Source: Phycisphaerales bacterium (GTDB lineage: Bacteria; Planctomycetota; Phycisphaerae; WQYP01). Taken from it: 64,000 nucleotides of DNA. Location of the stretch: the NCBI GenBank assembly GCA_027451365.1, contig DAIDJN010000054.1, positions 3,690 to 67,689 of the forward strand, in the 5' to 3' direction. Below the pieces are notes generated by a model. That model ran no database searches. It was not told where the DNA came from and saw only the letters and a list, made by a program, of their open reading frames with translations. Positions 1-64,000 of the stretch are shown in pieces. The position numbers and the translations under genes are program-made. How positions within the stretch are numbered: the stretch's first letter is position 1; each line of letters starts with the position of its first letter.

Positions 1-1865
1 TTGCCAATCGCCACCGGCTCGGCGGCCACCGTTCCCGTGACCCCTTTGCCACTTATCGCCCTGACATTGCTGACTGTCGGCAATGCCAGTCCGCGTGCCT
101 GCGCAGTCTGAACAATTGCCCGGGCCAGTGGGTGTTCGCTGGCCTGCTCCAGTCCCGCCGCCATCCCCAGCAGACGGGCTTCATCCTGGCCGGCCACCCG
201 GCGAATGGAAACAACCTGCGGCTTGCCCGTCGTTAATGTGCCGGTCTTGTCCAGCACAATGGTGCGAACCTTTTCCAGTCGCTGGATCGCCTCGGCATTT
301 TTCACCAGCACACCCAGTTGCGCCGCCCGCCCCACACCAACCATTATGGCCATGGGCGTCGCCAGCCCCAGGGCACACGGGCAGGCGATGATCAATACGC
401 TGACAGCATTTATAACAGCGTACGCCAGCGCGGGCGAAGGCCCGACAGACCACCAGATTGCGGCCGTTAAAATTGCGGCAAGAATAACCGCGGGCACAAA
501 ATAAGAGGCCACGCGATCCGCGAGTTGCTGAATGGGCGCGCGACTGCGCTGCGCCTGGGCAACCATCTGCACAATTTGCGCCAGCATCGTTTGGCCGCCC
601 ACCCTGGTGGCCCGCATGACCAGTGCGCCGGTCGCATTCAGCGTGCCGCCAATAAGTGCGTCACCAGCCTTTTTTTCAGCGGGCATTGATTCACCTGATA
701 TCATGGATTCATCCACGGCCGCGGTGCCTTCCAGCAGCAGGCCGTCGGTGGGAATGCTTTCCCCGGGGCGCACCAGAAGCGTGTCGCCGGTCTGCACGTC
801 GCTTAAGGGGATATCCTGCCACGCGGATTGGCTATCCATACGACGATGCGCAATTGTTGGCGATAAATTCAGCAACCCTTTAAGTGCCTCGGACGTTTGG
901 GCCCGGGCGCGCAGTTCCAGCACCTGCCCGAGCAGCACCAGTGACACAATAACCGCGGCGCTTTCAAAATAGGTCGCCACCTGACCACCGGGGCGCATGG
1001 CGGCGGGAAAGCAATCCGGGGCGATCGTCGCCACCGCGGAAAAAACCCACGCCGCCCCAACGCCTGTTCCAATTAGTGTAAACATATTTAAATGTTTATT
1101 TAACAATGACTTCCACGCGCGCCGGAAAAAGGGCCAGCCGCAATAAAACACCACCGGTGTGGCCAGCAGCAGTTCCACCGGGTTCAACCAGGCCGCTCTG
1201 GCCAGAGCGTTTGAAAAATCGGCGGTCATGGCCAATACCAGCAGTGGCAGCGCGAATATCACGCTGACTTTGAATCGACGGGTCATATCCGCAAGTTCCG
1301 GATTGGCCGTCGGCTGCGATTCCGGCCGCATTCCCTCCAGCGCCATGCCGCATTTGGGACATGACCCCGGCTGGTCACGCACCACTTCCGGATGCATCGG
1401 ACAGGTATACCGAACCGGCGATGTTTCCGCGCCGGTGGACAGACCCGCGGGTCCAATCTCCAGTTCCAGCGCCATGCCGCATTTTGGGCATGTATCCGCA
1501 TGGTCCATCAGAATTTCAGGGTCCATCGGACAGATATAGCGCGCCGATGATTTTCCCCCTGCCGCGCCCCCCGTTGGAACGCCCGACACCTCGGTGGATG
1601 TTTTGGCCTTAGCTGAAACGGTCAGACCGTGCAATTGAACCGCCGGCGCGTGGGTCTTGTTCAGATATTTTTCCGGATCCGCCTGAAATTTTGCGATGCA
1701 ACTTCGACCGCAAAAAAAATAGTCTTTCCCTTTATAATTGACCGACCCAGCACATTTTTCCGGATTCACGCGCATGGAACAAACCGGGTCAATGGCAACC
1801 GCGGGATTGCCCGCACCGGTGTCTGCATGACCCGTTTTGGATTCCGCAGAATCAGGATGATTCAC
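1..1865 (-). CDS. copA: Cu(I)-type heavy-metal P1B ATPase with N-terminal YHS and two CPMH/CPKC metal-binding domains (runs off the window start)
   Basis: Manual minus-strand translation from GTG at 1865 (GGAG upstream) gives DPVCSMRV..YFFCGRSCIAKF (YHS), YICPMDP..CPKCGMALE, YTCPMHP..CPKCGMALE, IIACPCALGLATP and DKTGT. Absent from the ORF track, probably because the stop lies outside the window. Confidence 0.92.
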   Translation of the reverse strand, partial: MNHPDSAESKTGHADTGAGNPAVAIDPVCSMRVNPEKCAGSVNYKGKDYFFCGRSCIAKFQADPEKYLNKTHAPAVQLHGLTVSAKAKTSTEVSGVPTGGAAGGKSSARYICPMDPEILMDHADTCPKCGMALELEIGPAGLSTGAETSPVRYTCPMHPEVVRDQPGSCPKCGMALEGMRPESQPTANPELADMTRRFKVSVIFALPLLVLAMTADFSNALARAAWLNPVELLLATPVVFYCGWPFFRRAWKSLLNKHLNMFTLIGTGVGAAWVFSAVATIAPDCFPAAMRPGGQVATYFESAAVIVSLVLLGQVLELRARAQTSEALKGLLNLSPTIAHRRMDSQSAWQDIPLSDVQTGDTLLVRPGESIPTDGLLLEGTAAVDESMISGESMPAEKKAGDALIGGTLNATGALVMRATRVGGQTMLAQIVQMVAQAQRSRAPIQQLADRVASYFVPAVILAAILTAAIWWSVGPSPALAYAVINAVSVLIIACPCALGLATPMAIMVGVGRAAQLGVLVKNAEAIQRLEKVRTIVLDKTGTLTTGKPQVVSIRRVAGQDEARLLGMAAGLEQASEHPLARAIVQTAQARGLALPTVSNVRAISGKGVTGTVAAEPVAIG

Positions 1866-2171
1866 AAAAAACTCCAAAAATGGCCTTTCGGCCATATCCA
1901 TCCGCCCCGTCTTTTATGATAGCCCCAGGATCGGGAAAGAAAAGCGCCGGATCACCGCACCTGGGCCGAGCCAGGCTCTCGGGCATTCTGAAAAGGCATG
2001 AATAATGAATGCTTGACGCACAGATTCAGCATCTGAACGGCCCATCGCGCCACAGTTCGGACGGGCAGGCGCGCATCCGAGTGCGCCTCGGCCGTCAAGA
2101 CCGAATGTCGATCCATTTGTTATTCGCGCAATGCCGCGTATCGGCCAGAAATTTGCCAAGGACCGCGACGG

Positions 2172-3224
2172 TCAATTTTCCGTACCGGATTCCGCGGCAC
2201 GTATGCGCGCCGCGGAAAGGATAAATCGCTGCGTTAACCCCGCCCAGACCAGCAGAAGCGATCCGGATACTATCATGAACAACCACAACATTTCTATGCG
2301 CACCGGCAGGTCAGATTGCCGCGAAAGGACACCCGGCTGCAACGCGGTCCACAGGCCAACGCCCATGGTTACCGTAAGCCCCAGCGTGCCCAGCAGCCGA
2401 CAGGCGGTATTTACCCATCGCTTGAATTCAGAAAAGTAGGCCAACATGCCCAGCAGTCCGGCAAATTCCGCGCCGAATACAGCCGCTATAATCGTCAGAT
2501 GAACCCAAAGCTGCTCACCATGGGGCACAATCGCCGTAATCTGTTTGCCGCACACCGCCAAACCGGCCGGCAGGAACCAAAGAATGGTAACCCCGGCGGA
2601 AATGAAAAACTGCCAGTTGCGAAACCGCAGAGATTCAGTCACCGCGGGCCGAATGCCGGTAATCGCATCCAAAGCCACCAGCGACAGCAGGGCCACCGTC
2701 GGATAACCGACCAGAATAACAAATACCTCTCCCTGCCCCTTGGCCAGCAGCATGACGAGGCACAACATACATACCCCGAGCATCCACATGAAATCCGCCC
2801 GCAAAGACCGCGGCAGAAAAATAAGCGCCGGCACGCCCAGCAGTCCAAGAACCAGTTCCAGGAAGCGAAGCGTCTGCCCCATGCCACTGTGAAATACCGG
2901 TGCCGCCGAGTTTGCGCCCATTAATTGTGCGCCCAGTCGCGAAAAAATCAGGTAGACCGGCGCAACCAGCAGAATACATCCGAAAATTCCGACGAACAGG
3001 CACGAAAATTCAAACCGTTTACGCGGAATTGGCCACGGCTTTTCCGCTTCGCTCCCCGCCGCATCATTGGCATCGGCAGTCGGCTGGGCCAATGCGGTCG
3101 CCGGTTTGGCGGCGGGAAAATCGATTTTCGGCGGCGCGGCGGCAACCGCCGTCCGTCCGTCCGAAATACCGTGAATGCCCGGCGAAATGCCACGCCGCGC
3201 CAAGACTGGTCTGCCGTACCGCAT
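2172..3224 (-). CDS. Multi-pass membrane protein of unknown function
   Basis: ORF 2172..3251 with about 8 hydrophobic segments; ATG at 3224 preceded by GGAG; start uncertain. Confidence 0.65.
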   Translation of the reverse strand: MRYGRPVLARRGISPGIHGISDGRTAVAAAPPKIDFPAAKPATALAQPTADANDAAGSEAEKPWPIPRKRFEFSCLFVGIFGCILLVAPVYLIFSRLGAQLMGANSAAPVFHSGMGQTLRFLELVLGLLGVPALIFLPRSLRADFMWMLGVCMLCLVMLLAKGQGEVFVILVGYPTVALLSLVALDAITGIRPAVTESLRFRNWQFFISAGVTILWFLPAGLAVCGKQITAIVPHGEQLWVHLTIIAAVFGAEFAGLLGMLAYFSEFKRWVNTACRLLGTLGLTVTMGVGLWTALQPGVLSRQSDLPVRIEMLWLFMIVSGSLLLVWAGLTQRFILSAARIRAAESGTEN

Positions 3225-3396
3225 ACAAAACTCCGCCAACGCGCCGGGCACGCAGGAAGCTCCGGCCTGCCTGTATTATATCGGTCAAATGGCTGGCATG
3301 TGAGATTTTGTTCAATAATTCAACTTGCCCGAGGACTGCCACTGGCTCTTTTGACAAGCGGCCATTTGTCCGAAGGCATCGTCCGTGGATGGATTA

Positions 3397-4425
3397 TCAG
3401 GCCAAATATTTATCGGCGGCCTTGCGCCGGCAAAGGGCCAGGCCACCCAATCCCAGAACGCCGCAAAACAACAGTGCCCCAGTTGGCGGCGCTGGCAACG
3501 GGCCGCCGGCGGGGATGGCGTTCAGCGGTGTGGAAAAATTCGGGCTGGCAAAATCAATTTCTCCAACGCCGGTGATACCCCCCACCGCTACATTGCCGGT
3601 AATTGTGCTTTGAGTGTCAAGCGCTGCGTTGGGTGCCAAGATAGATCCATACCACCCGGATTGCAGAGACACAGTGGCAGCGGTGCTGAAATTCCACACA
3701 ATGTTATCCGCCAGGTCGGCATTTCCGTTGAAATTCAACCCGCCTGGCTCTGAAAAGCTGGACCCCGAAAAATTTACCAGCACCTGCTGATTGGTTGACA
3801 AATTGGAAAATTCAATATTGGAAATTGGCTGACCGGGTGAAAAAGTAGTCGAGTTAATATTGAACACCACAAGCGAAGGACCGGTCGGCACGTTAAACGA
3901 TAAATCATTGTTGCTTGCAGTCACCGTCGCGCCGTTGGTGGTGGGCAAAGCCGCCCATGCGGTGGAGGTGGCCGACAGCTCGCTGCCGAAATTGGCCAGG
4001 TCGGTCACCGGTGCGGTCGAATTTTGTACAAGTGAACCGCCACCGTTCACCGAAAAACCGCCGGTCGCCGTGCCGCCGATCAGCACATTTCCGTTATTTA
4101 CGTGGACGCTACTGGAGGTGATGCCGCCAGTGGCTTCCAAGCCGATGGTGGAACCCGAAGGTAATCCATTTCCCGCAAAGGTCGAACCCGCAACCGACCC
4201 ATTTATGAAAGCATTGCCTTGAATATCGCTGTTATCAGTAAACGAGGCCACCGGCGTGCGAGATCCGCCAGCAGCCGGCGCGCCCAGCACAATAACGTTG
4301 AATTGTTCCATGGGAAAGGCTCCCGCACATGCCCGTGGAAGACCAGAAAAGCCTGAGTTGGCAACCGAAATAAATGCCACGCCAGCCAAAACCATTGTGT
4401 TAATGCATTTCATTCTCAAAATCAC
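3397..4425 (-). CDS. Choice-of-anchor A family secreted protein with a PEP-CTERM-like (LPAP) sorting tail
   Basis: Signal peptide; motifs FNVIVLG, SDIQG, IVWNFSTA, GSILAPNA; C-terminus LPAPPTGALLFCGVLGLGGLALCRRK (motif, TM helix, basic cluster). Confidence 0.8.
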   Translation of the reverse strand: MILRMKCINTMVLAGVAFISVANSGFSGLPRACAGAFPMEQFNVIVLGAPAAGGSRTPVASFTDNSDIQGNAFINGSVAGSTFAGNGLPSGSTIGLEATGGITSSSVHVNNGNVLIGGTATGGFSVNGGGSLVQNSTAPVTDLANFGSELSATSTAWAALPTTNGATVTASNNDLSFNVPTGPSLVVFNINSTTFSPGQPISNIEFSNLSTNQQVLVNFSGSSFSEPGGLNFNGNADLADNIVWNFSTAATVSLQSGWYGSILAPNAALDTQSTITGNVAVGGITGVGEIDFASPNFSTPLNAIPAGGPLPAPPTGALLFCGVLGLGGLALCRRKAADKYLA

Positions 4426-5000
4426 TCCGTACCTAAACTATGCCACAGCGCAATACATTCGGCAATTGCCGCTTGCAATGGCCATGGATCAACTACAGTG
4501 TTACCAGCGTTGTTTTACGCCAGCAGAGCGGCGGGATTCTCTATCCCTCATTTCTCAGGCAGCTCACGGCCACCTGCGCAACCATTTAATAGCCCGGAGT
4601 TTACCATACCATTCGACATAAAGTCAAAAACCAGTCCATTACCAGTTCAAATTTCACGTTTATCTGACGTTGCGACGTAAATCCTGGTCGTCCGGTGGCT
4701 CTGAAATCGGAAAATAAGCGATTTTTTCCGCCAGCGGCCCGCCAACCCATAGCTGGATTCGTCCGTAACTCAACTGCACCGCCCACCTATCTATCACAAC
4801 CCAGTTGCGTGCCAACATAACCGATGTCAAACCGGATATTTCACACGCATAATTCTTGACACTGCCGCCCCAGCGCGTTACGGTTCCGGGTAGTATGGAC
4901 CGCATTGTGCGCTCGGCAGGCTAATGAGGCCGGCCAGACGGCTTGCGAATCAGGCGGCACAATCGGCGGAGCGGTCAAATCTTACTTGGAGAAACGCAGT

Positions 5001-6038
5001 ATGCGGACTGGCTTTTGGCGTTGGCCTTCTCTGGCTGTTGTGCTTGGAACCACCGGGCTGGCTTTTGGCGCTGCGCCGCCTATGCCCAATCCGGTTGCAG
5101 CCACGTATACCGCAGCCGATACAACCGCCATGACCGCGTATGTGGACTACTACGCCGCCCAATTGCGGCAGGCCACCACCACGCGAGCTATGGTCCACGC
5201 CCGCCACGGTATCTTAAAACCGCTGCAGCAAAAATCTCTCACGCCGTCGGTTATGTTTCTTTCAGATTACGGGAGCGTTGTTACCACAGAATTAACTCCT
5301 CTGCTGGCCCATAAAAATCTCGCGCTAAATACCATCATCACCTTGGCCAACATCAATGATTTAAGCACCCAACCCGCTCTGCAACAGGGGCTGGAAAGTC
5401 CGGTGCCCGCGGTACGCTACTGGGCGGCTCGCGGTTTAATCGGAATCGAACCGGAACTGGCACAAATCGGCCCATCTGAACAGTCCGCGGTAACCCAGCT
5501 GAAAACCGCGCTTTCTACTGAAACAGACCCGGTCGCGGCCTTGGAAATTTGCCAATGCCTGCAATCCATGACGCCCGAACCGCTGGACACCGCGCCCCTT
5601 ATTGTGGCCGTAATCGGGCGCGTGACCCATCCTTACCCCAAGGCGCCACCCCAGAATCTGGACCTCGCCGCCAGACTGGTCAGCAGCCTGACCCAGGTTC
5701 TGAAAGCGGGGGCCGTGCTTACCCCGGACGAAAAGCTTACCGCCATGACCACATTGGCGGATTTAGGCAGCTACGCCGCCCAATACTGGCAGGCTGGCCT
5801 CCTGGGCTACCCGCAAAAGCTTGCCGCGCCCGAAACCGTCAACGCCTGCGCAGCGGCGATGAACGCCGTCAGCGGTACAACTTCTTTTTCCATTCCAACC
5901 CTTACCAGTACCAGCAGCGCCACCGACACGCTTCTGAAGGTCAATGCCCTTACCGGCAGCCAGTCGCAGGCTGGTATCCTGCAAAAACTTTTCCCAAAGG
6001 CCCCCATTCCCATCCGTATTGCCGGGGCAGGGCAATGA
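5001..6038 (+). CDS. Secreted HEAT-repeat protein
   Basis: Signal peptide from ATG 5001 (GGAG upstream); HEAT-like segment GLESPVPAVRYWAARGL. Confidence 0.7.
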   Translation: MRTGFWRWPSLAVVLGTTGLAFGAAPPMPNPVAATYTAADTTAMTAYVDYYAAQLRQATTTRAMVHARHGILKPLQQKSLTPSVMFLSDYGSVVTTELTPLLAHKNLALNTIITLANINDLSTQPALQQGLESPVPAVRYWAARGLIGIEPELAQIGPSEQSAVTQLKTALSTETDPVAALEICQCLQSMTPEPLDTAPLIVAVIGRVTHPYPKAPPQNLDLAARLVSSLTQVLKAGAVLTPDEKLTAMTTLADLGSYAAQYWQAGLLGYPQKLAAPETVNACAAAMNAVSGTTSFSIPTLTSTSSATDTLLKVNALTGSQSQAGILQKLFPKAPIPIRIAGAGQ

Positions 6039-6137
6039 TGCACATTGCCCATGCAAAATGCGCTGACGGTTTGTTGGTCGGGCCGTTTGCGCCCAACGGC
6101 ACCGTGTCCAGACGCGGCAAAGATACATGGGGACCGC

Positions 6138-7463
6138 GTGGCTGAATCGTGGGTTGACATTCAACCGGTAAGCCGCCCGTTCCGCGCCACCGTCGCCGTG
6201 CCAGGCAGCAAAAGCATTACCAATCGGGCCTTGCCGATGGCCGCAATGGCCAGCGGACCGAGCCGACTTTCCGGCGTGCTGTTTGCCGATGACACCCGTC
6301 ACATGATTGACTGCCTGCGGCACCTCGGCGTAAATCTTGAAATTAACGAATCTGCATGTGAAATTTCCGTTTCCGGTTCCAGTCCCGCCTTCCCCATCGC
6401 AAACGCTGATTTATCCTGCGGAAATTCAGGTACCACCATCCGGTTCCTGACGGCCATTTGTGCCGCCATGCCCGGCACTTACCGCCTGGATGGTATTGAA
6501 CGCATGCGACAGAGGCCAATTGGCGAACTTGCAACGGCAATTGCCAGTCTGGGCGGAAATATTCAGTTCCCGCTGAATCCAGGCTTCCCCCCCGTTCAGA
6601 CAAGCGGCACCGGCCTTGCTGGCGGCCAATGTCGATTCAGCAATGTCAAAAGCAGTCAATATATTTCAGCCGTTCTGATGGCCGCGCCGCTCGCCCGGCG
6701 GTCTGTGGATGTCATTTTGGAAGGTCCCGTCACCAGTGAACCGTATGTCCGCATGACACTGGCCATGATGGAGCAATTCGGCATACGCACCTCGCAGGCC
6801 ACACTGGACCCCCAATCTCCTGAAATGGGCCGCGTTGTAACCATTGCCGCCAATCAGCCGTACACCGGCCGTGCTTACGCCATAGAACCTGATGCCAGCA
6901 ACGCGAGTTATTATCTGGCCGCGGCGGCTCTGGTGCCCGGCTCCACAGTCGTCATCCCCGGTCTTGGCCGCAATTCCCTTCAGGGAGATATGCTTTTTGC
7001 CGATGTGCTTGGACAAATGGGTGCCCATTTATTTCTGGACGCTGATTGCGTCCGCATGACCGGAACGGCCCGTCTTGGCGGACTTACAATTGACATGAAC
7101 TGCATTCCCGACATGGTACAAACGCTGGCCGTTCTGGCACTTTTCGCGGACGGTCCGACCCATATTTGCAATGTCGGCAATTTGCGGATCAAGGAAACCG
7201 ACCGCCTCGCCGCACTGGAAACAGAATTAACGAAACTTGGCGCGCAGGTACACACCACCGCGGACAGCATTACCATTCATCCGCCGGTACAAGTGACTCC
7301 CGCAACCATTGAAACCTATGACGACCACCGCATGGCGATGGCATTTGCGGTAGCCGGCCTGCGCGTGCCGGGGATCCGCATAAGCAATCCGGCCTGTTGC
7401 GCAAAGACCTATCCGTCGTTCTTTACTGATTTTGCAGCCGCGACTGCCAGCCAGACACTTTAA
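6138..7463 (+). CDS. aroA: 3-phosphoshikimate 1-carboxyvinyltransferase (EPSP synthase)
   Basis: PGSKSITNRAL, GNSGTTIRF, SSQYISA, RIKETDRL, DDHRMAM, KTYPSFF. Likely start is GTG at 6138. Confidence 0.96.
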   Translation: MAESWVDIQPVSRPFRATVAVPGSKSITNRALPMAAMASGPSRLSGVLFADDTRHMIDCLRHLGVNLEINESACEISVSGSSPAFPIANADLSCGNSGTTIRFLTAICAAMPGTYRLDGIERMRQRPIGELATAIASLGGNIQFPLNPGFPPVQTSGTGLAGGQCRFSNVKSSQYISAVLMAAPLARRSVDVILEGPVTSEPYVRMTLAMMEQFGIRTSQATLDPQSPEMGRVVTIAANQPYTGRAYAIEPDASNASYYLAAAALVPGSTVVIPGLGRNSLQGDMLFADVLGQMGAHLFLDADCVRMTGTARLGGLTIDMNCIPDMVQTLAVLALFADGPTHICNVGNLRIKETDRLAALETELTKLGAQVHTTADSITIHPPVQVTPATIETYDDHRMAMAFAVAGLRVPGIRISNPACCAKTYPSFFTDFAAATASQTL

Positions 7464-7587
7464 CCCGCGCCCTATGCCACATCCCGCGGCGCTGTGTGAA
7501 GAATCGCGGCAGGCAATACCCCAACGTTTCCCGTTTTTGACCAGTCTGATTTTTGCCGCGAAACATAAAATGGGTTATAAACTCGCC

Positions 7588-8610
7588 ATGACTCAGGCAC
7601 ATTCGGGAATTCAACCGCTGCAGGTGGGCATTATCGGCGACGGGGCCATGGGAACACTTTGCGCTCTTCTGCTGGCCGAATGCGGTCATTCCGTGCAACT
7701 TTGGGGCCGGCAAAGCCAGCGGGTGATGGAATTACGCACCGACCGCCAGAACCGCCGCTACCTGCCCGGCATAACACTGCCGGAATCCGTTCAACTCACC
7801 GATCAGGACACCGCCGTAGCCAGCCGTGCTGATTTTCTAATTTGCGCAGTCCCCACACAATACATACGTTCCATTCTGCAGCGCCTGGCACCGCACATCC
7901 CCGCTGGATTGCCCATCGTCAGCGTCGCCAAGGGAATTGAAAATCAGACACTCCTTCGTCCGACACAAATTATCCTGGATGTGCTTCCCGACCGGTCCGT
8001 GGCGGCTCTTTCCGGCCCGTGCATTGCCGGCGAAGCGGCCCGTCGCATGCCCGCCACACTGGTGGCCGCTTCCAGCGATCATGGCCTGGCCACCCGTGTT
8101 CAACAGGTCATGACAACACGCAGTGTTCGCATTTATCGCAATGCAGATCTGACCGGGGTGGAACTGGCCGGGGCCACGAAAAACGTCATCGCAATTGCCG
8201 CCGGTGTGCTGGACGGAATGAATATGGGCGTCAATGCGAAGGCGGCGCTCCTGACACGCGGTCTGGTCGAAATAACCCGCCTGGGCATGGCGATGGGCGC
8301 GCAAGCCGAAACGTTCAGCGGACTCGCTGGCCTGGGCGACCTGGTGACCACTTGTTTTTCCCAAGAGGGAAGAAACCGCGGCTTTGGCCAGCAAATCGGC
8401 CAGGGAGTCGGGCCGGAACAGGCCATGGCCGCCATGACCGGCGTCGTGGAAGGGGCCGCGACCACGCGAAGCGTCTTGGAACTTGCCCAGCGACACAAGG
8501 TCGAAATGCCCATCAGCGAAATGCTTTACTCGGTTCTGTTCCGCGCCAAACCGCCGGTCGCCGCTATTACCGAACTTATGAGCCGCCAGTTAAAAGCCGA
8601 ACTGACATGA
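7588..8610 (+). CDS. gpsA: NAD(P)H-dependent glycerol-3-phosphate dehydrogenase
   Basis: GDGAMGT Rossmann motif, NRRYLPG, KGIE, KNVIAIAAG, GLAGLGDLVTTC, RNR. Confidence 0.95.
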   Translation: MTQAHSGIQPLQVGIIGDGAMGTLCALLLAECGHSVQLWGRQSQRVMELRTDRQNRRYLPGITLPESVQLTDQDTAVASRADFLICAVPTQYIRSILQRLAPHIPAGLPIVSVAKGIENQTLLRPTQIILDVLPDRSVAALSGPCIAGEAARRMPATLVAASSDHGLATRVQQVMTTRSVRIYRNADLTGVELAGATKNVIAIAAGVLDGMNMGVNAKAALLTRGLVEITRLGMAMGAQAETFSGLAGLGDLVTTCFSQEGRNRGFGQQIGQGVGPEQAMAAMTGVVEGAATTRSVLELAQRHKVEMPISEMLYSVLFRAKPPVAAITELMSRQLKAELT

Positions 8611-9464
8611 CCACCAGCAATGCAGCAGAACGTTTCCACCGGTCGCTTCGCACGCTGTGCCGCCGGATGCGCGTGGCATTCGCTTTGCGCCTGGCGTTTT
8701 TCGTCACCGTCGGCAAACGGTTCACTGGCCAGCCCATTTTTGTTAATCAGGAGCCACGAGCATCCGAGTTGTCCTGCGGCTTAGCCATCGTATTGCCCGG
8801 AATTGAAGCCGCCGGGCCATTTCCCCAGGCCATCTGTCAGGGCATTCGTAACAGCCCCTGGCGCGGCGCGGTGGAAATATTTTACTGGGGCATTCCCTTT
8901 CCTGAAGGCTATTTTCCCAACGTTATCTGGCTGAAAAGGAATCAGTATCAGGCCGCCGGCCTCGCACAAAAAATTCAGGATTACCAGAAAGCTTATCCGG
9001 GCCGCCCGGTTCATCTGTTCGGCAACAGCGCCGGCGCCGGCATTGCCCTGCTGGCGGTGGAACGATTGCCCATCACCAGTCCTATAGACAGTCTGGTATT
9101 CCTTCAAGGGGCTGTTTCGCCGAATCACGATCTGACGATCGCTCTTGACCGCGTGAAAAAGGGCATCTTAAATTGCTGTTCCCATCGCGATTGGATGGTT
9201 CTGGCGCTGGGTACTTTTATTTTCGGCACGATCGACCGCCGCCATTGCGTCGCCGCCGGCTGCCGCGGCTTTCATATTCCCACCCAACCCGAAAAGCGGC
9301 GGTTGTATATGGAAAAGCTGGTCCAGAAAAAATGGGTTCCGGAGTGGATCGACCTCTACGATCATTGGGGTTCACACGGTTCATCCACTTCTCATAAATT
9401 TATTTCGCAACTGGTGATGCCCTGGCTGCTGCACGATACCGCCCCCGTGCCACCGGCAAATTGA
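8607..9464 (+). CDS. Alpha/beta-hydrolase-fold protein
   Basis: C-terminal part of ORF 8019..9464 from ATG 8607, which overlaps the gpsA stop; IVLPGI, GNSAG nucleophile elbow, SHRDW, GSH. Confidence 0.7.
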   Translation: MTTSNAAERFHRSLRTLCRRMRVAFALRLAFFVTVGKRFTGQPIFVNQEPRASELSCGLAIVLPGIEAAGPFPQAICQGIRNSPWRGAVEIFYWGIPFPEGYFPNVIWLKRNQYQAAGLAQKIQDYQKAYPGRPVHLFGNSAGAGIALLAVERLPITSPIDSLVFLQGAVSPNHDLTIALDRVKKGILNCCSHRDWMVLALGTFIFGTIDRRHCVAAGCRGFHIPTQPEKRRLYMEKLVQKKWVPEWIDLYDHWGSHGSSTSHKFISQLVMPWLLHDTAPVPPAN

Positions 9465-9503
9465 AAACTCAAGGTCGTTCCCTGATATTTATAATTTATA
9501 ATT

Positions 9504-10229
9504 TCAGGTACACGCCGTGGTGGATGGAACTTCACCGGCATCCCACAGGATCAATTGACCGGCCGAAAAAAAGGCCATCCCGAAGGCTGGCGATGCGGTT
9601 TGTATGATCTGCGAACCATTGGGCCGCGGCCGGGCCAGTGGTGTCAGGCTGCCCAGATTCTGGCTGCCATCCGCGCTTAGCACGGTGTATGTCCAGGTTG
9701 CCGGCGCGCTTTGCGAACCATCTGTTCCGCCATCTTTTTTTATCTGCACCGGGAACATGGCCGGCCACGCGGCGCAAATAAGAACCACACTTCGCGGCAC
9801 TGCTTCCGCGGTGTAGCCGACCAGCAATCCAATGTGAAACGTGTTTAACCCCAGCAGATGGGTGGTGGCCGGACTGTTTTCCAGCAGATTCAAAACCAGG
9901 GCATTCACATTGCCGCTGTCGGTTAAACCTTCCGGCATAGTCAGGCTGGTGGCGGGAGCGGTGTCGCAGTCGGGCGAAAAAATATGGGCTGCATATTTTC
10001 CTGCGCCGGATTCCAAGGCGGTGATTTTTACAATAAGGCCGCGCCCCACCGGCACAGCCCTTTTTTGGGTAAGCGCCACGCCCGCTCCGGACACGCGGGC
10101 GGCAGTTGTACCTCCGCCGGCAAGCAGGCTGGAATTGGTGTTGATCTGATCAATAATCAGGTTCACGTGGCGGGCAATATTGTGCCATGGCTGGCGATCT
10201 GCAATCCATGGGGAAAGCGGGCTTTGCAT
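9504..10229 (-). CDS. Phage tail-tip-like protein of unknown function
   Basis: 241-aa ORF; the C-terminal FPVQIKKDGGTDG..ATWTYTV..RPRPNG..LWDAGE resembles, from recall, tail-region proteins of planctomycete prophages. Confidence 0.5.
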   Translation of the reverse strand: MQSPLSPWIADRQPWHNIARHVNLIIDQINTNSSLLAGGGTTAARVSGAGVALTQKRAVPVGRGLIVKITALESGAGKYAAHIFSPDCDTAPATSLTMPEGLTDSGNVNALVLNLLENSPATTHLLGLNTFHIGLLVGYTAEAVPRSVVLICAAWPAMFPVQIKKDGGTDGSQSAPATWTYTVLSADGSQNLGSLTPLARPRPNGSQIIQTASPAFGMAFFSAGQLILWDAGEVPSTTACT

Positions 10230-10337
10230 GCACGATCCTGTGGCAAAAGCGATGACATATTAATCGGGCCGCGCCGGGAACAAAGCCAGTGTTCCCTTAC
10301 GCCCGCAAATTTAGGATTCATGGAGCCTTGGCGGGCT

Positions 10338-11129
10338 TCATACAATTTCCGGAAACGCGGCATTAAAATCCGTCTGCTGAAATACCACAAACCGCGCCCA
10401 GCCGTTGCCGCTGGTTTGCGAGCCATCCGTCACAATGCTGGCGGCGACACCCGTGGGGATGGAACCATCCACATTTTTGAAGACCGCATACTGATCCCAT
10501 GTTTCCGGGTTATATGCAAAGCTGTAGGTGTTGCGGTACCAGACGCCATCATGTGTGGTGCCGTTAATGGGCAGGCAAAGCCAGGTTCGCGGCGGAAAGC
10601 CGCGCCAGGTTGCGGAATTTACCTTGCCCGCGTAGGCCAGCGTAACAGATTCCGGATCTGTGGTTTGCAGAAAATGAAAATTAATGGTGGCGTTGAGCAC
10701 CAGGCGGTGAAGGTCGGCCACCTGGGTTTGGCCATTGCCGCCGGCGGGGGTATAGGTGACGGTGGCCAGATTGTTGGAAGCATCATAATGCCCCGTGGCC
10801 TGCACCAGACCGGCATTAAAACTTTTAAGATAACTGGCGGGGTAAAGGTCCCACTGGTATTCGCACAGCGTGTCAAAACAATCAAACCCCTGACAGTGTG
10901 TGCGGACATTGCGCACCACTGCTTCGGGCCGGTCCGGGTGGGCTGCGCCAATACCGGGAATGACAAACCCGCTGACGGTGTCGGTAGCCGACACCGCCAT
11001 AATGGGCCGCAGCGTAGGCGAGTATTGAGACAAGCCGGTGATCTGAAATTTCCGGATAATGCGGTAACCCGACGCGGTCCATTCGAGCGGCTGGGGTAGA
11101 AGAAGGTCTTCTTTGATACTGATCGGCAT
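10338..11129 (-). CDS. Phage tail/baseplate-like protein
   Basis: 263-aa ORF with IPGIGAAHP, GKVNSATWRGF..TWLC..G..Y.F.YNP.TW and a C-terminal VFQQTDF; pattern recalled from siphovirus-like tail-module genes. Confidence 0.55.
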   Translation of the reverse strand: MPISIKEDLLLPQPLEWTASGYRIIRKFQITGLSQYSPTLRPIMAVSATDTVSGFVIPGIGAAHPDRPEAVVRNVRTHCQGFDCFDTLCEYQWDLYPASYLKSFNAGLVQATGHYDASNNLATVTYTPAGGNGQTQVADLHRLVLNATINFHFLQTTDPESVTLAYAGKVNSATWRGFPPRTWLCLPINGTTHDGVWYRNTYSFAYNPETWDQYAVFKNVDGSIPTGVAASIVTDGSQTSGNGWARFVVFQQTDFNAAFPEIV

Positions 11130-11297
11130 GTAAAGCTATAGCAATGGGAATGGCGGATAACAGCGCGGCGGGCGGCCTTGTTGCGCCAGAAGTCTCTCTG
11201 TCAGCAAAGCCTGTTTTGGTCCCAGTTGACCGGGAGTATCTCAATTTCCGCCTCTGGCCGTTGACTTTCCAACTGATATCCCGGATGTTTTCATTTT

Positions 11298-11936
11298 ATG
11301 GTGATGCAACTGCTGATCGCGACTTCCAATGCCGGCAAAATTCGGGAGATTACCCATGAAATTGCGGCCGCGGGACTGGGAACGGTTCAACCGCGCAGCC
11401 TGGCCGATTTTCCCGCAATCGCGCCTGTGGTGGAGGATCAACCAAGTTTCGCGGGCAATGCCATGAAAAAGGCCGCCGCGTATGCCCGCGCCTTCGGCGT
11501 GCCCGCATTGGCGGACGATTCCGGATTATGCGTGGATGCGTTAAATGGCGCGCCGGGCGTGTTGAGCGCACGATACGCCGGCGAGCCGTGCAACGATTCG
11601 GCCAATAATCACCATCTGCTGCGGGAACTTCGGAATGTGCCTCCCGAAAAGCGCAGTGCCCGGTTTGTATGCGCTGTGGCCCTGGCAACGCCTTCGGCGA
11701 ATCTGGCCCTTATTGTGGAATCTTTGGAGGGGCAAATTATTGATTCGCCGCGCGGTGCCAACGGCTTCGGTTACGACCCGCTATTTTTCCTTCCGCACCT
11801 GAACTGCACCACCGCCGAACTGACGCTGCCGCAAAAGGCGCTGCTAAGCCACCGCGGGAAGGCGGTGCGTCAGATGATTGACTGGCTCAAGCGGAATTTG
11901 CCCGCCATTGAAGCGTGCGCCGCGGCGGCAGAATAA
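11298..11936 (+). CDS. rdgB: Non-canonical purine NTP pyrophosphatase (HAM1 family)
   Basis: ATSNAGK, ADDSGLCVDAL, PGVLSARYAG, GFGYDP, SHRGKA. Confidence 0.95.
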   Translation: MVMQLLIATSNAGKIREITHEIAAAGLGTVQPRSLADFPAIAPVVEDQPSFAGNAMKKAAAYARAFGVPALADDSGLCVDALNGAPGVLSARYAGEPCNDSANNHHLLRELRNVPPEKRSARFVCAVALATPSANLALIVESLEGQIIDSPRGANGFGYDPLFFLPHLNCTTAELTLPQKALLSHRGKAVRQMIDWLKRNLPAIEACAAAAE

Positions 11937-12010
11937 CCGCGCCGCCCCTGGATGCAACAGAAGAGTCAGGCAATCCATTTGGCCTGCAGCTGCGCCATTG
12001 GCCATATCAG

Positions 12011-12907
12011 TCATGACCGCTGATATACCCGCACGTAATCCACTTCAAACAATCCGGGAAAGCGTGTGCCGGCCGGGTTGCCGCCCGCGGTGCCGCCCAC
12101 CGCAAGGTTTAAAATCATATAGGCCGGCTGATGGAACGGGTTAAAATTATCAAATCGCGGATCCAGCGTCTGCGATAAATCCACATGATTGTATAAATGT
12201 CCATCCATATACAGTCGAATAAATTCCGGCCGCCAGTCCATGACCCAAAGGTGAAAGTCCGCGGCCCATCGCGGATTGTGCAATGCCGCAACAGGCGTAA
12301 ACACGCTGCGCCACACCGCCTGGCCGTTGTTATTCTGCCAAGCCACGTTGGCATTTACATGACCGGCGTAATATTCCATGATGTCAATTTCCCCGCAGGC
12401 GGGCCAAGGTTTGGCCACACCAAGCATCCACCAGGCCGGCCATAGACCTGGTCGAATGTCAATGCGTCCGCGCATCTCGAAAATGCCATATTTCCAGGAA
12501 TGAAGGCCGCCGGTGGTCAGAGAGCTGGATGTATACTGCGCAAACTTTCGCTGCTGCTGCCATCCGCCGGTGGGCCGGTAATTCGGATTTGTCACGCGCT
12601 GGCGTCGGGCTTCTATAATCAGTCGGCCATCCCGGCAAATGGCATTCTGCGGCTGATACCATTGCGCTTCATGGTTGCGAACAAAGCCACGCTCATAATT
12701 CCAGTTTTTCGGATTCGGACGTCCATCCTGATTGAACTCATCATGCCATGCCAGTCGATAACCGCGGGGAACGCGAAGATAAATGGCCTGGGCGGTTGAA
12801 AAATCCAGCAAGCCAACCGCGCTGGCGGTACCCAATGCGCTGGCGGCCAGCGCGCCGCGGATAATCGATCTGCGTGAGGCCCGTGGCGCGTCCAATAGTG
12901 ACGTCAT
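12011..12907 (-). CDS. Tat-exported GH16 glycoside hydrolase (laminarinase-like)
   Basis: Tat motif SRRSII; WHDEF, GLWPAWW, catalytic GEIDIME, LNLAVGG, VDYVRVYQ. Confidence 0.92.
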   Translation of the reverse strand: MTSLLDAPRASRRSIIRGALAASALGTASAVGLLDFSTAQAIYLRVPRGYRLAWHDEFNQDGRPNPKNWNYERGFVRNHEAQWYQPQNAICRDGRLIIEARRQRVTNPNYRPTGGWQQQRKFAQYTSSSLTTGGLHSWKYGIFEMRGRIDIRPGLWPAWWMLGVAKPWPACGEIDIMEYYAGHVNANVAWQNNNGQAVWRSVFTPVAALHNPRWAADFHLWVMDWRPEFIRLYMDGHLYNHVDLSQTLDPRFDNFNPFHQPAYMILNLAVGGTAGGNPAGTRFPGLFEVDYVRVYQRS

Positions 12908-13081
12908 GAATTCCTCCTATGGATTGATCCCGGGGATTGATTCTGCTGCGCAGCGGTTACGACCATAAATTCTGTTTACGATACGCATGACCACCGATGG
13001 AACGCCAGTTTGCCATCAGACCACCATATCGCCTGCGGCTGAATCCACCGGCCCGCACGATCGGATTCCGGCCGGCCCGCG

Positions 13082-15058
13082 TCAGGGCAATCCGTTTCCT
13101 GTACCCGCGGGGGCGTGTTTAATTTCCCCTGGAAGTCCGGTATTGAACGGCGAAGTGCCGCTGGCCGGACTTGTGGTTGCCGCAGGCCGCGTGGTGGTCG
13201 GCGCGGTGCCGTTGGCCCGCGGCCGATTAAGCGTTGCGTAGAGCGTGCGGCGGCGATGGCTGATTTTCTGAATATGGAAAATGGCTGGAATTTCCTGTGA
13301 CTGGCACAATTTATACAGCATCACGACGATACGCTGATACGATAGCGCGATATATGCCTGATGTGGATCAAACTTCGGCGAAAACGGGTCCGGTGCGCCG
13401 CCCAAAGCGTTGATCAGCCCAGGCAATTCCGCATCACACGCAAGTGTCACAGTGCGGTGCGAAAGTGGCCCGCGGTAATACAACTGAATCGGTTCCGGCT
13501 TGAGCGTTTTGGCCGGCACCAACTTATTTATTCCGCCGCCGAACAGTTTGCCATTTTTGGCAGCGGCGGGCGGGCCGGCCGGGGCAGTTGCCGCCGGCAT
13601 TGTGGCCGCGGTTGGCAGCGGGTAATTGACCGTAATGGTATTCCCAGGACTGATATACAAACTTCCGGGCACCAGAGAGGGCACTCTGCCGATAATCGCC
13701 ACCCGCTGGCGGCCCGTGGTGGTGACATACACAATTGCAGGCTCATTGGTCTGCAACACATCGAGGCTGAATTTTCCACCGACAATCTGGGAATAAATCA
13801 GGCCGGAATGAATGTGCCGCAATGCGCGGTACCCCAAAATGCGCATGGATGGCTGCGCCAGCGTAAGCAACCGTGTGAATGCAAGTGTGGCGCTGACATG
13901 GTCGCGGCAGCGTTCCAAGGCGCGCACCGCAGCCCCCTGGAAGGTGTTAGCGGGGTCATCGGCAATTTTCACCATTTTGACTATCGCGTCCTGATCGCCC
14001 AGCAATGTGCCGGCCTGCAGGCAATAAAATCGTACGGATATGTGGCTTGAAGCATAATGCTGCCGCAAAATCGGAATAATGGTGCGGCCCAACTGCCGCA
14101 GCGCCATGGCGAGCTGTCGATGCGGCGCGGTCGGATCATGCAGATCTGTGATCAAGCGGGCCGCCTGACTTTCCTTGAAACCAGGTACATCCTGCTCCAG
14201 ATACAAGTGCAGCGCCAGATTCACAAATCGTGAAGGGTTATGCTGATATTTCCGCGGCACATGCAGACTGATCAGCACATCATTTTCCGCGGTTGCGGCC
14301 GGCGGAAAGCTTCCATAGCGTTCGTTGATAATGCGTTCCACAAGTGCTGCGATTCGGAATGACGGCGTATAAAGCTGCAGGAGAACGGGCAAATTGGCGG
14401 TCACCACGCCGCCGCCGATCACCCGGCCATTCCGGGTAAGTGCGGTCGGTTTCAGAAGATGGCCTGTTTTGGAAAATGGATTGCAGAATACCGGTCCCCG
14501 GCCATGGGCGATCGGAGACGATTGAAATTGTCTGCGTAAATGCACGCGCAACGGCACCGGCCACAGGAGGCCATTTTCCAGGCTGGTCGTTTGAGATCCC
14601 GGCAGTGCGGCAACATAAAGATCAAATTTTGTGCCGCGCGTGGCCAGCGCGGGAATAATACCCTCTACAGCCACCGCGGAAATTTCCCGTGATGAAAGGA
14701 TCTGCCGCGGGTCGTATTGACCGGTATTTCGCGAACGAAAGCCGACGCCGTTTTTCAGCAGCCGGTTGATCATGATATGCCGGATTTCCGGAGGCATTTC
14801 GCCGCTGCCGGTATTCGGCAGCCCCGCGATTACGCCCCAGCCGCGCACGAGGGTGGGCGTGTTGTAAGCCAGCGTGGCCACAGAACTGATGGTTCCCTTA
14901 AGACCGGAATAAATCGTCGGCTGCGGCAGGCGATCCTGTCGGGTAATTGGCGGCGCTCCACTGCGCCGCGCGCTGTTGCAGCCCGCAAGTGGCAGTGCGG
15001 CCGCCGCCGCAATTCCAACCAGTCCGGCAACGCGGAAAAAATGACGCTTGTGGCGCAT
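13082..15058 (-). CDS. FlgI (P-ring)-like lipoprotein with HEAT-repeat extension
   Basis: Lipobox LAGC after ATG 15058; VRGWGVIAGLPNTGS, FDLYV, TSLENGLL resemble the FlgI N-terminus; helical repeats follow. Confidence 0.75.
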   Translation of the reverse strand: MRHKRHFFRVAGLVGIAAAAALPLAGCNSARRSGAPPITRQDRLPQPTIYSGLKGTISSVATLAYNTPTLVRGWGVIAGLPNTGSGEMPPEIRHIMINRLLKNGVGFRSRNTGQYDPRQILSSREISAVAVEGIIPALATRGTKFDLYVAALPGSQTTSLENGLLWPVPLRVHLRRQFQSSPIAHGRGPVFCNPFSKTGHLLKPTALTRNGRVIGGGVVTANLPVLLQLYTPSFRIAALVERIINERYGSFPPAATAENDVLISLHVPRKYQHNPSRFVNLALHLYLEQDVPGFKESQAARLITDLHDPTAPHRQLAMALRQLGRTIIPILRQHYASSHISVRFYCLQAGTLLGDQDAIVKMVKIADDPANTFQGAAVRALERCRDHVSATLAFTRLLTLAQPSMRILGYRALRHIHSGLIYSQIVGGKFSLDVLQTNEPAIVYVTTTGRQRVAIIGRVPSLVPGSLYISPGNTITVNYPLPTAATMPAATAPAGPPAAAKNGKLFGGGINKLVPAKTLKPEPIQLYYRGPLSHRTVTLACDAELPGLINALGGAPDPFSPKFDPHQAYIALSYQRIVVMLYKLCQSQEIPAIFHIQKISHRRRTLYATLNRPRANGTAPTTTRPAATTSPASGTSPFNTGLPGEIKHAPAGTGNGLP

Positions 15059-15435
15059 GTTCACTCCAGGGGCGTTTGCCCGTTGTGGCCATGGGTTCGG
15101 CATGTTGTGCCGCTGCGGTTTGTCCCCGGCCAAGTCTGTAAAGCATACCCCTTCCACGTGCCCCATGACAAGGCAGAATATCCGCTGCGGCATCCGGAGA
15201 TTTAAACAAGGCCTGCGCGGCCAGGCATGTTGCAGCGCCGCAAGCGTGGTACACGGGGCCCAATGAGAGCTTGTGACGTCAGAAAAATCGCCAGAGGTGG
15301 GCCGGCAACCGGATATTGATCTGGCCATGTGGAAGCATTTCCGAGGGTCGAAACCCGCGGTCGGCGGCGGTTGAGGCATATCGGGATGGTGTCTGTATTG
15401 TGCCGGACGCGGTGCGGGTCCGGATAGCGTATGCG

Positions 15436-16725
15436 TTACTGCCGCCAGAGCGGATCATCCGCGTCAATCGAAAGAATCGAACGTCGTGCCCGGTCGCTGA
15501 CAAGAGGCCAGTGCATGTGACGAACGGAAATCGTTTCCATCAGGCCGCGCCCCATCAGGCGTCGCTGGTCGCGGTTTTGCAGTTGAATGGAGCAGTTGCT
15601 TCGCACGCTCCAGGGGGTCGCTTCCAAGGCTGTTTCATGATGAATCAGCAGTTCGACATTGTTGCCGCGGGCATCTCCGCCGTGCATGTCCAGTGTGGCC
15701 GGGTAGCGTACCAGTGAACCGCTGGTGCGCGCCGAAACAATATCTGTTTCCGGATGTTCAATTACTACCGGATCGGATCCGGCCTGATAAATCGCGACCG
15801 AATTGGTTGACTGTCTATTGCGTCGGACACCGTCCGCGGCGTTCCAGATAACCGCCCAGTCTTCACCAAGCACGCGTCCACGGCTGATTGACCGAATATC
15901 GCGCATCAGGCCTGATCCACCAAAATAATGGTCATGGTAGCCCAACCCCTGCATCGGCATATCCACCAGCATTATGTCGTCCGAAGCGCTGATATGCTGC
16001 AACCGGCCGTTCACTTTGCAATGCGGCGCGCTGACAATCCAGGAATGTTCAACCCCATCTTCCGCCGGTGGCCGCAGCGGCTGAACCATTGGCGTATAGT
16101 TAAAAGTCGGTTGAAACGTTAATTCCACAAGAAGAAACTGGTCCTGACGATGGCGCGGCATTAACAGCGTCGGATCCATAGGATACCCGCGCGCCACAAG
16201 CCCCACGCTTCCATCCTGACGCAAAGTAATGCGATTAGGCCCGACCGCGATTTCCGGACTGCCGCGATCGCCTCTGAACGACCCGGGCGGGTACAAGTTC
16301 AGCGATCGCACCAGACATCGACCACCCTGAAAAAGAGAAATGGCCGCCGCTGGATAAAAGCCGGGCAGCGCCTGTTCGCGGACCGATGAAAGCTGATGAT
16401 GTTTTTTGGATCGGTAATAACGTTGAAGTTCCCGCAAATATCGTGGATGAATCGGCAGTCCGTCATAAAGGTCAATCGACACGCCGTTGCCGACGGCATC
16501 CATTGCGTCAAAATGCCAGCATTCATAGGCTCCGGGAGTGCGCAGCTGCCGCCAACCGTTTTGTTCCCAACGCGCCGCAAGGCTGGCGGCGGCCATACCC
16601 GCAATTCCGGCATTCGAGCCAGCCTTGGAGCCAGAACTCGACGCAGGCCGATTATCCGCGGCGGCAAGTCCCACGGAACCGGCGGCGGAGTAAGAATATT
16701 TATCTTGTTTCAACATGATGGTCAT
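15436..16725 (-). CDS. CrtC-like carotenoid 1,2-hydratase / AttH-fold protein
   Basis: PGAYECWHFDA, EHSW (HxW) and GLGYHDH (YxD) match the CrtC-type catalytic pattern. Confidence 0.65.
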   Translation of the reverse strand: MTIMLKQDKYSYSAAGSVGLAAADNRPASSSGSKAGSNAGIAGMAAASLAARWEQNGWRQLRTPGAYECWHFDAMDAVGNGVSIDLYDGLPIHPRYLRELQRYYRSKKHHQLSSVREQALPGFYPAAAISLFQGGRCLVRSLNLYPPGSFRGDRGSPEIAVGPNRITLRQDGSVGLVARGYPMDPTLLMPRHRQDQFLLVELTFQPTFNYTPMVQPLRPPAEDGVEHSWIVSAPHCKVNGRLQHISASDDIMLVDMPMQGLGYHDHYFGGSGLMRDIRSISRGRVLGEDWAVIWNAADGVRRNRQSTNSVAIYQAGSDPVVIEHPETDIVSARTSGSLVRYPATLDMHGGDARGNNVELLIHHETALEATPWSVRSNCSIQLQNRDQRRLMGRGLMETISVRHMHWPLVSDRARRSILSIDADDPLWRQ

Positions 16726-17209
16726 GCGCCAAAAAGGTGTCTTTCAAAATCTCAATCGCTGGGTGTCCGGTGAAAAGTGGTCGTTGCGCATCTGCAACAG
16801 CCGCCGGACGACTCCCTTTGAAACATCAGAAGTCTTATCGGCACGCTAGGAATATGAGTTTAGCTGTTATTTGATAAATACGGAACCGCCTCCGAAAAAA
16901 CCACCATACGGAGCAATTCGCGCACCCGGACGACCGATAACCAAGCCCGGCAACATCTAAACTACAAAAGATTATAGCATTATAATGGTTATATAGCGAA
17001 TCACCCCGATCATGTGCGTTAAACGGGTGTGGCCGATAGAACCAGATTCTCCGTGCGGTCCGCTGCGAAACCCTTCCCTTTGCGAAAATTGCGGTCTATC
17101 TCGATGCGGCGGAACATTGCAGGCGGCCTTCGGCAGGTGGCCTCCGTTGTCCGCACCACGAAAGCCACATTCCGCGCCTGAATAAGCGTCGCATCGGTGA
17201 CTGGGTTGG

Positions 17210-17998
17210 CTATTTCCCTTGCGCTTTCAACTGCTTTTCGGGCAGCCGCCCGAGCAAACGCAGCAGGCCATCCAGAATTGTCAGCGGGTGGGGTGGACAA
17301 CCGGGGATAAAGAGGTCTACCGGTAATATGGCGGACGCACCGTTCAGAACTTCGGGGTGGTTGATGTAGGGGCCGCCCGAAATGGCGCATGCCCCCACCG
17401 CAATAACGATTTTAGGTTCAGGCATGGCGTCCCAGGTCTTTCTGACCGCCAATTCCATGTTGCGGCTCAGCGCCCCGGTCATAAGCAGGGCATCGGCGTG
17501 ACGCGGCGAGGCGACAAAGTCTATGCCGAATCGTTGCATATCCCAGCCGATGGTGCCCAACACGTTCACATCGGCTTCACACGCATTACAGCCGCCGGCG
17601 CTGACGACTCGAATTTTCAATGACCGTCCCAGCAGTTTCTTCAGACAGCCATCCAGTTCTCCGGCCGCCAGCAGCTTTTGTTGCGGTGTCAGCAACAGAT
17701 GTTGCCGCTGCCGCGCCGCCAGAACATGGTCTTGCGTAAAACGAATCGCATCTTCCGGACAAGCATCCGCGCATGCGGTGCAGAAAAGGCAACGCCCCAG
17801 GTCCAGTTGCGGCCCGGCGGCCAAGTCTATGGCGTCGGTCGGACAGCTTTGGGCACAGGCGTGGCAGCCGGCAGCGCACTTTTCGGCATCAATCACGGGC
17901 AGCCCGCGAAAGCGCGGAGGCAACGGCGGCGGGGCGGCGTCCGGATAGCCAATGGTTTGATGACCCTGTGACAGTCTGGCAAGTAAAATATCGATCAT
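17210..17998 (-). CDS. Ehr/hydrogenase-4-like small subunit (2x[4Fe-4S] domain fused to a NuoB-like domain)
   Basis: CAAGCHACAQSCP, CLFCTACADACP, GGCNACE, ASPRHAD, GACAISGG, PGCPPHP. Confidence 0.92.
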   Translation of the reverse strand: MIDILLARLSQGHQTIGYPDAAPPPLPPRFRGLPVIDAEKCAAGCHACAQSCPTDAIDLAAGPQLDLGRCLFCTACADACPEDAIRFTQDHVLAARQRQHLLLTPQQKLLAAGELDGCLKKLLGRSLKIRVVSAGGCNACEADVNVLGTIGWDMQRFGIDFVASPRHADALLMTGALSRNMELAVRKTWDAMPEPKIVIAVGACAISGGPYINHPEVLNGASAILPVDLFIPGCPPHPLTILDGLLRLLGRLPEKQLKAQGK

Positions 17999-18054
17999 AG
18001 TCGGGTTGTCCAGTTCGTACCTTTTGGAGAGCCGCCGGATGGGCGGCAACAGTT

Positions 18055-19599
18055 TTACAAATCATGTCCGCAGTAGGACAAATTAAAGCTTTTATTACAA
18101 AGCGGAAAATCAGAAATATCTTCGCCGCGAAGGGCCAGTCCCACCGCGGGCCAATTGTGAAATGAAGGATCCACCACTTTGTAACGAGCCAACCTTCCGG
18201 CGGAATCTGTACAGGCGGTGTGGCAAATTTCACCCCGCCAGCCCTCCACCATTGAAACCGCAATACAATTGGGATGCAGCGCCCCGACCGGCGATCGAAT
18301 GTCCCCCGTCGGCAGATTCCGCAGTTGTTCGGCAATGAATTCACTGGATCGTTGAACTTCCAGCCAGCGTACGAAGGCGCGCGCAAACACATCGCCGCTG
18401 TTCCATGTGGCGGTCGGTATATGGCTGAAACGGAACTGACCGGTCGGGTGATCCTGCCGCGCGTCGCGCGGCAAGCCGCAGGCCCGCGCCATCGGCCCGA
18501 CCAGGCCAAGGTCAATTGCGGTCTGCTGTTCCAGGGTTCCAGTCTCTTCCAGGCGGGACATCACCGATGGAGAATTCCACAGCAGTTCCACCGCCTGCCG
18601 CGTCTGTTCGCCGCTGACGCCCAGACGGTTTTCCAGCCGTTGGATCAAGTCCATATCCACATCAAATTGCACACCACCCGGGCAGAGCAGGTCGCGACCG
18701 AAGCGATTGGAGCAGAGCATCGCGGTCATGTTCAAATATTCGCCGCGGAGCCGACCGCAATGGGACGCGGTCGGCAAAAATCCGACATCTCCACTGATTG
18801 CACCCAAATCGCCGACATGGTTGGCCAGCCGTTCAAGCTCCAATGCGATTGCGCGCAGGCCCTGTGCCCGTGCGGATTTCTGCGTGTGGGAGAGCGCTTC
18901 AAGAATCTGGCACCAGGCGGTGGTATGGCCAATGGTGCTGTCTCCGCAAAGCGTCTGCGCATATTGCAGGCTGCGCTTATCCGGGCCGCCGATCAGCGCC
19001 CGTTCCACGCCGCGGTGCTGATACCCAAGGGAAATTTCAAGATTAAATATTTCCTCGCCATGGCATTGGAAGCGGAAATGGCCAGGCTCGATGACGCCTG
19101 CGTGCACCGGCCCGACCGCAACTTCGTGAACTTCGGACCCGCCCACCCGATAAAAATCCATCAGCCCGCATGGCGTGGGGGTGGCCGACCGACCGCTTTG
19201 CGGATACAGGCCGGAGGCAAACCGCACCGGCTTAAGCCATGGGTGGCCCTGTATCGGAATGCCGCATTGTTCAGCCATTTCGCGCTCAAATAACTGTACC
19301 TGTGGAAAATCGGCGGCCATTGACGGATAAAAGTCTTCAATTTGGCTTCGGACAATATGCAGAAGGGCGGTTGAATCATCCGCCAGTACGGCCAGCACGG
19401 TTCGCGGCATTGTGCGTTCCGTCTCTGGCCGCGCCGGGTCCGGCATTGCAAACAGACTAACCGTGCGCCAGCCGCGGACCATGGCGGCGGCCAGCAATTG
19501 CTGGAAAGTTCCCATAGCGTGCCGGGGAACCTTCTGGTAATCCATCGCCCGACCCGCATTCAGCGCCGCAAAGCCACTGGTTGAAACTGATTGGGTCAT
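18055..19599 (-). CDS. Ehr large subunit (HyfG/HycE-like, NuoC+NuoD fold) lacking the Ni-binding CxxC pairs
   Basis: FEREMAE, GPVHAGVIEPGHFRF, GYQHRG, ELERLANH, VEGWRGE, DPSFHNW; ends NKSFNLSYCGHDL instead of DPCxxC. Confidence 0.92.
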   Translation of the reverse strand: MTQSVSTSGFAALNAGRAMDYQKVPRHAMGTFQQLLAAAMVRGWRTVSLFAMPDPARPETERTMPRTVLAVLADDSTALLHIVRSQIEDFYPSMAADFPQVQLFEREMAEQCGIPIQGHPWLKPVRFASGLYPQSGRSATPTPCGLMDFYRVGGSEVHEVAVGPVHAGVIEPGHFRFQCHGEEIFNLEISLGYQHRGVERALIGGPDKRSLQYAQTLCGDSTIGHTTAWCQILEALSHTQKSARAQGLRAIALELERLANHVGDLGAISGDVGFLPTASHCGRLRGEYLNMTAMLCSNRFGRDLLCPGGVQFDVDMDLIQRLENRLGVSGEQTRQAVELLWNSPSVMSRLEETGTLEQQTAIDLGLVGPMARACGLPRDARQDHPTGQFRFSHIPTATWNSGDVFARAFVRWLEVQRSSEFIAEQLRNLPTGDIRSPVGALHPNCIAVSMVEGWRGEICHTACTDSAGRLARYKVVDPSFHNWPAVGLALRGEDISDFPLCNKSFNLSYCGHDL

Positions 19600-21032
19600 C
19601 GTTTGGCTCCCATGAATGCCGCGGCCTGATGTAAAATTGCCGCCAGCGGTGGAGGAATAAACAGACCCAGCATCAGGACCAGCAGCAGCGTCAGCAAAAT
19701 GGGCGCGGCGGTAAGAAACGTATCATGGTAACGCGTGCGTCGTGCGGCGCTGGAGGGGCGGCCCTGAACCACAGCCAGCACCGTGCGGCCCATTCCCAGG
19801 AAAATTATCAGCAGCAGAATCAGGAACGCCGCAGCCGCCCAATAGTGCCCGCCGGAAAATGCGCCGCCCAGAATCATGAATTCACTGACAAACGGTCCAA
19901 AGGGAGGCGACCCGGTGACGGCAATAAATCCCAGGAGAAAAAGCATTCCCGAAAGCGGCAGACGACGCATGGCTCCGCTGATTTCCGGGGTGGTCTTTGC
20001 GCCAAAAGCGCGATGAATATTCCCCGCGGAAAGAAACAGCACACCCTTCGTGAAGGCGTTGTTGATGATATGCAGCAATGCGCCGAACAGGGCCGGCCCG
20101 CCAATGCCCAGCCCCAGGACAAGTATGCCCATGTTTTCCACGCTGGAATAGGCGAGCATGCGTTTAATATCTTTCTGGCCCACAACAAATAGCGCGGCAA
20201 ACGTCATGGAAAGCAGCCCCATGAATATGAGAATGTGCGAGGTCCACAGGCCCTGTCCGGCCGCCCGAAGAATGTGGCCGGCGCGCATCACCATCAGAAA
20301 GGCGCAGCTTGTAAGTCCGCCCGACATCAATGCGCCAACGACGCCGGGCGCTTCGCCATACGCATCGGGCTTCCAGGTGTGCATGGGCGCAAGGCCCATT
20401 TTCGTGCCGTAGCCGACCAGCAGAAATATAAAGCCCCCTTGCAGCCAGGCCGCGTTCAGATGGGGCGCCTGCCGCACCAGCCCGTTGATTTCCAGCGTGG
20501 GCGTAATGCCCTGGCTGACCGCGGAATAGGCGACAAAAAATGAACCGAGCAGGGCCAAAGCGATGCCGACCGAACAGATCAGCAGAAATTTCCAGGTCGC
20601 TTCAATTGATCGCGGCGTCCGGTTGAAATAAATCAGCGGGGCGCAACTCAGCGTTGTTCCTTCCATGGCTATCCACATCACGCCCAGGTGGTCAGAGCAG
20701 GTCACCAGCGTCATGGCACCCAGAAACAGCGGCAGGCAGCAGCAGAACACGCGGTTGATGCGCTCGGTCCGGTACCGAAGATAGCCGACCGCATAAAATG
20801 AACAGACCAGAAAAAGACCGCTGATCACCAGAAGCACAATTTTTCCCGGCGGGTCAATCGCCAGGTAATGCCGCCAGTATCCGGTGTCCGATCCTTCCAG
20901 AATCGTCAATACCAATCCGAAATGCGCCACACCCACCGCGGGCAAAATCAGCGGACGGTAGCGCTCGGACGGAATGATCACCGCAATACCCGCGCCCAAC
21001 AGACAAACAAGCAATATGGCCAGATATATCAC
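19596..21032 (-). CDS. hyfF: HyfF-like proton-translocating membrane subunit
   Basis: EATWKFLLICSVG, GYGTKMGLAPMHTWKPDAYGEAP, KRMLAYSSVE. Confidence 0.88.
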   Translation of the reverse strand: MIYLAILLVCLLGAGIAVIIPSERYRPLILPAVGVAHFGLVLTILEGSDTGYWRHYLAIDPPGKIVLLVISGLFLVCSFYAVGYLRYRTERINRVFCCCLPLFLGAMTLVTCSDHLGVMWIAMEGTTLSCAPLIYFNRTPRSIEATWKFLLICSVGIALALLGSFFVAYSAVSQGITPTLEINGLVRQAPHLNAAWLQGGFIFLLVGYGTKMGLAPMHTWKPDAYGEAPGVVGALMSGGLTSCAFLMVMRAGHILRAAGQGLWTSHILIFMGLLSMTFAALFVVGQKDIKRMLAYSSVENMGILVLGLGIGGPALFGALLHIINNAFTKGVLFLSAGNIHRAFGAKTTPEISGAMRRLPLSGMLFLLGFIAVTGSPPFGPFVSEFMILGGAFSGGHYWAAAAFLILLLIIFLGMGRTVLAVVQGRPSSAARRTRYHDTFLTAAPILLTLLLVLMLGLFIPPPLAAILHQAAAFMGAKR

Positions 21033-21035
21033 AGT

Positions 21036-21674
21036 CTATTCTTTCAGCGCCGCAAGCTGGCGCGTATCCAAAGAGGAAAACGTCCGGTTTATATGATGCA
21101 GAATAATACTGATCACAAATATACCCACGAATAAATCCAACAGAATTCCCAGTTCCACCAGTGACGGAATCGCCGCCAGAAGCAACAGCCCGAAAACAAA
21201 TATGCCGTTTTCCAGAAGCAGAAAGCCAATGGTTTGCGTAACCGCCTTGACCCGTGCGGTAAGAAGCAGAAATCCCGTAAAAATGGTGGATATTGACGTT
21301 GGTATCACCAGCAGCCCCAGCGGGTGCCGCGGGCCGGATAACCGCGCCGCCATCAGCAATGCGAACCCGGTGACCAGGGCACCCAGCAGAATGCTGGGCA
21401 TGAAGCCGACAATGGGTTCAACTTCCTTTTTTACATTCGCGTCGCGCAGTGCCTTGAGCAGCATGTAGGGTATAAGAAGCCCCTTCACGGCCACGGTAAT
21501 TGCCGCCATAAACAGGGGCACACCGCCGCGATCGTGCAATGCCAGTACGGGCAGAAGACCAAGCAGCACGCCCTGCAAAGCCGCCGCACGCACCAGAGAA
21601 CTCATGCGCCCGGCTCCCAGAGCGTAGAGATTCATCAGAATCACGAGAACCAGAACTGCGTTAAGTATGAGCAT
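21036..21674 (-). CDS. hyfE: HyfE-like membrane subunit
   Basis: QG..L, VKGLLIP, LLENGI, VELGILLD; operon position. Confidence 0.85.
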   Translation of the reverse strand: MLILNAVLVLVILMNLYALGAGRMSSLVRAAALQGVLLGLLPVLALHDRGGVPLFMAAITVAVKGLLIPYMLLKALRDANVKKEVEPIVGFMPSILLGALVTGFALLMAARLSGPRHPLGLLVIPTSISTIFTGFLLLTARVKAVTQTIGFLLLENGIFVFGLLLLAAIPSLVELGILLDLFVGIFVISIILHHINRTFSSLDTRQLAALKE

Positions 21675-21689
21675 AAATATCCCAATGTA

Positions 21690-22667
21690 TCAGCCAACCA
21701 GCAGAAGAAATCCAAACGCGCCAAGCAGGCTTGCGACCGCCAGTAAAGTTGGAACAGACTTCATGCGCAATCGCGCCATCGTGGATTCGACGATGCCAAC
21801 GATGACCCCGGTTATGGGCAATCCGATAAGCATCAGGACCCAGAGTTGCGTGAATTCTCCGTTCAGGCCGCGGTCAAGCGGAACAAGAATATGAACAAGC
21901 AACGCCGCCAGAATCAGCATTTTCAGGCTTGAACCATATATTTGAGCCGCCAGTAAGGGGCCGCTGTTGTCCAGAATCATCACTTCGTGAATCATGGTCA
22001 GTTCCAGATGTGTGTTGGGATCATCCACCGGGATGCGGCCGCATTCGGCAATTAAAACCACAAACAGGCCCATGGCGGAAAGGACCATTGCGGCCATGGC
22101 CCGTGCCGAAATAAGCCCATGGCCCGCGGGAAACAGAAGGATGGACAGGCTCAGGCCGGCCAGTGGACCGGAAAGCGCGGGGGCGGCGCCAGTTGCAATT
22201 GAACCGGCAACTTTAACCAATACCAGAAGCACCAGAAAAAGGGCGGGTTCGGAAAAGACCGCAAATGCTATTTCCCGCGCCACACCCATCCCTTCAAACG
22301 AAGACCCTGTGTCCAGGGCCGCCAACGTGGTAAAAAAACGGGCCAGGGACAGCAGATAAACAAACAGTATCAGATCGCCGGTGAAATGTATGGGCGCGGC
22401 GCCCGGTCCCAGCGGCACAAGCAGGCCGGCCAGCAAGATTGCACCTAGTGTCAGCCACGGCGCGGTGACAAACAGCCAGGTTGTCGTGTTGCTTATGACC
22501 GGTTTCTTTGCCCAGAGTCGCCGAAGATCGTAATAGGTCTGCAAAACCGGCGGACCACGGCGACCCGCCAGCCACGCTTTTGTCCTGTTGATAATGCCGG
22601 GCAGCAGCGGAGGCGCAAGAATCAGCAGCAGAATTTCAAAGGCGATTGTGAGCAGATGGCTTAACAT
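21690..22667 (-). CDS. hyfC: HyfC/HycD (NuoH-like) membrane subunit
   Basis: GRRGPPVLQ, LDTGSSFEGMG..RE, ECGRIPVDDPNTHLELTMIHE. Confidence 0.9.
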   Translation of the reverse strand: MLSHLLTIAFEILLLILAPPLLPGIINRTKAWLAGRRGPPVLQTYYDLRRLWAKKPVISNTTTWLFVTAPWLTLGAILLAGLLVPLGPGAAPIHFTGDLILFVYLLSLARFFTTLAALDTGSSFEGMGVAREIAFAVFSEPALFLVLLVLVKVAGSIATGAAPALSGPLAGLSLSILLFPAGHGLISARAMAAMVLSAMGLFVVLIAECGRIPVDDPNTHLELTMIHEVMILDNSGPLLAAQIYGSSLKMLILAALLVHILVPLDRGLNGEFTQLWVLMLIGLPITGVIVGIVESTMARLRMKSVPTLLAVASLLGAFGFLLLVG

Positions 22668-22685
22668 AACCGGATTCCGTAAAAA

Positions 22686-24674
22686 TCAGCCCGCAAAAAC
22701 CATACAGGTCAGAAGTATCAAAAGAATTAAAAATATATAAAGCACATACAAATGTACTTTCCCGCCCTGAATCGCGCGAGCCGCAACCGCAAAATCTCCG
22801 GCCCGGTTTGCGGCCGGTTCAATTAACTGATTCAGCAGCGGGTCGGGCGTGGCGCGGTCGAAGCGGGCAGGAGCGGGGAAAAGGCCGCGAATATCCGGTG
22901 TCTGCCGCCGTGACAGAATGATTCCCCGGAACAGTCGCGCGCCAATCTGCAACAGCGATGCGCCGGAATAGGCCATACGGCCATTCGGCATCGCGTAGCC
23001 GCAATCCCACGTTCCCGTGCGATTGGTAAAATTCCCGGTTCGGCGGCGCCATATTGTTGAAACCATCCAGGCTGCCACGCATAGCAGAAGCAGCGACAGT
23101 ATGGGCAATGTGAAACTGCGCAGGGGCAGGATGGCTGTGATGGCCGGTAACCGCAGGTCCGGTTGCCAGGCGGCCAGCGCTGAACTTAATGCCGGCGTGA
23201 CGAGGACCGGTACGATGCCGATCAGCAGACATAACACACCCAGAATGGCCATTGGCACAAGCATGAATCCGGATGGATCATGCGCCCGGGCCGGTGCTGC
23301 GCCGCGCGGTTTGCCGGTAAAGCAGGTGGAAATCCACGTCGTGAAAACCGCCAATGCCAGGGCACCGGTCATGGCCAGCATCACCGCGACAACCGCGATC
23401 AGGGAGAGACTTGATTTTTCTACCGTTGTATGCAGAAGCCCCAGATAAATGATCCATTCGCTTACAAAACCATTGAGCGGAGGCAAACCTGTGATCGCCA
23501 TTACCCCCAGCGTCATCAGAACAAAGGTGCGCGGCATCGGTTTGGCCAGGCCGCCGAGTGAATCCATCGTGCGCTGGCCGGTGGCATGAATAATACCTCC
23601 GGCCCCCATGAACAACAGCGGTTTAAACAGGCTGTGATTCACCATGTGCAGCAATGCGCCGATCAGGCCGAGGGTTACCAGAATCGGCTGATGCAGGGTT
23701 AAACCCAGTTCCGCCAGCCCCAGCCCCACGGTCACAATACCCATATTTTCTATACTGCTGAACGCCATCATTTTTTTGAAGTCCTGCTGAGCCATGGCCC
23801 AGACGATTCCCAGAAATGCCGAAATGATTCCCAGTGCCATAAAGGTGATTCCCCACCATAACGGCGGCTGGGCGAACAGCCCTGCGATTCTTACCAGTCC
23901 GTAAACGCCCATGGTGAGCATAACGCCGGAAAATAGCGCTGACACGTGACTGGGCGCAACTGCGTGTGCGCCGGGCAGCCAGACATGCAGCGGCACCAGA
24001 CCCGCCTTTAGCCCGAAACCGGTCAATCCGAGAACAAACATTGCCGCTGCCAGACTGCCCGGTGTCCCGGATAAATGCACCGGCCATAAGACCAGTGAAC
24101 CATGGATCAGATGCAGCAGAATAAAAAAGGCAACCAGCGCCAGAGTGGCAATATGCGTCGCGATAAAATAAATCCAGCCAGCGTGCCGCGCTGCTGAATC
24201 GGAATCTTCGGTGGTTAAAAGAAAGTAGCCGGATATGGCCATGAATTCCCATCCGGCAAGAAATACCAGCACCTGTCCGGCCAGCACCACCAGGGCCATG
24301 CCGGCGGACATCCAGCCCCAGAATATCCCAAGCTTTCGACCATTGGCCGGATTGCGCGTCTGCGGCCAGTAACCGATTCCATACGCCGATCCAAGTGCCG
24401 AAATCCCAAAAATCGGCAATAAAAAAAGTGCGCCCAGGGCGTCCAAGGTAAAGGCGGGCCGCCCCAGTGGCGTCGACCATGGCAGCACAAGGTGCCATAC
24501 CCGCCGCTCCCCAAGGCCATAAGCCGCCAATGTGCCCATCCCAATCGCGCATCCTGCTGTAAGCAAAATGGTCGTCAGAATTTGTCCGCGATTCGACCGC
24601 CGACGGAAAGCCATCGCCGGAAGGCCGCTGGCGGCGATCAACACAATTGAAAATAAAAGTATAATCAGGAGCAT
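22686..24674 (-). CDS. HyfB-like (NuoL/MrpA family) antiporter subunit, copy 2
   Basis: WEFMAIS, GLKAGLVPLHVWLPGAHAVAPSHVSA, NHSLFK, PPLNGFVSEW, TWDCGY. Confidence 0.9.
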   Translation of the reverse strand: MLLIILLFSIVLIAASGLPAMAFRRRSNRGQILTTILLTAGCAIGMGTLAAYGLGERRVWHLVLPWSTPLGRPAFTLDALGALFLLPIFGISALGSAYGIGYWPQTRNPANGRKLGIFWGWMSAGMALVVLAGQVLVFLAGWEFMAISGYFLLTTEDSDSAARHAGWIYFIATHIATLALVAFFILLHLIHGSLVLWPVHLSGTPGSLAAAMFVLGLTGFGLKAGLVPLHVWLPGAHAVAPSHVSALFSGVMLTMGVYGLVRIAGLFAQPPLWWGITFMALGIISAFLGIVWAMAQQDFKKMMAFSSIENMGIVTVGLGLAELGLTLHQPILVTLGLIGALLHMVNHSLFKPLLFMGAGGIIHATGQRTMDSLGGLAKPMPRTFVLMTLGVMAITGLPPLNGFVSEWIIYLGLLHTTVEKSSLSLIAVVAVMLAMTGALALAVFTTWISTCFTGKPRGAAPARAHDPSGFMLVPMAILGVLCLLIGIVPVLVTPALSSALAAWQPDLRLPAITAILPLRSFTLPILSLLLLCVAAWMVSTIWRRRTGNFTNRTGTWDCGYAMPNGRMAYSGASLLQIGARLFRGIILSRRQTPDIRGLFPAPARFDRATPDPLLNQLIEPAANRAGDFAVAARAIQGGKVHLYVLYIFLILLILLTCMVFAG

Positions 24675-24717
24675 AATATCATCTGCCTCGTGCAGTTCGG
24701 CCCTCGCGGCGGACACC

Positions 24718-26817
24718 TTAAAACAAAGCCTTAAATAAAAATCCAATCGGCAAATTGCACGCCAGCAATCCGATTAACGCGGCCAGCATATAAAGCAGGT
24801 AGTTTTGCCCGCTTCCCTGCTGCAACACCTTTCCCAGGTTCATCATCCGCCGTATCAATTGCCATGCGGGGATCAAAATGCCGCGCAAAACCGGATCGTC
24901 AGCTCGGGTGTGAAAGCTGTTTCCGACGGGAATCCAGCCCCGCGTGCCAAGCGTCTTTCTGCCTGCGCACCGCACGCTGGAAAGCGGGCCGACAGAGCGC
25001 AAAAGCAATTGCCCCAGCGAAGAAGCCGTGTATTGCATTCGCGCCGCGGGCCGGACGTATCCGCAGTCCCACGTGGGCACGGACCGGTGTTTTAAAAAGC
25101 GTTTCCCCATCCAGACGGCTGCCAGGATCACGCCAAGCAGGCTGATTGCCGCAGTTGTGATGACCCCAAAAGGAATAAGCCCGGTCAGATGTGGCAAGGC
25201 TGGTGGCAAATGGTGGTACGCGGACGATACCGCCTGGCGTCGTGAATGCATAGGCCATACCCTCGGTGAAGCTAAAAGGAATTGTACGGGCGTCTGAGAT
25301 CCGGCATGCGGAACCAGTTCGTCGGCGGTGCGCTGAAGGGGGCCGCAAAGCGCTGCCGGTAACAGACCTATCAGCAGACAAGCGGTGGCCAGTATCAGCA
25401 TCGGAACCCACATGGTGGCCGCCGCCTCATGCACGGTTCTGCGGACATGCCGCCGCGCACCCAGAAAGGCTATGCCAAAAGCCTTGGTAAAGCAGGCCGC
25501 GGCCAGGGCGCCGGCCATGGCCAGAATGACGGCGCCAACCGCCAGAACCGGCATCGCCCCGAGTGTGTACAATAAACCAAGATATATAAACAATTCACTG
25601 ATAAAGCCGTTCAGCGGTGGAAAGCCGCATATAGCGCAGGCCCCCGTTAAAAACAGAACCGCCGTAAGTGGCATGGCGCGCGCAAGTCCGCCCATCGTGT
25701 CAATATCCCGCGTATTTGCGGCGTGAATGGCGCTGCCGCCGGAAAGAAACAGAAGCGACTTAAACAGACTGTGATTCCAGACATGCAGCAGGCAGCCGGC
25801 CAGCCCCAGAATGACCCAGACCGGGTGGTGGCTTGCCCGGCCGATCATCGCCAGCCCCAGCCCCATTAAAATAATGCCGATATTTTCCACGCTGTGATAA
25901 GCCAGCAGTTTCTTAAGGTCATGCTGGCCGATGGCCCACAGCACTCCCAGAAAGGTGCTCAGGAGTCCCAAAATCATCACAATAAGTCCCCAGCCCAGAC
26001 GATGAGCCGGCAGTAAAAACAGGATACGAAGCAAACCAAAAATTCCCATTTTGATCATCACGCCGGAGAGTGTGGCCGAGACATGACTCGGGGCACCGGC
26101 GTGGGCGTCCGGAAGCCAGAAATGCAGCGGCATCATGCCGGCTTTCATGCCAAAGGCTGCCAGAGCCAGCAGAAATACTGTGCTTTGGGCTGCCACACTC
26201 GCTGAATGGGGACCCCTTCCGTGCAATCCCACAAGATGCCAGGTGCCGGTAATCTGATGCAAATAAGCGAACATGCCGAACAACAGCAGCGTGCTGCCAT
26301 GGGTTGCCACCAGATAAACCCATGCCGCCTGTCGAACGGCGGGCTTGTGATCTTCGGTTGCAATCAGAAAAAAAGCACTGATCGCCATTATTTCCCACGC
26401 CAGCAGGAAACTCATCGCGCTGGCCGCAATCGTCAGAACCGTCATGCCGGCAATCAGCAGGCCGAACCAAGTGCGCAATCCCCTGGCGTTCCGCGGATGC
26501 CGCAATTGCGGCCAATAGCCGATACCGTAAATGGAGGCCAGCGCGCCGATAAGAAAAATGGGAACCAGAAAAAATGCCGCCAGCGGATCCAGCCGCAAGC
26601 ACAACGTCATGATCGGCAGCGTGGCATGGAATTCAAGCGGCGCGGCCGATTTGCCCAATAATATTCCGATTGCGCCAGTCAGGCCGATTGCCCCGGCCGC
26701 CATGGCGATCCCGGTGGAGAGCCACTGCCCCCATTTGGAGCGCCGGCCGGCCGCGAGGCCACAAACTCCACTGCAGGCGAACCCCGCAGCCGCCACGAGT
26801 GTCAATATCAACCACAT
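24718..26817 (-). CDS. HyfB-like (NuoL/MrpA family) antiporter subunit, copy 1
   Basis: WEIMAIS, KAGMMPLHFWLPDAHAGAPSHVSA, DLKKLLAYHSVENIG, PPLNGFISE, TWDCGY. Confidence 0.9.
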   Translation of the reverse strand: MWLILTLVAAAGFACSGVCGLAAGRRSKWGQWLSTGIAMAAGAIGLTGAIGILLGKSAAPLEFHATLPIMTLCLRLDPLAAFFLVPIFLIGALASIYGIGYWPQLRHPRNARGLRTWFGLLIAGMTVLTIAASAMSFLLAWEIMAISAFFLIATEDHKPAVRQAAWVYLVATHGSTLLLFGMFAYLHQITGTWHLVGLHGRGPHSASVAAQSTVFLLALAAFGMKAGMMPLHFWLPDAHAGAPSHVSATLSGVMIKMGIFGLLRILFLLPAHRLGWGLIVMILGLLSTFLGVLWAIGQHDLKKLLAYHSVENIGIILMGLGLAMIGRASHHPVWVILGLAGCLLHVWNHSLFKSLLFLSGGSAIHAANTRDIDTMGGLARAMPLTAVLFLTGACAICGFPPLNGFISELFIYLGLLYTLGAMPVLAVGAVILAMAGALAAACFTKAFGIAFLGARRHVRRTVHEAAATMWVPMLILATACLLIGLLPAALCGPLQRTADELVPHAGSQTPVQFLLASPRVWPMHSRRQAVSSAYHHLPPALPHLTGLIPFGVITTAAISLLGVILAAVWMGKRFLKHRSVPTWDCGYVRPAARMQYTASSLGQLLLRSVGPLSSVRCAGRKTLGTRGWIPVGNSFHTRADDPVLRGILIPAWQLIRRMMNLGKVLQQGSGQNYLLYMLAALIGLLACNLPIGFLFKALF

Positions 26818-27578
26818 GGTGTTCCCTGGCTTTTTGGAGCCTCATCCGGTTTCGCGGCCTGCGCGGGGGCGGTCATCGGCTTGGCCGGAGGGCTTGCCGG
26901 CAACGGGTCGATATTGGCTTCGATCTGGCGCAGCGAGCGTAATATATCGTCCCTTGATGCCTGCCCCTGAATGGCCGCCATGAAGACGGAATCCCGCAAG
27001 GCAAAAGCCAGCCGCGAAAGCAGTTGCAGATGAGCCCGCACGGTCGGACTGATCAATGTAAAAAGGATGTGGACCGGTTGTTTATCCAGCGATCCAAAAT
27101 CAATTGGCGTTTCCAGGAAGCAAAGGGTGACCATCGGTTTGGCTACGTGCAGTACGATCGGGTTGCGTACGTGCGGAATCGCAATACCATTGCCTATGCC
27201 GGTGGAACCGAGTGCCTCGCGCGCCAGAAGCACCTGATATAAAAAATCGCGGTCCACTTCTTCGGGCAAGCGCATGACTTCCACAATCGAATGCAGTGCC
27301 TGGGCCTTGTCGGCACCACCTATGCGATAGTAGACGCCGCCATCGCGCAGGGCATCACCCAAAGTCGGTGGCGGAGATTCTGTCGTCTGGTCTTCCACAA
27401 AAATTTCTGGTGAAACCTGAATTTTGCGAGAGGTGGCCCATTCTAAAAGCTCCGCACGGTTGAAGCGGTACTGCTCGTTGATTTGATATGCCGGTATCGC
27501 CCCCTGTTTAATCCAGCGATAAACGCTTTTTTCGGAAACATATAAAAGCCGAGCGGCATCGCGGACGGTCAACTTCAT
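26808..27578 (-). CDS. Excisionase/MerR-like HTH fused to PTS EIIA(Ntr)
   Basis: LTVRDAARLLYVSEKSVYRW..IPAYQI..QYRF (HTH_17) plus RE..GSTGIGNGIAIPH (phosphorylatable His); overlaps the next gene. Confidence 0.9.
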   Translation of the reverse strand: MKLTVRDAARLLYVSEKSVYRWIKQGAIPAYQINEQYRFNRAELLEWATSRKIQVSPEIFVEDQTTESPPPTLGDALRDGGVYYRIGGADKAQALHSIVEVMRLPEEVDRDFLYQVLLAREALGSTGIGNGIAIPHVRNPIVLHVAKPMVTLCFLETPIDFGSLDKQPVHILFTLISPTVRAHLQLLSRLAFALRDSVFMAAIQGQASRDDILRSLRQIEANIDPLPASPPAKPMTAPAQAAKPDEAPKSQGTPCG

Positions 27579-27608
27579 TTTTGTGATCCCCTTTCAATCC
27601 ACCGCCGA

Positions 27609-27677
27609 AGTGTAGCAATAATGTCCAAAGATGTCCAGTCTATGGTTTAAAAGTCTAAGCTACGACAACATTGTCTA
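27609..27677 (-). promoter_or_regulatory. Sigma70-like promoter of the Ehr operon overlapped by phased WWGTCYA repeats
   Basis: Minus strand TGGACA (27637-27632), 17 bp, TACACT (27614-27609) with an extended-10 TG; repeats at 27621, 27631, 27651 and 27671. Confidence 0.6.
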
Positions 27678-27828
27678 TATCGCCTAATATATGAAAAGTT
27701 GACATTTTACCGGTCTGGCGATCACTTGCGGTCGATGCGGTCAGAGAAATCTTAGGGCGATCAAAAAGGCAACGGGTTGACCGTCCTGATTATGCGCACA
27801 AACAAAATATTATGCGCGCGCAAATGTG

Positions 27829-27857
27829 TTGTGTAAACCGATTTGTTTTGCTAAGAT
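27829..27857 (+). promoter_or_regulatory. Putative promoter of the MFS gene with a LacI-like AAA-CG-TTT core
   Basis: TTGTGT, 17 bp, TAAGAT with an extended-10 TG; GTAAACCGATTTGT overlaps the -35 and spacer. Confidence 0.35.
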
Positions 27858-27914
27858 TCCCACCATCGCCAACGCACTTTAATTGACGCGAAATTCTTCG
27901 GCTGGAGGTTTTAT

Positions 27915-29312
27915 ATGGCAAAAACAGATTACTCCAACCCATTTGCGGCCGGACAGCCCGCGACCATCAGCTCGCCAAATGCTGGAAAGGTTCGATGGAT
28001 AATCTGTTTTCTGCTTTTTTATGTCACTACTGTCAACTACATTGACCGTGGCGTAATCGGCATGGTTGAGCCTAAACTGGCGAGACTTTTCACATGGACA
28101 CAGGCCGACTATGGCAACATTATTGTTGTCTTCCAAATTGCGTATGCTCTTGGCCTGCTTCTGGCCGGACGTTTTATTGACTGGATTGGCGTGCGGTGGG
28201 GATTCGCCATTGCGGTCGCCATCTGGAGTCTGGCGGAAATGAGCCATGGGCTGTTGATTTACCTTCCGGTCAATTCAACCTGGGCGCATGCCGCATGGAT
28301 TGTACAGTTGGGTGGCCTATCCATATTGGGTTTCGGTGTGGCGCGCTTTGTGCTGGGGTTTGCGGAATCCGCCAATTTTCCGGCCTGCATTCGCGCTGTG
28401 GCCGAATGGTTTCCTAAACGCCAGCGCGCCCTGGCCACCGGTTTGCTTAATTGCGGTGCCAATATCGGAGCCATCGCCACCCCGGTGCTGTTTACCTATA
28501 TTCTTCCGGCATTGAAACTCAACTGGTCAGCGGGCTTTTATGCGACCGGCCTATTGGAATTTGCCTGGATCGCGGTTTGGATATTCTTCTACCGGTCGCC
28601 GCGGAACCATTCCATGGTATCGCCTGCGGAGCTGGCGTTTATTGAAAGTGAACCAGATCCGCCCTCGCAAAAAGTCAGTTGGGCCGAATTGCTCCGCCAC
28701 CGGCAGACCTGGGCGTTTGTGGTGGTGAAATTCATGACGGATCCAATCTGGTGGTTCTGGCTGTTCTGGATTCCCGATTTTCTTCACAGCCAGTACAAGC
28801 TCAACATCACTTCGTTCGGGCCGGCGGTGATTGTTATTTATTCCATGACAACCGTCGGCAGTATTTTTGGTGGCTGGCTTTCCGGCTTTTTCATGCGTCG
28901 CGGCATGACCGTCAACAAAGCCCGCAAGCTGACCATGCTGGCCATGGCCTGTTGTGTGCCGCCGGTTATTCTGGTGGAATTTATTCCCGGCCAGAAATAC
29001 CTCTGGCTGGTGGTGTTTTTGATCGGACTGGCGGCATCGGCGCATCAGGGCTTTTCCGCCAACATTTTTACGGTCGCCTCGGATGTGGTTCCGCGATTTG
29101 CCGTTGGCACGCTGGTGGGTCTGGGCGGAATGGCCGGCGCGATCGGTGGAATTATTCTGGCGTGGCTGGTAGGACATATTCTTACCTGGACGCATAACAA
29201 CTACACCATTCCGTTTGTCATTGCAGGATCCTCTTACCTGGTGGCGATGGGGATTATGCAGCTTATTATGCCGCGGCTGGCGCCAATTACACTGAAAACC
29301 GCAAACCCTTGA
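27915..29312 (+). CDS. exuT: MFS hexuronate transporter (ExuT-like)
   Basis: NYIDR, GRFIDWIG, AEWFPKRQRALATG..N.G, DPIWWFWLFWIP, AHQGFSAN. Confidence 0.85.
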   Translation: MAKTDYSNPFAAGQPATISSPNAGKVRWIICFLLFYVTTVNYIDRGVIGMVEPKLARLFTWTQADYGNIIVVFQIAYALGLLLAGRFIDWIGVRWGFAIAVAIWSLAEMSHGLLIYLPVNSTWAHAAWIVQLGGLSILGFGVARFVLGFAESANFPACIRAVAEWFPKRQRALATGLLNCGANIGAIATPVLFTYILPALKLNWSAGFYATGLLEFAWIAVWIFFYRSPRNHSMVSPAELAFIESEPDPPSQKVSWAELLRHRQTWAFVVVKFMTDPIWWFWLFWIPDFLHSQYKLNITSFGPAVIVIYSMTTVGSIFGGWLSGFFMRRGMTVNKARKLTMLAMACCVPPVILVEFIPGQKYLWLVVFLIGLAASAHQGFSANIFTVASDVVPRFAVGTLVGLGGMAGAIGGIILAWLVGHILTWTHNNYTIPFVIAGSSYLVAMGIMQLIMPRLAPITLKTANP

Positions 29313-29406
29313 AAAAAGCCAGTTGCCGGAATATTGGCGTTGCCATTACCATGCTGGCGGTACCACCGCTGGTGATTGGGCCAGTGGCCTTGTCCGGATA
29401 TGCTTT

Positions 29407-31053
29407 ATGCCGATAGCCATCCATTGGAGCGCGCGCCGCTGGATATTGACGCTTGTCGGACTTTTATGGTTCTGTGTGCTGGCATGGGCGATGCTGGAAA
29501 TGTTCACGCCGCACTATCGGGTATCGCCCGCGACCACGTTTGTTACCGGGCCATTGAACCGGGATGGGACTGTGAATTTTGCCGCGGCAATCAATGCCGC
29601 CAATTCGCAAGGCGTGGCGCCGCAAGACAATGCCGCGGTTGCTCTATTGAAAATTCTTGGGGCCCATGTACTGTTGGGCACCGCGCCGGCCCGCACCGCG
29701 GGGCTGGCGGCCATGGGAATTTCAAAGCTGCCGCAGACCGGCGCATTTACCAGTTTCAGTGATTACCTGATGGCCGCTGATTTCGGACTGCCGGCCCATC
29801 AGCCCAGGCCGGCAACCGCAATAGAGCGCATGCGACTGCGCTATCAAATGAATGCCGCAATAAATGAACACATATATCGCTATGACAACATAAATAAACC
29901 CTGGAAGCCGGTGGAACACCCGTGGGTGGCGCGGTGGTTAAAATCCCAGCAGCGGGTCATAAAGATGGTGCGGGCGGCCGCGGACTTGCCCCGGTATTTT
30001 TCGCCGTTTCTCCGGAGCCGAAACGGGATGCTGATTTACCTGATGCCACCCGCAAATGTGGAACTGTTGCGCGATATGCTGCGGATGGACGCACTTGAAA
30101 AAATGGGAACTGGTAAATCCGCCAGCGCATGGCGGGACATAGAGGCAATCCGTCAACTGGGTGTCCTGGTTCGGCAGCAACGGCCTACCTTGATTGACCT
30201 GCTCATTTCGCTAAGTGGCCAAGCCGAAGCGGACGAACTGATTGCCAAACTGGCCGCCACCGGCATTTCATCTGAACACCAGTTGCGGGCCTATCTGGCA
30301 GAAAGTAAAAAATGGCCAATCGCCGGCGGCCTTCGAGCCTCCATTAACTTTGGTGACCGTCTGACGGAACTGAACTTCATTCAAGGCCTGTTCGAGCACC
30401 AGAATCTTATAGCCGCACGCCAACATGGCTTCCGCGGGTTTATTCCTTTGCACTTTGGCCAGGGCATGGCGCAATACAATCGCTGGATCAATCAGTTTGT
30501 GGCCGCCCTGCGCCCCGCGGCTTACGCAGTGCGGCGACGGGCAATCATGAATCAAACCACGCGCATTATCGGCGAATCGCCGCGTGGCTGGCGCGGTATT
30601 CTGATTCGTCTTAACGTGCTTCATGACATGCTGACACAAATGATGCCCGATTTTTCACAGGCTTTGCGCATTGAATATGCGGTTCGCGCTCGCCAGGCGC
30701 TCTCGCGGGTTGCCCTGGCGCTCGCCGCTTACAGCCGCAAACATGGCGGCTATCCGGTCACCCTTTCCCGACTGGTTCCGCACTTTTTCACCGTGATTCC
30801 GGCGGATCCGTTTACCGGTCGCCCGCTGCATTATACGGCCGACAAAGCGGGGTATTTGCTGTACAGTATCGGCCCGAATCTGCGGGACGACCACGGATTT
30901 CGTGCACCGCAGACCTATCCACCCAATCCGGACGCACCGGATGATATTGCCGTTCATGTACACTGGCACGTGGTGCCGCAGGCCAGACCCAATGGCAAAT
31001 CGGCACGTTTGCCGGCGCATTCAGGGCAATCGCGTGCAGAATCAAGCAAGTAA
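29407..31053 (+). CDS. Membrane-anchored helical protein with a GspG-like C-terminus (planctomycete-type hypothetical)
   Basis: N-terminal TM; TTFVTGPLNRDGTVNF; C-terminal GGYPVTLSRLVP..DPFTGRPLHY..LYSIGPN..DD.G. Confidence 0.7.
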   Translation: MPIAIHWSARRWILTLVGLLWFCVLAWAMLEMFTPHYRVSPATTFVTGPLNRDGTVNFAAAINAANSQGVAPQDNAAVALLKILGAHVLLGTAPARTAGLAAMGISKLPQTGAFTSFSDYLMAADFGLPAHQPRPATAIERMRLRYQMNAAINEHIYRYDNINKPWKPVEHPWVARWLKSQQRVIKMVRAAADLPRYFSPFLRSRNGMLIYLMPPANVELLRDMLRMDALEKMGTGKSASAWRDIEAIRQLGVLVRQQRPTLIDLLISLSGQAEADELIAKLAATGISSEHQLRAYLAESKKWPIAGGLRASINFGDRLTELNFIQGLFEHQNLIAARQHGFRGFIPLHFGQGMAQYNRWINQFVAALRPAAYAVRRRAIMNQTTRIIGESPRGWRGILIRLNVLHDMLTQMMPDFSQALRIEYAVRARQALSRVALALAAYSRKHGGYPVTLSRLVPHFFTVIPADPFTGRPLHYTADKAGYLLYSIGPNLRDDHGFRAPQTYPPNPDAPDDIAVHVHWHVVPQARPNGKSARLPAHSGQSRAESSK

Positions 31054-31220
31054 GGTTTGAAGCAGGTAGCTCATACTTTGGCCGCAACGCTTGCGTTTGC
31101 GCCGGAGGTTTATTGCATTCGTGCTGTTTTCCCTGTGGTGCCGGTTGTGGGCAAACCTGCGTAGCCGACTGAAGTTTTCAGCCCCATACCCCCGCCCCAG
31201 ATCATGGTACATTGTTCTTC

Positions 31221-31397
31221 ATGCCTCGCACCGCTCGCATTGTTATCCCGGGAATACCCCATCACGTGACGCAGCTTGGAAATAGCCGTCAAGCGGCTTT
31301 TTGCGTCAATGATGATCGCCGTGCTTGCCTCAAACTTGTCAGGCGACGACTGTGGGCACTGCCGCCCGGCAGGCACGAAAAAGATACAACATGCTGA
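31221..31397 (+). pseudogene. Internally deleted Y1/RAYT-like (IS200-superfamily) transposase
   Basis: MPRTARIVIPGIPHHVTQLGNSRQ (typical N-terminus) joined directly to KLVRRRLWALPPGR (typical C-terminus). Confidence 0.75.
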
Positions 31398-31448
31398 TCC
31401 GAAAGAGCATCGCGCAGCGCACACGCCGGATTTAACAGGCGGCTGCCC
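31332..31448 (+). repeat. ~117-bp direct repeat, left copy
   Basis: Matches 36993-37109; 42-bp identical core at 31368-31409 and 37029-37070. Confidence 0.92.
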
Positions 31449-31587
31449 ATTGTATCAGTACAACCTACCCCCATCATTGCCTGTCATCCGATCCGTTATC
31501 AGCGTCTCAAATCTCAGTTATTATGAATATTAACCGAATCACAATCCGCTGGGCCGGGACATTATTCCAATAAAAGTGCCGCATCAT

Positions 31588-32730
31588 TTATTTCTCCTTT
31601 CCTTTTACTCGGCACCCCAATCCAGCCGCCGAGTAAATGACCGAAAGTGCATTTGAGCAGGTATCAAATGAGTCACAATCGTCGCCGTCCGGGAACCATT
31701 CCCCCGGCGAGTAGGTGGCGAGCAGGCTTTGCGCAATCGGCAACGCATCATCGTGCGATCCGTTCTTCATGGCATCCTTAAGTCCGGCCAGCCAAACCTC
31801 CATCTTATTAAAACCATCGCCAAGAATGATTGTGGCGACCGTCCGGTTGCGGCTATTTGCAAGATATTCGTCCGGATGTCGACGGAGAAAGGCCGCCGCG
31901 TGCCAAAACATTGCTTGGGGCACCTCACCGCAAAATTCGCCAAAATTAGAATCTAGGATCGGAAGTGCAGTGCGCAAATCCATTTCGAATAGCTGGGACC
32001 ATTCGTGGCACGCCTCGACAATTCGGCCCTCAATGGCATATATCGCGCCCAAACCCCAATGCCCGGCGCCGAAGAGAGGGTCCTCCTCTACCGCCTCTTT
32101 AATCGTCTTCAACGCGTGCATTTTGTGACCGTTCATAAGAGCCTTTGCGCCGATAATCGCCGCCATTGAAGGCATCACCACGGTTGGGCGGGCGGTGATC
32201 GGTGAGCGACCAGCTCCCAAGGTCCAGGAACGCGATCGCAATAGCTCCGCGCGGGCCCCATCTGTTAATATGCCATCCACGTTCTCCAGCAATTGTCGCG
32301 ATCGGCTAAAAAGCGTTTGTGACTTTTTTATCTCATCAATTTCACTCGAGCAATCAAGACTCCAAGCGTCCAAATATGCCGCAAGCAGGCGAATGACCCC
32401 GGCGAAAGATCGCCCGAGCGAAGCCCGCATGCCCCCTTCGTATTCCGTCTGCACCCACACAGTCGGATCGGTCAATCGGAGGGGAAGTCGGAGGCAAATC
32501 TGGTCACCGGTGGCAAGATAAATTATCGGTAGAAGGTCCGGATCAGCTGCGCGATTCCACCAGTTCTCGGCGTCCTCAGGCGTGGCAAGATACAATTTAG
32601 TATCCAAGCCATCCGATTTCCAATCCGAGGTAAACTTCCACTTCTCCAATTCCTCGTACAACGGAAAAAAATCAGCCGGGAATTTAAATTTGTACCTTTC
32701 CTCTAGGGCTAGCCAATCGGTTATGTTCAT
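31588..32730 (-). CDS. SMI1/KNR4-like immunity protein with a TPR-like C-terminal region
   Basis: LEERYKFKFPADF..LLPI..TGDQICL..DPTV..SFAG; lies directly downstream of an Rhs toxin. Confidence 0.7.
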   Translation of the reverse strand: MNITDWLALEERYKFKFPADFFPLYEELEKWKFTSDWKSDGLDTKLYLATPEDAENWWNRAADPDLLPIIYLATGDQICLRLPLRLTDPTVWVQTEYEGGMRASLGRSFAGVIRLLAAYLDAWSLDCSSEIDEIKKSQTLFSRSRQLLENVDGILTDGARAELLRSRSWTLGAGRSPITARPTVVMPSMAAIIGAKALMNGHKMHALKTIKEAVEEDPLFGAGHWGLGAIYAIEGRIVEACHEWSQLFEMDLRTALPILDSNFGEFCGEVPQAMFWHAAAFLRRHPDEYLANSRNRTVATIILGDGFNKMEVWLAGLKDAMKNGSHDDALPIAQSLLATYSPGEWFPDGDDCDSFDTCSNALSVIYSAAGLGCRVKGKEK

Positions 32731-32874
32731 GGGAATAAATGTCCTCTTTGTCACTTGATGGAGCCGCCGGAACTCAAACCGCCGCCAAGGTAGTCTCACA
32801 GACGGGATATATTTTTATTATTTTGGCACCTCCTCAATAAATAGCCCCACATCTTCCGCTGGAAGTTAGTCCGC

Positions 32875-33850
32875 CTAAGGGATTGGAGGGGGCTTCGTTT
32901 CTAAAAAAAACTCAATATCTGTTGATCCTGCGTCGATGCCGTCGACGGCCTTCCCCAGAACACCTTCAGACTGCTGGGCTGCGATATCCGCCTGCTGCGC
33001 GTTTGACGCGGCGTCCTCATATTGAACGAATTGATCCTCGGTCAGATTCTCAGTCCCCGGAATCTGCCCGGAGCCCGCAATGGCCTGGGCCGCCGCGCCA
33101 GACTGCCCCCCTCCGGCTATCTCGCTCCCCGCGTTGTTGAAGGTATTCAACATTTGCTTGAAATCTGGGCTTGGGTCGGTCACCTGTTTAAACACGGACC
33201 GCAGAAAATTGCGGATATCCGGGTCATCAGATTTCAAGACGTCATCTGCGATCGCCTTGGCGTCTTCTTCGCTGAACTCTTTGCACTTCGGGTCGACCTG
33301 CGGATGATCTTTAAGCCATTTCTGAATGAGCTTGCGTACGGCCTTGGTGTAATCCGAATGCTCCGTTGAATTTCCGTGACGAGGAGTTGTGCTGCCCGTG
33401 ACGAACTTTTTGAAAAACTTATAGCCGGGAGAATCGGAATTGAAGAGATTTGGCTCATTATAGATCTTGCCGGGTATGATGTGATGACCAAATGCCAGCC
33501 CGCTCGGATCCACCGAATCCACCGGACCGCTGCCCACAAACCGATGCGTATTGGCCCCATTGACATAGGAAAGCGGATCCTGCGAAATCCATGTCCCCAA
33601 ACCTGGCAAATAATTCCGGAAGCGTTCGTCATACAGCCCCGTCACCGCATCCAGCGTCATGCCTTGATAAAGGTTGATTACCACAGGCTGCGTACCGGCG
33701 GGTGGCGTTGACCAATCGGCGTTCAATACGGTGATCGAACCGTAAGGCGAATAGACATAGCGTTGCGTAACGCCCCAACTACCGGCCGTGCTGTTGAATC
33801 CAACAACGGCGGTGGTATTCCAATTCGCATCCTGCAGGTAATAGACAGGC
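32875..33850 (-). CDS. Orphan Rhs core plus AHH-like (HNH/EndoVII) nuclease toxin tip, 5'-truncated
   Basis: YYLQDANWN, RYVYSPYG, LYQGMTLD..TGLY..R.Y...G.W..QDP, VDPSGL, then GHHIIP..HG...H..Y...V. No YD-repeat body. Confidence 0.85.
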
Positions 33851-33951
33851 AATTCCGGAGATGGAAATTGGGAATCGGAAAGGTAAAACCGGTCTTCGCC
33901 ACGACGACACAAAGACGCAATGCGGTTAATGGCGGATTTTCGATGGTTGAA

Positions 33952-34017
33952 ATTCTCACAGGAGGTATTGGAGGAACTGGATGTATCGCGAGGACGACGG
34001 GCAGACAGGATGTCCGC
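33952..34017. repeat. 66-bp repeat with a REP-like hairpin, copy 1
   Basis: Matches 36454-36519 with 5 mismatches; ends GCAGACA-GGA-TGTCCGC. Confidence 0.9.
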
Positions 34018-34306
34018 ACCACAATTCTGCCGCCGGGGGCTTTGGCTGGCAAGCAAGCATTCCGAAAACATTTCGTCAGGTGCAACCAAACGCGCGATCC
34101 CTTTTCAAGCTGTTCCAACTTGGATTATACCCTTGCTCAAATTCGCGGTAAATTCGTGCCACGGCATAAGGCTCCGATTTTGCTCCGCCTTTCGCCATAT
34201 TTCAATTTTGTCAAGACGCTTTCCGATCATCCGAACGTGCTTTATCTTAGAAATCTGCGGTCCTACAATTGCCGGGCCGGGGCAGCCACAACGCGTCTCC
34301 TGGTAA

Positions 34307-35068
34307 TCAGCTGCGCTTTCCAAACCTGTGCGCATCCGCCCAGAAAAGGACAGCCCCAAGACCCGCAGCCAAACCGGGTACCGCGAACAGCGGAACGGGT
34401 ACCCTCGCAAAAAAGGCCACGTACAGCACAATTGCCACCGCCGATGCAGTCCCCGCCAAAAACGCGTAAATCCCTATGTCACCCATTTTCCCGGTCCTTA
34501 GGCGGTATGTGACTATCCCCCAGGGCCCACCGGCCACAGACACAATCAGAAACATTGGCACGCCAGCCCGGTCCGTCACAAAGCGAGCCGTGAAGAATGC
34601 TGCCGCGGCTCCGACCAGGCAGCCCACCGCGCCAGATAAAACCAGAATCGCCTTTAATTCCGCAACCCACCACCAACGATTCAAAAAGCGAATGATGCGA
34701 ATTTGCGATCCGGGCACCAGCAGTCTTATTCCGGAATAAGATTTGGTCACGTCTTTTGCCCCAAGATGAAATCGGCCGACAGGCAACTTCGCTTGCAGCG
34801 GTTCTGATACTCCCAGTACATCAATCGCATCGATCCTGGCCAGCGGCCACTCAAGCGTGGTGCCATAACGATGCGCGACAGAACAGGTTATAATTTTTCC
34901 CGGCTGATCGGCGACCAATCTGTGGACAATCCCCAAGGAAACAACCGCACCCGATACCAGAAGGAGAGCAACGGGCAGGTAGGCCCAAAGGCCAGCGCTT
35001 ATTCGTACACAGGCGACACTCATTATCCGCTCGTCCGCCGATTCCGTCTGCTGCTTTGCCATTGCCAA
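34307..35068 (-). CDS. Membrane protein, possible immunity or accessory gene
   Basis: 253-aa ORF with several TM segments inside the Rhs island. Confidence 0.5.
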   Translation of the reverse strand: MAMAKQQTESADERIMSVACVRISAGLWAYLPVALLLVSGAVVSLGIVHRLVADQPGKIITCSVAHRYGTTLEWPLARIDAIDVLGVSEPLQAKLPVGRFHLGAKDVTKSYSGIRLLVPGSQIRIIRFLNRWWWVAELKAILVLSGAVGCLVGAAAAFFTARFVTDRAGVPMFLIVSVAGGPWGIVTYRLRTGKMGDIGIYAFLAGTASAVAIVLYVAFFARVPVPLFAVPGLAAGLGAVLFWADAHRFGKRS

Positions 35069-35096
35069 CTCCGCAGTGGGGTTTCACAAGTCTCAC

Positions 35097-35465
35097 TCAA
35101 CTGAAATAGAGGCCGGAACCGATTGCCCAAGCCGGCCCAGCGACCCGCACAAAACAGAGCATTAATAGAAAAGCCGCCACAATATGCCATGCCATCCAGG
35201 AAACGGCGGCCCCCTTCGCGGCACTTCCTCGAGTCAGAAGCGTCGCCGCCAATTCGACCGCTTCGCAGGTCGCGAGCACCGCGACGGCACCAACAATTGC
35301 CGCCACGACGCATAACAGTTTCTGCGAGAAGGCACCCGGATCTACGCCGTCGCCGCCAAGGATTCCTATAACGGAAGCTTCGGAAAGAAAAAAGGCCCCG
35401 GCCTCAATCCAAAAGACCGACCGTTGGCTAGTGAGACACTTACGCGGCAGGCTGAAAGTTATCAT
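35097..35465 (-). CDS. Small membrane protein, probable immunity protein
   Basis: 122 aa with about 3 TM segments, directly downstream of the second Rhs tip. Confidence 0.5.
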   Translation of the reverse strand: MITFSLPRKCLTSQRSVFWIEAGAFFLSEASVIGILGGDGVDPGAFSQKLLCVVAAIVGAVAVLATCEAVELAATLLTRGSAAKGAAVSWMAWHIVAAFLLMLCFVRVAGPAWAIGSGLYFS

Positions 35466-35577
35466 CGTGCTAAGCCTTTCTACTAAGGCCCCGACCGGGC
35501 CAAATAAAGATGTCCTTAAACCCTCAGCGTTGCGTCAAGATCCCCTCGCCCGCTGGTGGCAGTCCGCTGAAAGTAGC

Positions 35578-36456
35578 TCAATAAAATGATTCATCGACCA
35601 AGTTGACGTCCGCCGTATAGCCGCCGAAGGTCCCAGCAGGAGCAACATTCAGCCTCCACTCTGTTCCACCGGGTTGGGAACGGAGTATGGACGCGGGCTG
35701 GCCATTTGGCCCGATGTATGCGATGGGGAGGACTGAATTCGGATCTTCTGGCGCGGCGGAGCTGCATGCGAAGAGGTCCATCAACGCAATGCCGTATGAT
35801 ATATAGCGATCAGGAGCAACCAGCATGGTTCGCGCGGGATTGCCGGGTGCCAGGTAGCCGTCGCTGGCACCGTGGCCGAAATAATAGAACTTAAGAAGAT
35901 CCTTCGCGGCGGAATATTTGTTCAAATCCGAAACGATGCTTTTGTCAGTAGCCGCCCCGTCGAACGAGACCATATATCCCGCAGCTTTCGCCAAACTCTG
36001 TTCGGCAAAAGCTTTGCTTAGGAACAGGCCAGCTATCGACCAATAAAGATCAAAACCAGACAACTGATGCCCCAATTCGTCGCGAGTGAGGCTCCACCCG
36101 ACGTCGATGACGACAGTGTTTGGGACATAATAATCGCAGCCGTGTGCAGGAGTTGCCCATTTTTTTATTTCAGCGGGGTTGAGGTGCAGCATCTCCGCCA
36201 GGGCTATTGGCGTATCGCCTTTTTGCCATTTCGCAAGCGCCGTCGCGCCACCCTTGCGATCTATCAGCCAAGCGCCCCCCGCATCCACCGCCCCCACCGG
36301 TCCACTCTTCACATAGCCATACAAATTTATTCCGCCGTCATACCCGATCGGATCACGCTGTGCCCAACGGCCAAGAACGGCGTTGTATGTCCGATTGCGG
36401 ACGTAATAAAGCTGCGATTCAGGATCAGAGCGGTAGCCGCAGTAGATTATTTCATT
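35578..36456 (-). CDS. Orphan Rhs core plus a C-terminal domain with a LysM-like segment and an HG..AC (caspase-fold-like) motif
   Basis: NEIIYCGYRSDPESQLYYVRNRTY..LGRW.QRDPIGY.GG.NLY.Y..VDAGG, then GDT..LA..L..EI.KW, YFGHG and LFACSS. Confidence 0.8.
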   Translation of the reverse strand, partial: NEIIYCGYRSDPESQLYYVRNRTYNAVLGRWAQRDPIGYDGGINLYGYVKSGPVGAVDAGGAWLIDRKGGATALAKWQKGDTPIALAEMLHLNPAEIKKWATPAHGCDYYVPNTVVIDVGWSLTRDELGHQLSGFDLYWSIAGLFLSKAFAEQSLAKAAGYMVSFDGAATDKSIVSDLNKYSAAKDLLKFYYFGHGASDGYLAPGNPARTMLVAPDRYISYGIALMDLFACSSAAPEDPNSVLPIAYIGPNGQPASILRSQPGGTEWRLNVAPAGTFGGYTADVNLVDESFY

Positions 36457-36519
36457 CCCACAGGAGGTATTGGAGGAAATGGAAGTATCGCGAGGACGAC
36501 GGGCAGACAAGATGTCTGC
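36454..36519. repeat. 66-bp repeat with a REP-like hairpin, copy 2
   Basis: Perfect hairpin GCAGACA-AGA-TGTCTGC; abuts the start of the Rhs core. Confidence 0.9.
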
Positions 36520-36839
36520 GGTCCGGTGACCAGGAGATTTATTAGTTTGCTCAGATTTCCAGCCCGGGCGGCCGCAACTTCGCGGCTTGGTGCCGTGGTG
36601 GTGGTCAAATTGTTTATCCAGTGCGACCATAAATTGCCTTGAGAAAGGCCGACCTTGCTTTGGTGCCTAAATCATAACGTCGCCAGTTGCTGTGTGCCAA
36701 GCCAATGCACGTTCCTTGCCGTCTATTATCCGATATCGTCCGCTCACCGCCCATCCTTTTCCTGATACCATTTCCGCCGTTGCCACCACCCTTGCGAAGC
36801 GGCCGGTGGGAGCCAGGCGATGCCACCGAGCTTTCCGAA

Positions 36840-37058
36840 TGATTTAATCAGTGCCACCGGATTCAGGCCGTCCCCGGAGGTGTGGCGGGCTTTCCTCCGG
36901 CAAGCCGACGGTCCAAGGGACATCACCACCCTTCGCCGTGCCACACAAACGGCAGGCCGCTGGCCGCCGACCGCGCCATATACAAATTCGAGAAACTGGT
37001 CGGGCGACGTCTGCGGACACTGCCGCCTGGCAGGCACGAAAAAGATACAACATGCTGA
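36840..37058 (+). pseudogene. C-terminal remnant of the same Y1/RAYT-like transposase
   Basis: Frameshifted WRAFLRQ..LRRATQTGRPLA..KFEKLVGRRLRTLPPGR. Confidence 0.65.
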
Positions 37059-37109
37059 TCCGAAAGAGCACCGCGAAGCGCACACCCCGGATTTATCGGG
37101 CGACTGTCT
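36993..37109 (+). repeat. ~117-bp direct repeat, right copy
   Basis: Matches 31332-31448. Confidence 0.92.
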
Positions 37110-37205
37110 CTGGTAACCATAATATCCGGATACGCTCTGGCCACTTGACCGGCTAAGCCGCATCAGGGCCAGTAAAACCGTCATTGCAGAATTGCCGCTA
37201 TAGGT

Positions 37206-38966
37206 TTACTTTATAAAAAATGCGACGTGTGCCGCCGCCTTAATGGCATCGTGCAATCGCCGCGATTCGTGCGTATAGGACAGTTTGAAGAAACTAATTC
37301 CCCCATTGGCAAGCAACGTCAGGTCATGGCGTCCCGGCTTCAAGCCTGATAGTGTCAGCGTATACGCCCGTGCGGCTGGGTTAATATCGGCGGCCATTTT
37401 CCGACCATCCAGCAGCACTGTAAAACTTTGCGGTGCCTTACCGATGCACGCCCAGCGGACGTTTACCGTTTGTCCGGTCAGCAGCGCATTGCGATGCGGC
37501 GCACCGATTGCAACAACCGTGGTTCGTGGCACCTTTTGATGGTACAGGTTGATGCACGCGCGCGTCAGATTCAGATAATAAAATCCCCAGCCGCCGCAGC
37601 CGCGGTAAGCGCATGCGGTCAGCGAGGTTGGTTCAATATCATTGTTGAGATGCGTATTGTAGCAATCGACATAATGATTATGCTCATGTCCGTAGCCTTG
37701 ATCAATCGGTTGGCCGGCAAATTCATTCCATTGGCAGATGTTTAGGAATCGCGGACGATAACGCAGTGCGGAATTAAATTCATGGATATATGTTAATCCA
37801 TTGTCTCTCGCCCGTGCCGACCGAGCCAGCCAGCCACCGTTGGCGAAATAAGCCGGCGTTATGGTCAAATCTTCGCATTGGCCGTGATGATACACCGGAA
37901 TCGGATGAATGGAACCATCCATCCAGGACCAGTAGCCGGCGCGCCCGATTTGTGGCGTATTCTGCAATTGTGATGCCATCCAGCGCACGGTGAAATGACG
38001 CGTATTGATCGGAGGTTCACCAGATGCCAGTTTGCCCGCTAAAAACGCCGGACCAACTCCATTGAATATGATAATCAGCGGCTTTTTGTGATCGTGAAGC
38101 CACAATCCAGTGAATTTGGGATTCTGAATATAATTCCGGAAAATCCACGCCATCTCTCCGTTAACGGCTCGCGTGGTTGTAGGCGGACCATTGATAAGCC
38201 CCAGCAGCAGCGTCACCTGAGGAGTGGCAAGGCCGTGCCGTCGCATTTGCGCGTAGGTTTTTAACAACGCCGTGGTTGCGGATATCAATTGCCTGGCGGT
38301 TGACGGGCATTGTCGGAAACGGGTTTTGCCCCAAAGATTGTTGGACCAGTCAATGACAATATAGTTAATTCCCATCCGGTCCAGCCACAGCGCATGTTGT
38401 CGGATAACTACGCGATTGAAAGAAGAATATTTTCCCAGCAGCGGAACAGCTTCCGCGGTGTTCCAGGTCATATTTAGCGGCGTGAACCACGGTTCATAAT
38501 CTATTCCCACCAGATGCCGCCGATGCACAGGCATGATAACTTTTCTCGCCTTCACCGCTACCAAAACGGTATTGGAAGTCAGCGCGCCAAAGGGCTTCGG
38601 CCGCCCCACCGGAAAAATTGCCTTGGCCGGCCTGCTTGCCGCCACCGTTATGCGGGCCGTTCCCGTCGTCGGCAGTGGAATGATAAACGTCGTATCACCG
38701 GACCGGTTGGTTTCGCCGGCGGCGCCCCATTGCTTTCCGTTGACGTATGGCCATAGTTTAACCTTAGCGATATGGACGCCGGAATCAGATCTTAAGCGCG
38801 TGACCGTGGCCCTGATATCGACCGTTCCGCCTTCAGATATAACGGTGCGGTCCGCAACAATGTGCAGGAGCACTGCCCGCGCAACGCTGCAAACGTTCAT
38901 CATCAGGGCACCGGTAATGATAAATAATCTGACGCTTAAGAGGGGCCGCAAAGGTATTGAGAACAT
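37206..38966 (-). CDS. Secreted glycoside hydrolase (GH99/GH71-like TIM barrel) with Ig-like domains
   Basis: Signal peptide; YEPWF, PLLGKYSS...VIRQHA, IDWSN, QWNEF. Confidence 0.7.
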   Translation of the reverse strand: MFSIPLRPLLSVRLFIITGALMMNVCSVARAVLLHIVADRTVISEGGTVDIRATVTRLRSDSGVHIAKVKLWPYVNGKQWGAAGETNRSGDTTFIIPLPTTGTARITVAASRPAKAIFPVGRPKPFGALTSNTVLVAVKARKVIMPVHRRHLVGIDYEPWFTPLNMTWNTAEAVPLLGKYSSFNRVVIRQHALWLDRMGINYIVIDWSNNLWGKTRFRQCPSTARQLISATTALLKTYAQMRRHGLATPQVTLLLGLINGPPTTTRAVNGEMAWIFRNYIQNPKFTGLWLHDHKKPLIIIFNGVGPAFLAGKLASGEPPINTRHFTVRWMASQLQNTPQIGRAGYWSWMDGSIHPIPVYHHGQCEDLTITPAYFANGGWLARSARARDNGLTYIHEFNSALRYRPRFLNICQWNEFAGQPIDQGYGHEHNHYVDCYNTHLNNDIEPTSLTACAYRGCGGWGFYYLNLTRACINLYHQKVPRTTVVAIGAPHRNALLTGQTVNVRWACIGKAPQSFTVLLDGRKMAADINPAARAYTLTLSGLKPGRHDLTLLANGGISFFKLSYTHESRRLHDAIKAAAHVAFFIK

Positions 38967-39132
38967 CTTGATTTTCCTTACCGGATTAAACCACGGTACA
39001 ACTCAATGCAACAGCACGGAGCCATCGCATGTTGTCCAAATCGGCACGACCCAAACGTATTTAGCCTGAAGCGAGCACCGTCATTCCATACGTTCGGTTG
39101 TTGATATGGTTAACGCTTCGCGATTCCCTTTA

Positions 39133-40815
39133 TTACCCGTCTGGCCAATGCGGAGCATTGGGTTGCTCGGCAAAAAAGGTGTGAATGGCTTTGGCCAGAT
39201 GACTGTCATTTAATGGGAACGTTTTGCCCACTCTATCGGCATGCCACCAGCCGGGAAATAGTGCATGGCAGCCATGAGCTACGAATTTTCTCAGATCACT
39301 TAACGCCGCATGATAAAGCACTAGACTGTCCGGGGGTTGATTCGGAGCCGGATGCCACTCGAAAATTCCCCAGTTGTGGCTGTATTGGGCGATCATAGCG
39401 GGATTCAGACCGCCAAAACGAGTAATCCCGACATGCCCATTCTGCGGTAAATAGCCCGACCAGATGGTCGAAGCAGAAGACAAAGCCCGGCGGGCGCCGG
39501 CCGGCGCATCCCCCAGTAATTCCGCGGGAATCTGGTGGGCGTAAAGCAACTCCTTTGGTAAGCCCTGGGCAATAAGCAAACTGGCAACATCCTGAACAAA
39601 ATGGGCCACTTCACATTCACGGAAACCATACGCCGGACGCGACGGATTGCCTGCCGGGAAGGCATTGTTGTCGCCCTGATATGTCCAATCCCATGCCTTC
39701 CACCATGGAGAATGATTAATAATGCGCGGCGCGTCAAAACCGCCGGCGGTAAAACCCTTACCCGAATGTGGCATGGGATTAAAATTCGGATCAGTAATGG
39801 GGTCAGCAAATGTGTCTATATCCCAATAGGCCAAGGTCCAGGTGTGAAAATGTGTACCAAATATGTCGTTAAATGATTTACCCCTTCCGCTGGCGTCATC
39901 GGGCGCTGGATCATCATAAAAAGGGCTGACCCGGTGGCCATCAACTGAAATAAATGGTCCCGTGATTGACTCCGGTGCGCCCTGTCCGGCATAGCTGGCG
40001 CCGGGCGCATAAAGTCCGCGATGTCGCAGCCAGTCACGAAATTCCGCAATGGCAAATGGGCTGTAGTCGCCGAGATATTCGTTGCTGACCGCGCCGCCGA
40101 TGGCCAATTCTTCCTCGATGGCAAAATTGATGATGGCAATAACTCCGGGATACGCCCGCATAGCCGTTTTAATTTCTTCCGCCCAGCGCGTGGCTTTGCG
40201 GCGCATTTCCCCTCGAATTGCCAAAGCGTAACGGGAAGGCGTTACAACAAGTGTGTCTCTTCCCTGAGCGGGGCCGGGCATTCCGCGCCACGTTTTTCCA
40301 TTCAGCCGCCATTGATAATTCCGCAGATCGCCGTCGGGATTAGTTAATCCCCCGTCATGGGTTTGCATGGCAAAAATCACACCACGATGAATGTTATTTT
40401 CGTGAAACACCTTGAGCTGTCGCAAAAGCATCGGCAGATTTCCCGCAGCATAGATGGATGCGAATCCCAATTTGTTGTAATTATTGCCGGGACCGAATTG
40501 CTTTTTCATTTTCGCAATCTGCTCGCGATACTGGTCGTCCGTTGTGCTCTGGCGATCAAGCCCGCTTTCCCATATTGGCATGATGTAAAAGGAATTGCTG
40601 TGATCCGATTTTGGCAGGGCATTGGCGGAGCCAGTCGCATTATTTGTCGAAGCCATAATCGCGGTTACCGAATCGGCAGCAGCCCCAGAGCCAAAAGTAT
40701 TGTTTATCCCGGCCACGGAGGTAAGTATCACTCCGGCCGAAGCCGCCAGGAGCTGGCGACGCGTCATATCTTGAGCGCCGGTGGTGCCTTGCGTGTTCTT
40801 CGTTTCATTCGCCAT
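39133..40815 (-). CDS. Tat-exported putative glycoside hydrolase (GH42/clan-A-like)
   Basis: Tat motif TRRQLL; IEEE, DYSPFAIAEFRDWL, WGIFEW. Confidence 0.6.
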   Translation of the reverse strand: MANETKNTQGTTGAQDMTRRQLLAASAGVILTSVAGINNTFGSGAAADSVTAIMASTNNATGSANALPKSDHSNSFYIMPIWESGLDRQSTTDDQYREQIAKMKKQFGPGNNYNKLGFASIYAAGNLPMLLRQLKVFHENNIHRGVIFAMQTHDGGLTNPDGDLRNYQWRLNGKTWRGMPGPAQGRDTLVVTPSRYALAIRGEMRRKATRWAEEIKTAMRAYPGVIAIINFAIEEELAIGGAVSNEYLGDYSPFAIAEFRDWLRHRGLYAPGASYAGQGAPESITGPFISVDGHRVSPFYDDPAPDDASGRGKSFNDIFGTHFHTWTLAYWDIDTFADPITDPNFNPMPHSGKGFTAGGFDAPRIINHSPWWKAWDWTYQGDNNAFPAGNPSRPAYGFRECEVAHFVQDVASLLIAQGLPKELLYAHQIPAELLGDAPAGARRALSSASTIWSGYLPQNGHVGITRFGGLNPAMIAQYSHNWGIFEWHPAPNQPPDSLVLYHAALSDLRKFVAHGCHALFPGWWHADRVGKTFPLNDSHLAKAIHTFFAEQPNAPHWPDG

Positions 40816-40892
40816 AAATCGCCACCTTTCTTTTTGAGTATTTGCGGGCCATGACCAACGCTGCAACCAGCAGGGACAACAATGTGATCAAA

Positions 40893-41523
40893 TCAGGTGG
40901 AATATTCATCACCGCTGGAAACAATTTTGTAACGACCGGGTTTATGCAGAACAAAGCTGCAACGATTTTCTGGCATATGGTGCACGATGATGGTCTTCCC
41001 TTTCAGGGTCACGCCGGTACCCGGAACTGCCATGGTCGCCTGCACCGCTTTGGGCAACGTGACGGTCAAGATTTCATGATCCGAAATCTTTCTTACCTTT
41101 ACCACAAAGGCTCCAGGCGGCGTGTCCGGCGCGCCAATAAGTGCGGGCGCCCAATCTACAAAATTCCAGTTTGCCTTGAGTTTATTGACAAAGATATGAT
41201 GCTTATTAAATCCCGATTTCATGTAGCGTAACATGGATAACAGGAGTGGATGCTGCGATTGAATATATGTGAGAGCGCCGGTGTGCTGATTACCGACGGT
41301 AGAGGCCCATAGCCAGGCTGGTGGCTTGCCTGGCACATGGAGCGGTGCCTTTGGCAGCGGCAGACCGAAGGTTGAACCAACAGTGGGCGGATTCGCTGGC
41401 ATATCGGGGGTTGCAGATACGAAAGCCCTGAGGCTGCCCTGGGTTATCAATATCCAGGTCAAAGCAAAAACCGGCATTCGAAGAATATGGATTCGGAAAT
41501 TCTGTTTGTGACAGATCATGATG
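40893..41523 (-). pseudogene. Internally deleted alpha-L-rhamnosidase (GH78)-like remnant
   Basis: Signal-like N-terminus, AWLW, WNFVDW, TP.G and a C-terminal TVTLP..ATM..P..G.Y, all in about 210 aa. Confidence 0.5.
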
Positions 41524-42107
41524 ATTATCCGCAACGTGAATACCAGGATGAAACAATACCGCCTGATCGGAAAAGCGTGTTTTACCTGCCAAGACCCGCG
41601 ACGGTACAAGGTTCAGACAAATACACCGACCAATTGACCTGCCATATCCGCTTATATCGCGCCGGAGTTATTCCGGATAGGGCCAAGGTGCAAGCGCGGC
41701 AAAACGCCTGTTGGAATCAATCACCGCGTTCTTATGTCTGTTCGCGATTCACACCATCGTGGTCGTCGTGTTGTGCCGGTACAACTCCCCTTTTGGCGGT
41801 CGGTGGCATCTGCGGCGAAACCTTGAAATCAGCGGTCTGTTCCGGTTGCCTGGGCGGATTTTGCCCTTCCGCACGTCATTCACCCAACGCCCGGCCGGCG
41901 CCATTTGCTGGCCGGTGACGCTGTGGGCTGGCCCGGGCCGCGCTGCGGCGGGCGGAAGGGCCAAGGGTTGCGGCTTGCGGACAATGCGGCGTCGCTTTTA
42001 TTTATCACCCCCCCGCCGTTACAATAGCCACCAGTCGGTTTGGCTCCGTGGCGGAAAAGCGGTGATGCGACAATGACGGGTATGGTGAATCATTTACATA
42101 TATCATT

Positions 42108-43121
42108 GTGTGTTTATATTCGGTATCACGCGGAGTGCCAATAACCATCGGGAGCCAGCTTAAATCAACTTCTTTGGATGTGGCGCGCATCGGGCTGGAC
42201 AAAGCCGGGCGGGCGGCGGCATTCCTGCGCGCTTCGGGCGGCGGCGTCATGGATCTGATCGCCCATTTCTGGGACCGATTGCCCCAAACGCCCCCACTGG
42301 CGCGGAATGATCTGCATTTGCTTGTCGCCTGGCGCCCGACGGATGGTTCAAGCCCCCCCGGCGGGCCGGAAATTGATTTTTCAACTGTCTCTGGTGCCAT
42401 GCTGTATGTCCCCAAAGCACATCGGGCTGATGTGCTGGCATTGAATACCGAGGCGGCCGAAGCGTTCAGCATGTACCTGTCCGGATGGGAACGACTTTTC
42501 AGGGCCAAAGAAGGCAGAACAGAGGGAGCCGCAGGTGGCAACGCAGACAAATTACCAGATTACTATATTCCAATAAACTATATCGCAGGCGAGGCCACGG
42601 GCGTGGAAGCCATGCTGCCCCATCTATTGGCTTTGGTGAACAAGAAGGCCCCTGCCCGCAAAACCGTGAACGTGGTGATGCAGTTTCCTGCGGAAAACGC
42701 AGTTCAGCGAAGCGAACGGGTGCGGCAGGCAAAGAATGGTGATGAGGTCGCCCTGAACCGTTGGCGCAAGTTGTACAACCAGGAGCGGGGAATTTTGTTT
42801 GATGCCGATGTGGACGCCTGGATCGGTTCGGGAAACGTTTTTGTGTATGAACTGGACAAGCAGGTGGTCGGCGCGGCAAAATTTGATCTGACTCTACCGA
42901 ATATGGTTGAAATCGGCGGAGTATTCACCTTTCCAGATTTTCGAAAACGTGGCATTGGTGCGGAACTGGTGCGCGACCTGGTGGCGCGGATTCGCGCGAT
43001 GGGAAAGTCGCCTTCGCTTCAGGTAGATGTCACCAATGCAGCCGCGCTTTCGCTTTATCAGAAGGCAGGTTGGAAAATCGCCGGCAGCATGGCGAGGGTT
43101 TGGCTGAGTGAAGCACGATAG
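42108..43121 (+). CDS. GNAT acetyltransferase
   Basis: IGGVFTFPDFRKRGIG, N.AALSLYQKAGW. Confidence 0.85.
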   Translation: MCLYSVSRGVPITIGSQLKSTSLDVARIGLDKAGRAAAFLRASGGGVMDLIAHFWDRLPQTPPLARNDLHLLVAWRPTDGSSPPGGPEIDFSTVSGAMLYVPKAHRADVLALNTEAAEAFSMYLSGWERLFRAKEGRTEGAAGGNADKLPDYYIPINYIAGEATGVEAMLPHLLALVNKKAPARKTVNVVMQFPAENAVQRSERVRQAKNGDEVALNRWRKLYNQERGILFDADVDAWIGSGNVFVYELDKQVVGAAKFDLTLPNMVEIGGVFTFPDFRKRGIGAELVRDLVARIRAMGKSPSLQVDVTNAAALSLYQKAGWKIAGSMARVWLSEAR

Positions 43122-43182
43122 GCAAATTATCCAATCTCAATTGAAAAGATTCGTAATAATGTAACAATATTCTTATTACGGA

Positions 43183-43198
43183 TGTTCCACGTGGAACA
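43183..43198. promoter_or_regulatory. parS: parS site 1
   Basis: Perfect palindrome TGTTCCACGTGGAACA. Confidence 0.95.
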
Positions 43199-43614
43199 TA
43201 TGCGGGCGTTCATTTAAATTTGGTTAATCGGCGGCGAACATTGGCTTTGATAATCAATTGACAGCTAGCTGCGGATAGCGTACCACTTAATTAAGCCAGC
43301 AAAGATATATCGCCGATTGATTATTCATCGACATTCGTTGATCACCGCGCGGTCAACGATTTTGCGTTCAATTGTGGCGCAGGACAATTATTAAAGGGGG
43401 CGGTCAGCCAAAATAAATCTATCTAAGGGAGCAGAACTTCCCTTAGCTATCGCCGGCCGCCCAATGGCCGAAGGCTTGCCATGCATCAAATTCTGCTATT
43501 AGATATATGCCTATGCAACTTGTGATTTGACAAATAGACACATCATTGTTTTATGGCCCCCCTACCAAATTTTTCAACGCACCCGCTTGACCCGACTTCA
43601 ATAATCAACGACAA

Positions 43615-43630
43615 TGTTCCACGTGGAACA
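43615..43630. promoter_or_regulatory. parS: parS site 2
   Basis: Perfect palindrome TGTTCCACGTGGAACA about 80 bp upstream of parB. Confidence 0.95.
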
Positions 43631-43708
43631 TACGCATGTGCATTTCCACGACGCCGATAAATTTGGCTTAATTGCAAATGAATTAAATGGCTCAAGGAGG
43701 TGCCTTTC

Positions 43709-44677
43709 ATGTCTGGAAACAATAAACCACGCCTTGGCCGCGGGCTGAACGCTTTGCTTAACAATCGGCCAGCAGCCAAACATCCCCCCATCTCGCACGA
43801 TTCATCCATTATGACTGTGGATGAAGTACTGGCCGGGCCATCAAACGCCACCGCCCCCCTAGCGACTATTTTACCTGGAGTCCGGGTGCAAGAAATCGCA
43901 CTTGAACTGATTGATGCAAGTCCAGATCAACCCCGCACTTCCATGGACCCTGCCGCGCTGCGCGACTTGGCCAATTCAATTCAAACCCATGGCGTTTTAC
44001 AACCGGTGTTACTTAAGCCCGTCGGCAGCCGATATCAATTGCTCGCTGGCCATCGGCGAACAGAAGCCGCGAAAATAGCTGGCCGCAATACAATTCCGGC
44101 TTTGGTACGGACGGATTCAACCAGCGAATCTCAAATTGAATGGGCACTAATTGAAAATATTCAACGTCAAGACCTAAACGCCATTGAACGCGCCAAGGCC
44201 TATCGCGTTTACGTAGATCGGTTTGAATTTACCCATCAACAGGCGGCTCAGCGTCTTGGGGAAGACCGTGCTACAATATCTAACTACCTAAGAATACTTG
44301 ACTTACAGCCAGAAACGCAGCAGCTTGTGGCGGGGGGGTTGTTGTCCGCGGGGCACGCCAAAGTGCTGGCTGGAATCGAAGATGCCGCCTGGCAGGTGAA
44401 ACTAGCCAATTTGGCCGCCACCGATGGCCTGAGCGTTCGCAAACTTGAACAGCTTGCCCAGACCGGTTCGCCGGAATCGGTGACTGTCATTGCCGGTGAA
44501 GCAGGGGGGAAAAAAGTTAAAAGCCCGCACATTGTTGAAATGGAACAGGAACTGTCGCGCAAGCTGGGCACCAAGTTGCGCATCACGCCGGCCCGCCGCA
44601 AGGGCGCGGGCAAAATCATCATTCAGTATTTTTCCCTGGATGACTTTGACCGCATCGCGGAAAAATTATCGTGTTGA
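43709..44677 (+). CDS. parB: Chromosome partitioning protein ParB/Spo0J
   Basis: LGRGLNALL, QPR, GVLQPV, AGHRR..A, ENIQRQDLNAIE, R..ISN.LR, GHAK; AGGAGG RBS. Confidence 0.96.
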   Translation: MSGNNKPRLGRGLNALLNNRPAAKHPPISHDSSIMTVDEVLAGPSNATAPLATILPGVRVQEIALELIDASPDQPRTSMDPAALRDLANSIQTHGVLQPVLLKPVGSRYQLLAGHRRTEAAKIAGRNTIPALVRTDSTSESQIEWALIENIQRQDLNAIERAKAYRVYVDRFEFTHQQAAQRLGEDRATISNYLRILDLQPETQQLVAGGLLSAGHAKVLAGIEDAAWQVKLANLAATDGLSVRKLEQLAQTGSPESVTVIAGEAGGKKVKSPHIVEMEQELSRKLGTKLRITPARRKGAGKIIIQYFSLDDFDRIAEKLSC

Positions 44678-44678
44678 T

Positions 44679-45683
44679 ATGACTACATATAAAGATAAAT
44701 ATGAAAACAGCGGTGGGGGGCCTGAAGTGCCTCCGCGCGCCGAAGCCCCCGCGCCCCCGGCCATGACACCCGAACCGCCGGAATCCCCCCAACCCCGGAA
44801 CCCGGAAGCCGCGGCCGTAACCCGCACCGTCATGGACTGGCTGCGGTCGGAATACCCAAATGCCAAAAAAGGCACACTGCGCAAATTAATAGAAAATCAT
44901 GCCGTGATGCTCAACGGCCGCGCAGTCCGGTCTCTTAAGCAACCGCTGGCACCGGCGGACAGGCCCACCGTGGGCGGCAGCAACCGTCGCGAGCCGCCTT
45001 TCCGCGGCGGTCTGAAAATTATATATCAGGATGCGGATATCCTGATTATCCGCAAACCCGCCGGACTGCTGACTTCCACCACGGAAGACGAACCGCGACC
45101 GACCGTGCTGGCACTTCTGCAGGAACGCATCGCCCGCAAGAATCAGAAAATGTCTGTTCATCTGGTGCACAGGCTGGACCGCGACGCTTCAGGTCTGCTG
45201 GTGCTGGCCCGCGGCATCCGCCCGCTGGCCAATCTTAAAATGCAATTCCGCCGCCACACCATCACGCGCGAATATGAACTGGTTGTGCACGGTGTCCCTC
45301 AGCCCGCCAAGGGGCGACTGGAACATCGGCTGCTGGAAACTCCCGCCGCGCGCATGATCGTTTGCGGCCCTGACGAAGGAAAGCCCGCGATTCTGGATTA
45401 CGAGGTTCTGCAATCACATGGTGGCCGATCCCTCATCCGGTGTCGCCTGTTCACCGGGCGCAAACATCAGATCCGCGCGCAGTTTGCCGCCATCGGCAAC
45501 CGCCTTGTGGGCGATCCGGTGTACGGCACGCCGGCGGGCCGCAAGGGGGGTGAAGGGCGTCTGGCCCTGCACGCCGTGCGGCTGGAACTTAATCACCCGC
45601 GGAGTGGAAAGTCTGTGAATTTTACCAGCCCACTGCCGGATGCGATTGTCGCCCAGCTTAAGGGCGCCGGTCGCCCCGGCTGA
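44679..45683 (+). CDS. RluA/RluD-family pseudouridine synthase
   Basis: KPAGLL, VHRLDRDASGL, TGRKHQIR, GDPVYG, LALHA. Confidence 0.92.
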   Translation: MTTYKDKYENSGGGPEVPPRAEAPAPPAMTPEPPESPQPRNPEAAAVTRTVMDWLRSEYPNAKKGTLRKLIENHAVMLNGRAVRSLKQPLAPADRPTVGGSNRREPPFRGGLKIIYQDADILIIRKPAGLLTSTTEDEPRPTVLALLQERIARKNQKMSVHLVHRLDRDASGLLVLARGIRPLANLKMQFRRHTITREYELVVHGVPQPAKGRLEHRLLETPAARMIVCGPDEGKPAILDYEVLQSHGGRSLIRCRLFTGRKHQIRAQFAAIGNRLVGDPVYGTPAGRKGGEGRLALHAVRLELNHPRSGKSVNFTSPLPDAIVAQLKGAGRPG

Positions 45684-45821
45684 GCGGGAGAGTGCGGGTG
45701 CCCTGTCCTTTATAGTTTCGGTGCTGCTTGGTTTTGTAAGGCACGGTCGAGAATGCTTCCGGGCGCTTTGCGTCGGAGCCATATTGCTGACCCATTGGCG
45801 ACGCCCGTGGTGCCATGCGGC

Positions 45822-46510
45822 TTATTTCTGCAGGGATGCGGACATGGACGCCACGATATTGAACGCCCGTTCTACATCAAATCCGGAAAAATCGGCTGCC
45901 CGCAGTACAGGTCTCAATTGCGGTTCAACCTGCTGCCGCAGCGTGGCCAGTCGCATAGCGGAAATGTTGACTGGATCATTTCCTGGTATGGCCAGTTTTT
46001 GCCGCACAAGTCCAATCGTATCCGGAGTTTCGGGCTTTATCCCAAGCTTTTGTACCGCGTAATCAAGGTCGAAAAAATCGCGCACGGCCACTTGTCGCCG
46101 TGCCAGCGCGGCCCGAAATTTCTCTGCGAACGCCTCCAGCCGTGAAATGCGGTTGATGGCCACCGGGGCAATCAGTGAATTGATCGAAATCGGATCTCGC
46201 AGGATCGTTCGCACGGAGCCGTTGACGGTGTCAAGAAGCAGCGGCTCGCGCAAGGCTACTTCAAGTTTGATGGTATCGCTTTGCGATTCCACCAACGGCG
46301 TATATCCGATCTGGCAGATAAAGACCCCTGCGCGCCCGCGTCATCAGGCCGCCCCTCGCCAGACGGCTCAGGAGTTTGCGTTCATGCTCCGGTTGCATGC
46401 GCAGTACCGACGTGGTCAGGTCTCCAGTGCGCAGTGTCCGCAGTTTGCGCATCTGGATATTCGCAAAAAACTGAGTTTCAAGTGGCCCAAGGTGTCGCTT
46501 CGTAGCCGTA
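45822..46510 (-). pseudogene. Collapsed AbiEi/AbiEii type IV toxin-antitoxin remnant
   Basis: Antitoxin-like N-terminus (LETQFFA.IQMRK..LSRLAR.G...R.RRGLY; probable start reads ACG) fused near 46315 to a toxin-like C-terminus (IKLEV, AEKFRAAL.R....RDFFDL). Confidence 0.75.
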
Positions 46511-46722
46511 TTATATTATCAGGTAAATACCATGGAAAAGCATTATCAATAAATACCATACGGGCTTGAAATCCGCTCGAAAGGGGCAGGGAGCGGGCGT
46601 TTAAATGTTGAAGTTCCATGACCTGTCCCATTGCTCTAAAGAATCTTTCAATCATTATTTCAGTGGTCAAATATGTCCAAACCCATCCATCAACCGTCGT
46701 GTGGATGACGTGATCGGGGTCT

Positions 46723-47862
46723 TTAACCGCCGCGCTTTCCGGCAATTGTTGCCAGATTCTGCGCTGCGGCCTGCGCCCATTGGGGGTCTTTGGCCGCGGC
46801 TTGAAAGCTTTGCCGCGCCGCGTCCATTTTGCCCAGATGGACATAACAGATGCCCAGGTCCAGCAGTGTCTGGCCGCCAAGAATGCCGCTTTCAAATGAG
46901 GGTATTGGTTGCCAGTTTCCGTCCGCGGCCAACCGCAGAATATTTTCCAAAGTCCCGGCCGCTTCGGCCAGGCGCCCCTGCTTAAATTGCCAGTTGGCCC
47001 GGCGCCACAACAATGGCGGCCAGCGCGGAAACCAGCGGGCCGCGATCTGATGTAAATGTTCCAATGGCAGGCCTGAATCAAATTCGCCGCGGCTTTGCCG
47101 CACCAGAATCGAATCCAGCAGCGGCCCGACCATCGGCTCGGCAGGGGGGGTGGCTTGTCGCACCTGCCCAAGCACCTGCTCCCAGGCCTGTAAAAGATAG
47201 GTTCCGCTACGGGAGTCACCCATTTTCAGGAGCGCCTGTGAAAGTCGTATCTGATAAAACAGTTGTCCGGGCCGATCAGCCAGTTCCATTTCCATCAGTC
47301 GAATGTTGCGCCGCAGTTTGTCCGACTCGTCGGCGGTATTGTAACCATCATGAAAGATTCGTATGTTCGCCCGTCTGATTTCCAAGCCCAGTCGGGCTGC
47401 GGTTGCCTCCAGCGGCGGCACAAAATGCTCATGCACCCGGCCGGTCAGCCGAATATCTGGTCCGGCACGAAAAATTCGCGGCAGGGGGGTTGGACTGAAT
47501 TTTGGAATGCCCTCCGGGCCGGAAACGTCGGTTATATCGCACAACCATGACAGCACGTTCGAGTTGCCCAGGCAATGGGCCAATGCCGCCGACGAACCGC
47601 TATCCAACCATTCGTCAGCATCCAGCCAGAAAATCCAATCCCCGGAAGCCCTGCCGAAGGTGGCATTGCGTGCCGCGGAAAAATCCTCCCGCCAGGGATA
47701 TTCAAAACTCTTCAATAGCGGCACAGGCTTGATGTATTGCAGAAAATCGAGGCCCGCGGTGGCGGCTATAACGATTTCATCGGCAATTCCGGAAACCGAC
47801 GCCAATGCCCGCGGCAGTTGTCCCGTCTTCTGCCCCACTATCATGCAAACCGATAACCGCAT
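46723..47862 (-). CDS. GT2 glycosyltransferase with TPR repeats
   Basis: LSVCMIV, WREDFSAARN, WLDADE, GRVHE, HDGY, RN; TPR-like C-terminus. Confidence 0.9.
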   Translation of the reverse strand: MRLSVCMIVGQKTGQLPRALASVSGIADEIVIAATAGLDFLQYIKPVPLLKSFEYPWREDFSAARNATFGRASGDWIFWLDADEWLDSGSSAALAHCLGNSNVLSWLCDITDVSGPEGIPKFSPTPLPRIFRAGPDIRLTGRVHEHFVPPLEATAARLGLEIRRANIRIFHDGYNTADESDKLRRNIRLMEMELADRPGQLFYQIRLSQALLKMGDSRSGTYLLQAWEQVLGQVRQATPPAEPMVGPLLDSILVRQSRGEFDSGLPLEHLHQIAARWFPRWPPLLWRRANWQFKQGRLAEAAGTLENILRLAADGNWQPIPSFESGILGGQTLLDLGICYVHLGKMDAARQSFQAAAKDPQWAQAAAQNLATIAGKRGG

Positions 47863-48018
47863 AAGCCCCGCGCATTTTCAAATGAATCGGTTAGCCCATC
47901 CACGGCCATTCGGACAGAGCGCCCGGTCCGACCGCTCGCATCAGGCCCATTCATATCCATGAGGATAATGTTAAATGACGCCTTGGCAACCAATATGCAG
48001 TCCGATGGGGGCATCGCG

Positions 48019-51000
48019 TCAGCGTCCGGCAATTCTCCGTCGTGCCAGCAGCGCCAACCCACCAACAGCAATAATCGCCAGTGCCGCGGGTTCAGGCGTA
48101 GACGCCGGTGTAACCGTGAAACTTGCCTGCGGCGTATTGAATTCAAGCTGAACGGCAAAGGGATTGGTACCGGGGACGATGTTGCCGATGGAGAACGTCG
48201 TCGCACCGCCGCCCGCCAGGCTGCTGAAATCAAACGTGTTGGTAGAGCCTGCATCGCCGCCGAAACCCGTATATGTGGTACCGTCCACGGTTATCGTCAG
48301 GTTGTCATAGCCGGATCGGAACGCATCAATTTTTGTAAACAATGCCCCGGATGTCATGGTATAAACCAGCGTTTCCCCGGCCGGATCGATCCAGCTTCCG
48401 CTGTAAACGTTGCTGAAACTTTCGCCGCCGTTGCCAAGGGCCGTGCCTATTTTCGCTGTGCCCGGACTGCCGCCGCCGCCGGGCGTGAATGCGAAGTTGG
48501 ACAAAATAACTTCGTTGGGCTGACTGGCACCGGGACCATAGCTGACATTAAAGCTTCCAAAGCCATCAGTCGTTTCCACCGTTCCGCCGGAAATCGCGTT
48601 GCTGAAACTGCCGGTGATTCCGCCGGTGGCCTTAATGATGGTGAAAGAGTCCCCGGATGTGATGGTTTTCTGGAAATTATTAACGAATTGCACACCAAGC
48701 TGGCCGCCAGCGGTCATGGTCCCGCCGATCACCAGGTAATCGTAACCGTTGCTGGCGGTACCCTGGCCGGTACCCCCAATATGGAAATCAGTAGATGCGT
48801 TTGAGCTTCCGGAGTAATTATTGACGATAGTAAAAACACCGGCCACCCCGCTAAGTCCGCCACCGTATTGCGGATTGCCGGGACCAAAACTTCCACCCGT
48901 GTTATAAAAGCTTCCGGAAAAACTTCCGCCGTCGCCACCGCCGAATCCATATCCTCCACCCAGAGTAAAATTGCCGCCAAATAGAACGCCGCCACCACCA
49001 CCACCACCACCACCGCCACCGCCACCACCGCCAAAATAAGTGACGCCCGCAGTTTGGGTGTAATTGGTATGCACGTAAAGCGTCCCGCCGTTGGTCGCCT
49101 CCAGCGTACCTGAATTCGTGACCGTGCCGTAAATATTCAGCGTCTGGCCATTTACATCGGCATCAATCGTGCCGGTGTTGACCAGGCCGACATTGTAATT
49201 TCCGGCAGGATCTCCAATCGTGCCGGCACCCTGAATAATACTGTTGTTGGTCAGTGAATCGGTGCCCTGGAAATCGGCACCCTGCAATAGAGCGGCACTC
49301 CCGTTGTTATCATTCAGTTGAAGGACGCCACTGCCGTTCAGCACGACATTTCCTGAAATGGACAGTAGTTCACCGCTGTGAAAAATCATGGTGCCGGAAT
49401 TGTTGATGGTTCCTTTGAGCGTCAGTCCGCCACTGTAGATGCCGCTGTTTAATGCGTTTAAATTTCCGTTCAGCGTCACTGGCGTCGTGGTTCCATCCAG
49501 CGTGCCGGAGTTTGCGTAAATTTGGGAATTTGCATCGGTGGTCAGCGTTCCGCCCTGCACGATACCGCCATTAAGCGCTACACTTCCGCCGCCGGTGGCC
49601 GACAGGCTGCCACCCAGAATCGTGGCCCGGTCAAGATTCAGTACCGAGCCGGTGCCGGAGGCCAGAATGTTGCCACTGCTGTTGGCAATCAGACTGCCGC
49701 CAAGGTCCAGAGTAGCGCCACCGGTGGCCTCAAGCGTGCCGGAATTGGTAATACCGCTGTTTCCGCCATTGGAATAGATGTAAAGGGTTGCACCGCTGAC
49801 ATTTGCATTGACCGTGCCGGAATTATTTAACAGGAAGCTGTTGGAAAAGCCGACGATACGGCCCGCTCCGGAAATAGTCGCTTGGTTGGTAAGCGTACTG
49901 TTAGAATCGTACCCTTCCAAATAACTTCCCGAAGCCATGATTATACCGCCTGAGCCGGAAAGCGTCGTGGCACCGCGAAAATCAACGGTGCCCGCGCCAT
50001 AACCGCCGCCAGCCGGGAGCGTGGAAAGCGATCCATCAAGCGTGATATTTCCGGAAAGATCGAGTGTGTCCGACGGGTTGACGGAAAAATTCGATGCCAG
50101 CGTCAGAGGCGAAACCGACCCATCGAATCGCGTCGTCTGATAGTGGCCCGAACCAAAAATCTTAATGACACCACCCGCCACCTCGTTTAACGTTCCCCCC
50201 TGCACTTGTGACCCGTTCAATGCCACAACCGAGCCGGTGCCGCTGGCCAGTATGGTGCCACCCCCATCGCCGATAATGGCGTTGGAGGCAAATGCCAACG
50301 TGCCGCCGTTAGTCGCCTCGAGTGTGCCGGTGTTGGTGAAACTGTTCGCCCCACCCAGCAGGAGTGTCTTGCCGGTAGCGTTGGCATCCACGGTGCCGGA
50401 ATTCGCGAAACTGTTAAGATCAAAATTCGTCGCGCTGGAATTTCCCACCGTGCCCGAACCTTGAACTGTTCCTTGATTAATCAGCGAATCACTGATGTTT
50501 GTTGGGCTGCCACCCAGAAAAGCCGTATTTCCGCCATTGTCGGCCAGGGTAATCGTTCCCTTGCCGGCAATGGTCGTAGGCCCGTTGATGTACAGCCAGG
50601 TGGCGTCACCGGTGCTGGTAATGTTGATCTGCCCGTTATTGGTAATAGTTCCCTGCAGCGTCAGCGAATACGCCGCCGTGGCGGATCCGCTGTCGGCCAC
50701 ATTAATTGTTGAGTTATTCGTCAGCCCGCCGGTGGGCGTGCCATCCAGAGTGGCCGAGGTAGCCACGAAGGACCCATTGCCCGCCAGGGAACCTCCGCCA
50801 ACCGTAATGGCGAACAACTGAACCGTTGTGCCCGAATCGGCCTGAATTGTGCCGCCACCGTTGGCCAGCGGCCCTGTCCCGGTAAATTCCAGTGAACCAT
50901 TTTGCACTTCCACCAATCCGGCATTGGTTAAATCGGCGGCATAAAGAAAACTGCTGCCTGTGGTGTTCATATGGCCGCCAGTCAGGATGTCAATGGAATC

Positions 51001-52566
51001 GTTGAGATTTGAGGCGGCATTCTGATTTAATGTTCCGCCGGCGTACACGGTGATGGTTCCACCATACAGATCTGCATTGGTGGTCAGGGTTAATGTACCG
51101 GTGCCAGCAGCGCCGGTCGCGGTGCCGCCGACAAAAATGGACTTTGCACTTATAGTCCCATCAGAAGTTACATTTCCGTTAGAACCGGCTTGCGCGCCGA
51201 TAAACATTTGATTGATTGCGACATCGGCCCCGGTACCTAAAGTCAGACTGCCGCTGCCGGTATTCCCGACAATCAGATTATTGTTGGGGACATCCAGAGT
51301 TTGTCCAGACCCCAGCGAAAGACTTGTCCCCAGCGGACCGCCGGTGTCAATGATCAGGTCTGAATTGGTGATGCTTAATTTACCACCGGTGAACACAATA
51401 GTTCCGCCACCGTTGGTCAGGGCACCGGTATCCAGTTCGCCGCCGGAAATGGTCAATGAAGCTCCAGTGGCGACATTTGTGGTGCCGGAAATGGTCAATA
51501 TCTGGCCGGGAACGGTTTGCGGGGTCGCGCCGGTATATGGAACGTATGTAGTGGAATTCAGCGTGACCGCCGAGCCGAGCAGTCCGCCTCCGCCAACGGT
51601 TAAATTGCTGTTGGTTAAATCCAGTGTGCCGCCGGCAAAATTCAGCGTGCCGGAATTGATGATCGATGCGGTCCTTAGTTCTCCACTGTTTAAAGTGACC
51701 GTGGATCCGCTGTAAATGGTGGTCGCACCGGTGACCTGTACGCCATAGGAGCTGCTTCCATACAGGCCATTGCTGCCGTTAATAAGCAATGTGCCCGCAC
51801 CACCGCCGCCGATGGAGCTGCCGCCCACATACAGATTTCCGGTCACATTTAGGCCCGATGCGCTTCCGCCGCCACTGCATCCTCCGACATTGCTCATTTC
51901 AATATCTACTTTGCCAATCGAACCGGTCAGCGCGGCAATATCCACATCTCCACCGACGCTGGCGTAACCCGAGTTAACGGTTAAGGTGCCATTGCCGCCA
52001 TAGCCGACAGCCATCGATCCGGAAAGCCGCAAGGCGTTACCGCCAAAACTGGTGCCCGGGTTGCCAATGTTCATAACGCCCACACTGCCGCTGCTTTCGC
52101 CAATGGTGGCGTTCACGCCGGAAACCGGTTCAAATCCGCTGGTTCCCAGGGTTAAGGTTGCCGCAGTGTCGGTGGCACTATCGCCGACAACAAGCGATTC
52201 ATTTCCTGAACCGATTCCACCTGTTCCACTCAGGGTGTAAATATATCCACCGGACGCGAGGCTGACGGTGTTGTTATCCACAAGCATCTGGCTGGAATAG
52301 GTGGCGGCACCAAGCGATACGGTATAGGCGCTTCCCGTACCAAGATCGAACACCGCGATATTCGCCGCCGTCGGCACGCTGCCCGTGCTCCAGTTGCCGG
52401 TGGTTTGAAACATGCCATTGCCCGCATTGCCGGTCCAGTTATCGGGTGTCGACGGCGTCACCGACGAGGCGATGGCCGGTCCGGAAATTGCAATTGCGGC
52501 GGCGAGGCTTAATAAACCAAGGCGACGGCCGGAAATTTCGGATTTAAACGACAAGTCGGTTCGCAT
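48019..52566 (-). CDS. Large (1515 aa) Gly/Thr/Asn-rich beta-repeat PEP-CTERM surface protein
   Basis: Signal peptide, NWTG..GNWS, repeated NSGT.DA..GTLEATNGGTL units; tail TPEPAALAIIAVGGLALLARRR. Confidence 0.9.
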   Translation of the reverse strand: MRTDLSFKSEISGRRLGLLSLAAAIAISGPAIASSVTPSTPDNWTGNAGNGMFQTTGNWSTGSVPTAANIAVFDLGTGSAYTVSLGAATYSSQMLVDNNTVSLASGGYIYTLSGTGGIGSGNESLVVGDSATDTAATLTLGTSGFEPVSGVNATIGESSGSVGVMNIGNPGTSFGGNALRLSGSMAVGYGGNGTLTVNSGYASVGGDVDIAALTGSIGKVDIEMSNVGGCSGGGSASGLNVTGNLYVGGSSIGGGGAGTLLINGSNGLYGSSSYGVQVTGATTIYSGSTVTLNSGELRTASIINSGTLNFAGGTLDLTNSNLTVGGGGLLGSAVTLNSTTYVPYTGATPQTVPGQILTISGTTNVATGASLTISGGELDTGALTNGGGTIVFTGGKLSITNSDLIIDTGGPLGTSLSLGSGQTLDVPNNNLIVGNTGSGSLTLGTGADVAINQMFIGAQAGSNGNVTSDGTISAKSIFVGGTATGAAGTGTLTLTTNADLYGGTITVYAGGTLNQNAASNLNDSIDILTGGHMNTTGSSFLYAADLTNAGLVEVQNGSLEFTGTGPLANGGGTIQADSGTTVQLFAITVGGGSLAGNGSFVATSATLDGTPTGGLTNNSTINVADSGSATAAYSLTLQGTITNNGQINITSTGDATWLYINGPTTIAGKGTITLADNGGNTAFLGGSPTNISDSLINQGTVQGSGTVGNSSATNFDLNSFANSGTVDANATGKTLLLGGANSFTNTGTLEATNGGTLAFASNAIIGDGGGTILASGTGSVVALNGSQVQGGTLNEVAGGVIKIFGSGHYQTTRFDGSVSPLTLASNFSVNPSDTLDLSGNITLDGSLSTLPAGGGYGAGTVDFRGATTLSGSGGIIMASGSYLEGYDSNSTLTNQATISGAGRIVGFSNSFLLNNSGTVNANVSGATLYIYSNGGNSGITNSGTLEATGGATLDLGGSLIANSSGNILASGTGSVLNLDRATILGGSLSATGGGSVALNGGIVQGGTLTTDANSQIYANSGTLDGTTTPVTLNGNLNALNSGIYSGGLTLKGTINNSGTMIFHSGELLSISGNVVLNGSGVLQLNDNNGSAALLQGADFQGTDSLTNNSIIQGAGTIGDPAGNYNVGLVNTGTIDADVNGQTLNIYGTVTNSGTLEATNGGTLYVHTNYTQTAGVTYFGGGGGGGGGGGGGGGVLFGGNFTLGGGYGFGGGDGGSFSGSFYNTGGSFGPGNPQYGGGLSGVAGVFTIVNNYSGSSNASTDFHIGGTGQGTASNGYDYLVIGGTMTAGGQLGVQFVNNFQKTITSGDSFTIIKATGGITGSFSNAISGGTVETTDGFGSFNVSYGPGASQPNEVILSNFAFTPGGGGSPGTAKIGTALGNGGESFSNVYSGSWIDPAGETLVYTMTSGALFTKIDAFRSGYDNLTITVDGTTYTGFGGDAGSTNTFDFSSLAGGGATTFSIGNIVPGTNPFAVQLEFNTPQASFTVTPASTPEPAALAIIAVGGLALLARRRIAGR
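48988..49032 (-). repeat. (GGY)15 trinucleotide run encoding poly-Gly
   Basis: ACC/GCC run on the plus strand. Confidence 0.9.
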
Positions 52567-53377
52567 GATGGCTCCTTTGCGTACAAGCGGTTGGATTGTA
52601 AAGCCCGATTGTTCACAATCAGGCAGTAAATATATCTGTAATAGTCAATAGTTTCTCTTCGCGCCCGCGTGATTGCCCTGATTTCCGATGGGCATCTGAT
52701 TGCCGGCAAGGAGCCGTATGATGCTGGTTAAAAATCAGGGTGAATCGTTCCAGGCAATTTCGGGTCAGTTGCGGCCATACAGGCAGATCTGCGGAGTTCC
52801 GCCGAGGTGAATGCCAGGCCCACGACACAAACCGCGGGGCCGCCGATTTGCACGGGCCATTGCCCGAACATTCTGTGCGATCAGACAGGAACCAACCTGT
52901 GCCGGCGGCAAACATCACTGCTGCTCTCCAAGGTCATTGCGGGAGTCGCAACCGGGTTTCGACCGTACCATTCCGTGGCAGATATGACGAATTGATTTTG
53001 AGATAACTGCTCTCAACACCCATTATTCTCATATTTCCAATGTTCCGCGTGTTTCCGGTTGCACCAAATACCGCAACGAACTGTGGCCAGTTTAACCCTC
53101 ACCGCAGACTTTGTCAAAAACAATCCTAGATAACTGGATGGCTTCAGATATTTGACCGCTTGCCTGCGGCCCATTTTGGGGCGATTCGCCACGCCCCCGA
53201 CGGCTTGCCGGCACACCGGGCGGATTCGGAATCTGGCAAGGTCACCGTTGGGCGTGCGGAAGTATGCCCTGGCTGGAAACCGCCGAGGTCCGGAAGGCCG
53301 CAATTGACCGATGGTACGCAGACCGGGGGCGGCCAGTTTTGCGGGCCGCAGCCCGTCTGGTAAACTGAAAAGCGAAA

Positions 53378-54049
53378 ATGACCGACCGATCGCCTGCTGC
53401 TGAATTCCATGCAATCAAACCCGTCATAGGTTTGACCGGCGGAATCGGCGCGGGAAAGTCTGCCGTGGCCCAGGCATTTGGCCAGATTGGCTGTGCGATT
53501 ATTGATTCGGACCGTCTGGCCCATGAAGCAATTGATGAGCCAATAAATATTGCGCAATTGCGAAACTGGTGGGGAGATGCCATTTTGACGACCGGCGGGC
53601 GGGTAAACCGTGCGGCGGTCGGACGAATTGTATTTGCCGACCATGCGCAATTGCAACGATTAAACGGACTGTTGCACCCGGTGGTGCTGGAGAAGAGAAA
53701 AATTCTTGTGCGAAAATACCAGTTGCAGTCGCAAATTCAGGCGATCATAATGGATACGCCATTGCTTTTGGAAAATGGCCTGCAAACTGAATGCGACGCA
53801 GTTGTTTTCGTAAATGCGTCAGATAGTGTTCGATTCAGTCGTGTGCAGGCGGCCCGCGGCTGGAATGCCGAGCAGTTGCGGGCACGGGAAAAAAATCAAC
53901 TGTCGCTGGACATAAAACGCAAAATGGCGCAATATGTTATTGAAAATGATGGTGATCCGTCGGCCACCCTCATCCAAGTCCGCCAGACGCTTGATCAGAT
54001 TTTATCCAGGTTTAAGCGGTTGCGGATTTCGCCTGAAACGTTGCACTGA
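53378..54049 (+). CDS. coaE: Dephospho-CoA kinase
   Basis: IGLTGGIGAGKS, DSD.LAH, LHP, PLLLE, VIEND. Confidence 0.95.
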   Translation: MTDRSPAAEFHAIKPVIGLTGGIGAGKSAVAQAFGQIGCAIIDSDRLAHEAIDEPINIAQLRNWWGDAILTTGGRVNRAAVGRIVFADHAQLQRLNGLLHPVVLEKRKILVRKYQLQSQIQAIIMDTPLLLENGLQTECDAVVFVNASDSVRFSRVQAARGWNAEQLRAREKNQLSLDIKRKMAQYVIENDGDPSATLIQVRQTLDQILSRFKRLRISPETLH

Positions 54050-54195
54050 TTCCAATTGAAATGGTGGTAACGCGAGAAAACAGTTGGGCTGAAACATTTC
54101 AGCGGAAATGCGAAAAGTCGTTTTGCATATGCAGGTGACCGTCGACAGCCAGCGGCTGCGGTATTAAGTGGTTGTCGATACTGCAAAACGTGCTC

Positions 54196-54224
54196 TTGCC
54201 AATTGGTGAATGGTTTGCTACTAT
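54196..54224 (+). promoter_or_regulatory. Putative sigma70 promoter for the rho leader
   Basis: TTGCCA, 17 bp, TACTAT with an extended-10 TG. Confidence 0.5.
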
Positions 54225-54570
54225 ACTGCACGGGTTGAGCGAGAACCAAGCCATGCAGCCCTTGGGTTTCCCAAAATGTATCGGTAAAGAATTCATTTGA
54301 AGTTCTATTTGAGTTCTAAAGGGTTTGCCCGGTTTTGACCGATAATTGAGTCAGGTGAAGCAACCCTTTGTTTGACTCCAGACGGCCACAGCGGCCGAAA
54401 AGGCGTTATTCAGCAGCAATCACACTTGTCACATAAACATTCCCAGGTCGAAGGCACTGTGCAATTGACCTGTCTTATTGGATTCCCGGACGGTTGTTTC
54501 ACTTTTCCGCCGGGTGAATGGGTTTTCCCCATAACATTTGCCGCAAAAGTATTTAACAGGAGGCCATATC

Positions 54571-56115
54571 ATGGCACGTACCACAAAAAAGAAAGCAGCT
54601 CCCGCACCCGTTGAGGAAGCACCAGCCAGCGCGACCGAAGTGCTTGAAGCCCCCGATTCCGCACAAACCGCCGTCGAAGAACCTGCCGCTAAAGCCGAAG
54701 CGGCTGCGACACCCGCGGCTGAAGTTGACGGCAACCGAATCCCCGGCATGATGGATGAAGCCCTGATCGGCTCGGCGATGGTCGGTGCCGGACCGATAGA
54801 GGAAGATGAGATCATCTACGATGAAGAGACACATCAGAAATATGAACAGGTGAAACGCAGCGAATTGCACCTGATTGACCTGCAGAAGATGACGGTTTCC
54901 GAGTTGCACGAAATTTGCAAAAAGGAAGTCATTGAAGACTATATTGGTCTTAAAAAACAGGACCTTATCTTCAAGATTCTTAAGAAACGCATCACCGATA
55001 ACGGCATGATGGTGGGTGAAGGCGTTCTGGAAATTCTGCCCGACGGCTTCGGCTTTCTGCGGTCGCCGGAATACAACTATATCCCGTGCCCGGATGATAT
55101 TTACGTATCTCCTTCACAGATCCGCCGCTTTGGTCTGCGGAACGGCAACATAATTACCGGGCAGATCCGTCCTCCCAAGGAATCGGAACGTTATTTCGCG
55201 CTTCTGCGGGTGGAAGCCATCAATTTTGAAGACCCCAATATGCTCACCGAAAAGGTGAACTTTGAAGACTTAACGCCACTGCACCCCAACAAACGGTTTT
55301 TCCTGGAAACGACGCCGGAAGAAATCAACATGCGCATTGTGGATATTGTCACACCTATCGGCAAAGGCCAGCGCATGCTGATTGTCGCGCCACCGCGGAC
55401 AGGCAAAACTGTGCTGCTGCAGAAAATCGCCAATGCCATCAGCACCAATCATCCGGAAGTTTATCTTATTATATTGCTGATCGACGAACGGCCTGAAGAA
55501 GTGACCGAAATGCAACGCGCCACCAAGGCGGAAGTGGTCAGCTCCACGTTTGATGAACCGGCCAGCCGCCATGTCAGCGTGGCGGAAACCGTTATTGAAA
55601 AAGCCAAGCGGCTGGTGGAATATGGCCGCGATGTGGTGATTCTGCTGGACTCGATTACCCGTCTGGCCCGCGCGTACAACACGGAAGTGCCTCATTCAGG
55701 TAAAATCCTGACCGGTGGCGTGGACGCCAACGCCTTGCAGAAACCGAAGCGATTTTTCGGTGCGGCCCGCAATATTGAAGAAGGCGGTTCGCTTACCATT
55801 ATCGGCACCGCTCTGGTGGACACCGGTTCAAAAATGGACGAAGTCATCTTTGAAGAATTCAAAGGTACCGGCAACAGCGAACTGCATCTGGATCGCCGCC
55901 TCGTCGAACGGCGTACCTATCCGGCCATCAATATCGCGGCAAGCGGAACCCGTAAAGAGGAACTGCTGCTGGATAAACGAGAACTGGAGCTGATTTACCG
56001 TCTGCGCAAAGTCCTTTCGGACATGAACGCGATTGAAGCGGTTGAACTGCTGAAAAACCGGTTGGAGAAAAAAGGCACCAACCGCGAATTTCTGCTTACG
56101 ATGAATCTGGATTAA
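54571..56115 (+). CDS. rho: Transcription termination factor Rho
   Basis: [55 protein letters not shown]; AGGAGG RBS before ATG 54571. Confidence 0.98.
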
Positions 56116-56200
56116 CCGCTACGCGGCATTGACGGCGTGGCGAATATTTTCGGGAAGTCAGGGTATTATTTAGCGGCTGGCAAAAAGCGGCAGATTTGCG

Positions 56201-57397
56201 ATGATGACCAAAGCGAACACCCAATCGCCGCCTGTTTACAGCGCCGCACCCGGTCGCACGGGTAAGCCCGTTGTCCTTTGGCTTCAGCCCGGCCCCGAAC
56301 ACTATTTTGTGGCCATGCTGGACAAACTCAACACCATGTCGGGATCGGTTCGCTTTCACGCGCTTTACCTGAACGATGAAAAGCCAAATTCAGCTCCGCA
56401 ACTCGTGCTGAAACATACGCCTGCCACTTTTGTCGGATCGCGGAGGGCGTCAAACGGAATCGCCGCCCGGTCCGTGCTGGACGCAATCAGTTTTGATGCC
56501 GCCATTGTTGGCGGATACAACACCGCCTTTCGCCGCGCGGCAATTCGATATTGCGGTACCCGTGGACTGCCCGTGGTCATGTTTGCCGACAGCAATTTGC
56601 GATCCGACCGGGGAACCGCAATAAAAACAAAACTCAAACGGCTGGTCAAGCATCTTTACCTGCGGCGACTCTGCCGTTCTTTGGATGCGATTGTGCCATG
56701 CAACCGGCTCGGAATTGCTTATTGGCGCTATTATGGCGCCCAACCGCGGCAGATTCACAGAAGTACCTATTTCTGCAGCCTGCCGGATCTTGCCGCTGCC
56801 GAACAGACCAGTCGCGCCCGCGTACTGGAACGCTATCAGATTCCCATCAACAGTCGCGTGCTGTTTACCGCCGCGCGGCTGGTGCCGGTGAAGGCCTTGC
56901 ATCTGATGATTCAGGCATTTACCGAAGCGAAGTTCGGAGATAAAGGCTGGATTTGGTTGATCGCCGGTTCCGGGCCATTGCGCGATGAACTGACAGCCGC
57001 CGCAAAAAGGGCGGCCGGAGACCGCATACGCTTTCTGGGATTTGTACCACCCGAGGATGTCAAGGCCCTGGCGCGGCACAGCGAGCTTTTCGTACTGCCA
57101 TCCATTTATGAGCCTCACGGAATTGTCGTACCCGAAGCGCTGGCCGTGGGAACTCCAGTGATTGCATCCGACATATGCGGTGCGGCACATGATCTGGTGG
57201 AGGAAGGAAAGACCGGCTGGATTTTCAAAAACGGATCGGTGCAAAGCCTTCGCGAAAAACTGGTGCTCGCAACAGATAATCTGGAGGGGTTGGCCGCGAT
57301 GCGGCCCGCGTGCCGTGCCAGGTTTCTGGCCTGGTACGAACGCTTCGGCCCCGAGCATGTCTTCCCCGAACTTCTGCGTCGGCTTCTAATCCGTTAG
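56201..57397 (+). CDS. GT4 glycosyltransferase
   Basis: ARLVPVKA, GSGPLR, FVLPSIYEPHGIVVPEA..G.PVIAS. Confidence 0.9.
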   Translation: MMTKANTQSPPVYSAAPGRTGKPVVLWLQPGPEHYFVAMLDKLNTMSGSVRFHALYLNDEKPNSAPQLVLKHTPATFVGSRRASNGIAARSVLDAISFDAAIVGGYNTAFRRAAIRYCGTRGLPVVMFADSNLRSDRGTAIKTKLKRLVKHLYLRRLCRSLDAIVPCNRLGIAYWRYYGAQPRQIHRSTYFCSLPDLAAAEQTSRARVLERYQIPINSRVLFTAARLVPVKALHLMIQAFTEAKFGDKGWIWLIAGSGPLRDELTAAAKRAAGDRIRFLGFVPPEDVKALARHSELFVLPSIYEPHGIVVPEALAVGTPVIASDICGAAHDLVEEGKTGWIFKNGSVQSLREKLVLATDNLEGLAAMRPACRARFLAWYERFGPEHVFPELLRRLLIR

Positions 57398-57458
57398 CCA
57401 CAACCGATGCAATTGGCCCAACCGGGCCGCCTGCCAAACCCAATCTGTCGCGTGTCGG

Positions 57459-59759
57459 CTATTTCGCCGTCAGTCGGACAAACAGTCGGCCGTTGGTGGC
57501 TGTTGGCGAAATCACACCGCGCTGACGGACATCCGGAACAGGAATGGCCCGCCGCACATCCGGAACAAACAGTCGGGTCAGTCGAATATGAAAAATGCCG
57601 GTGGTGCGGTTAAAGGTTTCAGAAAATACGCGGCACATTCTGGCCGCCAGGACTTTCGGCTTGCTTTTGGCATACCCGCTGAGGGTCACACTGGTCTCCT
57701 GCGGTGCGGTATTCACCAGAACATCCATGGCCTGTTTGCCGGAATGAACCATGGCGATGCGTTGTTGACTCATGGAGGCAAACAACGATGTATCGCCCAG
57801 CAACGCGATCCCGCAGGGCAACACCGGCGATATAACATCATATTGCCATCCCGAACGCTTCAGTTGTTCGCGAATCTGAAGACCACCCGCGGCCAAATGC
57901 CCTGTCTGCTTAAACCAGTTGTAGACAAAAACCGGCCCGGTACCCGGCAGTTGAACCGGACAGGTCGCACCGTCTGATTTTCGTCGATACATAAATAGAT
58001 AATAAACCCTGTCTCCGGCATCGGAATATGTGGTTGCAACCAGCGGAAGGTGTTTATCCGCGGCATCCGCCAGAATGGTTTGGTCGGTCACCACCAGTGG
58101 CATATCGGGTTTCACGATCAGGCCGTCGGGCAGCACAGCGCGGAGCACGTTTTTTCTGGAGGATTTTCCAATGGGGTCTCCCACGCCCACCGGCCCTCCG
58201 GACAGCACTGCCAACAGCATGTTGCCGGTTTGCGGACTGTTAAATACATCCACCCATGGCCAAATGCCCAGCGCCCTGGCATAGGCGGAAGTGTAAAGGT
58301 CATGACTCCACCGCGCCGGCATAAAATGGTCGTCGCTGACCCGGATGGAAGTCAGATTTGCATAACGCGCCCCCTGCAGAAAGAAACGGGCCGTGGGCAT
58401 GCAATACTGCATGTCGATGCCCTGTTTTGCCATGGCGGCCGCCATGTAACCGGTGAATGCGTCGCCGGCCCATAACGTATTGCCGAGTTTCGGAGAGGCC
58501 TTGTAAATATCGTTCAGCCAGTCCTGTTCAAATAAATGTACGCCGTTTCTATGCAGATATGCGGCCACATGATTCCAATAGCGCGGATCGATCGCCGCAA
58601 TTCCCGATATTTTATAAATCCGATGGTAAGGACTCCGATGCGCAATCCAGCGGCAATGCACGCCCAGCGGAGTTCTGTCAATGGATCGGTCAAACCCGGC
58701 CAAACCCTGGGGAAAAAGCTCCTTTGCGGCATGATAACGGTAGATGCCTCCATACACATTCCAGCTTTGCGCCGGCAGCCGCGGATTCATCGCCCGCAAT
58801 TTTCCCCCATTGAAATAATGGTCTGATTTCGGGTACCACCAACTGTCCAGTTGCATGTAATGCAGGGGAACGATATGTTTTTTGAAATAAGTGTACACCT
58901 TGTCCAGCGTGCCGGTGTAGCCGATCTTTGTATCATAATTATAGTAATACGTTGCGCCGTTGTCGGTCCAATAGCCAAAATATTTCAGGAAGACATCCGC
59001 CTGATTCCCCGGCCGTTTGACGCCGCGGATTTTATTCAGGTCCCGTCCCCATTTATCCAGTGTGTTTTCAATGCCGTGGCCGGCCACCAGAAGCGTGCGA
59101 TGTTTAAAGCCCGCCGGCACTGTTTTAATGCCGGGGTTTAATTCATCCGCCGCCAGTTTGATGCCGTTTCCGGTCATTTGCGAAACCATATCGCAAGAAC
59201 CGGGCGACATGATCCATGTCATACGTTTCGCGTTAAAAAATATCCAAGGCGTACTGGTCTGGGCCAGTTGAAAAGTATGCGGCGTCATGACGCGGTTGGC
59301 GTAGCTGAAATGGTATTTCATGACCGGCAGGCGGGTCAGTTGCGGAAAAATGGCATTCACCGCGGGTGTCGGGGTGCTGGTTCGCACCGAGAAAAGCACG
59401 CAGGGATTGCCTTTATAACTACGAATGGAACCGAACAGAGTGGCCGCATTCTGATGCCATTGAAATGTGGTGGACCGGTATTGGCCCAGACCATCGGAGC
59501 CGGTGGCAACAGCCACGTGCTCGGCCGGGCCTGGCAACGTCCCGCCAAAGACCATATCCGCATCCGGAAACCGGATGGTATAGGTTCCGGTTGCAGCCTG
59601 AATGCGGACGTGCGCGCCAGCCGCGGGGGCCGCCTGAACCGGATGAATGGCGCCCGCAAAACAGGCCATAATTGCCAGAACACCGGCGCGGCTGATTTGC
59701 GGAATGCCGTTGCGTTGTGCGCCAGCCGAATGCTTCCACCTGAGAATCGCCATGGTCAT
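57459..59759 (-). CDS. Secreted putative glycoside hydrolase (GH36/Sip1-like barrel)
   Basis: Signal peptide; GYWTDNGA.YYY, QLDSWWY, EQDWL, QYCM, RVSDD, SGGPVGVGD. Confidence 0.7.
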   Translation of the reverse strand: MTMAILRWKHSAGAQRNGIPQISRAGVLAIMACFAGAIHPVQAAPAAGAHVRIQAATGTYTIRFPDADMVFGGTLPGPAEHVAVATGSDGLGQYRSTTFQWHQNAATLFGSIRSYKGNPCVLFSVRTSTPTPAVNAIFPQLTRLPVMKYHFSYANRVMTPHTFQLAQTSTPWIFFNAKRMTWIMSPGSCDMVSQMTGNGIKLAADELNPGIKTVPAGFKHRTLLVAGHGIENTLDKWGRDLNKIRGVKRPGNQADVFLKYFGYWTDNGATYYYNYDTKIGYTGTLDKVYTYFKKHIVPLHYMQLDSWWYPKSDHYFNGGKLRAMNPRLPAQSWNVYGGIYRYHAAKELFPQGLAGFDRSIDRTPLGVHCRWIAHRSPYHRIYKISGIAAIDPRYWNHVAAYLHRNGVHLFEQDWLNDIYKASPKLGNTLWAGDAFTGYMAAAMAKQGIDMQYCMPTARFFLQGARYANLTSIRVSDDHFMPARWSHDLYTSAYARALGIWPWVDVFNSPQTGNMLLAVLSGGPVGVGDPIGKSSRKNVLRAVLPDGLIVKPDMPLVVTDQTILADAADKHLPLVATTYSDAGDRVYYLFMYRRKSDGATCPVQLPGTGPVFVYNWFKQTGHLAAGGLQIREQLKRSGWQYDVISPVLPCGIALLGDTSLFASMSQQRIAMVHSGKQAMDVLVNTAPQETSVTLSGYAKSKPKVLAARMCRVFSETFNRTTGIFHIRLTRLFVPDVRRAIPVPDVRQRGVISPTATNGRLFVRLTAK

Positions 59760-59940
59760 CCGCCCTTTTTCTTCTGATGTTTATATCCGACTGTGGTCAG
59801 AACGGATATAAATCGTAAACGGGATTGAATTTGCGGGCAAACCAGCACAGACCGGGCGGGCGGGCGAATATCTGGCTCGGCACGCGAATGCCATTTGTGA
59901 CGGATCGGTCGACCGTCCCGATGCGGCAATGCAATCCGCC

Positions 59941-62900
59941 TTACGCAGCTGTTGTGTGTGCGTCGGCGGCCGCCGGTGTCGCCGAACGGTTGTCAAACCG
60001 CACGGCCACGCGCTTGCTGACACCTTGTTCCTGCATGGTGACGCCATACAACAGATTGGCCACCGCCATCATCCGTTTGTTGTGGGTAATAACCACAAAC
60101 TGGCTGTGTGCGTTGAATTCCTGAACAATGGCGGCAAAGCGGCCGGTGTTGGATTCATCCAGGGGTGCGTCGACTTCGTCCAGAATACAGAATGGCGATG
60201 GTTTGCTTTTGAAAATGGACATGACCAGGGCAATCGCGGTCATTGCTTTTTCACCACCGGACAGAAGGCTGATGGATTGCAATTCCTTGCCCGGAGGCCG
60301 CGCCATGATATCAATGCCCGATTCCAGAATATCCTCCGGATTTTCCAGCACCACATCCGCTTTGCCACCACCAAACAGCTTGCGGAACATTTCCTGGAAT
60401 TCCGCTCGGATGGCGTTAAATGTTTCCTGGAAGCGGCTGCGGGAATCGTCATCAATTTTGCCGATCAGTTCCTCAAGTTGCCGCTTGGCCTCCACAATAT
60501 CCGCGATCTGGGCCGTCAGGAATTTCTGCCGTTCTTCCAACTGTCCCAGTTCATTGATCGCATCTAGATTCACATTCCCCAGCCGGGCCATGCGGCCGCG
60601 CAAATCATCAATTTCCGCCGCCATGGCCGCAAAATCAACATTTTCCGGCGGCGTGTAATCCTTGTGCAATTCCACCAGGTTTACGCCGGTTTCCTCAGCG
60701 GACCGTTCCACCAGCGTCTCCAGCCGCACGCTTAATTCATTTTCGGATAATGACAAGGCATGTTCCTGCTGGGCCAGCGCGTCAACTTCCTTTTGTCGAT
60801 CGCCCAGATCCTGATTGATTTGTTGATGGTCCTGCCGCAGCGCGGCAAGACGCTGTGAATTTTCCCGCACATTCTCCTGCGCGGTTTCCAGCAGGCCCGC
60901 GGCATGGGCGGCCTTTTCCTGATGGCTTTGCGCGGCGCGCTGCGCCTCGCCGATTCTGTTTTCCACGGCGGCCATATCATCGGTCAGGCGCGTCAACTGC
61001 GATTGTGCGTCACGGTGTATCTGTTGCACCTGTGCCAGTTCGCGCGCGGTGGCCGCCCGCTGTTCCTGGGCCTGCCCCAGCGATACGCGCAACTTTGTGG
61101 TCTGTTCGGAAAGTTCCGCCAGAGCTTCGCGGCGGCGCTGCAGCTCGCCAAGGCGTTCCTGCACGGATTGCTCAAGTGTCTTAAGAGCCTGTTCGCTCCC
61201 CGTGGTCTCATTCCTGAGGGTTTCGATGGCCTGGTCACACAGAGCGGCCTGCTTGTGCAGATGCTGCGTTTCATTCTGAATCAGCGGCTGTTCGCCACGA
61301 AGTTTATCGATCTGTCCGCTGGTCTGCTGCCACTGGGCGTTGGCCTGCGCGTGGGCGGTCTGAGTGTGGAACAGTTCGTCGCGCAACGTCTGCTGTCTGG
61401 CGCCAAGCTGCTGCGACTGCTGGTCACATTCGGCACCGCGCCCGGTAAGTTCTGTAATCTGGGCCTCGGTATCGGCTATTTCCGCGGCCAGGCGGGTTAA
61501 TTCACCGCGGCGGGTAATGGTGCCGACTTTGCGCGATCCATCTCCCAGCTCCAGAGATCCGTCCGTGTTCAGCACCTCGCCGGCACGGGTGACATAGCGG
61601 TAATGCCGTGGCCCACTGCGTTGTGCGGTCAGCGCCTGTTCCAGTGTATCCACCACCAGCGTGCGGCCCAGCAGCCGCAAAACCAGCGGCGCAACGGCGG
61701 GTTGATAACGAATAAGATCAATTGCCCGCACGCCAGCCAGATTTGCCGCCGTATCATCGGCGTCTTCGCGGTAGGGTGCCAGTTGATCCAGACAAATCAC
61801 GCGCGTGCGACCGGCAATTTGCCGCCAGGCACCTGATTCCGCGCACAACTGGTCGGCGGATTCAACCATGATCGCGGTCAGCATATCGCCGAGTGCCGCT
61901 TCAATTAGCGGGGCGGTCTGCACGTCGGCGTCAATTAAATCTCCGACCATGCCTTTGACACATGCAAAACCCTGCCCGGCATCGCGCCGTTTGAATATTT
62001 CCTGCACCGGCTGGGCCACGCCCTCGCGCCGGCGTTCCAGATCGCGCAGCAGATTCTGGCGGCTGATCAGGGCACTGCGGTTTTCGCGCTGCCGCCCGAG
62101 TTGTTCCATCAGCTCGGCCATGCGCTGGTTGTTCGCCTGCTGTCGGGTGCGAATATCCTCTATCTCCCGCTGTTTTGCACCGGCGGTGGCGGCCAGTTCG
62201 TCGCGCTGGGCGGCCAGCTCCGCCACACGCGCTTCCTGCTGGGCCAACTGGGCTTGAAGTTCCGCGACACGCGCATCCAGCCGTTCAATCTGTTTATCTA
62301 TGTTCTGGCGGGTAACGGTCTGGGCGTTCAGTTGGCTCTGGGCGCGGGCAATCTGCCGCATCAGATCCACCGCACGGGATTTGTCCTGTTCCACTTCGCG
62401 GTTAAGTTCCGCCATCTGCCGCGCTGCCTGTTCCTGCTGCCGCGCCTGACCGGCCAGCGCTTCCTGGCACTGGGCCGTATGTTGTTCCGCCGCGGCTTGC
62501 GCGGCGGTTTTCTGGCTTATCTGTTCCGTGGCCGCCGCCAGACGCGCGGTCATTTCTCCGTGCCGCTGCTGGATTAATTCGCGCTGCTGGGCAAGCTGCT
62601 GGCCCTGTTCTCCCGCAAAGGCGGCCTGCTGCCGCAGCGATTGAAGCTGAGCCTGCAAGGCTGCCAGCTCGCGTTCAGCTTCGCGGGCGGTCTGCCCAAC
62701 GGCATCTATTTCCAGTTGCAGTTCCTGCTGCCGCTGACGCGATTCATCCAGCAGACGCCGCTGGTGCCCCAGTGTATCGGCGGCGTCTGCCCGCTGGGCA
62801 CCCACGCGGGAAAGCTTTCCATGAAGCTGGTGATATTCATAAAGGCTGTGGCTGCGCCGCAAATCCGCAAGTTTTTCCGCATATTCCTGATAGCTGCGTG

Positions 62901-63534
62901 CCCGCCCGGCCTGCACCTTCACCGATCGCAATTGCCGTTCCACTTCATCCAATACCAACTGGCTCTGCGCCAGATTCTGATCTGTCTTTTCCAGTTTGCG
63001 CAGAGTCTCTTTTTTCCGGGCTTTAAAACGTGAAACGCCGGCGGCTTCTTCGAAAATCTCCCGCCGCTCCTGGCTGTTGGAATCCAGCAATGCCGAAACG
63101 CGACCCTGTTCAATCAGCGAATAAGCATCCACACCAATGCCAGTGTCTAAAAACAGTTCGCGAATGTCTTTCAGTCGGGCCATCTGATTGTTCACCAGAT
63201 ATTCCGAGGTCAAGTCGCGGTACAGCCGCCGCGTTATTTTGACTTCGTCGGCATCAATCGGCAAACGGCGGTCTTCGTTGCCAAACAGCAGCGAAACTTC
63301 GGCCATGCCCATCGGCTTTCGATTGCCCGAACCGTTGAAAATAACATCCAGCATGGCCTCGCCGCGCAAGGACTTGGCTGACATTTCACCGAGTACCCAT
63401 TTTACCGCGTCCACCACGTTGGATTTGCCGCAGCCGTTGGGACCGACAATGCCTGTAATGCCCGAATCAAATTTGAATTCCGTAGGTTCAGCAAATGATT
63501 TGAACCCGGCAAGCTCCAGAGAAAGGAGTTTCAT
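59941..63534 (-). CDS. smc: Chromosome segregation protein SMC
   Basis: GFKSF, GPNGCGKSN, coiled coils, hinge, LSGGEK, LDEVDAPLD, ITH; start at ATG 63534. Confidence 0.97.
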   Translation of the reverse strand: MKLLSLELAGFKSFAEPTEFKFDSGITGIVGPNGCGKSNVVDAVKWVLGEMSAKSLRGEAMLDVIFNGSGNRKPMGMAEVSLLFGNEDRRLPIDADEVKITRRLYRDLTSEYLVNNQMARLKDIRELFLDTGIGVDAYSLIEQGRVSALLDSNSQERREIFEEAAGVSRFKARKKETLRKLEKTDQNLAQSQLVLDEVERQLRSVKVQAGRARSYQEYAEKLADLRRSHSLYEYHQLHGKLSRVGAQRADAADTLGHQRRLLDESRQRQQELQLEIDAVGQTAREAERELAALQAQLQSLRQQAAFAGEQGQQLAQQRELIQQRHGEMTARLAAATEQISQKTAAQAAAEQHTAQCQEALAGQARQQEQAARQMAELNREVEQDKSRAVDLMRQIARAQSQLNAQTVTRQNIDKQIERLDARVAELQAQLAQQEARVAELAAQRDELAATAGAKQREIEDIRTRQQANNQRMAELMEQLGRQRENRSALISRQNLLRDLERRREGVAQPVQEIFKRRDAGQGFACVKGMVGDLIDADVQTAPLIEAALGDMLTAIMVESADQLCAESGAWRQIAGRTRVICLDQLAPYREDADDTAANLAGVRAIDLIRYQPAVAPLVLRLLGRTLVVDTLEQALTAQRSGPRHYRYVTRAGEVLNTDGSLELGDGSRKVGTITRRGELTRLAAEIADTEAQITELTGRGAECDQQSQQLGARQQTLRDELFHTQTAHAQANAQWQQTSGQIDKLRGEQPLIQNETQHLHKQAALCDQAIETLRNETTGSEQALKTLEQSVQERLGELQRRREALAELSEQTTKLRVSLGQAQEQRAATARELAQVQQIHRDAQSQLTRLTDDMAAVENRIGEAQRAAQSHQEKAAHAAGLLETAQENVRENSQRLAALRQDHQQINQDLGDRQKEVDALAQQEHALSLSENELSVRLETLVERSAEETGVNLVELHKDYTPPENVDFAAMAAEIDDLRGRMARLGNVNLDAINELGQLEERQKFLTAQIADIVEAKRQLEELIGKIDDDSRSRFQETFNAIRAEFQEMFRKLFGGGKADVVLENPEDILESGIDIMARPPGKELQSISLLSGGEKAMTAIALVMSIFKSKPSPFCILDEVDAPLDESNTGRFAAIVQEFNAHSQFVVITHNKRMMAVANLLYGVTMQEQGVSKRVAVRFDNRSATPAAADAHTTAA

Positions 63535-63815
63535 GGGCCGGACCTCCTTGCGGCAGTGGACATCCTTGAACTGCGAATTGGCTGTCGGGCTTTGTTGAAA
63601 CCAATATATGAAGCCAGACATTCGCCAACGGCTTTACACAAGCCATTGAAACTACTGCCCGCAATAATACCAGATATAGCGCCGCGACTGCAAATAGGCC
63701 GCGTTTATTCGGCGCGCCAATTCCCAATGACAACGTCCGCGCGCCACCGGACGCCAAACGTTGTCTACGCGGCCGTCGGTTTAAAATTAATTTCGTCCAA
63801 AAGTGCTGCCGTATG

Positions 63816-63846
63816 GGAATAGGAGCATATTAGGAATAGGAGCATA
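63816..63846. repeat. Perfect 14-bp direct repeat GGAATAGGAGCATA x2
   Basis: Copies at 63816-63829 and 63833-63846 (period 17). Confidence 0.85.
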
Positions 63847-64000
63847 AATGAAATCCAGTTGATAGTTAACGGGAGAAGTTTTTAGAAAAATCAGGAGAAA
63901 ACCATAGACGTTTCGCACAGACCACCATGGGCCGCCAGACAGGTGTATTGGTCCTATTGCTGCAATGTGAACCACCTGGAGAAACTGACCGGCGGCAATT

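Follow-up and report, generated by a model that had tools for sequence, protein, structure and literature searches.

Gene content of the locus

The window analysed here, a stretch of 64,000 nucleotides of Phycisphaerales DNA, carries two genes of phage-like character, which we call A and B, on the minus strand in the midst of cellular genes. Their positions, and those of the neighbouring features discussed below, are as follows:

6045-7463, EPSP synthase (AroA), Pfam match
7432-8610, GpsA, Pfam match
8604-9464, alpha/beta-hydrolase, weak Pfam match, under the cut-off
9469-9485, minus strand, terminator-like stem-loop with a T-rich tail, 19 nt past the stop codon of B, from a consensus scan only
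9504-10229, minus strand, gene B, 241 aa, ATG start, no internal stop, putative tail-tip protein (position after Dit)
10277-10297, minus strand, GGGAACA/TGTTCCC hairpin in the 108-nt spacer between A and B
10338-11129, minus strand, gene A, 263 aa, ATG start, no internal stop, putative Dit-like virion protein
11135-11160, minus strand, bipartite promoter-like motif TTATCC-N13-CTATAGC, ending 5 nt before the ATG of A
11298-11936, Ham1/RdgB, Pfam match
12011-12907, GH16, Pfam match
45822-46295, truncated AbiEii, covering profile positions 98-211 of 238

Both frames are co-oriented, stop-free and surrounded by housekeeping genes, as the initial annotation had described them. A Pfam scan (E ≤ 1e-4) of 48 ORFs in the window, made up of selected ORFs no shorter than 90 aa and one self-defined coordinate set, detected no integrase, terminase, capsid or lysis family and no phage gene beyond the pair, in agreement with the earlier reading of the window as free of such genes. 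That reading had also placed two pieces of collapsed foreign DNA in the window: the AbiE system was borne out by the truncated AbiEii gene, and the Y1 transposase was not seen among the same 48 ORFs. None of the 13 window neighbours tested for synteny adjoins the A-B pair in any of 12 relatives, indicating that a conserved insertion site is absent.

The terminator consensus scan of the region returned eight sites of the kind found past the B stop codon, against 2.5 expected. The hairpin between A and B, previously singled out as a feature of the locus, is present in the MFE fold but finds no support as a meaningful element: the 108-nt spacer is about as stable as its shuffles (z -0.19), of which 85 in 200 reached at least the same stability, and the hairpin lacks a T-run on its 3' side. 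A regulatory role is likewise unsupported. The spacer is only 9-26 nt long in 7 of 11 other A-B pairs, so that, judged by this comparison of spacing alone, the hairpin looks lineage-specific.

Predicted roles of the A and B proteins

Neither A nor B matched a family in Pfam, PHROG or NCBIfam; comparison with PDB sequence profiles gave nothing below E 0.1, and tblastn against 50,697 sequenced-phage records gave no match to either gene. A belongs to a family of 2,154 cluster representatives (E ≤ 0.001), 260-300 aa in size, whose distant members likewise had no PHROG match in 137 of 139 cases scanned, and 75-96% of its ESM Atlas neighbours are viral. Viral contigs with A-like genes were taken from an IMG/VR scan using alignment A1. 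On two of them (L131 and L133) the A-like gene overlaps, or begins 4 nt past, a tape measure gene that matches TMP phrog_9483 (E 7e-27 and 5e-30), and on a third (L127) it abuts an unannotated 609-aa ORF in the tape measure position. This placement directly after the tape measure gene suggests that A is a Dit-like distal tail protein. In the source genome, A heads its own module, with no tape measure gene beside it.

The fold of A points weakly in the same direction. Residues 1-99 of the model (pLDDT 73) resemble the tail-tube/terminator/Dit/Hcp fold in VIA-align at Z 3.9-5.4, values below the tool's noise guidance. Counted from their descriptions, 26 of the 50 rows listed are tail terminator, tube, Dit, hub, tailocin, T6SS or GTA chains, including a virion chain of the Rhodobacter capsulatus gene transfer agent (RcGTA; 6tba_4A, row 12, Z 4.7). 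No fold match was identified for the C-terminal domain (residues 100-263). The structural match to virion proteins that had been anticipated was thus obtained in weak form for the N-terminal domain of A (Z ≤ 5.4), and failed to appear in Foldseek searches of the A and B models against the PDB, which gave nothing at E ≤ 0.001.

Wherever both genes occur (12 loci), B lies directly downstream of A. The protein begins with a helix, continues as an OB-fold (residues 61-153) and closes with a conserved beta domain. Fold searches matched residues 61-153 to S1-like OB-folds (Z up to 7.6) and gave no other match, including none to a gp27-like hub. In another genome, G004, an ORF from the tail region of a contiguous prophage aligns with the C-terminal domain (hhalign 90%, E 1.4e-6); no A-like gene was detected in that prophage. 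The genes that follow A-like genes on the three viral contigs are unrelated to B, and the ESM Atlas provided leads only (scores 0.80-0.82). We predict that B is a tail-tip protein situated beneath the Dit ring. Invariant residues are N171, W175, R181-T182, L184, F204 and W211-D212 in the alignment of A, and G167-G168, G171, A177, Y181, R202-P203, G205 and L228-E233 in that of B; the sequence motifs cited for the two proteins in the initial annotation coincide with these invariant blocks.

Virion modules dispersed through the source genome

A tblastn search of the whole source genome located at least six modules on six contigs, five of them besides the contig of A and B:

Contig C22, portal, at the contig edge; phrog_2662 (PF04860 in relative G015)
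Contig C63, ParB-like gene, ATPase-like gene, 217-aa gene and large terminase; terminase PF04466, phrog_2
Contig C56, capsid, three small membrane proteins and a double glycosyltransferase; HK97-type capsid PF05065, phrog_10
Contig C70, adaptor, head-completion gene, tail-completion gene and a 128-aa tube-like gene; adaptor phrog_442
Contig C81, genes C and D, two further tail genes; located by tblastn

The PF05065 capsid gene is present in single copy, as are the other virion genes, and the suggestion that A and B form one locus of a dispersed GTA-like or tail-like machine thereby gains five further loci. Apart from the portal, the modules on these five contigs lie in the interior of contigs of 52-182 kb between cellular genes, and five of the six modules have cellular genes on both sides; the neighbours include glmS/EF-G, UDP-glucose dehydrogenase, hisH/hisA, TatD and HAD. 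A ParB_N-like gene heads the terminase module. Pfam and PHROG searches of the ORFs flanking the modules found no integrase or replication genes, and the GC and GC3 of the modules fall within the range of the genome, a sign of amelioration. The gene content expected of a gene transfer agent (GTA), namely terminase, capsid, portal, adaptor, completion genes and the putatively Dit-like A, is thus carried on the host chromosome, and its spread over six contigs, with no integrase or replication genes by the modules, is what would be expected of a system incapable of self-transmission.

Some parts of a tailed particle were not recovered. Searches with proteins from G015, G002 and G021 found no tape measure or tail-chaperone gene in the source genome (G015 and G002 alone showed a gene in that place), and TMP families gave sub-threshold matches only, within very large ORFs. 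No endolysin was identified. A holin-like/spanin-like reading of three small genes has hydropathy as its sole basis. The 178-aa ORF that follows the tube-like gene on C70 looks like a wrong-frame call by its composition, has no homolog in the sampled loci and was set aside. The portal ORF of the source genome is 339 aa long, with homology stopping 130 nt before the contig end; in the ten other carriers with a one-piece portal gene, open frames span 428-583 aa. The double glycosyltransferase is conserved: all nine carriers sampled have it alongside the capsid module.

A promoter-like motif shared by the modules

The -10-like box reported upstream of A is real, and is half of a motif common to the dispersed modules. 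The reverse complement of 11130-11160 reads TTATCCGCCATTCCCATTGCTATAGC-TTTAC-ATG, and the consensus across modules is TTATCN-N13-15-CTATAGC. In four modules, headed by the portal, ParB-like, adaptor and A genes, 5-6 nt separate the motif from the start codon; for A this is the geometry of a predicted leaderless transcript. A variant lies 16 nt before the homology-supported ATG of the C-D module, and the capsid gene is preceded, at a distance of about 110 nt, by a degenerate copy.

When a PWM was trained on the sites of other genomes only, the site before A attained the maximum score, and three of the four top sites genome-wide were those of A, the portal and C, all four exceeding the null maximum. 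At lower thresholds the same PWM showed no genome-wide enrichment (27 matches vs 37 null). Of the PWM matches in the source genome, that at C44:11301 is probably due to chance, as it falls inside a 1,066-aa ORF, and the short ORFs after the matches at C34 and C75 are not genes. Conversely, a PWM trained on the source genome gave 28 matches in 27 loci of eight other genomes, 17 of them upstream of A, adaptor, ParB-like, C or capsid (null, 12). The motif occurs in other genera too, and 11 of 13 genomes have both boxes, with variants allowed, ahead of A.

Distribution, descent and selection

We surveyed 24 genomes of one Phycisphaerae family and 16 genomes of other families. A was found in 15 of the 24 family genomes and the adaptor in exactly those 15, with capsid and portal in 14 each. 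Terminase was found in 13, comprising 12 of the 15 carriers of A and one non-carrier (G004) with a weak partial match. Genes C and D, with the query used, were absent from 5 of the 15 carriers. A, adaptor, capsid and portal were absent from all 16 genomes outside the family. The A-B pair is present in nine genera.

In the AroA tree, 15 of 16 carriers form one exclusive clade (support 100/99), the carrier outside it being G012. The A+B tree recovered six of six within-genus pairs (support 98-100), and, for the same genome pairs, dS differs little between the system genes and AroA. Capsid proteins share 65-89% identity vs 57-73% for AroA, and A likewise lies above AroA. The A-B pairs of G015 and G012 (31% and 48% identity) are far more divergent than AroA identity predicts and, taken together with the placement of G012, leave strict vertical descent unproven. 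Vertical inheritance under purifying selection, as expected of a GTA, otherwise describes the system, the placement of G012 and the divergent A-B pair of G015 being the exceptions.

Selection on the system genes is purifying, as had been suggested for the pair from its intact frames. Estimates by NG86, unreliable for the several pairs in which dS exceeds 1, gave dN/dS of 0.031-0.257 for A (median 0.057, six pairs), 0.097-0.242 for B (five pairs), 0.060 for capsid, 0.21 for terminase, 0.18-0.20 for adaptor and 0.11-0.17 for C, next to 0.063-0.235 for AroA (seven pairs). The outcome that the initial annotation had named as contrary to its proposal, a strain-specific pair evolving at dN/dS near 1 in a genome devoid of further virion genes, is absent: the pair spans nine genera, its dN/dS is low and further virion genes lie at five other loci.

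The modules are arranged differently among relatives. In G010, terminase, B, A, glycosyltransferase and capsid all lie within 10 kb, and in G015 a stretch of 16 kb contains adaptor, capsid, portal and terminase, although a sulfotransferase and a sulfatase-maturase-like gene break up this head locus. On one contig of G002, the capsid lies at about 18 kb, A-B and the connector module at 52-56 kb and the portal at 66 kb. The portal match of G021 contains three stop codons and the best terminase match of G019 one; G003, G007 and G019 have fragmented terminase matches, with some of the fragments falling at contig ends. All genomes are MAGs in 10-580 contigs, for which some bin chimerism is possible.

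A proposed domesticated, multi-locus system and its alternatives

We consider it probable that A, B and the dispersed modules constitute a domesticated, GTA-like, multi-locus system. A more specific version, which we advance tentatively, is that they represent an undescribed GTA of the Phycisphaerae, arising from an independent siphovirus domestication and made up of at least six modules in one regulon, whose dedicated promoter would start transcription at or beside the start codon in most modules. The ancestor of one clade in this uncultured family may have acquired a siphovirus-derived set of virion genes, which would then have been inherited vertically under purifying selection while rearrangement split it into small modules. 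The motif common to the module heads suggests that a single dedicated transcription factor or sigma factor turns on all modules, for the most part as leaderless mRNAs. A sigma-like gene located 2.7 kb from the portal on C22 is a candidate for this role. Together, the modules could build a tailed particle in which A would make up the Dit ring that ends the tube, with B below it. As replication, integration and lysogeny genes are lacking and genes so scattered could not be packaged by any one particle, the likeliest use of such a particle would be GTA-like, in the transfer of DNA.

A functional, co-regulated particle could also serve some purpose besides gene transfer, such as head-bearing killing or delivery, a defence decoy that sequesters or packages invading DNA, or another co-opted cellular role. 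Selection, co-occurrence and the shared motif show usefulness and not purpose, the glycosyltransferase that accompanies the capsid module is not a usual feature of described GTAs, and a tail whose tape measure gene was not found may be atypical. Terminase, portal and an HK97-type capsid nevertheless imply the packaging of DNA, and the domesticated elements known to keep these three genes are GTAs; we regard a particle of this other kind as rather unlikely, if the most serious competitor. Less probable again is that an old prophage was scattered by rearrangement and is decaying, its genes persisting only because loss is slow and A and B being functionless remnants. The truncated portal of the source genome, the stop codons in the portal of G021 and the terminase of G019, the missing tape measure and endolysin, and the absence of C-D from a third of the carriers with the query used would all fit decay. 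Against it stand dN/dS of 0.03-0.26 across eight genes at a dS like that of a housekeeping gene, the better conservation of capsid and A than of AroA, and the persistence of most components in single copy across nine genera, with the motif at module heads in several; retention across genus-level divergence is not expected of neutral remnants.

That the modules are parts of active, mobile temperate phages (one or several), their dispersal being an artefact of fragmented or chimeric bins, appears very improbable. Fragmented assemblies throughout the survey and the compact clusters of G010 and G015 would be in keeping with it, but the source-genome modules other than the portal are embedded between cellular genes well inside their contigs, those of G002 are spread along a single contig, and even the compact head locus of G015 is broken by two intervening genes. 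Unlike the true prophage of G004, the modules have no integrase or replication gene beside them; their composition is host-like, and the 50,697 phage records yielded no counterpart of A or B. The domesticated, GTA-like system remains our preferred explanation.

Comparison with known systems

RcGTA, the archetype among alphaproteobacterial GTAs, resembles the system described here in having a phage-derived head and a siphovirus-type tail set, in lacking replication and integration genes and in being inherited with its host. Its head-tail genes stay in one cluster, whereas in the Phycisphaerae that set is spread over at least six modules; no sequence relationship of A or B to RcGTA was detected, the phylum and the promoter motif are different, and the function of RcGTA has been demonstrated, whereas that of the Phycisphaerae system is predicted. 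The extra loci of RcGTA (head spikes, tail fibres and lysis) are reported to be co-activated with the main cluster by GafA, which binds near -10/-35 elements.

The GTA of Caulobacter crescentus, controlled by GafYZ/RogA, offers a parallel in that several loci are induced together by one activator. As reported, this GTA has a primary locus of 21 genes plus auxiliary loci, GafY is enriched upstream of nine of the ten most induced loci, the regulators are DnaA-domain-IV-like and sigma-like proteins, and packaging of 8.3 kb of host DNA has been proven experimentally; it differs in that the head-tail genes are kept in the single 21-gene locus. The BaGTA of Bartonella is also reported to be domesticated, with loci of separate phage origin co-expressed through a dedicated transcriptional mechanism, but it is a chimera of two phages, is coupled to run-off replication and relies on antitermination for its integration.

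Siphovirus Dit proteins are paralleled by the viral relatives of A, which directly follow the tape measure gene, by their size of 260-300 aa and by the weakly matched, tail-tube-like N-terminal fold, although A falls in no curated Dit family or other Pfam or PHROG family. Cryptic or defective prophages similarly leave isolated phage structural genes among cellular genes with no integrase; such remnants are typically strain-specific and decaying, whereas the Phycisphaerae set spans nine genera, is under purifying selection and shares a motif.

Implications

To our knowledge, demonstrated GTAs are confined to a few lineages, namely Alphaproteobacteria, Bartonella, Brachyspira, Desulfovibrio and Methanococcus. 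No report of a GTA in Planctomycetota turned up in the portions of the literature searched; if our reading is true, this uncultured family of the Phycisphaerae would extend the list to a new phylum. Prophage finders, or the reading of a single window, would dismiss each module as a remnant, and the system becomes visible only through whole-genome co-occurrence combined with the shared motif, which provides a directly testable handle on it and could, if the reading is true, reveal cryptic systems of this kind in other phyla. The architecture would be extreme, with head-tail genes scattered and yet apparently wired by one promoter-like motif and, if the system is what we propose, the genome-wide dispersal of virion genes would be compatible with the assembly of a particle.

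The A–B pair and its surroundings

Two genes of the window, A and B, had been put forward in the initial annotation as intact, co-oriented ORFs, and both are indeed uninterrupted on the minus strand:

10338–11129, minus strand: A, uninterrupted ORF of 263 aa
9504–10229, minus strand: B, uninterrupted ORF of 241 aa, co-oriented with A

Neither matched Pfam, PHROGs or NCBIfam. Pfam annotation of 48 window ORFs placed the pair in entirely cellular surroundings, with EPSP synthase, GpsA, Ham1/RdgB, GH16, complex-I-like subunits, ParB, Rho, CoaE and SMC among the named ORFs, and an alpha/beta-hydrolase, by a weak Pfam match, among the neighbours. No integrase, terminase or capsid was found among these 48 ORFs, as the initial annotation had stated, and its mention of degraded foreign DNA elsewhere in the window agrees, for AbiE, with a truncated AbiEii toxin-like ORF of 157 aa (45822–46295, minus strand) matching Pfam profile positions 98–211 of 238. 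The window also holds a 765-aa ORF (13082–15379, minus strand) with a partial match to the flagellar P-ring protein FlgI (E 2.4e-16, residues 168–396), far exceeding the 343-position FlgI profile in length.

Word-indexed searches returned 17 relatives for A and 33 for B, the few named ones coming from Phycisphaerae/Planctomycetota MAGs. Among the other genomes of the family, A is present in 15 of 24 (9 of 17 genera); 16 genomes representing other families of the class all lack it. In the loci compared, B lies invariably directly downstream of A. Of 13 window genes tested from the flanks of the pair, none is its neighbour in the 12 relatives examined, among them G001 of the same genus; A–B therefore stays paired while its surroundings change.

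Virion genes and their dispersal

Phage genes were recognisable beside A–B in some relatives (G010, G002 and G015). G010 encodes a large terminase, B, A, a glycosyltransferase and an HK97-type capsid inside one 10-kb stretch; G002 has the pair in divergent orientation to head–tail adaptor, head-completion and tail-completion (gp17-like) genes; and the order in G015 is a 135-aa gene, a 147-aa gene, a 188-aa gene, A, B and C, a further tail gene. With the relatives' phage proteins as tblastn queries, and the G015 head locus as a further query, the virion gene set was also found in G000, the genome of the window, on contigs other than the window's:

Contig C63: ParB_N-like gene, 401-aa ATPase-like gene (phrog_11143), 217-aa gene, large terminase
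Contig C56: capsid, three small genes, 527-aa ORF, double glycosyltransferase
Contig C70 (connector module): adaptor, head-completion, tail-completion, 128-aa gene (tube135)
Contig C81: tail genes C and D
Contig C22: portal, at the contig edge

Except for the portal, these modules are interior to contigs of 52–182 kb with cellular genes around each, and G000 has exactly one capsid gene by PF05065. The scattered single-copy virion genes looked for in the genome were present as capsid, portal and terminase on separate contigs; tape measure and chaperone genes were not found in G000, the tube-like gene is the last of the connector module in most carriers (family genomes having A), and no endolysin was identified. 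Every module occupies its own contig in G000 and G001. On one contig of G002, the capsid lies at ~18 kb, A–B with the connector module at 52–56 kb and the portal at ~66 kb, and in G015 a 16-kb span takes in adaptor, capsid, portal and terminase, with a sulfotransferase gene and one for a sulfatase-maturase-like protein interrupting it. All carriers are MAGs. Gene order and tblastn matches identify A–B as a predicted part of this virion gene set.

The portal ORF of G000 (C22:1–1032, locus L096) has 339 aa, against open frames of 428–583 aa in the ten other carriers with a one-piece gene. Similarity to other portals stops 130 nt short of the end of C22, and these last ~130 nt contain a portal continuation in no frame; either the gene is interrupted or the assembly breaks there. 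The portal match of G021 contains three stops and the terminase match of G019 one.

Directly after the capsid gene (C56:8660–9993, locus L041) lie three small conserved genes (109, 222 and 67 aa) for predicted membrane proteins, each with a hydrophobic segment, the 222-aa family having a lipobox-like N-terminus in four of six members and a C-terminal transmembrane segment in all six. By hydropathy alone we read these as a putative holin-like plus unimolecular-spanin-like layout, and they may be the lysis cassette of the system. The product of the double glycosyltransferase gene (C56:11869–13425) has ~450–520 aa in two glycosyltransferase-like halves (phrog_14775, phrog_14945). The gene goes with the capsid module in 9/9 sampled carriers and is directly upstream of A in G010; its product might glycosylate virion proteins.

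Predicted identities of A and B

A belongs to a large, unannotated family with 2,154 cluster representatives at E ≤ 0.001 in an exhaustive profile search, mostly about 240–290 aa among the best 150 of these, and 137 of 139 members scanned had no PHROG match. Members occur on twelve IMG/VR contigs; on two of them a tape measure gene (phrog_9483, E 7e-27 and 5e-30) ends 4 nt before the A-like gene or overlaps it, and a third has the order portal, protease-capsid, Neck1, terminator, tube135-like, two small ORFs, a 609-aa ORF and the A-like gene. This slot is that of the siphovirus distal tail protein. The structural comparison envisaged in the initial annotation gave a divided answer for the AlphaFold model of A (pLDDT 73): in 26 of the 50 matches listed, residues 1–99 aligned weakly (Z just 3.9–5.4) with chains from tail terminators, tubes, Dit, hubs, tailocins, T6SS or GTAs, but Foldseek found nothing at E ≤ 0.001. 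Neighbours in the ESM Atlas were unnamed clusters, 75–96% viral (scores 0.95–0.96). Gene position on viral contigs, fold alignments and these viral neighbours lead us to regard A, with fair confidence, as Dit-like.

The model of B (pLDDT 74) comprises an N-terminal helix, an S1-like OB-fold (residues 61–153; structural match Z up to 7.6) and a conserved C-terminal domain. By hhalign (90%, E 1.4e-6), this last domain matches an ORF in the tail region of a contiguous prophage; its host genome, G004, belongs to the family and is not a carrier. That prophage (C3:545000–584999, loci L094 and L095) encodes replication initiation, primase/helicase, small and split large terminase, ParB-like, 789-aa portal and head proteins, with the B-like C-terminal domain in its tail region. 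Because of this match, and because B bears no relation to the genes after A-like genes on three viral contigs, we call B a tail-tip protein in a general sense.

Co-occurrence, descent and selection

The adaptor was found in exactly the 15 family genomes having A, capsid and portal in 14 each (the exception, G023, is 69% complete), and the terminase in 12, plus a weak partial match in G004; none of these four genes was found in the 16 outgroup genomes. There was one capsid match per carrier. An AroA tree built from 30 genomes groups 15 of the 16 carriers in one exclusive clade (support 100/99), leaving G012 outside. All six within-genus pairs come out in the A+B tree, which leaves deeper nodes without resolution and places G015 on a very long branch; G015 and G012 both have divergent A–B versions. 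Identity to G000 is 65–89% for the capsid and mostly 68–88% for A, compared with 57–73% for AroA.

dN/dS by NG86 in within-genus genome pairs
A: 0.031–0.257, median 0.057, 6 pairs
B: 0.097–0.242, 5 pairs
Capsid: 0.060
Terminase: 0.21
Adaptor: 0.18–0.20
C: 0.11–0.17
Glycosyltransferase: 0.18–0.26
AroA: 0.063–0.235, 7 pairs

The dS of system genes tracks that of AroA in the same genome pair (G007/G021: A 0.41, B 0.38 and C 0.42 vs AroA 0.40); several other pairs have dS >1, where NG86 is unreliable. GC and GC3 of the system genes match the G000 genome. The selection suggested for the pair is upheld by its spread through the family and by the dN/dS of A and B within genera; flanks are not conserved, and G012 departs from the carrier clade. 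Judged from sequence, the virion set appears to be one system inherited with its host.

A shared promoter-like motif

The −10-like box noticed before A is real and forms half of a bipartite element found upstream of A in 11 of 13 genomes: TTATC[CG] (or a one-base variant), 13–16 nt, CTATAGC (or one of its variants CTACAGC, CTATCAG and CTACAC), 5–6 nt, ATG. G007 has the second box alone; both are missing from G015, in which A lies within an operon. In G000, several modules carry this element before their first gene:

Portal module (C22): TTATCC-N14-CTATAGC-N6-ATG
ParB-to-terminase module (C63): …CTATAAC-N6-ATG
Connector module (C70): TTATCT-N13-CTATAGC-N5-ATG
A–B module: bipartite element before A
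C–D module (C81): element, then an out-of-frame GTG at 6 nt; homology-supported ATG 16 nt downstream
Capsid (C56): degenerate copy TTATCG-N14-CTATGAA ~110 nt upstream

A PWM trained on the A-upstream sites of other genomes alone, run over G000 with the reversed genome as null, gave four matches of at least 22.6 against a null maximum of 21.7, namely those of A, the portal, C and one intragenic site. At threshold 17 there was no enrichment in G000 (27 matches vs 37 null), so the signal lies in top scores and position, not abundance. A second PWM, built from the five G000 sites and run over both strands of 27 loci from eight other genomes (846 kb), gave 28 matches of at least 14 vs 12 null. Seventeen of the 28 are at modules: directly upstream of A (5), the adaptor (5), the ParB-like gene (2) and C (1), and 110–140 nt upstream of the capsid (4), some sites being assigned by comparing coordinates with mapped A, capsid and adaptor genes.

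Elsewhere in G000, a strict motif match with spacer 18 (C56:2415–2445) lies between glmS and an EF-G-like gene, 126 nt before the start of the latter and 4.7 kb upstream of the capsid, and may be due to chance. A relaxed match (one mismatch per box) at C4:9547, minus strand, is followed 6 nt later by the ATG that opens a 273-aa ORF, taken from its N-terminal sequence to be a putative phosphoesterase-like protein; metallo-phosphoesterase genes also occur near tail genes on the viral contig L131. A sigma-factor-like ORF 2.7 kb from the portal gene (C22:3729–4565; phrog_351, E 2e-14) is a candidate for the factor reading the shared motif.

Relation to described gene transfer agents

Described GTAs have a main head–tail locus plus auxiliary loci, switched on by a dedicated activator (GafA in R. 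capsulatus, GafYZ in C. crescentus) or, in BaGTA, by antitermination. The predicted G000 system is like these three in logic, but belongs to another phylum, with other sequences and another promoter motif, and its head–tail set is itself fragmented. A literature search for GTAs in Planctomycetes, Planctomycetota or Phycisphaerae gave no relevant report, as judged from record listings; one apparent candidate concerns Rhodobacteraceae.

The scattered, co-occurring and selected virion genes, together with the shared motif, support the dispersed GTA-like or tail-like interpretation with which the initial annotation had explained the pair. We consider it highly probable that G000 carries a co-regulated, selected and dispersed virion gene set with A–B as its tail tip, and we lean, with less assurance, towards a working GTA-like particle system.
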